From Azolla caroliniana (lineage: Eukaryota > Plantae > Polypodiophyta), in the NCBI GenBank assembly GCA_043228905.1, contig JBHGNT010000004.1, forward strand, positions 6,758,001 through 6,822,000: a stretch of 64,000 bases of DNA, in the 5' to 3' direction. Of this stretch, positions 1-64,000 are shown one piece after another. Each line of letters starts with the position of its first letter. Within the stretch, counting starts at the first letter, position 1. The position numbers were made by a program, and so were the translations under genes. Below the pieces are notes generated by a model that searched no databases, was not told the origin of the DNA, and worked only from the letters and a program-made list of their open reading frames with translations.

Positions 1-533
1 AAGCAATCGGGAGTTGTCAAAATGTTTACATGTTCTGACAATTATGAAGAACTTGGTGTCAATCGGATAGATCGTCGACCAGGGGATGCAAATACGGTTC
101 ACGCACCTCGGGTGCTTCATCGAGGAAGAAGGCCAGATCATCGTGCAAGGGCACCGGAATAGGAGGATGTTCATCCTCGACACCAACGACGTAGGCACCG
201 CCTTGTTCACAAAAGGACAAAAAGTCGAGTCAGATATTGACTTGTGGCACAAGTGGATTGGCCACGTCAACTATCGGAGGCTTCAAGACTTGTAATCGAA
301 ACAAGGTCGTATTCAAATTGCCAAAATTAAGTGGCCGGAAGGCCCAAGTATGTGAAGCCTGCCAAGTCGGGAAGAAACACCGGCTTCCATTCCCCACCAA
401 AAGAAACCGGAGCCGTAACAAGCTCGACTTGATACATTCGGATGTATGGGAACTGACACATAATGTTAGGCTTGGCGGGAGCTGATATTTCATCTCCTTC
501 ATTGACAACTACAACCGACACGCATGGATCTAC
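1..533 (+). mobile_element. Ty1/copia fragment (protease end, GAG-pre-integrase, start of integrase core), degenerate; truncated at an inverted junction
   Basis: Translations RMFILD...LWHKWIGHVNY, CEACQVGKKHRLPF, DLIHSDVW and ...AWIY are homologous to the copia elements at 34012-36774 and 59710-60834; contains stops. Confidence 0.9.
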
Positions 534-1897
534 CTTTGTGCGTGCGTGGAACACTGGGTTTTGAGCCAGATAAATACTGCTCATGTTGTCGCAGTAAAGG
601 GGAATCAAATCCTTGATGGGAACGCCCAGATCCTTCAATATCCTCTTGAGCCATATAGTTTCACATGCAGCCATGGCTACGCCCTTGTATTTGTTCTCTG
701 TGCTTGAAAGAGCGATAGTTGGTTGCTTCTTGCTACTCCACGAAATGCTTTGTTGCTGAGGGAGAAAACAAATCCGGAGGTCGATTGGCTCTGTAGCTAG
801 CCTAGTCGACATCTGTGTACCCTTTGGGTCGAATTGGTGTGGCTAATTCATAGAGAATGCCACAATCCATTGTGCCGCTCACGTATCGTAATACTCGCTT
901 AGCACAATCCAAATGGATTTCTTGCACAGTTTGCATGAATTGGCCGACCGGATAGCTGAGGTTGGGTCGAGTGATCGTGAGGTAGATGAGACTCCTGATT
1001 AGTTGTGGATACTGAGTCGGCTCGCACTCTTTCGTGCTAGGGTCGACATCCAGTTTGAGGTTTCGATTGAGAGGGGTTGCCACATATTTGCACTCAGTCA
1101 TCCATAACTTGTATAACAAGTTGAGGATGTAGTGTCGTTGGGAGATCATAATGCCTGTTGGAGTCCGAATTACCTCAATGCCAAGGAAGTAATCGAGCTC
1201 CTTCATGTTCGTCATCTCGAATTTTCTAGAGAGGAGGGACTTGACCTTGTTGATGTCAACTAGACTTGCACCTCTAATGACTAGATCATCCACATATAGG
1301 ATGATGACAATCGGGTTGTCAGAGCCATTTCATACGTAGAGGGAGTTGTCGGATTTCGACATTCGAAAGCTGATTTGATGAAGATATTGTGTTATCTTCG
1401 AGTGCCTAGCACGCGGTGCTTGCTTAAGGCCATAGAGTGGCTTCTTCAGTCGGTAGATTGCTTTCGGATGGATGCTCGATTCGAAGCTGGGTGGTTGTAC
1501 CATGTACACTTCCTCTTCTAATTCACCTTGAAGAAAGGCGTTCTTTACGTCCATTTGATGGAGGTGCCACCCTTTCGCTGCAGCAAGTGCAATTATGGTC
1601 CGCACAATCGTCATCTTTGTCACCGGAGCAAAGGTCATTTCGTAGTCGACTCCATGTGTTTGTGCGTATCCTTTCGCTACTAGTCAAGCTTTGTAGCAGT
1701 TTATGGAGCCATCGGCATTATACTTCACTTTTTAAATCCATTTGCAATTGATTGCCTTCTTGTACGGTGAGTGGGGAGTGAGATCCCATGTCTCGTTCTT
1801 GCATAGTGTCTGCATCTCCTCGTTCATTTCTTCGAATCATTGTGGATCCTTGCCTGCTTCCAAAAAACTTTCCAGTTCTTGAACTGTCGCCACCTTC

Positions 1898-1988
1898 TGT
1901 TGAAGACAAGGCCGTGTCGATGCGGAAGATCAAGTAGCATTCGATTGGGGTTGAGAACCTGCGTATGACAGTTTGCAAGATCGTGCAC

Positions 1989-2020
<32 letters not shown>

Positions 2021-2249
2021 GAGGCACAAAAGACTTTCTATTCAATAGAAACAATAACACAACCCACCCTACAAAAAGGTTACAAGGTCACTATATATAG
2101 TGACCGACTTAGGGCAACTACCATTTATGCTAATTACACAAATGGCCCAAACTTGATCTATACAAAGGGATAGTGTGAATACGTCCATTATACACTTGTA
2201 TTCGACACTCCCCCGTAATGGGCGTATACATGGGTTATCTAAGATTACA
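1898..2249 (-). mobile_element. 3' LTR (1898-2207) with PPT and short 3' internal stub of a second LTR element B, nested in element A
   Basis: Minus strand reads GGGGGAG (PPT, 2214-2208), then TGTCGAA...TTCAACA with imperfect terminal inverted repeats, a TATA-like TATATA and a (CT)n tract. Element A resumes immediately with GAAGGTGGCG (KVAT). Confidence 0.85.
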
Positions 2250-2274
2250 GGTTTAGGGTTTAGGGTTTAGGGTT
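2250..2274 (+). repeat. Interstitial plant telomeric repeat GG(TTTAGGG)3TT
   Basis: Read directly: ggtttagggtttagggtttagggtt. Confidence 0.9.
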
Positions 2275-3106
2275 CATCATAAAGGCATAATGGTATGCCA
2301 TATAATTGTTGTAACCGAATCGACTAACAAGATTCTTCTCACAGGTTGAGCGACAGAAATTTTCGTTTGTCGTGGCAATGGCTTTCTTTATGCCAGGTGT
2401 CCTCATGATAGGTAAATCGATGCCACCGAACTCACTGTCGAGGGGGTGAGTTGATTTGTTGCCGTCAAAGTGATCGTCTTCATATTCTGGCATTTTTGCC
2501 TTGCCTTTGTCCATCTTCGAACTACGCCGAGATGTGCTTTGGTCGCTCGGGAACTCTTGTGGATCACTAAGCCTTGTCGTAATCAGACTTTCATCGAACA
2601 TGTGTTTGAGTCGATCTCCATCTTCTATCTCTTGTTCAACGGATTTCGGGTCGACTATAAATGATTCAGGAGGAGTCATCTTGGGTTCGTACCATGATTC
2701 CGATTCATCGAAGACTACATCTCGACTCACACGAACCTTCCGAGTCGAGGGGTTATAGCACTTGTACCCCTTTTGTTCCAGTGAGTATCCTACGAGGATA
2801 CATTTCTCAGACTTCAGGTCAAGCTTTTGTCACTTCTCGTCGGGGATGTGCACGTATGCAATGCGAGAATGAACTTTCGGCCCTCTCTTCATCCACGAGC
2901 GATGAGTCGACCCTCTTTCTCGATGAAGCAACCGTCTTGATTAAATCGAACTTGCATCTTGTGCTCAACAATTTGACCAATGCAGACCAAAATCTTCGTA
3001 ATGGTAGGTACATGCAAGACATTCTTTTGTATGTTTGGTTACCTTCTCTACCGAATGGAACATTGTCGATGTGCCGAATCGGATGAGTAGTGTCATCTCC
3101 GGTTTC

Positions 3107-3430
3107 GACATAGTTGGCTCGATATGGCTCTCGAAGTTCTCATAACCATTCTTGATGAGACATCATATGGTTCGAGGCACCGAGAGTTGACGAACCATAC
3201 ATCTTCCGAACTAGAGGCAATATTCGCAGTAGAAGCCAACATAGAATTTGCTCTATGTCTCATCACGCGATATAGTTGGGTCGATATGGCTCTCGAAGTT
3301 CTCATAACCATTCTTGATGAGATGTCATACGGTTCAAGGCACCGAGAGTTGACAAACCATACATCTTCCGAACTAGAGGCAATATTCGCAGTAGAAGCCA
3401 ACACAGAATTTGCTCTATGTCTCATCACGA
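3107..3430. repeat. 162-bp tandem duplication within the gag-protease region of element A
   Basis: ORFs 3124..3444 and 3093..3434 each show a 54-aa repeat (MRHRANS.LASTANIASSSEDVWFVNS twice). Confidence 0.9.
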
Positions 3431-4969
3431 ACATTCTACCATGATCGTCATAGTCGGAGTTGGTGGCATAATTGGTGAGTTGTCGGCTTGTGGAAGCAAA
3501 CTCGCGCTTCTTCTTTCGGCACTCTTCTTCATGGTGGCTGATTTTGGCGCAATACCTGCATTTGATTGAGGGTTGTCGTCTCAGACCGGAATGGAAGCTC
3601 CCCTTCTTTCGAAGGTTCCTCGATGGCTTTCGTCTTGTTGCCGAAATTGGAAGTTGTTTTTGTAAGTCGGACCTCGTCCGCCTCGTCCTTGGCCAAATCG
3701 ACCTCTTGCTCGGTCACGTCCTCTTCCTTCGTTCGAATGTGTGTAGAGCATGTGGCCTTTCGAGGCGTTGCTCCTTCTTTGAACATGGTTTTCTTCAACC
3801 AACAACATGGATTGAAGATCGAAGAAAGAGGGAGGATTCTCTCGTGCTAGTACGACGGTCCTCATCGCACCGAACTGTGGTGCAAGGCTGCCGAGGCATA
3901 TTTGCACCATCTCATCATCCTCCACGTTGACGCTTATTGAGTCGAGCGAGTCATAAAGCTCCTTGATCTTCAAGGTGTAGCTTGTGATGGACACATCCTT
4001 TTGTTGGATGTTGTTCAGCTCTTGGTCGAGTTGAAGCTTTCATGCCGTCGTGTTGGCGACGAATATCGTCTTGAGATTCTCCCATGCTTCCTTCAGCGTC
4101 TCAGCTTCTCAAATGTAGCTGAGCATGTGGTCATGAACACATGTCGCAAAGCAATACATCACTCAGCTTGCCGCTTGCTCCCATGTTGAGTAGTCGACAT
4201 CTTTCGGGTCGGGTTGATTTTCTTGTGCTCCTTTGATGTAGCTCCAATAGCCTTTGCCGACAAGGTATTGGTGCATATTGTACTCCCAAGATGCAAAGTT
4301 GTTTCTATCCAACTTGTCTCTAGGGAGGGCGCTCCCCATTTGAGTATTCATTGTCGATGAAGATCTCATTCTTCTTTTCCTTCTTTCTCGAACACGAGCT
4401 ATGTAATTGCACTACAATAACAATGAAGCGGTTCTTCTTGAACGTCAGCGTAAAACACGACACACGTGGATGGGCTAGATCGAGCTACCAAACTACTCTA
4501 ATACCATGTAAAGAATCGGATATGATTCTTTTGCAACGGAAGAGATGTATGTTATGTGTGTGAGAGAAAAGAGGGGAGAGAAGAGAAAAACACAAGATAG
4601 ATAAAAGAGGAAATGAAGTACTCAAGAAAAAAGTATATATTCACAGGGAGAATATGAGATACAAAAATGTAGCATTACAAGAAGTCACAACTCACACTAT
4701 ATGAAGTAGGAGGAGGGTGCTTTATATAAGGTCACCCTCTTTCTTCATTAACTCACTACAACGTCCATTCTCTCTCTCTAGAACCTTGAGGAATGTGAAG
4801 ACTCATTAGTCAAGGGGAATATGGAACTAATTAGTTATGTGTCATAGAATATGATTCTATGGCACATAGTTAATGTGTAGAGAGTGATGTCACTCGTGAC
4901 CTTTGAGTGCTCATAGATTCTCAAAGGGTGTATTCACACACCATGTTAGGTTGAGCTTGATTCTCAACA

Positions 4970-5419
4970 CAACCAAAACCTTCTCCCAAACCCTAATCCC
5001 TTGACATGAAAAAGCCAACCACATCAAAAAAAAAATATCAGAAAATGTAGAGACAAACACAAACACATACTTGGGAAATAGTAAGGCATCGATTGCAGAA
5101 GTGATTGTTGGGAATGTCGATTGCAAGCCTCCTGAAGAAAAATTGCTTTCCTGGAAAAAAACCCCGTCAATCTTGTTTGAAAAATTGAGAGATAATGACA
5201 GGTTTTAGGGTTTTATAGTCGTCGATGAAAAGGTTGGGCGACCACATGGCCACATTAAAACTCAGTTGGGGCAACCACATTTTAACTCGGTTGGGCGACC
5301 AAACTGAAATGGCAGGTTGGGCGAGCACAATAGGTAGGTTGGGCAACCAGAATATGTAGGTTGGGTGACCACAATAGGTAGTTAGGCGACCAAGGATTCA
5401 GAGTTGGGCGAGACCTCTG
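4970..5419. mobile_element. Probable end of a DNA transposon (hAT-like) with subterminal GTTGGGCGACC repeats
   Basis: About 8 copies of GTTGGGCGACC or variants at 5232-5412, ending in GAGACCTCTG (minus CAGAGGTCTC, resembling a hAT TIR). The other end was not found. Confidence 0.4.
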
Positions 5420-5694
5420 ACAACATTTTTGGTCGCGCGTTTTTTTATTATCCAAATCGGACGGTGCAGATCGAGCGTGCCATGCTTCGAGCGACCTGCA
5501 CCGTTTGTGGCCGCGATTCCCTCGACAACCCTATTAATGATTTGGATCATAATAGACACGTCGATACATACATACATACATACATACTTATATGTCTTCT
5601 TAGGTTTCTAGCCGCCTCTCTGACTTCATACTAAAAGAGCACACAGTACAGTGTCTTCACGTTCTTCTCCTTCCCGCTGCTGCTGCCGACGTCC

Positions 5695-5780
5695 ATGGCT
5701 TCCCCTGATGAGCGTCCTTCTGCCAAGCGATGGCTACCTCTCGAGTCCAATCCCGATGTTATGAATCAGGTACCACCAAT

Positions 5781-5831
<51 letters not shown>

Positions 5832-8800
5832 GGAGAGGGAGGGCGAGAGATAGAGAAACATGGAAGATAAAAATTCATATAAAAAGATTGATCAGATGTA
5901 TATATGATACATATACACACAAATAGAGTCTTCAAGAATGTCTCCGGAGAAGTAGTACTGTACATATACACATATGCATAGAAACGATGTAAGCCTAAAA
6001 GTAGAACGAATACTAGCACGAAACAAAAAAACCTTTAAGAAAGGTTAGTGAGATATGATAAGAAAATCTTACTGCATTTATAAAGCATAGATAGATTCTC
6101 ACAAATATAGACATGGAGGAGCAATCCATATAAAAAGATTGATCAGATGTATATATGATACATATACACACAATTAGAGTCTTCAAGAATGTCTCCGGAG
6201 GAGTAGTAATCTACATATACATGTACACACACACACATGCATAGAAACGATGTAAGCCTAAACGTAGAACGAATACTAGCACGAAACAAAAAAACCTTTA
6301 AGAAAGGTTAGCGAGATATGATAAGAAAATCTTACTGCATTTATAAAGGATAGATAGATTCTCACAAATATCGATCGAGCATAACTTGAGTTACACTCAC
6401 AGCAAGATTCGAAGATGGCTAAAATAAACACTAATACAAGGTAATGAACATAACAAAAAATCAGGCGTTCTTTTGTGTCTATGCTGCACCAATAAAATAA
6501 TCAATGCTAACAATAAACACTTATGAAACTCAGCGTAAAAAATCAGTAATCGGTAATTCTTCTAGAAAATACCACCAGGAGTTAATGCATGAAAATGCCA
6601 CATAAAAACACCAAATAAATATGCAAAGAAAATAATTTGTAGATTCTCTGCAGCCAAAAAGTGCAGACATGATTGCCAATGGTGGTTCACTGAAAATGAT
6701 GTTAGTTCAAGCCTTTCTGCAAGTAAATTAGGTGAATGATATGGTGTTGGAGTGTATAAGATGGTTTAGGATATAGAATCTTGTAAGATGATATTTAAGG
6801 TTCTAAGTATTAAGCAACATGACATGGAGAATTTTAAGTTGCATCTATCTCTTTTATGTGTTGTGGTTTCACACATATTCCAGTCCCACATGATAATATA
6901 CTGGAACAATGCAGTTTGTACAGGGGCTTGGTGTACCTCATGATGTGGGATTTGTTGATGTTTATGGATTTGATGATGACCTACTTGCTATGGTTCCTTC
7001 TCCAGTATTGGCTGTCCTCTTTCTGTTTCCTTTAACAAAGGAGGTGTGTAAAAGATAATCTGTTTCAATGCTATGTAGAGTTTTGTTCAAACTCACTCAA
7101 ATTTAAAGTTTTTTAAGAAATGAGATGCTATGTGATAGTTAAAATTTCAGTATATTCCGTTATGGTGGAACTGCAGATTGAAGCAGCATCTCAAGCTGAG
7201 CAGATAAGGCACAATAAAGATCATAAAGTAAGCCAGTCTGCAACTTTCTTTGGTCATATTTTTGGGAAAATTTTCTACGTCTCTGATATTACGAAAACAC
7301 GCCTGATGTTTATTTTTGTATGTATACGAAATTACAAATCGCAAGCGTATTTTTTTTGGTATGTGAGGTTTCAAGAGTATATTTTCATAATTCCCCCTTT
7401 TTTTGTGATCCTAGTCCTTGTCATAGTCTCGGTTATCAAAACCGTTTCAATCTCAATTGACTTTAGAGAATCGAATAATTATTTATACAAGTCTTACACA
7501 ACAAATGTAAACTTCAGTTTCTTTAGCCTCATTTCTAGCACTTAACAAGTCGGTGGATATTTCCAATTAACTAGGACTAGGAGAACTGCATCTCACACTA
7601 CATTTGAAAATCTTTTGTGTTTCTTTCCATTCAGATTAGTGACAAAGCTTTCTTCATGAAGCAAACTGTTGGTAATGCGTGTGGCACAGTTGCACTTCTT
7701 CATGCTGTAGGCAACAATCTTTCCTCCATACAACTGAGTAAGAGGTCAAATTCGATTGTTATAGTGTGTGAAACTGTATGATAATTCAGCGTGTGTGATT
7801 AATGACATCTTGATTTCAAAATATCATTTCTGTGGTGTGTGGATTACAGCAAATAAGTAACATGTACCCAATCTGTATATTGTAAACAGGCACCATTTAC
7901 TGTTCTCAGATGATCAATAAATAGAATCTTGATAAATGTCCACCCGACATGTATTTAAGGCATCCAAGCTAGTATTAAATGTTTCTCCAAATCATGCATT
8001 CCTTCAAATATTTGTATTGAGTGTTTCTCTGAGTAATGTATATATTACCCATGCATCAAACTTACAAAGTGGTGAAAAAATGGCGTGTTTCACAAAAAGT
8101 AAAAATAAATGTGCATGATTATGGTAAAAGATACTGCCAAAATAGGCACAGAGGATTTAACTTGGTCTGGTGATAAGCCTACATCCACTGCTGGAGAGCA
8201 GCAGAAAAATTACTCTATGACAAAGAAAAGATCCAATTCACACTCACAACCCATATTTAATGATGTACAACCTAAGACCACTGTCACCTGAAGAAATGTC
8301 CTAGAGCCAAAGTACCCGTCTCTCAAATAGGAGAGTGTTTTTCTTATGAGAAACTGAAAAACGAATACGAAAGAAAGAAAGAAATATTAAAGTCTTTTAA
8401 GAGGCTAAAGTGGCCTATAAGCTAGAGAAGAGATTACATCTTAAAATGTTGTTTTGATTGTGTAAATAAGTAAATAAAACTAAAAGTGACTAGAGAATCT
8501 GTGATTGTCAAATCAGATAGGTTGTAAAGGAGAAAACAATGTTCTGTGGATTTATTTTCTTGCTACGGATGGGTGAGAATTATGGCTATATATATCCAGT
8601 CGAAGTGACCTTTGGTATGGTCGCCATTGTGATTCTTTAACTTACTTTCAATTTAGAAACAGACGCATAAAAGAAGCTTGCTTGGGGTATCCTTTTGAAG
8701 CAGTTCTTGTTATGATGCGACCAATAATCTATGCTTGTAAAATAGGGGCTTTCTATTGTCAAATTTTTAGTTCAATTACATGTTTTGTGCATTATTGCAA

Positions 8801-10340
8801 CGTGTTATATTCTATCACAACCTTAGAAAGTGAAATTCAAATTGGACAGATGATGGATCTTACTTCAAGAGTTTTTATGAAGCTGCAGCAAATATGACAC
8901 CTGATGAGGTAAATTGAATTATGTGACTTCATTGTCTGAATGATAGCTATATTGGTCATTTGAGATCTTTGAATTCCTGTGCAGAGAGCTGCAGCACTTG
9001 AAAAAGATGATAAAATTGAAGGTGTGCATTCGGTTGCTGCAAGTGGAGGTGATACCGTTGTAAGGATTCAACTTCTCTCTAAAGTCATATGCATGAAACT
9101 CTTAAGGCTGCGTGTATTTATGTCAATTTTGGGTGTGTTTTCACCTTGTATTGAGGTTCCCACAAGTAATATAATGCATTTGAATAGGAAAGCATGTTTT
9201 CTTCTCCTTTTTTTGACGTTTTTGGTTAACTGAGATTTGACGCTGTACATGAGGTTATGTGTGGAATCATAACTATGCTATTTTTCTACACGTAAATACA
9301 TAAATATGCTGTCTATATATATGACGTAAATACACATGAGATTCTAGAACCTAAAGTTTTTAAGTGTGTTAGAACTTAGAATCATCATCAGATAAACAGG
9401 ACATGCTTTGCATACTCGAAGCATTTAAAGGTTTATGGGTCACAAGTCGAAATGTCACATATTCTGCCCTTGTCTGGACTGTCACAAAGGAAGCTGAACC
9501 AAACTCTTTTTTATCTGGCATCAACTTATAACCACGCACATCCATTGCACACCCTGAAAAGAATTTCCAATCAAATTACGCCTTTATTTCTTTGAAGGTT
9601 AGATTCCTTGCATGAAGCTTTGCATACATCAAGCACTTGAAGTTGGAATGAGGCTATTGAGGCCTCAATAAAAGAATGTGACTATATTCCTTCAAAGATT
9701 TGTTTCTTTACATGAAGCTTTGGATACTAAAAGTACCAGAAGAGGCCATGTCAAATTTATTCTGGCAAGCGGTAGCTATATTTCTTCAAAGATTAGATTC
9801 CTTGTATGAACTTGAAGCTTTGGGCAATTAATGTCTTAAAGTTTTGATATAGTTTCCTAAAAAAATTGTGAATTGGAAATTTCAGCCTCCAGATCTCAGT
9901 ACTTCTGTCGATCTACACTTCGTGTGCTTTGTCTGTGTAGAAGGTAACTATATTATATTTGGTGTGAGAAGATAGGGCAATCATGATTTTGATTCACTTC
10001 AGAGTTTTTCATTAACTTATTTCACGTGGATGGATGATTCATTCAGGTAGCCTCTATGAGCTTGATGGAAGACGACCTGAACCAATCTATCATGGAAACT
10101 CTACTCCACAAACTCTGCTTACTGTATAAGTGCTTTCATTGCTTTTTATTTAAAATACCTGGATCCAATGTATGGTTATGTTTTTTGATATTGTAAGGTT
10201 TGTATTTGGTATGAATGCAATCTTACGATGAGAGTTTTTGGGTGTTGCAGGATACTGTGGAAGTAATCAAATCCTTCATGAAGAAAAACCCCAATGCTGT
10301 TAACTTCAGTGTTATTGCTCTTTCCAAACTCTCAGAATAG
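5695..10340 (+). CDS. UCH3: Ubiquitin carboxyl-terminal hydrolase, peptidase C12, UCH-L3/UCH3 type; 9 exons, 238 aa
   Basis: Exons 5695-5769, 6915-7043, 7177-7227, 7635-7737, 8850-8908, 8985-9059, 9886-9943, 10047-10123, 10251-10340; all GT-AG; 717 nt in frame. Motifs [19 protein letters not shown] (catalytic Cys), LHFVCF (His), LYELDGR (Asp). Confidence 0.96.
5876..6370. repeat. ~250-bp tandem duplication in UCH intron 1, preceded by (GA)n at ~5783-5828
   Basis: CATATAAAAAGATTGATCAGATG...GATTCTCACAAATAT occurs at ~5876-6108 and ~6127-6370. Confidence 0.9.
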
Positions 10341-10924
10341 GACTCTTTTCCTCATACAGTTAAAGTTATAGTTGAGGTCAATGTAGTGGTCAATTCATGG
10401 GCTTAATGTAGGCCAAATAATGCCAAAAGAAAAATTATATGAGAGGGTAACCATATATCAGCAGTGCCTAGAATGTGTACATGAATTTTGTTCCCCCTGG
10501 ATCATGACAATTCGAGACTTCCTATGTTTTTCTGCCAATTAAGAAATTCTTTTTTTATCTTCAAGCATTCTGGTTTAGTCATATTTTGATAATTGTTAAC
10601 AATATTCTGCGGCAGAAGAGCAAACTAACATTTTCTACCTGCGTTGAAAAAGTTTATGATTCATTGACGAGGATTTTTTGTTTCTAGACATTCAATATGG
10701 TAAATCCCAAGAGTTTTCAGATATAATAAACAAGAAATGCAATATGAAAGTGTTTTATGGCAATACAGATACTTTTATGGATTTTAATTGCAATTAGAGG
10801 TGTTTGTGCAATTTGATTTTGGTATTTGAGGTTTGTCATGTTATTCATGCAAGCCTTGTTGTTGAACCTTGAGTTTTTACTTTCTAAGTAACAATTGCTC
10901 CTAGTAATAGCCTTCTTTGTCCTA

Positions 10925-11310
10925 TTTTATGTTGATCATTAGCAAGTACCATTGTATAGGCTCATTGTTGTGCTTTATTATGTTTATTTGTTAATGGTGC
11001 ATGGTTCATATATATTGTAGTTAAAACATGTGAGCTTATACCAAGCATTGGTTCTATTTTTGGTGAAAGGAAGGATTGTAAGAATCTTAATAAAACATAA
11101 ACTCATTTGCTTTATTGTATGTTGGATCATTAGCAAGTACCATTGTATGTCTCATTGTTGTGCTTTATTATGTTTATTTGTGAATGGTTCAAGGGTTATA
11201 CATACATGTTGAAATTAAAACATGTTAGCTTATTAACAAGCATTGGTTCTATGTTTAATGAAAGGAAGGATCTGAAAAATCTTAATAAAACATAAATTCA
11301 TTTGCTTGTA
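10925..11310. repeat. ~190-bp imperfect tandem duplication downstream of UCH
   Basis: GATCATTAGCAAGTACCATTGTAT...CTTAATAAAACATAAA.TCATTTGCTT occurs twice. Confidence 0.85.
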
Positions 11311-12394
11311 TTTAATTAAGGGATAGTAGAATCTTTATTTAAAGGATGGGTCCACATAACTCACTTTTTAATTATGTTGTGTATAACCATGGGGTTTGAA
11401 AATTTCCAAGCGAAACTATCGACATACCATACAAACGACGACGCCATCACAAAGTACAAATATTACACTTAATATTGTGCAATTGTAAGAATTGATTTTG
11501 TTCGTGTTATAACTTTATTCCAAGATGAAGCGCAATGGGAAAATAAGATAGTGTACCTTAGGTTAAGCCATAAGTGAAACCATGATTTGTCACTTGATTC
11601 ATATTAGCCTAGAGATGAAATTGACATTGTCCTTGTGAAATCATGGGAGACAAGTTGAGATACATTGCTATGATAAACCTTCTAAAACAAATATACTCTT
11701 TTTACATGCGATTGTAACTTGCGATGTGGTCAACATAATGTGCAAATTTGGCAAAGTTCTTACTTTCATTCATATTTCCATGTTTACCATCAACTTTGTT
11801 GTAGTTCTTACCATGGACATGTGCATGCACACTTCCTCATATACATATTATGATTAAAAACATCCATTCTCCTACATACACACATACACCCACATCCTAA
11901 CATATTCATACAAACATTCATGAACCGTTGCACATAAATTTCAACAACTTACTTGCACATTCACACTCTTATGTAGAAACATATATACATATAATTATAT
12001 ATATTGCCTTTATTTGGACATGCAAACTTACAAGTAAATAATAAACAAGTACACAAACACTTAATTGCAAACAACTAAACACACACATAAACACATAGGC
12101 ATTATACCCATATATGGACATACATCATTAGAAATACAAAAAGTGGGTAAATATTAAGACTAATATCTTTGAACGGTTGTTGGTTTGAGTCCCTAGTGGT
12201 TCCACTAAGCTTTCACATGCACAAAAGTTAATTACACACCAATCTATCGGGTACAATGAACTTGTGATGGCTATGTTGAAAGGCATCTAGGTTGTCAATG
12301 ATCACTACAATGAGCAAGATCTGATAGACACCTTAGGAGGACAATTTGAAATTGATAATACTAACTTCATGGTCCCTGTAGCCGTGAATGTCAC

Positions 12395-12946
12395 TAGCAA
12401 TGGGCACAGTTTCGGCTCAAACCGAACCGAACCGTTAAGCAATGGTTTAACGGTTTATTGGTTCCAAAAAATTATAATGGTTTGCGTTGGTTTGGATTTT
12501 TGATAAACGGTTCGGTTCGGTTTTAAAACTCGGGTTTATAGGTTTATAGGTTTGGTTTAAAGGTTTATAGGTTTTTGGTTAACTTTTGTTTACCTTAATA
12601 GTTTATTGATTTAATGGTTTTTTATTGATTTAATTAATTTAACTGAAATGTTTATTTAATTTAATGGTTTAATTAAAATTTCTTTTATTGATTTAACAAA
12701 TTTAACTTAAATGCTTATTTAGTTTAATGTATTTTTGTTTATTTAGATGTTTAATTAGTTTAATTTAAGTGGTTAGGTTTAAATTTTTTATTAAATGGTT
12801 CGGTTTGGTTTTAAATGGTTTGGTTCAATACTGCGAGTTCATAAACGGTTTGGTTTGGTTTTTGTTTTAAATAAACGGTTCGGTTTCGGTTCAGTTCGGT
12901 TTCTTTGCCTTGAAACCGAACCGAACCGAACCCGAACCCATTGCTA
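12395..12946. mobile_element. Non-autonomous hAT-type MITE
   Basis: TIR TAGCAATGGG...CCCATTGCTA. 8-bp TSD AATGTCAC (12387-12394) / AATGTTAC (12947-12954). Subterminal AACCG/CGGTT motifs and AT-rich core. Confidence 0.88.
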
Positions 12947-14895
12947 AATGTTACTATAGTGTCCACTATAATAAACATGGATGTTGGAGTTAGCATCATT
13001 AATTATGATTGTTGACAGAAGTGGGCGAGCCCTAAAATACTCTGAAAATTGAATTGTGGATGGTAGATGGTTGCATCCAAAGGCAAGAGGTAATGGTACT
13101 AGAGAACCACAAATTCCTAGTTTTGACCCAATAATTCTACCTTACCTTCATTGTCACAAGGTCGACAAACCAAGTGGCATATGATTGTTTGTTAGGACGA
13201 TCCTTCCTTTGAGTTATTTGGTTCGTTATAGTCTTCAAAAACGATACCTCACTCATACAAGATGCCCAACTTTCCCCCCTCAACTATTACCTTATGTTAT
13301 ACCTTAGATGTTGAGATAATCCGAAAAAATATGACATTTTATATCATCAATTGAGTCTTGATGGTATCTCAATAAGTTGTAACAAAGGGGGTAGTTAGTT
13401 TTCCCCTTTATATAGGTATCCTAACTCCTTATGCTCTAAAACCACCATATGTTGTAGGCCCTAATATGTTTTGTCCAAAGGCTTAGGAATCAAGGACAAA
13501 ATTGGATTCAAGGTGGCAGCTTTCCCAAAATTTGGATTGACATGGGGAAGAGAATCACAAGGGTGTGTAAGAAGTACGATGACAACAGGCAACGTGGTCA
13601 TCGATCATAGACTCTATATGCAACTCAAGGATTGTTTCGACACAATGTCTACTGGATTTTCATCTTCTTTATTTCATACTCCCTATGTAATAGGGTTGAT
13701 CATTGTAAAAGTGAGTGCTAATGTGAGTTGAGTGCAAACAAATTTGATTTGATGTATTAGAGAATTTACTTTGTTTTGGTTGAATAATGCAATTTGTAGA
13801 TTATAGATTGTTTCAAAATTTGCATTTACTCTAAGATCACCAAGAAAATTTAAGTTCAAAATTCTGATTTCTGAGCGAAAATCTATTTGAAGATTTTTTT
13901 TTTGTAAGAGGTGAAATTTCAGCCCAAATAATCTGATGGGTACATCATCATCACCAAAAACATTGTGAGACGGTTTGAAACAAAAAAATTGGTTTGAATT
14001 TTCGAGCTTTCGACAATAAATGAGAGCCCAATCAAGGCATCCGTGCCCTTTCAAAAGCACGAGAACACCACTTCAATTTAGAGTCGGCACCCAAATCCAT
14101 GAAACATCATATATACATAACGACCTATTTACAAACACATTTCAACTTTCACCTACACCTGACCATATACATACTCCCACACAAACACATTTATTCATCC
14201 TACACATTAACATATACAAAGACATTTATATGTGTACTTAATACTAGGCAATTTCATAAGTATTCTCATATGCTTAGACATAATAAAATCCGCACACATA
14301 TACAAGTACTTGCACCCTTTCACTTACACAAATTAATCATGCCCACTCCAAACATCAACTCAATTGTCAAACCCATCTTCCTTGGTTTAGGTTCTCGATG
14401 GTCTTGCTCACGTCTCAAGTTTCATTTGATGGGCAAAATACATACATAGATGCATACTTGCAAGGTTTGATATGTCCACATAAGAAATGTACATGCTAAT
14501 AACAATAATTGATACTATTAGTGTCACAATACCATATGTTTTTTGAAGTTAGTTTGCGGATATAGAAAAAGATTATCTTTTCGTTTTAGAAGTTTAAAAA
14601 ACATATAACAAACTTTTGAAATTTCAAGTTTGATGATTCATAGGTCTTTTACATGTTTTTGATAGTTGGGTCCACAGAAAATGGAAATTCAATTCGCAAT
14701 CCTTATACCTAGACCAACTGTATGGTCATAATTACATTTGAAGCCAAATTTCTTCCACTTGGATCAACATTTTCCGAAGTTTTAAAGCTTGTGTGTCCAC
14801 TTGCTTGTAAAAATTTGTCTCACTGTCTATTTTTCCTAATATGGCCAACTTTTTCATGGGAATCCACGACATTTATTTACAAAATTTCAAGAATT

Positions 14896-17424
14896 CTATG
14901 AAGATGATGTGAGGTCATCATTGTAATAGATATGTATGAGAGGTAGATGGTAATCGGGGGTCAATCCAAGTGATACAAAGGTGTCTGATTCATCTGGGAT
15001 TCCGTTATCTTCTAAGGTCTTGTCCATATTCAAGTTAGTGAAAACCTTTTCATGAGTGACAACAATTCCTTTCCAAGTATAACTTTTTGCATGAGAATTT
15101 CGGTTTAAATAACGCTCAAGTATTTCTCGAATAGTTTCCTCACTCGGCACCTATATGTTTCATGTATGAATCAATGTTAGCTTGTTGCCATATGTAGGAA
15201 CTATACATCCAACAAGAAAACGAGATTTGTTTAAAAGGACCAGTGGTAATCTTTTATGTAAAGAGAACTTATGTTGATGTGAGCCATTAATGGGTCTTCT
15301 GAATATGAGCAATGCACATCTAAGAATGATGCTCAAGGAAATGTAGTTTACCTCAAGAGGAGCTTCCAAGCCCGTCAACACATTCTTTATTCGTACAAAC
15401 CGTGTCTTTCTACTAAGCTTTCCAATACAATATTTATTGTCCTTCCACCATGGAACTTCATAACTACAATCCCAATCTGTACGTGGAGTTCTTGGTGGTG
15501 GTATGTGTATGAACCTACCCTAACCACAAAAGAAATCATAAATTTATGTAAGAATCAATACATTGCGATACATGCTTTGAATGCTTGAGATGGTCTTGAG
15601 TGTTTCCAAGTGTTGTATGCGTAGTGGGGCATTCTTATTAATTCATAGAATCATCTAGCTTTGGTCTCGACTCACAATAAAGAAATATATCAGCACATGT
15701 TTTTCCTCAGCAATCCAGTTAACTTAAGACTTACATTGTTAAGGGTGCCATATGTTTTTTTAAACTCCTATGAATGCACACCTGAGGAGTATCATATGTG
15801 GGAAGTTTGGTTACAGGATCGATGGAAGATTTAACATCTTGGGTCGTCGCATCGAACCAATGACTGATATTTCCACCGGCTTCTACGAGAAGTGGCTATG
15901 AACATAAAAGAAGTAAATATTATAGATCTTCGGGTACACCCATCATCAAAATCATGGGTTCCTAAAATGCCATCAACAAAATCATGGGTTCCTAAAATGC
16001 CATCATCAAAATCATGGGTTCCTAAAATGCCATCATCAAAATCATGGGTTCCTACAATGCCATCCTCAAAATCATGGGTTCCTAAAATGCTAATAACAAA
16101 ATCATGGGGTTCCTATAATGCCATCATCAAAATCATGGGTTCCTAAAATGCCATCATCAAAATCATGGGTTCCTAAAATGGCACCATCAAAATCATGTTG
16201 TCCCTAAAATGCCATCATCAAAATCATGGGTTCCTAAAATGCCATCATCAAAATCACGGGTCCCTAAAATACCTTAATCAAAATCGTGGGTTCCTATAAT
16301 GCCATCATCAATCAAAATCATGGGTTCCTATAATGCCATCATCAAAATCATGTTGTCTCTAAAATGCCATCATCAAAATCATGGGTTCCTAAAATGCCTC
16401 ATCAAAATCATGTTTTCCCTAAAATACCATCATCAATCAATCAAAATCATGGGTTCTTAAATGCCATCATCAAAATCATGTTTTCCCTAAAATACCATCA
16501 TCAATCAAAATAATGGATTCCCAGAATGCCAACATCAAAATCATGGGTCCCTAAAATGGCACCATCAAAATCATGTTGTCCTTAAAATGCCATCATCAAA
16601 ATCATGGGTTCCTAAAATGCCATCATCAAAATCACGGGTCCCTAAAATGCCTTAATCAAAATCGTGGGTTCCAATAATGCCATCATCAATCAAAATCATG
16701 GGTTCCAATAATGCCATCATCAATCAAAATCATGGGTTCCAATAATGCCATCATCAATCAAAATCATGGGTTCCAATAATGCCATCATCAAAATCATGGG
16801 TTCCTAAAATGCCTAATCAAAATCATGTTTTCCCTAAAATACCATCATCAATCAAAATCATGGGTTCTTAAAATGCCATGATCAAAATCATGTTTTCCCT
16901 AAAATACCATCATCAATCAAAATAATGGATTCCCAGAATGCCAACATCAAAATAATGGGTCCCTAAAATGCCATCATCAAAATCATGTTGTCCCTAAAAT
17001 GCCATCATCAAAATCATGGGTCCCTAAAATGCCAACATCAAAATCATGGGTTCCTATAATGCCATCATGAATCAAAATCATGTTGTCCCTAAAATGCCAT
17101 CGTCAAATTCATGGGTCTCTAAAATGCCATCATCAAAATCATGGATTCCTATAATGCCATCATCAAAATCATAGGTTCCTAAAATGCCACCATCAAAATC
17201 AAAATCAAAATCAAGAGAAAGAGAAAGAGAAGATGTGTGGTGTAAAGGATCTGAATGAATTTGTAAACCTGGGCTAGATGGGGCGGGTAATTGGCGGTGG
17301 TGAGGAGTTGAGAGATGTCGAGGACATTGGCCAACACAATGAGCCAACAATCGGAGTGCGAGCAATGCTCCGCCACTTCTGCTTCTGTGTACCAACCACT
17401 GCTATTCCTCCTCTCACTCCCCAT
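14896..17424 (-). CDS. CYB5D1: Cytochrome b5 domain-containing protein 1 (axonemal radial-spoke heme protein); 4 exons, 230 aa
   Basis: Exons 17424-17269, 15895-15782, 15519-15352, 15150-14896; GT-AG; 693 nt in frame. Motifs YTEAEVAEH...[77 protein letters not shown]. Confidence 0.92.
15938..17212. repeat. ~30-bp minisatellite (consensus AAAATGCCATCATCAAAATCATGGGTTCCT), roughly 40 copies, filling CYB5D1 intron 1
   Basis: Head-to-tail array with variant units (CATGTTGTCCCT, extra ATCA) and no unique spacers. Confidence 0.97.
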
Positions 17425-17868
17425 TCCAATTCCAATTCCAATTCCAATTCCGTCTTCTTCCTCTCTGTCTTATCTTTCTTCTTCTTGTTCCTTTGTCATT
17501 TGGCCCCAATATGACGTTTCCCTACCTCTACCTTGTATGTGTTTTCTCATAAAACGACACCCTTCCTTCTACACCATATTTATTTTACCCATTCCATTAC
17601 ATAATACTAATAATATGCTTCTTTCAAATGACATGCTTTAAAGAACTCCTCCCTCTTCTATTCTTCCACTTCCTTTTCCCTGACTGTTTACCCGAAATAT
17701 CCCCACTACTATGTATACCACACTCGCACATACCCTAAGTGAAATGAAAACATATGCGCCCACGTAGAAGAGTTGTTCGTGATCGGTTCGAGATCTTCGG
17801 TTTGTTTTTTTAGAGATCCAAGGACATCAATTAGAACAAATTTCACTAGTCAATATACAACATATATT

Positions 17869-17944
17869 TGGTGTGGTTGCTGGGATTCGAGCCCACGTCT
17901 CCATGGCCACAACATGGAATTCTAACCACTAAACTACAACCACC
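17869..17944 (-). tRNA. tRNA-His(GTG) gene or processed pseudogene, with G at -1 and 3' CCA in the DNA
   Basis: Minus strand G-GTGGTTGTAGTTTAGTGGTTAGAATTCCATGTTGTGGCCATGGAGACGTGGGCTCGAATCCCAGCAACCACA-CCA. Acceptor GTGGTTG/CAACCAC and anticodon stem CCATG/CATGG pair; anticodon GTG; one T-stem mismatch. Closely resembles plant cytosolic tRNA-His as recalled. Confidence 0.85.
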
Positions 17945-18265
17945 AGGGGTCAAATTTCTATCAGTATACTAGAACCACTAAATATAAACTTTCTACCATG
18001 CATTCATTTGACAAGAGAAATGTGTCACTTATATATAAGTTTCGTGGTTCCTTTTTGGTTGGGGGAGGAGAGGGGGATGTTTCCAAATGCCTACATTACT
18101 TGAATGCTGAAGATATAAAATATTTCACCCAATTCTACAATATACACAATACCCCCTAACACCACCCATGTCTCCCTCAGATATATGACACATGCATAAT
18201 AGGTAAATGAGTAAGTGATAGATGAATGGGTTTTGCAATTGTCCCTAGAGGTTAAATATGACCCA

Positions 18266-21200
18266 GAAGACCTCACTAAGATGCAAATTGAACATCGCAA
18301 GAGTTGTATGCCACGAGTTATGCGCTTGATGAAGACCTCACTAAGATGCAAATTGAGCATCGCAAGAGTTGTATGCCACGAGTTATGCAACCTCGTAAAG
18401 AAGGGCATCGCGCCTTTTATCGAGACGGGCGAGTGATCATAAATGATCGCACTACTAATTGACGACGTGTGGCCCATGTGACAAAAAATGCACTTAGGAT
18501 GATCTTATGGAATTGTAACGATGCACTCTGGACACACCCTGACCGCCTAGAGGAGATATTAAAGGTATAAGATATACTTTTCTTGGTAGAAACACACCAA
18601 AGCCCAAATAGAGGACTCCCACGGGTCGAATGATTCTGTTGGGAGTTCGCTTTTAGACAAACCTCACGTCGACACACTACTAGGGGATTTGGAGGTGTCG
18701 CGATATTGTTTCGTAGAGAGCTACATAATAGGATAGAAATACTGAGGACAAACCCAAAAGCTCATTTTACGTGGGTGAAAGTCTCCACAAGCAAGGACCA
18801 GGTAGTATTTTTCGCCATTTGTTACTTTCCCCCAAAAGGATCCCGTTATTATATTGCTGGCTTGGCGAGATTAGTCGATGAAGGAATGCCACATGGGCCT
18901 TCCCCATACAAATCTCTATCGGATGACATAATCCAATATTCTTCCCAAGGAGAAGTATTCCTTGTAGGAGACTTCAATGTGAGAACCCAATCCCGACAAT
19001 GCACAATATTTCATATGAATAGAAAAGACATACTAGGCACCACACGTAGATCAAAGGATCAAGGTGCGGATGCCACGAGCTTTGGCCATCATCTACTCGA
19101 ACTTGGCAATCGGCACCGGATGGTCATATATAATGGTTTAGCCAAGTGGCCGGGCTCGGAAGAGCTCACATGTTTCCCACATGGAGGAGGGGAAAGCACA
19201 GTTGATTATCTAATAGGACGCCCTGAAGTTACCCGCATGATTAACTCCTTTCGGGTGGCCCCATGCCCTATTGGCGTAGACCATAGTTTCTTATACTTCG
19301 AGCTAAAATGTGATATCTCTATGGTCACCAACTCTAGTCAACCACGTCATCACACCACAATACATTTCACACATGAGCTCTCTGACATATACTCTCAATA
19401 TGTTCAGACCCATCTCTCCTCCCTTGATCCCTCCCTACCTTTAGAAAGCCTTAGTACGAAACTCACACACATCCTTCACTCCACAACAGCTAGCAGTTTC
19501 CCATATACAAAACACTCAAATCAAGGTAGATCTGGATCTATGCCACAAAATAAATGGTATGATGAGGATTGTAGGGACTTACATAGACAACTTACAGTAT
19601 CACAACTCAATGGTAGTATTACCTCAATACAAGCTCGCAAAGAAATGCGCAAGATGACACGTCGTAAGAGACGAGCGTGGTAGGCATCCCAATATTGGGA
19701 ACTCTACCATATGCTCATGAGTATCGATTGCGCCACGGCATGGAAGAGACTACGAGAGCCAAGACCACAAACACCCATCGAAGATCCCGAAACCTGGCAC
19801 ACATATACAGAGAGACTTTACCAAATCCCAAACCAGCCACCCATTCCAATGCCTTCCACACCCCAACCTACCACGAGGACACTTTTCACGACCTCTAGGG
19901 TCGCGAAGGTCATAAAGAAATTACAACATAGGAAGTCCATGGACCACACAAGATTGCAAGTAGAACACATTATATATGCGAGAGAGTGCCTAGCTCCCTT
20001 GCTAACTCTAATCTTCAATCGTGCCCTTGCAGAGGGTTTTCCACCACAGTGGACTATGAACACAGTGGCCCCCATACATAAAGGGGGGGACCCCATGAAC
20101 CCAAATACATATAGGACCATTATGATAGGTCATACCCTTGCTAAATTATATGGTGCAGTAATGGAAGCAAAACTTAGTGATTATATGGAGACCCTAAATT
20201 TTCGTGCACCTGAACAAGTTGGCTTTAGACGAGCCTTCTCCACCATTGATCATATATTCACACTTAGATGCTTACTTGACCAAACTAAGGCTCGCAAGAA
20301 GAAATTATATTGTTGTTTTGTGGACTTCCGCAAGGCCTTTGACACAGTCCCTAGAGAGCCGTTGTTTGATAGGCTTAAAAGCTTGAGGATACCAGATGAC
20401 ATGGTCTGGGCCATCTACGCACTATATGAACAAGTGTCTGAGTGTGTCCGATGCCCAGGTGGCCAATCCAATTGTTTCACTAGTACTATTGGTGTAAAAC
20501 AAGGTTGCTCCCTATCACCGACACTTTTTGGGATCTACATTGATGAGATCACAGATTTTATTGCTCGTAAGGGAGGCAACGGAGTAGTCCTTGGGGATAC
20601 GCAGGTTCGTATCTTGCTCTATGCGGATGACATAGTTTTGCTCTCTAAATCCGAACACGACCTACAAAGGCACCTTAATGCCTTAGAGGACTTTTGTGCA
20701 CAACAAGGATTGGTAGTGAATCTAGGGAAAACTAAAGTCCTTATCTTCCACACATTGGCCCAAGTTAGAGCTAAGTGTCACCTAACTATCTCCCATAGCC
20801 CAGTTGAGGTGATTGGATCATACATCTATCTCAGATTCACTTTCAGTGCTCGCTCAGGTAAATTTTCGATGACACATGTAGTGAATGATAGACTTACAAG
20901 AGGACATGCATCCCCTCTCACTCCTAGAGAGACAATGCCACCAAGCATACTTTCAAGAGCCATGGACTAAAGGGTGGCTCTTTGACTCATTAGTGACCCC
21001 CTCCCTCATGTATGCATCAACGGTTTGGGCTCCAAGATTACCATCTTTTATGTGGACGCAATTAGAGAGACCATTGGTGATGATGTTATCACGCCAACTC
21101 CGAAGCAAATCGACAGTACCACATGACATTATTAGGGTTGAGTTCATGTTACCCCCAATGTTAGTAGAGACACTTTTCCAACTTGTAGTCTTTATTCATA

Positions 21201-22378
21201 GGATACATAGCCAACCACATGATAGAATATCTCATCAAGCCTTTAAGGCCTCTCGATCATAGTATGAGTTTGGCTATACTAGCTCATGGTATGGCATGAT
21301 GGTGAGTTGGCTTCTTGCGAATGGTCTAGACATTAATAACCTACCTCCCCTTAGGTACAACCACACGATTGATAACAATTTAATCTCTCATGAGGACCGC
21401 AATAAAGTAATACGCCAAGAAATATGGCAAATTTACACTCGGTATAAATGGATCACCCCATGAGAGCCACTCCCATCTAAAATGTTGTACTATAACGAAC
21501 ACTTCATGCACTTCTCTGAGTTAGGTTTTATCACGCAGTCAAAATATCTAGATGTATTCTTACCACATGCACTAAGGGTTGCCATTGGACAACTTAGAAT
21601 ATTATCTCACCAACTTGAGATTGAGAATGGTCGTACTAATGGAGTCCCTAGGGAGGAAAGGATATGTAGGTTATGTCACATAGAGATAGAGGATGAGTAT
21701 CACTTTACATGCAAGTGCCCAACCTACGCCGAGATAAGGACAAAATACCAAGACATACTTGGTTCCTCTCCCACCCTCCCCAAACTATTAGATACTCAAA
21801 ATATAAAGAAATTAGGCAAATACATTCTAGAACTAAAACAACATAGAGAGAATAAGTTACAAAATGTTGCTAATGTTCACCAACATGTAACAAATGAAGT
21901 TTTTCAGGAACAGGGGGAGACAACGAATGTCGACACACCTGCACCACTCAGCCTTTCCCTCGATGAGGCAGAAAACGAAAGAAGAACCAGATGTCCTCGG
22001 GTGCCGAGTTTTGAAGCAACTCGACGTGGTGTGGAAACAATAATGAAAATAAGGGAACGTGAGCTACACCGCCTAGAAGCCATGGCTAGGGCACTCTCTA
22101 CATTGAAACCACGGGTCACACCCACATCAAAACCCTTTGACCCCCCACTTCTTTTCGAGAGGCTTGGGTGGAAATAAAATTAGGCTTAGTGTAAAGTCAC
22201 TTCCTTTATCGAGTATACCACGTATTGTACACTACTAGAACTCTTTTAGCTTAAGTTCTATGTTTACTTCATTTTATTTTAGTTATGTTGACTGGATAAA
22301 TACTCATTTTGTTGTAAACCAATTGTCTCATGGGCCAATTTTGGCCTTAGAAGACGTTAATATTTCTTTCTTTCTTTC
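18266..22378 (+). mobile_element. 5'-truncated non-LTR retrotransposon (LINE): ORF1 C-terminal remnant plus degenerate ORF2 (APE endonuclease, RT, CCHC)
   Basis: ORF1 end EDLTKMQIEHRKSCMPRVMQPRKEGHRAFYRDGRVIIND* (18331-18462). ORF2 from ~18499: ILWNCN, FLVETH, GDFNVR, STVDYL, DHS; RT FVDFRKAFDTV, GVKQGCSLSPTLF, YADD; C-terminal CRLC..EIEDEYHFTCKC. Several stops and a frameshift. Candidate 3' (TTTC)4 tail at 22363-22378. Confidence 0.92.
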
Positions 22379-23594
22379 CAATGCAACTAAAAACATGACT
22401 AGAAGAACCAAATAAAAATGTACAAAGCATTGTCCTACTATCTTAACATGAATGTAGGCACAAAAACCACAAGTAGATCCTACTAGCTTGTTGACGTTCT
22501 GGACTATCAAAAGTCTTCAATGATTGGTTGGGCCACGTAGATGTAAGCGAAATTATTGATGTGACAAATCAAAACCATTGAGCAATGGGGAGTCAACTTC
22601 ACAGAAGAGTTGAATATTTTTCTCATCCTTAACTAATCATAAGTCTTCCATAAAGTTGTTTGAAACATGATTCTATACATGCATTCTTGGTAGGAACAAC
22701 AACCATTAGAAATGTGAATAACAGTTATGTGTATGTAGATTCCCTTCTCCCTTGTTCTAGAAGCTCTTCTGATTGTTTGGCTTTTTACCAAAGACCTTGA
22801 GCCCTTTTTAACATCAACTTGATATTAAGATCAATAGCAAATTCACAACCGGGGGGGGGGGGGGGGGGGACAGATCCATATGGGTTATTTCATGGTTAGC
22901 CTTTAACCATTCCTTTCTCATGCCCTCAAGCAAAGTATTTATGTCCTATTTACCCTTTTAACCATTTGTAATCCACAATGAGGTTCTTGTAGAGTAGCTC
23001 ATTTTCACAAGCACATCGTCCAATCAAAATTCAATATGCTAGCAAGGACAAATCGATAAGTCTTTGTACCAAGTCAAAAGATAATGCTTTTCTACATCTT
23101 CCATCTAATGAATGATAGGAAGTTGAAAGAGAGAATGCATGGATAATAGGTGTTTGGAATAAGCATTCATTACCTATATAGTTTTTGTCATTTGCCACAT
23201 GACTGTCTATAATAATCCTTACAGAAAATGGCAACATTAGATAAGTAAAGTTTGCTACTCTGACAATTATCATCATCCAACAATGGCAGGATTGAAATTC
23301 CTCTCACCACACATCATTATCATATGACTGCGAAACAAATATTTCCATTAGTAATTAATCACCAATCTCTACAAAGATTTGGGGGAACTGAGGAAGCAGG
23401 CTTATAAATCTTATTGTTCTCACAAAAAAATAATGAACCAACTCGGCTTACAGTTGTAATGAAAACAACTTACAGTAAAGAGGCTACCAAAACAAAATAA
23501 TGGATGCCAGCATCAGCAATCTCCATGATCCATACAGATATGGCACAAGGTACAAAGAGAGAATGACTTCTCATAACTCATAGATCCGATACAT

Positions 23595-23863
23595 CTATGT
23601 TGACCCTATAGCTTCACCTTGGGGAAGCATGGTTTGACGATCAGCATTAACCACTTTTTGGGCCTCCATTAGAAGAAGTTGCTTGAAAAACTCATACGAT
23701 GTAAAAAAAATTGCTCCTTGTGACATATATATTATCAGCCTAGGAATCAAGCCCCTGTGTGTGAAAACAAGAACTCTCTCTCTCTCTTCGTAATTAGCTT
23801 ACCCTAGTGTGAAGTCGTTTACACTACTAGCACTACATCTTGGGTTTGAAACCCAGATTTCTC

Positions 23864-23908
<45 letters not shown>

Positions 23909-26900
23909 ACACACACACACACACACAAGGCTATCTATACCCTAGTGGTAAACAAGGTTTTTAATTTAACCCATGCATCTGGGTTAAACATGACCTTGTG
24001 GTCTCTGCCCCACAACCTTCCCTTCCAACTGTGCTGAAACTATCTGGGAAAATTCTCACCAGATAAAATAGCCAAGCATGATGGACTACGATAAAACAAA
24101 GTGGAGGGTGTCGATGTACAAATTCATGAATGATTTTCTTTATAAATCCATCTATATAACAAATCTAAACTAGATTAAATCCAAGAAATTCAAAAATATA
24201 TTTGAATATTCTCCTTTACGTCAAATTCTCACCGATAAAGTCCACAAAGACCCTCGGTTGCAGCAATACATTGAAATGTACGTAGGACACCTCTTTGATG
24301 GAGGATTGAGCCTGCTACCTGCCAAGAGTATAGCAAATAAAGTTGTTTCAGGTCTACTATTTGTTTCCCTGTGAAATTAATAAACACCACTTACTTGTGT
24401 TTGTAGCCTAGTTTTAATCACATCAAATGGTGTTGTAAATAGTGCAGCAGTTGATCCAGCTATGCCACCAAATGCAAGCTGCGAACAAAAAAAGAAAACA
24501 TAATATAGGTTTTAGTCCAATATCAAATCAAACGTATTGTCTAGGGAAAGCTTAAGAACATTATCTACCATGAGAATTGCCATATCAACTAAAGTAAAAC
24601 AAAATTATCAACTGCCAACAGAAACTTGTCAACCAGACAGAAGAAATAAGACTGTCACAGTACCCAGACTACCCGAAATTTACTTTGTATGCACATATGT
24701 GAGATATACCACAAATTTGATCCTTTTTCTACGATACTCATTTGAAGTGAATATGATAAGGCTCACCATTTGCCATGTGCTAAGTGGTGTGCCAGCGACA
24801 GTTCCATCCAGAGCATAGTGTTTCAAGCCTTCATACGTATAGAACTGCATGCCAATGACACAAAAACAATTTTAGTTTAATATGAATACTTTAAAACCCA
24901 TAAATGTTTGTTACTTCCTTAAATGCCTCTGGTTAAACCAAGAGAGGGAGAAAAATGGATGAATTGACCCTATATTTTGTAAAATATCATATATAATTGC
25001 TTGAGGTTATCTTGGAAATGGCTGAAATCTCTGATATTTGGAGTTTCTCCAACAAAAACTACACGCATTTTAAGTCTAATTTTTGCGGCTCAACATATCC
25101 ATATCACCTTGATAATAGATTGAGGCACATTACGGCAAAGCACAGCCCGCCATCCAGAATACAAAACAGACAATCCTCCTGTTTTCAATATTCCTAGAAA
25201 AGCTTGCCTGAAACCTCATAATATAGCAATTAGTGAGAAGTACAAATTCAGAGGCTTCTTTCTGGTTTTTCAATCTTGTAATTGTAAATCAACAAACATC
25301 AGTATGTGAATTTGGTTGCTACTTACTACCAGCTATTACGATACAAGGCACCAATTTGCATCCTCTGCTTCACACATTCACTAGGAGTATAAACAATCGA
25401 TGTAGCTATACTTGCACAGCCACCAGCAGTACAGTGTGCTATAGCATGATACTCCTTTATAGACCGAAAACAAGAGAAATCTGAACATATCAATGGAGAA
25501 CGAAAAAAGTCGCACTCTAAAATTAAGCAAAGAAAATTTTGAGTATAGAGCTCCCTTAACAATAGACCAATTCTTCATTCCATACAGCGAACATCTAAAA
25601 ATAGATGTGATTGTACACTTAATAGACTTTTAAGTTGCGCACTCATTCGGAGATACAAAGTTCTTCATATCGATAACAATGATTGAAATCCAATGTAAAT
25701 TCTTTACTTTGTGAAAATGAGGACTTAAAAGGGCTTTTAAGTTCCACCTTGGCAACACCAAGATTTTCAAGGAAAGTTAATGATTCCTAAAACTAAAATG
25801 CAAATAGCTCTATGTAGGGAAAGGCAATTATTGAGCATCCTTCACAATAAATCAATTCTTGGTCCCACACATCAGGCATATAAAACTGGATCTAGTTGTA
25901 AGATGCTTAATGTACTTCTAATTCAAGCAACTAATTCAGGAAAAAAATGCTCTGCAAAGGATAATGACTACCAAAATGTAAAAATAAATTCCATACTTTG
26001 GGTAAATGAGGAAGCAATGCTGCTTTCACCGTTTCATACGTGAAGGTATATATTGCTGAGATTGGTGCCGAAGAAGCAAGATTGCTTGCAAATCCTCTAT
26101 ATAGGCCAAAAAAACCTGATGCAAAATATACTTCGGTTAACATTGCAAGCCAATATTACATATCAAAGTTCAGGGTAGAAACAACTCTCTAAACGAACTT
26201 CCAAGATGTCAGGAATCTTGCAAGCAATGAAGTATGTTAAAGTACATATTAGTATCAACAGTCACATCCTCCGTACCTCTGTTCGAGGTTATATTAAAAA
26301 CTGTGTGAAGAAGAGATCTTTGTCCAAAAGTTTGAGCTTGAATCACAGTCTTAACAGTATCGATTGGATGCAGACAAATGCTGACACAAGTTCCTGCCAT
26401 GGCCCCAGCAACTGCGTTGTGTTGAGACAAGGATGGCTTCATATATCCTTTCTGTTTCTCTGGTTTGGCAGGAATATCTGAAGTCTTGTTTTCATTGTTA
26501 GAATCGACTACATTTTGATGAATTATGGTAGGTAAGAGAGTATTTCTTCTGTCAGGACCATCTCTACTTCGCAATTTGTTCTTCGATTGACCAAACGTGG
26601 CTGCTAAACATTTATGATTTGTTTTAGGAACTATAGAACGACCAAAAACGTGATCCATTCCTGCCTTGACTATCTCCCATCCTTTCATGTTTGTCCGTAT
26701 GGCAGAACCTTCTAAGAAAACCATATCCGTCTGTGGTTTCAAGCTTTCTTCTGCCAGAAAGTAAGAAGGCCTGGGAACACTAATTTCTGGAGCTAAACCT
26801 TCAGCGAAAGGACCTGATTTGAGCCAGCGAAATGTAGCAAAATTCTCCGGCCGAACTGTAGAGGACAATGATGATAGATCATCGATGAATTTTGAAGAGC

Positions 26901-27288
26901 TATTCGTGAATCCATAAGAAGAATTGGCGACTGCAGGTACCGATGTAAATACATGTCGTATTCGTTCGTTCTTTGTTTTCCCCTGGCTTCTATGAATGCG
27001 AAAGGGATCATTATCTCTGACTAAACTAGTGGGAGGTCGATCATCATCTGGAGGTTTCACGCCGATGGCGGAGGTAGCGAGCTTCCAGAGGAGATCAAAG
27101 GGAGGAGGAGAAGAAGTAGAAGAGGAAAAGGAAGAGGAGTTACCGAAACGAAGGAGGAGACCTTCTTTCTCTTCAGTTGCTTGTGACTTCTGCTGCCTCA
27201 GAGTTTGCTGCAGAAGGAAGGACTTGGTGGCGGGAGCAGGAGGAGGAAGGGACCTGCGAGCTTCCAGGGTAGTCCTGTCAGGAGTCAT
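23595..27288 (-). CDS. Mitochondrial carrier family (SLC25) protein with ~290-aa N-terminal extension, SAM-carrier-like subgroup; 8 exons, 587 aa
   Basis: Exons 27288-26277, 26115-25997, 25454-25330, 25207-25108, 24844-24767, 24478-24395, 24318-24233, 23754-23595; GT-AG; 1764 nt in frame. Three carrier signatures: HPIDTVKTVIQ, TPSECVKQRMQ, TPFDVIKTRLQ. Confidence 0.93.
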
Positions 27289-27439
27289 GGTCTGCAGAAA
27301 AACCCTAGAAAATTATGAGCTTGGGCAGGCAGACGGAGGAGACTAGACTCTGTATTGATCCATCCCTCCTCCTGTGCCGGACGTGGCAGACTCTGGTTGG
27401 TCCGAATCGCCACGGTCCCCCCATCACGCGGAGCCGGGG

Positions 27440-27645
27440 GTGTCAGGTGTCTTTGTCCGTCCATATGTCCGTCCGTTTGTCCGTCCGTTTGTCTGTCAAC
27501 CCGTCCTTCTCTCCGTTTGTCCCGTATGCCCGTCCATGTGCATATCTTTGTGTGTGTGTCCATCTGTCCATGTGTCCGTTCGTTCGTATGCCTGTGTCCA
27601 TTCGCTTGTCTATGTGCGTCCATCCATATCCGTCCGTTCGTGCCG
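27440..27645. repeat. Low-complexity GTCC/GTTT repeat upstream of the carrier gene
   Basis: Recurrent GTCCGTCC and GTTTGTCC words; this explains several overlapping spurious ORFs. Confidence 0.75.
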
Positions 27646-29109
27646 CACATCTGCCACCCACACCCCTTCCCTCGTACGATACACGTGCCCGAAGGCCAAA
27701 GAAGACCCCGCGCTTAATTGCTCCTCTTTAGAATAGACATGCTCGGGGTTTGGAAGCACTCATCGATTGCATTTGTAATAATAAGAGCGTAACCTCATTG
27801 ATTGTAGCACTATTGTTGACAAATCATATTTAGTTGGGGTTTAGTGGATAATTGCTTGACATAAGATGAATCCTTATTTCTTTACTCATACACTTTGGCA
27901 GGATATATGCCCGAAAATGCCTTACATACGCAAAATGTGTGCAACTTCCAAAAGTGAGGGCAATGTTTGAACATCTAGAGTCGGGGCTTCCCTGTTAAAA
28001 TAACTTTAGAGCATCACACTTGTAAATCTAATTTTGTTATAATTTTATTATGGATAAAATGACGGGTAACACTCTCACAATCATCTTTAGCTTGTAATGT
28101 CTTGTTAATCTCGTCAAAGAATCTTAATCATCATTGTTAGCACTTTGATCATGTTCAATGAGTAAGGTTCATGACAGTGCGTCTAACGTGTAGATAGGCC
28201 TTGAGATGGGCAATAGTGACTGATGGTAGAGACATACACTTCGGTTAAGGTCTCACACTATTCCGAAATAAGTGGATTCAATATTTGCAAACAAAATTTG
28301 TCTTTCTTCTCTGTCCAGAGCTCAATCTTGTACTCCAACTACGAATATTTATTCTGGAATGCCATTACTTTACGCACCACATTCTTTTGAGTGTGAAGAT
28401 TTTGGATTGCCAAATTTTTTAGGCAGTTACAAAACACAGTATGTCCAGTATTTGCGCGCCCTTCTCTCCTGTAAATGAAATTTTGCAAGCTCTACATTGA
28501 TTTAACAGCAGCTCTTAATAATGAATGCAAATCATAATGAAATGCTAACCTACACATATCTGAACAAGATGCTAATGTAGCTAATTCCATCATCAAATGC
28601 TATTGTTGAATCATTACCCATTTCTTGCCAATTGCTACTTGTTAAGCATCACCACTGTGTAGGTTATTTTCTGTTTATTTATTATGGTAAATTTAAATGC
28701 CAAAGTTTACTTTACTCCCACATTGCCCCAGAAACTAGTTCAAGAATCCACATCATGAACATTCTTGCCCATCCTTTGCTGCCAATGAGATGAATGAAGT
28801 TATCAAACCACTAGAGAAGCTTGCTATCAAAAAATGATCTTCAACCATTTGCAATGCCAGAAGTAAACAATTGAATCACTTTGCCCACTTGTCTTTAAAA
28901 ATGAGCAAAAAAAACCAGAATCACCGACTCTAAACAGAAAAATGCTTGCTGGTAAGAAGGGTTCTTTAAATTCAGCCAAATTGTTGGCTTTTCCTTGTTC
29001 ATCAATACATTATCCGGTAAGTACAAACATTGAGACCGAAGCTCACAAAAACCGGGGAAAACAAAATACAAGAGAATGTATCATCTGGAATGAGGCTAGA
29101 ATACACAGA

Positions 29110-31302
29110 TCACTTCTTTTTGCCTGCTTTACCCTCTTTGCGACGAATAACCTCATCGGCATATTTGATACCCTTACCCTTATAAGGTTCCGGAGGGCGC
29201 CACTTCCTGACAGAAGCTGAGAAATCACCGACAGCACATTTGTCTCTTCCCATGACCGTTAATTTTGTGTTCTCTTCGACTTTAACTGTAATGCCTTCAG
29301 GAATTGGTACGCGAACTTGGTGCGAAAACCCAAGATTCATGACTAGTTCATTTTTCTCAATTGCCGCACGATAACCCACTCCAATCAATTGTAGCTTCTT
29401 TTCGAAACCCTTTGAAACTCCTACCACCATGTTGTCAGTCAAAGATCTGCTCTCCAAAAGGCATTGTACGTGAACCTTATCAATCAGCATATCCATCAAA
29501 CATATAAACATACAATTCACTATAACTCCCTTGTGTATCAGTTTATGTCCCTTCATGAGAATAGTAATTGGTAAAGACCATACAACGTGGCACTTGACCT
29601 CAGTTCCCAGAAGTGGCTATAAAATTTAATTATAGTTTCAAGTTATAGATTTAGCATAAGAGCAAGAAATCATGAATCATGAGTTATCTACCATACATTA
29701 CTGATATAAACACACATCTGTATTTAATTACATCAAAATAGTTAAAAACCCTGTATTGTAGTTATGAACATTACGCTCAAAACATCTTTCATGCAATGCC
29801 AAAGACCCCGTCTCCCCACATAATGTGTCCAGTGATAAGTGTAGTTTGAAGTTATTGATGTAACAAAAGAGCGTAAAATTATATGCAATTGTTATACATA
29901 AGAAAGGAAAAACATCCTGACCTGAAGAGACCATGCATTTGTTGAGCCCGCCGAGTTTCCATGGCTCTAGAGACAGTAATGATTCCAGAGGGGTCATATT
30001 GAAGCTTGATTTCACGGGGGTAATTTTGTGTCAGCTCTCCAAGGGGTCCCTTTACAGTTAAGGTTTGGTTGTCCAAGGTAACTGTCACTCCTTTGAGAAT
30101 AGTTACTGGTTTCTTCCCAATCCGAGACTCCTTACACTCTATTTTTAGAAACCCGGCATTTGGGACCCATCCATTGAATTCCGCATTTCCAGCATTTAAT
30201 GAGATACGCTCCCCACTGAAAGTGCTTCTTAGATCACTGGTAACAAAAGACAGCCCAAGTAGATGACCATTAAAATTAGAGCATATTGTACTTCATAAGC
30301 GTACAGTTTTCCCCTATTATGCTGCATATTTACGATGAATGCATCAGAGCTTCTAACTAACTACACTTCACTTAATGATCAATAAACAAAATATTAGTAA
30401 AGTGTAGCTAGTAGTAACATCCATAAGAGGGGCATGGGAGCGTCTAACAGTAAACTAGCAAGGTTCATGAGCCAATCACTCAAGGACATATCAACCATGA
30501 TCGAGTTTATGAGGATATGGGCACATAACAAGGACCCAAGATTTACGGCACGACACACAGTCACTCATTTTATGAGTAGCAAGTGCCGACACCTATCCCA
30601 TAGAGGGAACATCGCGGTTCTATAAGTAGCTAGGCCCGAGTTCTTTCACAGAGGGAAAGCATGGTCATGCTATACCAGGTTGAGGTGTCACCAAGAGGAT
30701 GATCGTAATACGTTACACTAGTCCTTTGCATACAAATTATCCAGAGGTCTATGTCCATACCATAGAAATTCACACTATATTTGTCCAGGAAGTAATGGGT
30801 CTCTCTCTTCTCTAATTAACTCCGTTCATATGGGCCCTTTGAAGACCAATTAACCTGAGGCCTGTTTCCAAACCTTAGCTATGCATACATTACTGTGATT
30901 TTTTGAATAGCCATCCAAGAGCTAACAGTGAGCATATCTCTCTTGTCTATTTCACTCTATTAACAAAAGGCTAGATTTGGCGTATATACGAGTAACACTT
31001 ACCTCTGTACATGTAACCATTCAAACACAATCCACACTCTTCCTTCATGATTCAATGTAATCTTCCCAGAATGCTACGGAAGTTTCAAGAAATACATTGA
31101 AATGGGTTCTCTTTTCAAATTAAAAGTGGAAGACTGAGAAAGGGGTTAAAATCAGAGCCCACAGAGTGAACTCACGTAAAAAACCAGCTAATGAAATGAT
31201 TTTTCCGCTCTTAAGATATGTCAGAATTCTGTGTGTGTGTATGAGAGAGAGAGAGAGAACATACCCAGAAGTCGTTACTGCAGAGGACAGAAGCACAGCC
31301 AT
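29110..31302 (-). CDS. RPL6: Nuclear-encoded plastid 50S ribosomal protein L6 (uL6c); 3 exons, 229 aa
   Basis: Exons 31302-31265, 30236-29922, 29446-29110; 690 nt in frame. Transit-peptide-like N-terminus, then [61 protein letters not shown]. Confidence 0.96.
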
Positions 31303-31749
31303 GGCGATCAATGAACCATTAACGGACTCAGATAAGGTTTCGTAGTGAGGGGGGTATTTTTCTTCTAGTAAAGAAATGTGCAGAGAAATTTTACCAATAT
31401 ACCCCTGGCTTGTGGTAGGGGCAATATCGGAATTTACTGATACGTTTTGCAAGTGTAGCCCAACTATGTATCCATGGAAGGATCTATATTCACATAACGT
31501 TTAAGAGTAGATGTGTTTCTGTAGCTTGACATGTTTTGCGAAAATTTCCCTATTGTCCAATAATTCTGTGATTGAACAAGCACAACTCGATCTGGTCTTT
31601 TAGAATTTTGCATTCTTGAACTTGTTTAGTTCAAGAATCTGGATTATCAACACCAAGGAGAAGATCAAGACACTAGTAGGCAGATGAACCATTACAAATG
31701 TTAACAAAGCTTTGAGTATCCAACTTGACCAATGTTGGTTGGGTATTAG

Positions 31750-32500
31750 TTAGGATGCATCTCAATCACTAAAAGCATTTTATTCAAGAATCCTTAGCAT
31801 TAAGAGTGCATATTGTGATAGAGTGGTAGAGTTTATTGACTGTAGTCCACCGTTTGTCCATTTGACTGAAAGTAGCTTCTAGCTCCAACAAAAAGACAAG
31901 GAGCCTTCCAACAACGATGATGACTCTACCATCAAAGGATAAGACCAAGCCCATTGGCCCCACTAGGAGAGTGACAATAAGATCCACCAACTTGATATTG
32001 TTAGGGTACCACTAGGGTTGGAGACAAATGATAAGCTAGAATTAGTTGATGAGACCTCGTAGACAAACAAGGGACCACCAAACTTGGTGTATGCATGAGA
32101 GTTTCCATTGTTGGCATGTGATGTCCATTTGGGTGAATAAGCCCTCCTTGGATAATTTTAGTGAGGATTTCATGGCGATATTAAGAACCTCTTATTGATT
32201 TTGTCTAAGTCGGGCACCCTAAGTGAAGAGATAACAGGCAACACAGTGCAACGACCAACTATTCAAGTAATTCCACCAAGAAAAATGAGCCTCTTGTTCG
32301 CCCAACCATGTTTGATGTAAGACTAATTTTTTCCCTCCAGCCAACTCAACAAAGGTCAAGAAAACCTGCTTCAAACCATTGGAAAATGCCCAATGACAAC
32401 ATTGTCGCATGCATGAATAATCTTCCTCTATTGCGCCACGCTAAGCCATATGGTTCACTCTTGACTAGTCAATGGGGTTTGACAACAAGTGGTGGTGATG
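31750..32500 (-). mobile_element. Possible highly decayed L1-type ORF1 (DUF4283-like) remnant
   Basis: Broken minus-strand frames read NVVIGHF and GRTRGSFFLVEL, reminiscent of plant L1 ORF1. Many stops. Confidence 0.3.
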
Positions 32501-33321
32501 CATCCAATCAACCAATCCAAAAGTGACCTTGTTTGGTTGTTATTAATAGGATCCATGCAACTAGATAACACTAGATGCACCTTTGTCAAGGTTGTCACCC
32601 CTACATCCTAATCTATGCCAAGTTTCACGTTCCTATTTCAGTAGAGGACAATAGCCAGATCCTTTGTAGTAACACATTGATTGACTCAATTGCAACATCT
32701 TGCTTCATCGATGTCTCTTATAGAGAGCAAGTTCCTATTTTGGTTGAGGTGTTTGATGGGAGACCTATCGACTTTGGCAAGATTCCTAGAGAGATGAATC
32801 AATTGGTTACCCGGGTCAACTCACATCAGGCGGAGATTACTCGTAATTGTTTTGATTCTCTCACTACCTTATTATCTACAAATTACCTTGGTTTGAAGTT
32901 CATAACGTGACGATAGATTAGAGATCTCAAGCCATCAATTTCACCCAACATGTTGCCAATCCCTAACGTATTACTTTCGGCTATAGACTGCAAAATTGTC
33001 CAAAAAGACCTACATAAACGTCGAGTTGTACTCTCCAAATATTTCCATGATAATCCTCTGGAACGTCGTCGGTGTCGTCTTGAGTCCGCAATGATGGATT
33101 GACGATGAATGTATATGGTGATGGAGATATTGTGGGGATGAGCATTGAGAAGCATTACAGGGTGATAGCATTATGTGCATTGAGAAGCATTGTGGGGTGG
33201 AGGATGGTGGCTAGAATGGCTCCACCCACCTCCCAAGGGGGTTCAACGTAAGGGAAGAGAGAGAGAGAAAGAGAGATGAAAAGACAGAGAGAGAAATCTT
33301 CCTTGTTTCATTCATTCCCCA

Positions 33322-36300
33322 TGTTGAGAGATCAAGCTCAACTTAGTTTAGTTAGTTAGTCAACAATGTAACTTCGTAGTTACCTAGATAGAATCTAGTT
33401 AGAAGTGTTGACTATAACGCCTTAAATAGGACCTTGTACTTAAGTGGGATATTCTAGATCCTCAAATCCTAAGTACATTTAATATAGGACTTATACATTA
33501 GTACCTATATTCTACTCACACATGTGCACCTTTGCACATGAGATGTATATATACCTCATTGTGGGTATTTTTGTATTTGATGATGTTTTATGATATACAC
33601 TCTAGTTTACTCATCCCCCATCTTGTGTTGTTCATAAGTATATATATATATCTTCCTCTCACACACATACACACACATATCACTTAATCTTCCGCTACGT
33701 AATCTCCTAACTTAATCACATAATTAGGTAATAATTATTCCTTAATTAATTACCTAATCCTTAACATGGTATCAGAGCGTGTGGTTTAGCATATCCACTA
33801 AGCCCACCCGAGACTTCGTGATTGTGTGTTCGAGACGCCGATGACAAAATCCGGCTATCGGCTACCATAGTGCCGCTACGTAGCACGTACACGTGATCGA
33901 AGGAAGAAAAACAAAAGAAGAGAAAACACAATCAACATGAACACACAAATGGGTAGCTCGCTCCCTAGCGAAAAGCTAGACCAGAGCAATTATTCATCTT
34001 AGGAGTACAAGATGACCCAATACCTCGTCAGCCAAGGGTATTGGAGCTACATCAACGACGCACTCGAGGACAAGCCCGACAACACAAACGCCAACTACCC
34101 AACGTGGGAGCAAGGAGCGATTCGGGTAATGTATTGCTTGGCAACATGTGTCCACGACCATATGCTTAGCCACATTCGAGACGCCAAGATGCCTAAAGAG
34201 GCGTGGGAGAACTTAAAGAAAATGTTCGCCACCAACACAACCGCCCGCAAACTTCAACTCTGGCAAGAGTTGAATAACATTCGGCAAAAAGACATGTCTG
34301 TGTCGGACTACACCGCCAAAATCAAGAGCATTTGTGACTCGCTTGGCTCCATCAACATCAACGTCGACGAAGACGAGATAGTTCAAGTATGCTTGGGCGG
34401 CCTGACACAACGATTTGATCCACTACGGACGACAATCTTGGCGAGAGAAAACCCTCATTCGTTCTTCGACCTCCAATCGATGTTATTGGTTGAAGAAAAC
34501 CATGTCCGAACCAAAAGCAAGGCACCAGAAGGAGAAATGTTCTTCTCGAATTCGGACGGTGGTCGAGGAAGAGGTCGTGGCGGTAGAAGAGGAAGCCATC
34601 GAGGAACCTTCGAAAGAAGGGGGAGCTTCCAAGCCGAACAAGGTCGGCAAATGAGGCCCACAACTTGCAATTATTGCGGCAAAATCGGCCACTATGAGGC
34701 GAAGTGTCGGAAGAAAAGAAGCGAGTCGGCGTCGACAAGCCGACAACTCACAAACTACGTCAACAACTCCGAATACAAGGATTACGGCGAACTATTCGTA
34801 ATGCGGCATAAAGCGAACTCTATGACGGCTTCCGATTCCGCAAGCATCTCCAATCCGGAAGACGTGTGGTTCGTAGATTCCAGCGCCTCACATCACATGA
34901 CATCCCACGAAGAGTGGTTTCACGATTTACGAACGCCGGATCGACCCGGCTTTATAGAGACGGGAAACGACACCACGCATCCCATTCGGCACATCGGCAA
35001 TGTCCCATTTGGGAAAGAAGGCGAGCAAACTTGCATCAAGAATGTCTTGCACGTACCCACAATAACAAAGAATTTGGTCTCGGTCGGCCAAATCGTGGAG
35101 CAAGGCATGCAAGTCCGCTTCACAAAAGAAGGATGCTTCATCAAGAAAGATGGTCGAGTCATAGCTAAGGGGCGGAGAGAAGGCCGAATGTTCATCCTCG
35201 ATTCGAACGAGGTGAAATCGGCAATGTACGCTAAAGGTCTCAAAAACAAGACGAACATCGAGTTGTGGCACAAAAGAATCGGCCACATCAACCTCCAACG
35301 GCTCCGAGCTATGCAAACAAAGCGAGTCGTCATCGGACTTTCGACATTCGAGTCGAAACGAGTTGACCGAGTATGCGAAGCGTGTCAACTCAGCAAACAA
35401 CATCAACTCCCATTCCCGAAGGAGAGCCACGCAAGCAAAGGCCTCCTCGACGTCATACACTCGGATGTATGGGGACAGGCTCAAACGCTGATGATCGGCG
35501 GATGCCGATACTACGTAACCTTCATCGACGACTACTCGCGTTACGCGTGGATCTACCCGATGAAGAAGAAGAGCGAAGTGTTCTCCCACTTCCAAAAGCT
35601 CAAGGGGCAAGTCAAAAAAGAAACCGGTCGGCAAATTCAATGCCTACGATCGAATGGAGGAAAGGAGTACTTCTCCGACGAATTCACCTCCTACCTCCAA
35701 AGTGAAGGCATCCGTAGAGAATTCTCATGCCGACACACACCCCAACAAAATGGAGTCGCCGAAAGGAAGAATCGGCAAATACTTGAGGTAGCACGTGCCA
35801 TGATGCATGAGAAGCACATGCCGAATTTCTATTGGGCCGAAGCGGCATCCACGGCCGTCTATCTCATGAACCAGTGCACCACCAATGGAGTCCATGAGCT
35901 AACTCCATATGAGTTCCTCATTGGAAGGAAGCCGATCCTGTCGCACCTCAAGGTGTTCAGAAGCATTGCGAATGTACGCATCCGGAACAAACAACGACAG
36001 AAGCCTGACCCAAAGTCAGAGAGATGTATTCTCGTAGGATACTCATCTGAGAAGAAGGCGTACAAGTGCTACAACCCGTCGACGCGAGAAGTTCGCGTAG
36101 GTCGAGACGTAGTCTTCGACGAGTCCGCATCCTGGTACGCACCAGAGACAACTACGACTCTGACTCTGCTCGACCCGGAATCCGCCGAACAAGAGGTAGA
36201 AGATGGAGATCGCTTTGAACACATGTTCGAAGAAAGTCCGATTACGGCAAAGCCTAGTGAGCCACAAGAGCCCCCACGCGACCCAAGCACGTCGCAGCCA

Positions 36301-37215
36301 AGTACAAACTTGGACAAAGGCAAAGGTAAGATGCCCGAATACGAAGTCAATCACCCCGACAACAATGATTCGGATAGATCGGCTCCCTCACTAGACAGTG
36401 AGTTTGGTGCACTCATCATGCCTACACCCGGAGTAAAGAAGGCGCTCACATCGGCGAGCAAAAAACTTCGACGCTCATCTAGAGCAAAGAACCCTGTCAC
36501 TCAGCACAGCTACAACGAGTACATGGCCCATCATTACGCCTTCGCGATGAAGGTAGCGTCCGAACAAGAGCCCAAGAGCTCCACCAAAGTGGCTTGTAAC
36601 CCACGATGGGTGGAAGTAGTCGACCTTCACCCACACACTACAAGCCTTTGTCACTGGCTTGAGGGGGAGGAACCGAGATTGCCACAACGAAGAAAGCCGA
36701 AGGTCGGACGGAAGCCACACAGAAGCCGACATCGAAAGCCGGACAACGCCGGATGTCGAACGCCTCACACTTGAGCTTGAGGGGGTGTGTTGAGAGATCA
36801 AGCTCAACTTAGTTTAGTTAGTTAGTCAACAATGTAACTTCGTAGTTACCTAGATAGAATCTAGTTAGAAGTGTTGACTATAACGCCTTAAATAGGACCT
36901 TGTACTTAAGTGGGATATTCTAGATCCTCAAATCCTAAGTACATTTAATATAGGACTTATACATTAGTACCTATATTCTACTCACACATGTGCACCTTTG
37001 CACATGAGATGTATATATACCTCATTGTGGGTATTTTTGTATTTGATGATGTTTTATGATATACACTCTAGTTTACTCATCCCCCATCTTGTGTTGTTCA
37101 TAAGTATATATATATATCTTCCTCTCACCCACACATCACATAATCTTCCGCTTAACTTAATCACATAATTAGGCACTAATTAACCCATACTTAATTACTT
37201 ACCTAATTCTTAACA
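33322..37215 (+). mobile_element. Two-LTR Ty1/copia element with TSD; gag-PR-IN present, RT and RNase H deleted (non-autonomous)
   Basis: TSD CCCCA (33317-33321 / 37216-37220). 5' LTR 33322-33766, PBS TGGTATCAGAGC 33767-33778, PPT ~36779-36785, 3' LTR 36788-37215. The 920-aa ORF has CNYCGKIGHYEAKC, WFVDSSASHHMT, LWHKRIGH, HSDVWG and GVAERKNR, and ends shortly after PRWVE. Confidence 0.97.
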
Positions 37216-37274
37216 CCCCATAAGGGGTTAAATAGTTACAAAAGGGTAGATACATAGGGGTGCAAGCCCCTTTG

Positions 37275-37530
37275 TCCATCAGCACGGCCATCAACAACCT
37301 CATTATCAGCAACACGATCAGTAGCACGATCAGCAACACAATCAGCCGCGCAATCATCAACATAATCAACAACACAATCAACATCCTCATGATCAGAAGC
37401 ATTATCAGCAAGAGGATCAGCAACCTCGTGATAAATAGGAGAATATGTTGCAACATCGTGGCCATCGACATCACGATCAGCAGCAGGAGAGGCACAGTCA
37501 ACAACAGGAGAAGCTCGATTTGCAACAAGA
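37275..37530. repeat. Degenerate short-period ATCAGCAAC/ATCAACAAC-type repeat
   Basis: Repeated ATCA(G/A)CA(A/G)C words produce low-complexity I/N/S or L/I/M translations. Confidence 0.7.
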
Positions 37531-37649
37531 TGGCGGTGGCGACAAAGCGTTGGAGCAAAAAGGAAATGCCATCGCAGAGAAGGAGCAAGGACTCGAGAGG
37601 TGGAGTGAGTCCTTTTATAGCTGAAGACACGGTTTTGGAGCACGCCAAC

Positions 37650-38619
37650 TCTTCCCGCTTCTCCAATTCAGTTGCGCAACTCGTTGCTCAACGTCATTCT
37701 TTAACACCTTCTAACCCATTCATACCTATTCAATTCATACCTATTAACACAAGACAAAGTGTAACTAATAGTTCTCAACTAACTTTAAGTCACCCACATA
37801 TAGGTTTCACACTAGAAGCATCACCTAATATCAATATATCCTCTTCTCCACTCGATACTTTCCCAACAAATGAAGATTTTGATGATCAACCGCAACCAAT
37901 CAAGCAAAGATTTCGTAATATTTACGAAATTATGGAAGCCACACGTCCATTCGAAGCACTTATGGCCAACTTGGGACTGGAGCCTATTGACGAGTTTGAA
38001 GATGATGACGGTGATATTCCACTTGAAGACATAAATCTCACTCCAAAAGCAACCCTTAATGGTCCCAAGAGTGAAATGTGGAAGTCAGCAATGCAAACGG
38101 AGATGGATGCACTCATGTGAAATGGAACATGGACTTTGGTGCCACAACTGAAGAATCGCAATGTCATATCTAGTAAGTGGGTGCTTACAAAGAAGAAGGA
38201 TGCACATGGTGTAGTGACGAGATATAAAGCTCATGTCGTTGCTCATGGTTTTTCACAAATTCCTAGCGTGGATTTTAAAGAAACATTTGCTCTGACACTA
38301 AAAAGGTTCCATTACGAACCATGCTTGCTTTTTCGATCGGATTTAATCTCGAACTTCACCACTTGGATATTGAAACCACATTTTTACATGGTGACTTAAA
38401 TGAAGAAATTTTCATGCAACAACCGTCGTTTTTTGAAGATTCAAAATTCCCAAAGTATGTTTGTAAGCTTCATAAGTCATTGTATGGTTTGAAACAATCT
38501 CCACGAATGTGGCACCACAAGCTCCATACATTTCTTATGTCTATTAATTTTTGGCGTCTTCAAGCCGAGCCAAATCTTTACATTCGTAAAGAAGGAAGTG
38601 ACTATTTAATCATTGGTGT
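37650..38619 (+). mobile_element. Copia RT N-terminal fragment from a different family, interrupted just before YVDD
   Basis: WKSAMQTEMDAL, SKWVL.KK, RYKA.VVA.GFSQ, LDIETTFLHGDL.EEIFM.QP, KSLYGLKQSPR, YLIIGV, then an LTR. Confidence 0.9.
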
Positions 38620-40250
38620 TGTAAAACAATAGCGTGCGGAAGCAATAGAAAACCGAACACAGAAACGTAGGTTTAATGGCGAGCTTAGGATATACACAGT
38701 ACGCGGGAGAGAGAGAGAGAGAGAGCACGCAGAAACTCAATTCAAAATAATACTCAATCTGTACATGTATCTGTTCAGTGAACACTTTTATACAAGTCCA
38801 TACAGACTTACAGAAGTACGGTGTACTTCAATGCTCACACAAGCGTCTGACACTAACTATGAGACATTAACTACCTAGTAGTCTAGGCTGCTACTAGGCT
38901 TCCGGTTACTTATGGATCCAACTAACCGGCTCATTTGCTCACCGGCTCACCGATCCGGATCCGGTTGATCTTGTAGCTCAACACTCCCCCTCAAGCTCAA
39001 CTTGAGGTCGGATCGTAGTGTCAGTCTCCATGGCAGCCGATCCTTCCACCCAGTTGCTTCTGGTGTCACTCCGCCTCGGTCGCGCTCCTCGTCCCGTCCC
39101 ATCCCGTCCCGTTTGTTGTGACCCTTCTATTTCTACGCACTTCAACCTCCTCAGTCGGCTTGTCTGCTCAACATGCCCAAATCAGCTCCCTCGCTGTCGT
39201 GACTTTGGCGCTTGTCGATTCGCCGATTCCTTCGTGTTGGCGTCAACTTTTGCTGCCTTCTCGTCCTTTCGGCCTTGAATTGATCTGGTTCCTCCGAATC
39301 CGTCTGTTGAACCGAATCAATTGTCTCTGATTCGTTCCAGCTCTTGTCTAAACCAATCGCTCCCGATTCGTCTTCCGGTTCCAGGCCCTTCACCACATCG
39401 GACCATGTCCGGGTCTTGGCCTTCTTCTTTCGATCGACTCTGCCCTTCTTGACTCTACCACCACTTCCGCTTGTTCCGACTTGTTCGGATGTGTCAACTT
39501 CCTTTGTCGACTCGGCTCCTTCCTTCTTCTTGTCTCTCCCTTTATCGGTTCTTCCCTCACCGGCGCAATCAACAGTTTCTTTGACTTTGCCCGTTCTCCC
39601 CCTCAAGTGTGGCACATCGAGATGTTGAACACCAAGCATTTCGATGAAGTGTTGCAACTTGTCTGATCCGAGCAGTTTGGTGAAGATGTCGGCAACTTGC
39701 CGATACGTATGAACATACCAAAGTTCGACTTCACCGCTCAGGACACGCTCACGCACGAAGTGATAGTGCACTTCTATGTGCTTTGTGCGAGCATGGAATA
39801 TGGGGTTCTTGGCGAGCTGCATGCTGCTTATGTTGTCACAGTAGATCAGGATCGAGGTCGGCACCTCGATCCGCAAGTCTTGCAACAGTTGTCGAAGCCA
39901 AATGGTTTCACAGGTGGCAACGGTAGTGCCCCGATATTCAACCTCAGTGCTCAAAAGGGCCACTATGGGCTGTTTTTTGCTACTCCAAGCAACAACCACG
40001 CTACCAAGGGAAAACATATAGCCGAAGGTGGATCGGTGATCCGATGCATCGTCGGCCTAGTCGGCATCGGTGTAGCCGACTAGCTCTTCGGTTATACCAT
40101 GCCAGTATAACAATCATCAGTCCTTTGTGCCGCTCACATATCGCAAAATTCGATGCGCACACGAAAGGTGCTCCACGGTCGGCTTCTGCATATATTGGCT
40201 GACCACGCCAACCGAATAACTGATGTCGGGTCGGGTGATTGTCGAGTGTT
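38620..40250 (-). mobile_element. 3' part of a copia element: RT end, RNase H, charged C-terminal extension, PPT and 3' LTR (38983-38620)
   Basis: [59 protein letters not shown] followed by TGTTGAGC...TTTTACA. Confidence 0.93.
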
Positions 40251-40254
40251 TGTG

Positions 40255-40727
40255 AATTCGCAAATTCATGGATTTTGGCTTCAAAATGGCATCCCAATGG
40301 TAAAATTTGGTGTGCGATCAAATGTTTTGGTTTTAAGATTAAATTTTGGTCACTTCAATCACAAATTTTGGTTTTATGGGATTAAACCAGTATAACTCGG
40401 TGTAAATTCATAGAATTGGATTTTAAGGTGACCTTTCAATTGAAATATCTGATATATAATATAATTTTGATAATTTAGTTTGATTTATGATGTATTTTGA
40501 AAAATAAAAGTGGTAAAAATTGGTCCAAATAGGTACATATATAGTGGCATTATGGTAAATAAGTTTAGGTTTAAGGGTATTCTAGTAAATAGGGCTTGTA
40601 GATTTGAGTGTATAATTACTTTATAAAGTGTATTTTTTTGGACATAGGGGTAGTTTGGTAAATTTGGAACTTCCAAGGGCATTCTGGTAAATAGACGAAC
40701 TTCCAGGGGTATCCTGTTACTTTTCCC
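40255..40727. mobile_element. Possible Mutator-like (MULE) terminal inverted repeat end
   Basis: Ends ...GGGGTATCCTGTTACTTTTCCC (minus GGGAAAAGTAACAGGATACCCC) with duplicated GAACTTCCA(A/G)GGG, as in MULE TIRs. Partner end not found. Confidence 0.4.
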
Positions 40728-43700
40728 TTGTGGAAATAAGGAGGTAATTTAAATAAATGATGATGATGACGATAGTGTCAACAAACATGGAAACAGTAAC
40801 AGAGGAAGAGAAAGATCATGATTTTTTCGTCAAGAATCTTATATTCTAAATAAAACATACGTCCTTGGGTGACAAATCATCACTTGGAGGCTAACTCTTA
40901 CATAGGAACCCCTTGGACTCTCTTTGATTCGGTGCACATAGGCATGTGTGTGACATAGAAAGGAATTCATAGATTGTTAGTGATATCTAGACCTATTATA
41001 TAAACCGCTAATCAAGATTCCATAACATCATTGGATGTCTCCTATCTATAGTGGGGTGCATTAATGGGGACAAATTATGTAAAAAAAATGTGTAAGAAGA
41101 TTTTATTTCTTATCATGTGTCCAAATTGCATAATACTAAGATCTGACACGATTGAGTTACAATCTACGAAAATTTTCCTCCATGGTATTATTTTCTTCCT
41201 AACATAAATGGACACGTAATAAAGCAAAGGAAACACAATCCCTCAAAATGAGGAGATAGAGCAAACCCACAAGCAACCGATATCATTACATCGATATCCA
41301 AACAAAAAAAAGGAGATTAGAAATTCATCTTTCCTTCAGAAAAAGAAAGAAGTGAGAATCACAAATTCCATTTTTATTACCAGCTTAACAAATCCTAAAT
41401 GGCACCACCATTTGGGTAGGAAGGATATATCATATGATAATGTAGATAGATAAACAGATAGATAGGTATGGGCTTTTACAAGATGATTATCTTCATAATG
41501 CAACTTGGTATACCCATGACAACCATAAATTGAGCATAAGAAACAACACCCCAAGGTTCATCTCGCAGTACGTTTTTGAACAAGAAACCAAAGAGGATGT
41601 TACATGCCATCCTGGTACATTGCATTGTGAGGCAACCTTCACTACATGTCTATCTGGGAATATGGTGCACATTAAACACCCCATGTCAACACAAGGAAAC
41701 AAGCTAATGTTGCTATAAAAAGGGTGACAATTATTATATGTTTGCAGTCTATGAACCATAAAGACTTGCTTAAATACAATTGTTCTACAATCTAGGAATG
41801 AACGATTTTCAAATGCAATGTTTTCAAATTAGGGGAGGAAGGAGAGTGAAATGTGGAGATATCAAATATCAAATACTATGTTACTTTCGAAATTCTTAGA
41901 CTAGATTTCAGTCTTGTCATGATTGTTTAACACCTTCTTTCCTTTTTCTATTTCATTTCATTTCGCCCTCCATGCCACTCATATATTATACGTAAACCGT
42001 ACCAAAATTTATGACTTAGTAGGATAATATAAAACAGTAGAGGAGCAAGTGTGAATAGAACAAAAGTCGAGAAAAACTGAAAGAGTTGGATTGAGTAATC
42101 AATTAAAGATTAGGTAAGGCTACAAAACGAGGCTATTTAGTGTGTTATATAAAATGTTAACTTATAACGATGGGTAAAGATGTTGTTACCTATGGAGACT
42201 ATCAAACTACTTGAAAGGAGCTATTTTCAATAGACATAGGATGACACAAGTTTAATAATGAACATAAATATATATACTTCTAATTATGTAATATGAGACT
42301 ATCTTGAAATCGTTATTAAATGTCAAAGTTCCAACCAACGGTGCAACCCCTTCTCTTCTCAGCGACAAAACATATAACATTGGGAATATCCTTTTAGGGG
42401 ACACTATTTTAGGCACATACATAAAATATATTAACATATTTCCGAGGAGTTCTGGATCAAACTACCTCTCTCTTTCTCTCTCTCTCTATATATATATCGT
42501 GATCAATGTGATCATCTTTATAATCTTTAAGGTGCCCTAAAGAGTTATGGATATGAAAATAATTGAATTGGTTATCATTATTTTGATATGCTCATGAGCA
42601 TGCCAACCACTTCTTCCGAATAGATATAATCATGATTTTGTTTCGCACCATTTTGACATTGGTTTATCTCATTCGATTCGAGAATAGTGAAGGAAAACAA
42701 GTAGCACTCACAAATATAGCCTATACAAACAAGACACCACGTGCAAAGACAACATGGAGAGTGACCTCTTGTTTGTAAATGTATCAATGAATTGACATTG
42801 ATAAGACTATTACAATTTACAAATATGTGAATCGTGATTATTAAGCTTGGTATCCAAAAATCTTCCTATTTCGAGACTTGAAAAGTGAAGCAAGAAAAAC
42901 CTCAATTAAACTCCACTTTCATATCCTGACACGTAATCTTTACGAAAACATTCCAAACTCAAGCCTCTCAAGTCGTATGGAGGTGGTGCTAGTAGAAAGT
43001 GATGTATACAATAAAATGTATGTGGTCGTATATTTATATAGTGTAAAAATCATAACAAGCTAGGCAATGAAGATAGTGGGAGGGGGCTGAATAAGTTTTG
43101 AGTCAGCATCGTTTGGAAGATAGCAAAATGAATGTCATCTTTGACAAGCCACAATAACAAACCTCACCAAGTTATAAAACGAAATAAAGCTATTATGATG
43201 GGAATGTGAAAATGTAAAAGAAAATGTTGGGGAGTATGCCATTAAATTATCTTACCTTCGTCATAAACTTCAATCCGCTTTCTATTAAATCCTCTTCCTT
43301 TTACATTCTTTGATGTTGCTTTCTACCCAGGGTTCAATATGAAATGGTAGGGTCATATGAAAAAAGATTATTATTTGCTTAATGCATTATCTCTCAATGG
43401 TGTGATAAGTATCAGAGGACTTCATTTTAGCATTCATTGCATTGGTGCATCAATATCTTAGTGGTAGTACAATGTTTGCATTTACGATCTAGTGAAGTAG
43501 ATATCCCTTTCTCTATTTAAAAACACAATATGGTTGATTTAATAATATCCCTTGCCACCTCCCCTATAAGGTGAACAAAATATAGTTGGAACTAGAGAAT
43601 TAAAGAATGAAGCCATTTGTCACATTCACAATCTAGTGAGATAAGTGTGATTATTGATGGTTCAAAGAACCAAAACTCAGATAAAAGAAAAAGTTTGGGA

Positions 43701-46700
43701 TTAGGATTTAACTTGTTGAGCTTGGGTGGTATAATGACTAGAAAAGGGAGGGGGAAGAAGAAGGCTATTAGCACCTCTAAAGAGGCAAATGCCATATATG
43801 AGGCCAAATGTTACACATCTTATAGTTTGTTTGCTTGTCACATAAATGAAACTAGCAAACCCTAAATTATATATCTTATACTAAACCAAGAAGGCAAGAT
43901 TGGCTAACTTCACCCATCCCAAATGCACATGGGATGCCTAGTCTTATTGTATTGTTGTGGTTGAGGAATCACACATATATGTCATACATAAGATGTTAAT
44001 CCATGTCTATAGGGATGATTATGGTGGAGGAAAGTGAATAAGGTATAGTGTCAACCTCATTGGATGGGGTCTTGAGGTTTGTAAAAAGGAAAAAGGTGGA
44101 AATGGATAAGAGTTTGGAATAAAAAGATAAGAAGGAGACGTGGATCGAAGGATTAGGCTTGACCTTATTTAATTCTATGATAAAGTTATCTATTTGCTTT
44201 ACTAACAAAATGTTGCATGGTTGCGACATATATGTTCTATGGGTTTTGCACCTGTTGTATACATTTTTTCAATGAATTTAGGATGCAACATTGTAAATAT
44301 AGCAATTTTGCCACAATCTCCAAATCAACACTTCTATATAATATGACATGATTATTCATGTTGTGGAGAAAATCTCAAGGGAACGTGTGCCTCTTCCCCA
44401 TAAACTACACGTGTTCTTGCTTACACACCAATCACTTTTGTATTTATTCTCCCATGTTCGTATTACCTAAGAGTGATTGCACATGTGTGCCTCCTCTTAT
44501 TGTTTCATCATCTTTCTTACTCTCACCCATTTCACATGATTACTTTGTAGGTTTTTAACAAGCCTTTCTATTCTCGCCCATTTGGTCAGATAGCTTGGAC
44601 ATGGACACATCTCCATGTTTTATTGAAATTTCCAATATTTGGACCCAAATACCTTTTGGCCAAAGAAAAAAAACTCATTTAATGATTCCGGTAAGGCTCT
44701 AGGATGTCCTTCGTGTTCATGAAATCCGATAGTACTTCAACATGCACTCCATGAATATAAGGTGTGCCTACATTTTTACCTCTCCTTACCTTCGCACTAC
44801 AAAGTAAGTGCTCAAGTTGTAGCATTTCCTCACAGTCAATTACGATTGCCCCCTTATCATTTATGCATGCATTGATGCGGCAACTTTATACAAGTGGAGT
44901 CATGAAACTAACACTCTTTTAATAAAAGTGAAACAACTTGTATATGGGGGGGGTGGGGGGGGGGGGGTACTATCAATAATATCCCTCCTATTTTGCGGAG
45001 TAGAGAAATGGGCCTATAACTTAATAAAAAGGATAAAATACATGTAATGCTAGCAAGTGATTATTGTGAGATATCTATGATTATAATAAAACAAATAACA
45101 ATAACCTATTAAGATTATAACACATCTTGATTAGATCAATCTAATTACTTATAATACAACTTGGTCAGTTATGATGCATCCTTATTAGATTGAGCTTAAT
45201 TCTAATGCAACTCGATAAAGCAACTTAATTGTGTCAAACTAATTCAATGTCACAACCTAATTAGAGTAACCAGTTAGTTCACCTAAGTAACTACGGCATG
45301 TTTTTCGACATATGTGGAGGAAGCCATGTCCTCATTGTTAGTAACTCCTTGACTTGTTTCTTTTCCATATTTCTCACATTATTTCTAAACAACCCAAAGG
45401 GAGGCGACATTTTACCATTCACAATCTTTTTCAATATTTAGTGGAAACAAGAAAGCTCCAACAAAATTTCTAGTTTAGCACCAAATCATTAAGCGGAAAT
45501 GGTATGGAAGATGGTATACATAGGATGATAGGAAGTACTATATTTCCAGGGACACCATGTCGTAAAACACATTTAGGAGACATAATCTTCAATGACTTAA
45601 CCATAAAAACGACATGGTTTTGAAAAAGATATATATGTTAACTAAATTATAAACCAATGTTGCTTTTATGGAGGGCATTCTTGAACTTGCACACGTTAGA
45701 AAGGTTGTTTGCTCTAATCCGAACTATTCCAACTAACGTTTTCTTTATTTTAAGAGCAAAAAGGCAAATGAAATAGGATAGCTTGAAACTGGCTTCGGTA
45801 TAAACACGAATGAATACATGAACAATTTTTTGTCGTATTTTTGAAATAACATAAACAACTTGGGTACTTTTTATGTGTTTCCTTAATATATGGATATACA
45901 CACACATTACATTTTTGCATCATCGTATAGGGGAGAGAAATAAGTTGCTTCTTATTTTATATGTATTTTGTAAATCAACAAACATTTGTTGTTTCATGCT
46001 TAAAACACACCATAGTTTATAATGTTTGAAAACCACTAGGAATGAAGGATTTGTCATGTTTACAATTTCCATTACAACCTTTGTACGAAGCTTATGGTCG
46101 ACAACTTTATGGCATCATAAGTACGAGATTCTATTGTTTTAAATTTGAGAGATGAGTTGGTTCACTCAAGGAATTCAATTGTTTTTTCTCGTGGGGGCAA
46201 GAGAAAACATATGTCATTATGAGTGTTGTTCAAGACACATGCATCTTTACTTTTCCGTAACATGCATTTTTGGATAATTTCATACGTGTTTAATGTCATT
46301 TGAGCTTTATTTTAATATACATGTGTTTGTCTCTTGACATCAACAGTGGGCTTTCTCCACTGATAACTCTTCAAGGAGGAAAGAAGGGATGGGATTGCAA
46401 CTTGGGAACCAACAACTAGGAGGGACACAGAGGAGCAAAAGAACATGCTTTTGAGATTAGAAAATGGTGTTAAACCTCATGGATTCAAGTGACTAGGAGT
46501 GATTGAAAATGTCGTGGTTTACAAGGAGGGATGGGATTACAACTTGGGGCCTGAAAGTTGACTTGCAACTAGGAGGGATGGAGTAAAGATTCCCTTAACT
46601 TAGACGGAGATGTAGAAACTTTATTTGGGAGTGGGACCAAAACAGTTTGGGGAAATTTTTATAGTGATAGACACATTATGTAGCGTTTGTATTATGTACA

Positions 46701-47813
46701 CTCTCGAGAAGGTTAAACTTCACCTGACAAACATCTTTTTGAACAACTGTCCTACATTTTGCACAAATTGTTGACCTAGTTTTGGGTGAACTTAAAGATG
46801 AGTAATCCCCTAGACGCTATGCTATGTCTTTTCTCCATAGCATCGACTTGCTTCACAAAACATCCGTGTTTGCAAATTCACGTGAGTATTATGAGAACAA
46901 TGAAATGAAAGTTGCAACCTCTTTGTATATGCTCGAAGCACAAGAACATTTAATTGACCCCAAGGAGAAGGGAAAGGTGAGACCCCCCCACCCCAACACA
47001 CGCACACGCACACAAGACGAATACATCCAGACTAGAATTTGGGTGTGTGCAAGTGTGAAGGTAGTGGTAGATGAAGACCAACCATGACAAAGATGGAGTT
47101 ATTTTTTTGTAAGCTAAACAAGAGGAAGAGGAGATGAAATGGGAGGAAGCACTTCACGAGAATGCTTCTCTATTTTTGTCTACCTAGCTAGGTAAGGGCA
47201 TGGGTGCGTATACATCATATTGCGTGCAAAATGCGCACACATGTTCAAGTCAAACCATTAAAATGAAGCAAGCAACCATCAAAACTCTTCAAGTTTTTTT
47301 TGTTGTCGATGGTGGTGTTGTAAGTTTTCCTCTCGTGTGGCGAGACTTTGATGGCGTCATTGGGGGGGGCGGGGAGGGGGAGAGTGAGTTTGTTCACATG
47401 AGGACGGGTCCGGGCCCAGGGACGGAAGGACACACGCAAAGACTGATATGAAGAATGGGCGCGAGCACGAGGGCCAACATGGAGGGAGGAGGCACGCGCA
47501 CACATGCACATTCGCCCATCCATTATATGCACTTACATACATACATACATACGTACATACATACATACATACATACATATAGGTTAGGTACGGTACTATC
47601 GGGAGGGAGGGAGGGAGTGGATGGAGAGAGGTGGGTTTGAACTTTGGGGGCGCGTTTTGGATAAGGCGATATGATGACGGTGGATCATCATCATCATCAT
47701 CATGAAAGAAGAAGAAGAAGAAATGGATAAGAGTTTATCCTAAACTTCTTGCGTCAGTCACGTTATCTCCACAGACACAGACACATGACCCATACACATG
47801 ACGCATGACGCAT

Positions 47814-48022
<209 letters not shown>

Positions 48023-48223
48023 ACATTATACATTAATACAATTAATTATATACATTGTGAGTGTGTCCTATCATTAACTAATACAGCGATTCCGTTGGGG
48101 TTGGGTTTTCTTCTCCTCTTCTTCTCTCTTTCTCTTCTTCTGTTCTTGCGTTCGCTTCAGCTCCCCTTCTCTGTGCTGTCTGTGTCTTGCAAGGCTTCAT
48201 CCATCCATCCATCCATCCATCCC

Positions 48224-48295
48224 ATGGCGATGGCGATGGCGATGGCGGCTTCTATCATACTCACCCTCACCATGCCGCCCGCACAGCTCCCATGA
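48224..48295 (+). promoter_or_regulatory. Candidate upstream ORF MAMAMAMAASIILTLTMPPAQLP*, overlapping the main start as ATGA
   Basis: (ATGGCG)4 begins at 48224; TGA at 48293-48295 overlaps ATG at 48292-48294. Confidence 0.45.
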
Positions 48296-49784
48296 CACCA
48301 TCGCCTCCTGCCTCTGCTTCTGTTCCTGCTTCGTCTTCTTCATCTGCTTCTGCTTCTGCTTCTGCTTCTTCGTCTCCAGCTCCCATGGCTTCCTCCGCTC
48401 TTCAGGGCCGCCATCATAGATCCACAGATTCCTTCTACACACACCTCCCCCCGCAGCTTCAGCAACGCCGCCTCCTCCTCATATATCCCTCCCACCCTCC
48501 CACTCCCACTCCTCCTCTTCAATCCCTCCATCCCTCCTCCTCCTCTTCTTCTTCTTTTGGATCTCTCCCTCTCACCAACACCTTACCTCCTCCTCCTCCA
48601 TCATCATCATCATTTCCTTCTTCTTCTTCTTCTTCTTCTTCTTCTTCTTCTGATGACCTTCCTCCTAGCTTCTGCTGTATTAATGCCCAAGGTCCTCATG
48701 ATTCTTCACCTGCCAAGTCCATGTCTTCAGCAGCCTTATCTGGCATCGTTCATCACCAGACCTTCGAATCATCCTCGTTTGAGTCTTCTTCTTCTTCTGG
48801 TTTCGAGTCTTCTGGTTTCAAGTCTATGTCTTCAGCAGCCTTATCTGGCATCATTCATCATCGAAACTTCGAATCATCCTCGTTTGAGTCTTCTTCTTCT
48901 TCTGGTTTCGAGTCTTCCATCTCCAATGATGACTCGGAAGAAGACGAAATATCGTCATCGTCTTCACAAACCCTTCCTCCTCCATGCCCGTCCCAGCAGA
49001 ATCAGAATGAACCTCTAGAGAATCTCAACTCTCTCTCTTCTGCGCTTCCTATCAAGTGAGTCCTCTGGTTCAAACCCTCATTCTGCCATTTTTGAGGCAT
49101 TATATAATCTTGAATCTTATGCGCAACGTTTTTAGTTTCATTAATCAATTTTGCAATCGCAATCAGTTCATCTGGAACTTGATGGTACCAAGCAGCCGTT
49201 TTCTTGATTCAGATATTAATTAAATGATACCGTGATTGAATCAGATGAAATTTTTACCGGATCCCATTTCACTCGGGACTCAGGCATTGACTAGACCATA
49301 TGCAAGTTTAATTTGGAAGCAACCGATCTGTGTGCGCTGTATTAATTACTGATTTGCTTTCACTTTCTTGTATAATTTGCCTCTTTGCAGGAGAGGATTA
49401 TCTCGCTATTTCTCTGGAAAATCTCAGTCATTTTCTTGCATGAGCCGTGCTGCTTCCATAGCTGATCTGGCGAAACCTGAGAATCCATTTAATATGAAGG
49501 CAAAGAGACGCAAAACAGGAGGATCAAGGAAGAACAGCGGTAACATTATGAGTTGCAAAAATTCTCAAGATGATGATAATGATGATGCTGATGATGAAGA
49601 AGAAGAGAATCATCATCATCACCACCACCATTCTTATCCTCCAAGAAAACCAGGCACGAAATTGCATGTGAAGTTTCATCAACCTGATTACCAAATGAAC
49701 CATAGCCAGCTTCTTCACAATAACAAGATGATAAAGTCATTGTCTTCCAAATGCGTTTCTGTTCCTGAACTCCAAGAAACATGA
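48292..49784 (+). CDS. OXIDATIVE STRESS 3 (OXS3)/O3L-like protein with Ser/Pro-rich N-terminus; 2 exons
   Basis: Exon 1 ends at 49055 and exon 2 spans 49391-49784 (GT-AG). Family motif L.SLSSALPIKRGLSRYFSGKSQSF.....A....DLAKPENP.N.K.KRRK spans the junction. Start codon uncertain (48292 or 48385). Confidence 0.85.
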
Positions 49785-51617
49785 TTTCTAGGACAAATTA
49801 CCTTCTTCTGGACACTAATATTAGGTTATACTACCTTAATGCTGTTATCCGCAGATCCTGCTAATATAATCTTCGCCGTCCCCTTATCTTAATTCTGACT
49901 CGGATCGTATCGGATTGATTTTGGCACTCTCAGCACAGTAAGAGAAGGCCATGGTCTTCACATGGTACCATGCACTCTCTCGAAATGCAACAGTTCTCTT
50001 GTGATGTTTTTCTCATGTGTATAAATCTTCAAACAGATGAAAATCTCCAAATCAATGGTTTCTTCATGTATGTACATAGTTCTAGGATTGGATACACAGC
50101 AGATCCATGAAAGGAAGAAGGAAGAAGAATGTAAAGGAAAGCAAGGGTCACTTGTAACAGTTATTTGGTTTCTGCTAATTGTTTTTCCTCTTCTTTCTCT
50201 TTCACTCAGGACAACAAAAGACAATTTAAGATTGCTTTTCCTCTTCTTTCTTATGTGGTGGAATTTTGGAACATACTGTGTGCATGCATATGACTAAATG
50301 ATCTTCGTTTCTGAGAAGATGAAATGGGTTGTCTGTATGTGGTACCATGTCCATGTCCAAGTCCATTCTCCATTTGGTTGTGTTCCTGCCCATTTCCATG
50401 TCCATGACCTATCCATCTCTTACCATGCACCTCTATTAAACGAAAGGAGAAACTAAATTTATAAGCTATTTCTTTCTAACTCTTGATATTAGATCATATC
50501 ATTTTTTATATTACCTTACAGATATATAGAATTATGCGTAATGAAGGGTGTTTTCTTTCAGGCATTTGTTTTGAACAATAGTATGAAGTTATATAGGCAT
50601 AGATCTTTTGAAAAACTACCAATATTGGTGGTTAAATTCTTGAACCTGTAACTATATCTTGTTGACACTAAAGAAAAGAAGCAATTGGAGCCGAAATCAG
50701 CGGTATCATGTATGTACAATTATACCTTCTAGAAGGATTAACATTTAGAACAAAAAGCATCATCATGATTTGAATCATGGAAATTATGATAACTATATGG
50801 ACTCAATTTTCAAATTTGTGGGCTTCAGCATGACTGTTGCTTAAGCCCAAAAATTTGAATTTTGAATTTCTTAAATGAAAGAAAGCTGGACATCTAAGAA
50901 AACCAAATTTGACTTAAAAGCCATAGATGGGGAGGCATTCAACCACAGGACTCAACTTAACAAATAACACATTACAGCTTTAATTTGTATGACATGCCCG
51001 GCAAAGTTTGATCCCAAACTTCATGATTGTCCATGCAAGTGACGCCAGGGTATTAGATGATGGCAACAACAATAATAATAATGGTGGGAGTATAATTAGC
51101 CATGGCCCTGTTTCCCCTGTTTCCACTATGACTACTACTAATAGAATGAATACCCATCATCCTCATGAGATCGATAATAATTTGCAAGCAGCTGTTTCCA
51201 TCCATGGTGTGGTTCTTGTATTGGAATAATATACGAAAACCAATAATTGTTTGCATTGGGATGGGGACGTTGGCCACTGTTTCTGGTTCAGTCACTTTCT
51301 TTGTAAGCCACAGGTAGGGAATTTGACTCCCTCTTGCAGTAGCCCCCCTCATCCCCCAAAACAGAATTAGGGAGTAACAACAAACAATTGAATCTTTGTT
51401 AAGATTCAATAGAAGTTTACCTTAATTGCCAAGGCCCGGGTAGAAGTTCACGTTGATTGCCAATCTCTATAGTCTCATAAAATAAGCAAACAAAATCAAG
51501 TTTCCACCACATTTTGAGAATGTGTTTGGCAAAGTAAAAGTTACATTGTCAAAGCACCACATTCCATGAGTTTGGCTTCATGAAGGCAAAAGCTAAAACC
51601 AAAACTCTTTTGCTTTA

Positions 51618-53690
51618 TCAAAGCATTGAATTCCATGCACCTTTCTTGACTCTTAGAGCTTCTACCTCTTCGGCCTCTTCTTGCATGCCGGCGCTCACAT
51701 AAATATTACTCATACAAACATAGGCTGCCGCATCCTTTTCATCCAACTGTATAGCATTTTCAAAGGCTAACCTTCCAATCTTTAGATTTAGGCCCTTTTG
51801 ACAAGCACCTAATATAATGTGCCATATTGTAAGGCTACCGCAATATGGCATTTCTTCAATTAACATCATTGCCTTTTCAACTTGTCCTGCTCGCCCCAGG
51901 AGATCAACCATACATGTGTGATGCCCGAAAGTGCGAATAACACCATAGCATGTGCTCATTATCTCGAAGTACATCTGACCTTTATCTAATAAGCCAGAAT
52001 GATTGCATGCATTAAGAACAAGTGTGAGTGTGACCATGTCTGGCTCCTTACCTTGTTCCATCATTCTGTGAAACATGTAAAAAACGGTTGTATCCATCCC
52101 AAGGAGAGCATAGCCAGCAATTAATGCCGTCCACGAGACCAAATCCTGCACTGACAGCTTATCAAACACACTTTGTGCTTCTTCAGACATTCCAAAATTT
52201 GCATACATGTCTATCAATGCATTTCCAATCACAGTACCTTCTTCTAGCATACCATCCTTGATAATGCTCGCGTGTACTTCTTTGCCTTTGTCGGAAGCTC
52301 CTAGGTTACCACATGCTTTCAAGATGGAAATCAAGGTTGCTTCATCGGGAGAGAAGCCATCATGTAGCATTTGATCAAAACAATTGAGTGCTTCTTCACC
52401 ATATGCATGGTTAGCATATCCAGAAATAAGCACACTCCACACGACAACATCCCGAAGTGGAAGCTCATCAAACACCTCTTGTGCTTTTGAAAGTATTCCA
52501 CTTTTTGCATACATGTCCACCAATGCAGTGCCAATCATGATATGTCCAGTGAGACGCTTTCTGATAATCTCTCCATGTATTTCTCTTCCTTTCTCAGTTG
52601 CTCCTATGTTGCCACATGCTTTCAAGCTACATGAATATGTGCCTGTATCTGGGGACACTCCCTCAGATTGCATTTGAACAAAATACTTCAATGCCACCAT
52701 GGAATGCCCATGCCGGATATAACCTGAAATGAGCACATTCCATGAGACCACATCTCGGTCTGGCAAGGTATCAAATAGTTGTTGTGCTTTTCCAAGGAGG
52801 CCACACTTAGCATACATGTCTACCAATGCATTGCCAAGTATACTACTTTTGGCCAATAATCCATCTCTAACAACCTTGGCATGGATGTCTTCTCCCTTAT
52901 CAACATCTCCAGAGGCCCCGCATGCTTTCAAGACACATGCAAATGTAACTGCATTCGGAGAGAAGCCTTTATCTTGCATCTGAGAAAAACACTTCAATGC
53001 TGCCTCGTTGTGTCCGTGGATGGCATATCCTGAAATGAGAGCTGTCCATGAGATCACATCCAACATCGGGAGTTCGTCAAATACCTCTTGTGCTTTCTCA
53101 AGGACGCCACATTTAGCATACATATCTACCAATGCATTACCGATTATATTGTTCTTTTGCAACAAACCCTCTTTGAGTATCATGGAGTGTATCTCTCGGC
53201 CCTTATCAAATGCTCCTATGTTTCCACAAGCTTTCAGTATACACACAAAAGTAATCGCACTAGGAGAAAAACCATCTCTTTGCATCTTTTCGAAAGACAC
53301 AAGAGCTTCCTCACCATATCCATGGTGGGAATATCCAGCGATTAGTGTAGACCAAGAAACGAGGGTCCGAACTTTCAACTCATCAAAGACATCGCGTGCT
53401 TTCGAAAGCTCGCCACATTTCGCATACATATTGATCAATGAGTTACCAACAAAGATGTTGTTTTGGAGAAGACCTTTTTTATGGATATCAGCATGTATTT
53501 GGATGCCTTTGTGGATATCTTTTCTGTTAGCACAATCCTTGAGTGATGCTACCAAAGTACGCCCAATAATAGTGTCATCATCCCTCTGGCTAGTATTACT
53601 GGCTCTTTCTTCTCCTCTTTGTTCTTTATAATTCACATCACTTGCTTTTCTTCCATTTATCACTCCCATCACTCTGTCTCTCCGCTGCAT
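51618..53690 (-). CDS. PLS-class pentatricopeptide repeat protein with E domain and no DYW (organellar RNA-editing factor type), 690 aa
   Basis: Repeating triplets GNALVDMYAKCG....A..VFD / VSW.ALI.GY..HG / P..TF.C.LKACG. C-terminal HTCMVDLLGRAG...W..ILGAC...AAAYVCMSNIY; ends KKGAWNSML. Confidence 0.96.
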   Translation of the reverse strand: MQRRDRVMGVINGRKASDVNYKEQRGEERASNTSQRDDDTIIGRTLVASLKDCANRKDIHKGIQIHADIHKKGLLQNNIFVGNSLINMYAKCGELSKARDVFDELKVRTLVSWSTLIAGYSHHGYGEEALVSFEKMQRDGFSPSAITFVCILKACGNIGAFDKGREIHSMILKEGLLQKNNIIGNALVDMYAKCGVLEKAQEVFDELPMLDVISWTALISGYAIHGHNEAALKCFSQMQDKGFSPNAVTFACVLKACGASGDVDKGEDIHAKVVRDGLLAKSSILGNALVDMYAKCGLLGKAQQLFDTLPDRDVVSWNVLISGYIRHGHSMVALKYFVQMQSEGVSPDTGTYSCSLKACGNIGATEKGREIHGEIIRKRLTGHIMIGTALVDMYAKSGILSKAQEVFDELPLRDVVVWSVLISGYANHAYGEEALNCFDQMLHDGFSPDEATLISILKACGNLGASDKGKEVHASIIKDGMLEEGTVIGNALIDMYANFGMSEEAQSVFDKLSVQDLVSWTALIAGYALLGMDTTVFYMFHRMMEQGKEPDMVTLTLVLNACNHSGLLDKGQMYFEIMSTCYGVIRTFGHHTCMVDLLGRAGQVEKAMMLIEEMPYCGSLTIWHIILGACQKGLNLKIGRLAFENAIQLDEKDAAAYVCMSNIYVSAGMQEEAEEVEALRVKKGAWNSML

Positions 53691-54477
53691 TCAGTCTTTT
53701 ATACAATAATTTTCTGTTCTAATTATTATTCTACAAGTTGTCTTCTATGACCTGTGTAATCATATACATAATACATATCCACCTCCAAAGCAAATGCATA
53801 CAGAGGATGTTAAACAGCGATTTCTTACTAATTAAAATTAATAAAAGCAATGAAATACAGTGATATTTAGACTTGATAGGATATTTCAACAATATAAGGA
53901 TATGGATATTTCTGCCACGACCATCAAGATCACATGTTTAACCAGGCCCATCTATGATGCATCCATGGTATACCTACAACCATCCCTGACCCAACTATGA
54001 TACATCATACATCCATAACCATACAAAATGCCACACAATTAACGGGTAATTTCGCGTGAAGTTCCAGCTTCTTGCTGAGGATGAGGATTAAATTCCATCA
54101 CATCCTTTCTCCGTGACAAGGTAAATCGATCCTTTCACGATGCAGATTTGATATGTATATATCTTTGTATTGGAGCAGAAAAGAATGTGATTGCTTCGCC
54201 GAGAATGTGTGACGCTTTCCTTTGGTTTCGATAGAGCTAAATGAGAAAGATTTAGTTTTGGAAGAGATGACCATGGCCACCACAGAGATGGAAGCTTTAT
54301 ATAACAACTCCCGCACCTCATGACCTTCATTCAGTTATTTGAAGCTTTTGATGAGATTTCCCCACTGAAGATGAAAATTTTCAGATGACCACAGAGATTG
54401 ACGCTTTATATAACTCCCTCAGCTCATGGCCCTTCATTCAGTAAGTTTCAAATCTTAGATGAGATTCCCCCACTCAA

Positions 54478-54800
54478 CATGAAAATTTTCATAAACTATA
54501 TAGCTTCTCTTGTGTCTCCCATTCAGTGATTCGAAGCGAGAGAGGGGGCAAATACACCTCAAAGACTTGGGCGATCACAATTTTTATGAAAATTTTCATA
54601 AACTATATAGCTTCTCTTGTGTCTCCCATTCAGTGATTCGAAGCGAGAGAGGGGGCAAATACACCTCAAAGACTTGGGCGATCACAATTTTTATGAAAAT
54701 TTTCATAAACTATATAGCTTCTCTTGTGTCTCCCATTCAGTGATTCGAAGCGAGAGAGGGGGCAAATACACCTCAAAGACTTGGGCGATCACATTTTTTT
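54478..54800. repeat. Three near-identical 107-bp tandem repeats, plus a looser ~110-bp duplication at ~54280-54475
   Basis: ATGAAAATTTTCATAAACTATATAGC...GGGCGATCACA x3; ORF-track starts 54510, 54617 and 54724 are spaced by 107. Confidence 0.95.
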
Positions 54801-56157
54801 AAGTGTTCGATTTTACCCAGAGTTGTGGATGGACACTTTGAGCACGACCCATGCAACTTGTTTTGTAAGCCTAGGTTACACATTGAAACCTAAGCTCATA
54901 GACTATAGTTTGACGACTCTACCATTTAAATCAAGCAAGATTTTCTTCACTCCATCTCACGAAGGGAAAAAAGGGCCTAGACCTAAAGTCTTTGCTTTGT
55001 TGTTCATCTTTCTATCTTATATGCTTTTCTCAAAGAACATCCAATGCTTGCTGCTTTAGGCTTTACCCAAGGTACACGAAATCAGGAAGAAAGCAACAAC
55101 TAGGCTCTTTGAATAGGTAACATTGCACATATCATGAGGTATCTTAAAAGTCCAAAAATTTATAAGATACTAACCGTATGTCTTCCCTTCCCCCGTAATT
55201 AGCTCAATAGTTTACCACTTCATCAACAATTGGTTCACAATTTCAATCATTTCATACGCTCCCGGCCTTGAAATAAGTCAACATCACTACTTCCTTCCTA
55301 CAATCAAAGGCCAAAGTTGACCAACATTGTTGTAGACCTCCATTATAAGCCACTATTAACACTTAGGGATCATCATGATGTACTGACCTCATTATAGACA
55401 ATAAGTGTGGTGATGTGAAAGAAACCAACTATTGCAAGGACACCTCCTACGCACAGGCATCCATGCGAGTAGGCGTTGTGATGACTCTATGGAGCACCAA
55501 GAGAGCATTCTTGCCCAATTTCATATTTGGTTTTAATTCCTCTAGTATCATTTCAAATGCCAACATTGGTCTTTGTGGTCGCAGACTGACACATGACTTC
55601 TTTTTTTTGGGGTTTATACTTAACTATAGTGGGGGCTCTCTAACCTTGTCATGCTAGATTATTGATGACTCTTTGATTGTTAATGGTCACCAAGAACAAT
55701 AGGTTTTATTCCCAAGTTCTTCTTATTCTTGTGACACTCTTAAGACTTTGTGATCCCATCCACAATGTGGACACATGGCATTTAGTTGAAACTAGGATAT
55801 TAGATATTGAACATGTTAGTCAGTTGAGGTGGCGGGTTTGTTATAAGGGGGGATTCTTACCTATTCGTAACATTGACAATTGGTTAGTTGGTTGTAATAC
55901 TATAATTGTTTGCTCACTCACTCACTCACTCACCATATAGAGGCCTTAGTAATTGCTTTAAATTTCCTTTTGGGTGGCCCCCACTACCTACTTCGATGAT
56001 GCCACATATCTCTATGGAGTGTGTACATAGTGCATATCATCATTCATGTTGGTGAAGTGGGACAACACCTATCTCTTGTTGTTGCCACACATAACAAGAT
56101 TTAATGGTTAAATTAGGGCCTACCATCCATGAGATCTTGGAGTGATATGATAGTTCT

Positions 56158-56270
56158 TAATAGTGAATCAAGAGTCTACAAATGAGGAGAGTGTATAATT
56201 ATGAAATGAGAGTTCCTAATAGAGAATCAAGAGTCTACAAATGAGGAGAGTGTATACTTATGAAACACGA
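56158..56270. repeat. ~60-bp tandem duplication
   Basis: TAATAG.GAATCAAGAGTCTACAAATGAGGAGAGTGTATA.TTATGAAA occurs twice. Confidence 0.85.
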
Positions 56271-56813
56271 GACTAATAGTGAAGAGTGGCAGTGGCGAAA
56301 CGAGAACTTAGTGTGGAGGAGCGTAGGAAGTGAAGCACGAGTTATGTTTTGCAACAAGTACCATGGTAGCCAAAGTCTTATATGGTTTGTCAACCAAATT
56401 AAAATAGTAATAGAGTGATATTCTTACCAATTTTACTCTCAATTCCAAGAAGTTGGGTGATTTGAGTGTGACTTGTGCATTTAGGCCCTTTCGACATCTT
56501 CAACTAGAATAACTCTTTCTACAAAATGTATGCCAAAGAGTTTAATACTACACAATGACACATAGGTGTCCTAGCTTTTTCTGCAACTTCGTTGAAGAAG
56601 TTTTGTTGAACACAACGTCTTTGATTTGTAGAGGAAGCTAGAGTCATATGGTGCTCATAATCATCATCTTTTGCTTGAAAATGTTTCCAATCATTGAGTA
56701 AAACCTAACCCTAATATTGATGATGATGATTATGATGATGTGCCAATATATATGTATATCTTTGCTCTTTTGGGGGTCCTTTGGCCACCCAAGCCAAGCC
56801 AACCATAACTAGG

Positions 56814-56854
<41 letters not shown>

Positions 56855-56875
56855 GAGAGAACAGAGCATTCAATG

Positions 56876-56943
<68 letters not shown>

Positions 56944-56944
56944 G

Positions 56945-58193
56945 GATGCTTGTGTGGAACCAATTTGCATTGGCTTTCGGATTACATATTAATTGGAGGA
57001 AGTATAGTCTCATATCATGTACTGAAAGGGATTTGGAATGTTTAGGATGGCAAGGATCCATGGTGAAGAAAGGCTCTATTTTTCAACACTTGGGCTATGC
57101 ATTAAGAATGAATGTTACAAATGGTCAATTGATAGAACAGATGTCTAGTAAGTTGAGGGATAAGTTCATGTATTGGAAATCACAATCTTGGCCATTTCAT
57201 GTATGTTTGAAGGTTGTACAATGTATTATGGAACCTATGATATTATATTACTTGCCATTGCTGCTATGGACAAAGAAGGCTTTGTATTCTATTTTGCAAC
57301 CTCTTCGATATTTGTGGTGGAAGAAAAGGGATAAGATGGGAATCACTTGGGTTGCATGGAATCATCTAGCAACTCCTAAGCGCTTGGGGGGAGCTAGAGT
57401 ATTGAACTTATCTAAGCATATGATGGCTCGTAGATTTTCATTATTACAAGACATGTGTTCAAACTCACAACCATGGATATCTATTGTTCAATATTTCATT
57501 GAGAACAAGGGTTTAACACATGGGAGGACAACAATTAAGGCTTCATGGTGGCAATTACTAAATGAATGTATTTCACTTAGGATTCTGGGCTCTACATGTG
57601 TTCAACACTTGGTTACCTCATGGCAAGAAGCACTCTTGTTATGTGTATGGAAACCATTATCTAGTAGAGAGCATTGTAATTCTTTGCAAAAAGAGTTACT
57701 TGTGTCTTCTCGGTTATTATGTTGGCCAGGAAAGGAGAGATTACACTCTCAATTTAATCGTTTGTTTCGTTTGGGGGTCAAAGAGGTGGGAGATATAGTT
57801 GAGGGTCCATCTCAAAGAATTTTGGAGTTTGTTGAAGCACGACAATTATTACGCATTTCGTCTAATTATGGGTTTATTTGGCAACAACTACAAAATATTC
57901 CATTGGTGCAAGGTCCCTTACCTCTACAAATAGGAGAACAATCGTGGATTGATTGGTGTTTAAAGCGTCAAACATCATTGTTACAAGTGACTACTAATCT
58001 TTTGTATCATTGCTCTATTGAGTCTCTTGGATGGTTATTAGGGGGTTATCATCTAAGGCTGAAGAAGAATGGAGATTACACAAATATGATCATGGGTGGT
58101 GGCAAATCTTACAACGTAGTTGGCATTCTAAATTGCCACTTGTAGCAAAGGTCTTCATTTGGAGAGTTTTGATTGGAGGATTGCCTTTGGGAT
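56945..58193 (+). mobile_element. Plant L1 LINE ORF2 C-terminal remnant, preceded by (CA)n/(GA)n and interrupted by a copia insertion
   Basis: FALAFGLHINWRK, VAWNHLATPKRLGG..VLNL, and W.....P...KVFIWR.L.GGLP (zf-RVT-like, after a frameshift). Confidence 0.8.
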
Positions 58194-62979
<4,786 letters not shown>

Positions 62980-63244
62980 TGTTAAACCCAGTGCTCGGCC
63001 ACAACCGAGGAATAGGATCAAATCACAGAAAAACAGGAAATACAAAAATGCACGAAGACAATAGAGAGAAGAGTACACAGGATATTTTACGTGGAAAACC
63101 CTAAGTGGGAAAAACCACGGGAGTCCTCAAACTCCAACTATCACTATAAACAGAGATGTACAATGGTGAAGCTACAAGGCAACAACCTTGAGCTCACTGT
63201 CTTCGCCACAGGTGGCGGTAATACACAGAGGCAACGACCTCTTC

Positions 63245-63275
<31 letters not shown>

Positions 63276-64000
63276 CTGCTCACTTAGCTCCCACTAAGTG
63301 GAAAACCAGAAAAATGAGTAACAACATACAGCCAGCAGCACTAAACAGTTTGCCCTAAGTCATATTTATACACATATGACTTTCGGACTATTTACAAATA
63401 TAGCTTCAAAGGGCTCTTGGAAAACATATTCACAAATACGTCCCCGCATCCGGATCTCTCTCCGGGTACATTCGTCATCCGGCTCCGTAGCCGGGTCTTC
63501 ATCATCCGGTTCCGAAACCGGGTCTTCATCATCCGGTTCCGTAACCGGGTCTTCATCATCCGGTTCCGTAACCGGGTCTTCATCATCCGGTTCCGATACC
63601 GGGTACTCCTCATTCGGGTCTTCATTCCCGATTCCCGGACATCTGACCATCCCATCAGGAGGGACCGTAATCCCAACAAACTCCCCCTTCACTTCGGCAT
63701 GGGATGTCTTTCCAGTCCGACCCTCTTCCGGCATGCTTCCAGCTTGTCGGGTGTGAGCACCTTGGTCAGCATATCCGACCCGTTCTCGTCCGTGTGGATC
63801 TTCGTCAGCACGAACTCCTTGTCTTCTATCCTTTCCCGGATCCAGTGGTATCTACGCTGGATGTGTTTCGTCCGGGAATGGTAGGCCGCGTTCTTCGCAA
63901 GGTGGATGGCACTCTGACTATCGCAGTAGAGCCGGTACTCCTCCTGCCGGATACCAAGCTCTCTAATGAAGTCCTTCATCCATATTATTTCCTTGCCGGC
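62980..64000 (-). mobile_element. 3' end of a nested copia element (Tork/Tnt1-like): RNase H, PPT, 3' LTR 63678-62980
   Basis: YCDSQSAIHLAKNAAYHSRTKHIQRRYHWIRE...DMLTKVL. PPT GAAGGGGGAG-TT, then TGTTGGG...TTTAACA. Flank CGAAG at 62975-62979. 27-bp repeats at ~63470-63630. Confidence 0.93.

What the first reader, a model, noticed from the sequence alone, without database searches (positions are those of the whole stretch)
33322..37215. Copia insertion whose two LTRs are identical for 341 bp and then carry two different U5 ends
Seen: 33322-33662 and 36788-37128 match base for base by eye, including the (TA)n tract. The remaining 104 bp and 87 bp differ by several indels and many substitutions, yet both end in TTAACA and the element has a perfect CCCCA TSD. 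Established: normal reverse transcription makes both LTRs identical, and later drift is spread along the LTR. Inference: minus-strand strong-stop DNA primed on one RNA (source of the 3' U5) jumped to a different co-packaged RNA and copied through that RNA's own U5. The resulting U5 heteroduplex in the 5' LTR was then resolved after integration. This would be a direct fossil of heterodimer packaging, with the 3' U5 identifying the helper element. LTR-divergence dating would badly overestimate the age of this copy.
Basis: partly seen in the sequence, partly recalled or inferred. Interest (0 to 1): 0.8.

Follow-up and report, generated by a model that had tools for sequence, protein, structure and literature searches.

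The report
Copia copy with mismatched U5 ends
A non-autonomous plant jumping gene has terminal repeats that match for 341 bases and then end in two different family variants; it was likely pieced together from two family members during copying and its matching part likely re-equalised later, so it is a rare one-off scar of known processes, not a new kind of element.

Summary
Observation confirmed: LTRs identical for 341 bp, then 9 substitutions and 3 indels; single-copy CCCCA target duplicated. Both U5s are established family haplotypes. The pattern is a singleton: 0 of 54 other TSD-matched pairs have discordant U5s. The element is a subfamily mosaic: 5' U5, first leader bases and gag-protease are 'Y' type; mid-leader, 3' end, U3 and 3' U5 are not. 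Two co-packaged RNAs would explain this (about 50%); ectopic conversion of the 5' U5 fits almost as well (about 30%). The 3' U5 marks no helper: all six paired copies with it lack RT, like the rest of the family. The copy does not look young: neutral decay near family level, no relative above 94% internally, private U3 alleles in both LTRs only. The 341-bp identity is therefore more likely later 3'-to-5' gene conversion than youth, and naive LTR dating (about 2%) equals the family mean. Long reads and RNA ends were not available. The scan noted similar U3-same/U5-different elements in other genomes (AI notes, unchecked).

The parts
33317..33321 (+). Left target-site duplication CCCCA
   Evidence: single copy in empty paralogues of the host repeat
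33322..33766 (+). 5' LTR (445 bp)
33322..33662 (+). 341-bp block identical in both LTRs (U3 and probably R); non-Y type; 4 private alleles shared by both copies; allele at 33640 linked to the 3'-type U5
33546..33553 (+). TATA-like TATATATA; the start site is inferred about 30 bp downstream and was not mapped
   Evidence: motif seen; function inferred
33663..33766 (+). 5' U5, 'Y' subfamily haplotype with 11-bp insertion; one private base
33767..33778 (+). Primer-binding site TGGTATCAGAGC (initiator tRNA-Met type, recalled)
33767..33813 (+). First leader stretch, Y type, contiguous with the 5' U5
33832..33932 (+). Mid-leader, non-Y type
33937..36774 (+). gag-protease-integrase frame without RT/RNase H; one in-frame stop at 34000-34002, no frameshift
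34068..35319 (+). Y-type block (gag, protease, start of integrase)
36247..36787 (+). Non-Y 3' internal region with purine tract at about 36779-36785
36788..37215 (+). 3' LTR (428 bp)
37129..37215 (+). 3' U5, '3' haplotype; last 79 bp identical to 3 other sampled LTRs; 10-bp deletion at the boundary
37216..37220 (+). Right target-site duplication CCCCA

Best explanation
The two U5 ends are different pre-existing family variants that were likely brought together when reverse transcription used two co-packaged RNAs from different subfamilies, and the 341-bp identity likely reflects a later copying of the 3' LTR onto the 5' LTR. Shown: the haplotype origin of both U5s, the Y/non-Y mosaic, neutral decay, and no close parent in the assembly. 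Inferred steps: (1) Minus-strand strong-stop DNA was primed on a non-Y RNA (allele 319, 3'-type U5) and jumped to a 3' end with the x-type U3. (2) Minus-strand synthesis switched onto a Y-type RNA for protease-gag, back for the mid-leader, and onto the Y RNA again before the PBS; that RNA's 5' end was still intact, so synthesis ran on into its U5. (3) Second-strand transfer left a U5 heteroduplex in the 5' LTR that was fixed as Y type. An intermolecular second transfer, as proposed for HIV-1, would give a similar product. (4) RT was supplied in trans, because the family lacks it. (5) After decay in place, an intra-element conversion from 3' to 5' LTR erased the U3/R differences and stopped at the first large heterology. 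Conditional on steps 1-4, I put step 5 at about 65%, a recent insertion from two decayed templates whose parents are missing from the assembly at about 25%, and assembly homogenisation at about 10%.
For: U5 differences are family polymorphisms: 9 haplotype-type, 1 private; 12/12 diagnostic columns for each U5. Paint of the element: Y at 33792-33813 and 34068-35319, non-Y at 33832-33932 and from 36247. Two templates account for all blocks, whereas one contiguous conversion tract does not. Copies combining Y U5, Y first leader, Y gag and the same protease sub-haplotype exist (L121, L142, L146, and L098 and L276 at most sites), and L121 differs at 0 of 33 polymorphic U5 sites. Allele 319 goes with the 3'-type U5 (6 of 7 vs 10 of 170) and with 0 of the 43 LTRs carrying the Y insertion. 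Block mosaics are common in the family, as in Onsen (PMC5668417, section 6 part 1 read). For age: 7 synonymous, 21 non-synonymous, 1 stop among rare codon changes, the same as 79 other copies (26% synonymous). Load is 33 per 1000 codons, 9th lowest of 80. Best relatives: 97% (U3), 94% (leader/gag), 94% (gag), 92% (3' end). The private U3 word occurs twice and the private 5' U5 word once in the genome. P(0 U3/R substitutions) is 0.5-1% under the family's distribution.
Against: It is a singleton (1 of 55 pairs), so no polarity can be tested within the family. It needs two rare events. The 5' LTR keeps the 3'-linked allele 319 and the (TA)n tract up to position 341, so simple run-through to the 5' end of a Y RNA does not give the present sequence without early transfer, patchy repair or later conversion. 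Signs of youth: 1 stop and 0 frameshifts in 876 codons, the fewest disablements among 42 copies (others: mean 5.5 stops), and low decay in the Y block (2nd-3rd lowest of 24). Internal load does not track LTR divergence (rho 0.02, n=37; rho 0.21, n=45), so it is a weak clock. L182, with 2 U3/R substitutions, also has no relative above 94%, so a missing parent is not special to this copy. Linkage counts are not independent, because copies are related and were picked by likeness to the window.
Confidence: 0.5

Rival explanations
1. The element was born with matching LTRs (x-type U3, allele 319, 3'-type U5). Later an ectopic gene conversion from a Y-type copy replaced the 5' U5, PBS and first leader bases (about 150-170 bp, or a longer patchy tract into gag), and an intra-element conversion equalised U3.
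For: The 3' LTR is a coherent first-transfer-type recombinant whose 3' part is a natural haplotype. The Y stretch is contiguous from U5 across the PBS to 33813, as a conversion tract would be. Intra- and inter-element LTR conversion are reported in plants (PMC7251063, passages read).
Against: A random donor would have to be of the same minority subfamily as the element's gag (40 Y-gag copies sampled; the gag search falls to 86% identity within 40 hits). A single long tract leaves the non-Y mid-leader unexplained. No haplotype-discordant tract was found in 38 other TSD-matched LTR pairs (maximum 2 such differences). No donor carries the private 5' U5 base.
Confidence: 0.3
2. A single recent retrotransposition from two decayed templates, exactly, so that the U3 identity is original. 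This is the young sub-case of the best explanation; its probability is counted inside that 0.5.
For: 0 differences in 341 bp including a microsatellite; fewest disablements of 42 copies; old members can be re-mobilised (PMC5668417, section 6 part 1).
Against: No parent for any of four segments; private words are unique to this locus. No recent activity seen: nearest-neighbour distance is at least 6.1% in all 109 of 113 sequences with enough overlap, and 0 of 48 full-length LTR pairs have an identical U3/R. Of 20 copies sampled from the candidate RT-bearing family, the 10 with a detectable direct repeat showed 90-99.6% identity, none 100%.
Confidence: 0.12
3. Assembly or polishing artefact that equalised U3 or joined alleles.
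For: No long read was available; no listed contig spans the element.
Against: 48 other pairs in the same assembly keep their U3/R differences. The TSD is intact and the internal region is unique (at least 6.7% from any sampled copy). A collapse would not create two distinct U5 haplotypes.
Confidence: 0.08
4. DNA-level re-expansion of a solo LTR: a 1-LTR circle or cDNA of a Y-U5 mosaic element recombined into a resident solo LTR (which survives as the 3' LTR), with conversion across U3.
For: One event gives identical U3s with shared private alleles, different U5s, an intact TSD and no remaining donor. Solo LTRs are present (18 of 179 sampled LTRs).
Against: It needs excision and homologous re-entry of a circle, which I recall as rare in plants. 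No donor solo LTR with the private 5' U5 base was found.
Confidence: 0.07

Closest known systems
Reverse-transcription recombination between co-packaged family members, Onsen/Copia78 (PMC5668417: abstract, passages and section 6 part 1 read; review PMC6894440: passages read)
   Same: Pairwise mosaics, LTR breakpoints near R and internal switches; old or defective members take part.
   Different: In those accounts the product has two identical LTRs (PMC6894440 passages); here U5 differs between the ends. I did not see the Onsen figures or supplements, which may show non-identical pairs.
Intermolecular second-strand transfer model for HIV-1 recombinants (Cappy et al. 2017, PMC5651808: introduction, start of results and discussion part 1 read)
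   Same: Two RNAs, 5' and 3' body of different origin, and a provirus whose ends are discordant, resolving to a U3/R breakpoint in the next cycle.
   Different: Inferred from circulating recombinants, uses plus-strand strong-stop DNA from the second RNA; here the discordance is confined to U5 in a plant Copia copy.
Gene conversion between LTRs of plant retrotransposons (Jedlicka et al. 2020, PMC7251063: passages read)
   Same: Possible converted tracts of 100-1000 bp in up to 25% of LTR pairs, mostly intra-element, which distort LTR dating.
   Different: It does not by itself explain why the unconverted part holds two different family haplotypes.
Non-autonomous Ty1/Copia families
   Same: TG...CA LTRs, 5-bp TSD, tRNA PBS, purine tract, copia-type gag and integrase upstream of where RT would lie.
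   Different: The family keeps gag-protease-integrase and lacks RT/RNase H; its lineage within Copia and its helper were not identified.

Membership tests
Ty1/Copia LTR retrotransposon (non-autonomous) | Direct LTRs with TG...CA ends and a 5-bp TSD | tested here: met
Ty1/Copia LTR retrotransposon (non-autonomous) | PBS and polypurine tract next to the LTRs | tested here: met
   (tRNA identity recalled, not tested)
Ty1/Copia LTR retrotransposon (non-autonomous) | Copia-type gag and integrase directly after the protease region | tested here: met
   PF14223, PF22936, PF13976, PF00665 (just under its cut-off), PF25597
Autonomous Copia | RT-RNase H downstream of integrase | tested here: not met
RT-born discordant-LTR recombinant | Each LTR variant is a pre-existing family haplotype | tested here: met
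RT-born discordant-LTR recombinant | All blocks explained by two templates; 5' U5 concordant with the 5' body | tested here: met
   (mid-leader needs two extra switches)
RT-born discordant-LTR recombinant | Boundary at the mapped R/U5 junction | not testable with these tools
   no RNA run holds the stretch; start and poly(A) sites unmapped
RT-born discordant-LTR recombinant | Discordance present from insertion (orthologs) or parents identifiable | tested here: inconclusive
   no parent in the assembly; junction contigs not seen among the pieces listed
Intra-element LTR gene conversion | Identity tract much longer than age allows, sharing private alleles | tested here: met
   341 bp vs a maximum of 278 in 38 pairs; 4 of 4 private alleles shared vs 25% in other pairs; P0 0.5-1%
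Intra-element LTR gene conversion | Unconverted state seen in other individuals | not testable with these tools
   no orthologous assemblies or long reads

The most novel reading that the evidence does not exclude
A plant Copia copy preserves a direct fossil of heterodimer reverse transcription in which the minus strand ran past the PBS into the U5 of a second, unprimed RNA. Elements can thus be born with U5-only LTR discordance, a polarity that could be counted genome-wide as a readout of RNA co-packaging.
Probability: 0.35. Interest if true: 0.45.

Novelty: new member of a known kind. Interest (0 to 1): 0.25.

Why it matters
It is a clear example of LTR dating failing in both directions within one element: U3 says zero age, U5 says about 10%, and neither is a clock. 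If U5-polar discordance with the 5' U5 matching gag proves recurrent across genomes, it would show that the 'two identical LTRs at birth' rule has a regular exception and give a fossil test of second-strand transfer. In this family it is rare (1 of 55), so its effect on dating is small.

Tried and rejected
Helper tagging by the 3' U5: rejected. A family-wide U5-confined pattern: rejected, 0 of 54 other pairs (38 of them also by alignment columns). Random post-insertion drift in U5: rejected, since 9 of 10 scored differences are family polymorphisms. Chimera of two loci: rejected, TSD intact. Derivation from an active, selected lineage: rejected, synonymous share equals neutral. Perfect TSD as a sign of youth: uninformative, 35 of 54 others are perfect. 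Public runs: no RNA holder listed and only short contigs. Laying X1-X4 could not phase the LTRs. Laying X1, X2, X3, X12 on the 3' junction listed no bridging piece among those shown (448 more not shown), and the flank is itself a repeat, so presence or absence in other samples is open. The 3' junction motif had 0 matches in metagenome contigs. A ninth batch of 20 family loci could not be fetched, so the pair survey stops at 55. Dropped before counts: pairs with TSD under 4/5 (6 of 44); pairs without two full LTRs or with under 270 aligned bases (6 of 54); 4 of 113 sequences lacking overlap. The first motif for the U3 'Y' class did not work and was not used. Literature: nine searches returned no paper describing U5-only discordance at birth in a plant retrotransposon; the library lacks most subscription papers, and I read no supplements.

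Full report
Observation. The element spans 33322-37215 between two CCCCA copies. Its LTRs are identical for exactly 341 bp and then differ by 9 substitutions and indels of 10, 11 and 4 bp. The contrast is not chance (0/338 vs 9/84; p=3.4e-7). It sits in another high-copy repeat whose uninterrupted paralogues carry one CCCCA, so the TSD is genuine. It encodes copia-type gag, a protease-region domain and integrase, with one in-frame stop at 34000-34002 and no RT.

Family. The genome holds a large family (1400-3600 first-look candidates per query; only the best 40 were scored each time). I fetched loci chosen by likeness to the window, so the sample is biased. It gave 179 distinct full LTRs and finally 55 pairs with TSD at least 4/5, the window included. 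The family looks old: 48 full pairs differ at 2.5% of U3/R sites (mean 8.4, minimum 1), and nearest-neighbour internal distance is at least 6.1% in all 109 sequences with enough overlap. It is RT-less: a tblastn with the RT of the window's second Copia hit 3 of 45 internals, all long ones with nested inserts.

Origin of the U5s. Both are established haplotypes. Nine of the ten scored differences outside the microsatellite are family polymorphisms, against at most 2 in 38 other TSD-matched pairs. By six motif calls the window is discordant at 6 of 6, and the other 54 pairs at no more than 1. The last 79 bp of the 3' U5 equal three other LTRs; the 5' U5 has one private base found nowhere else.

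Which end is foreign. The allele at LTR position 319, present in both LTRs, goes with the 3'-type U5 in 6 of 7 other carriers against 10 of 170 non-carriers, and with none of 43 LTRs bearing the Y insertion (copies are related, so the p-value overstates). The 3' LTR is thus continuous across the boundary and the 5' LTR is the junction. Upstream, the 265-285 block is of a type never seen with allele 319 in 29 other LTRs, which places an older breakpoint between 286 and 318, where a first strand transfer would fall if the start site lies about 30 bp after the TATA-like box at 33546 (inferred). Painting the body gives Y at 33792-33813, non-Y at 33832-33932, Y at 34068-35319 and non-Y from 36247. 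Natural copies joining Y U5, Y first leader and Y gag-protease exist, and L121 differs at 0 of 33 U5 sites. Two templates explain every block. Such block mosaics are common in the family, as in Onsen (PMC5668417).

Age. Rare codon changes are 7 synonymous, 21 non-synonymous and 1 stop, the same neutral spectrum as 79 other copies; the load is 9th lowest of 80. The internal region has 37 rare alleles in 3021 bp with no consistent sharer. U3 has 4 private alleles, a normal single-LTR load (mean 4.2), but all 4 are in both LTRs (25% shared elsewhere). No relative exceeds 97% in U3 or 94% inside, and a private U3 word occurs only in these two LTRs. Zero U3/R substitutions has probability 0.5-1% under the family's spread. 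Against this, the copy has the fewest stops and frameshifts of 42, low decay in its Y block, internal load is a poor clock, and L182 with near-identical LTRs also lacks a parent. A candidate RT-bearing family with other LTRs showed no identical repeat pair in 20 copies (10 with a detectable repeat, 90-99.6%), a small sample. On balance the 341-bp identity is more likely a later 3'-to-5' conversion that stopped at the 10-bp deletion than a sign of youth. Naive whole-LTR divergence is about 2% (9 in about 420), close to the family mean, so 'badly overestimated age' is not shown.

Mechanism. Most likely (0.5): discordance at birth from two co-packaged RNAs, by minus-strand run-on past the PBS of an unprimed Y RNA or by intermolecular second transfer (PMC5651808), with RT in trans, then probably U3 conversion. 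Main rival (0.3): ectopic conversion of the 5' U5 and first leader bases plus U3 conversion (PMC7251063). Artefact and solo-LTR re-expansion are minor. Public contigs could not phase the LTRs or type the site.

Novelty. Each ingredient is known. Canonical accounts give identical LTRs even after intermolecular first transfer (PMC6894440), and my nine searches found no report of U5-only discordance at birth in a plant element, within a library that omits most subscription papers. Earlier scan notes describe similar elements in other genomes; they are unchecked leads, and one pointed me to PMC5651808. As a singleton whose route cannot be fixed without orthologs, it scores 0.25.

Noticed in passing
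TSDs of sampled elements: Of 17 TSDs with one mismatch, 16 are transitions. Eight lie at the base that forms a CHG context with the LTR's own terminus (left copy C to T before TG; right copy G to A after CA), suggesting the LTR ends create methylation-driven TSD decay.
   Followed up: partly
window about 58700-62400: A second, broken Copia 67-72% identical to this element that retains RT pieces and belongs to a large family with other LTRs; a candidate helper lineage, old in the 20 copies sampled.
   Followed up: partly
window about 33088-33321 and 37216-37279: The host site is another high-copy repeat, often in pairs 2-9 kb apart (probably an LTR of another family); right of it lies a frame resembling the region upstream of a Copia RT (recalled, no Pfam hit).
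   Followed up: partly
L138, L195: TSD-matched elements with 24 and 29 U3/R substitutions, nearly all private: older or locally hypermutated copies, not haplotype chimeras.
   Followed up: partly
L182, L235, L092, L119/L290: Long identical LTR runs (245-278 bp) or 1-2 substitutions despite ordinary internal decay; possible partial LTR conversions.
   Followed up: partly
L039, L045: LTRs with internal duplications: L039 repeats the region around positions 265-345 and has a (TA)n tract like the window's before a 3'-type U5; L045 has a tandem duplication in U5.
   Followed up: no
window 15898-17231: 30-bp tandem array of about 40 units; also 107-bp x3 at 54479-54799, 105-bp x2 at 48700-48909, about 306-bp x5 at 52100-53452 and 27-bp repeats at 63444-63620.
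   Followed up: no
window 56739-58145: 468-codon open frame starting in (CA)n/(AG)n repeats whose later part looks like a LINE RT C-terminal region (recalled, not tested).
   Followed up: no
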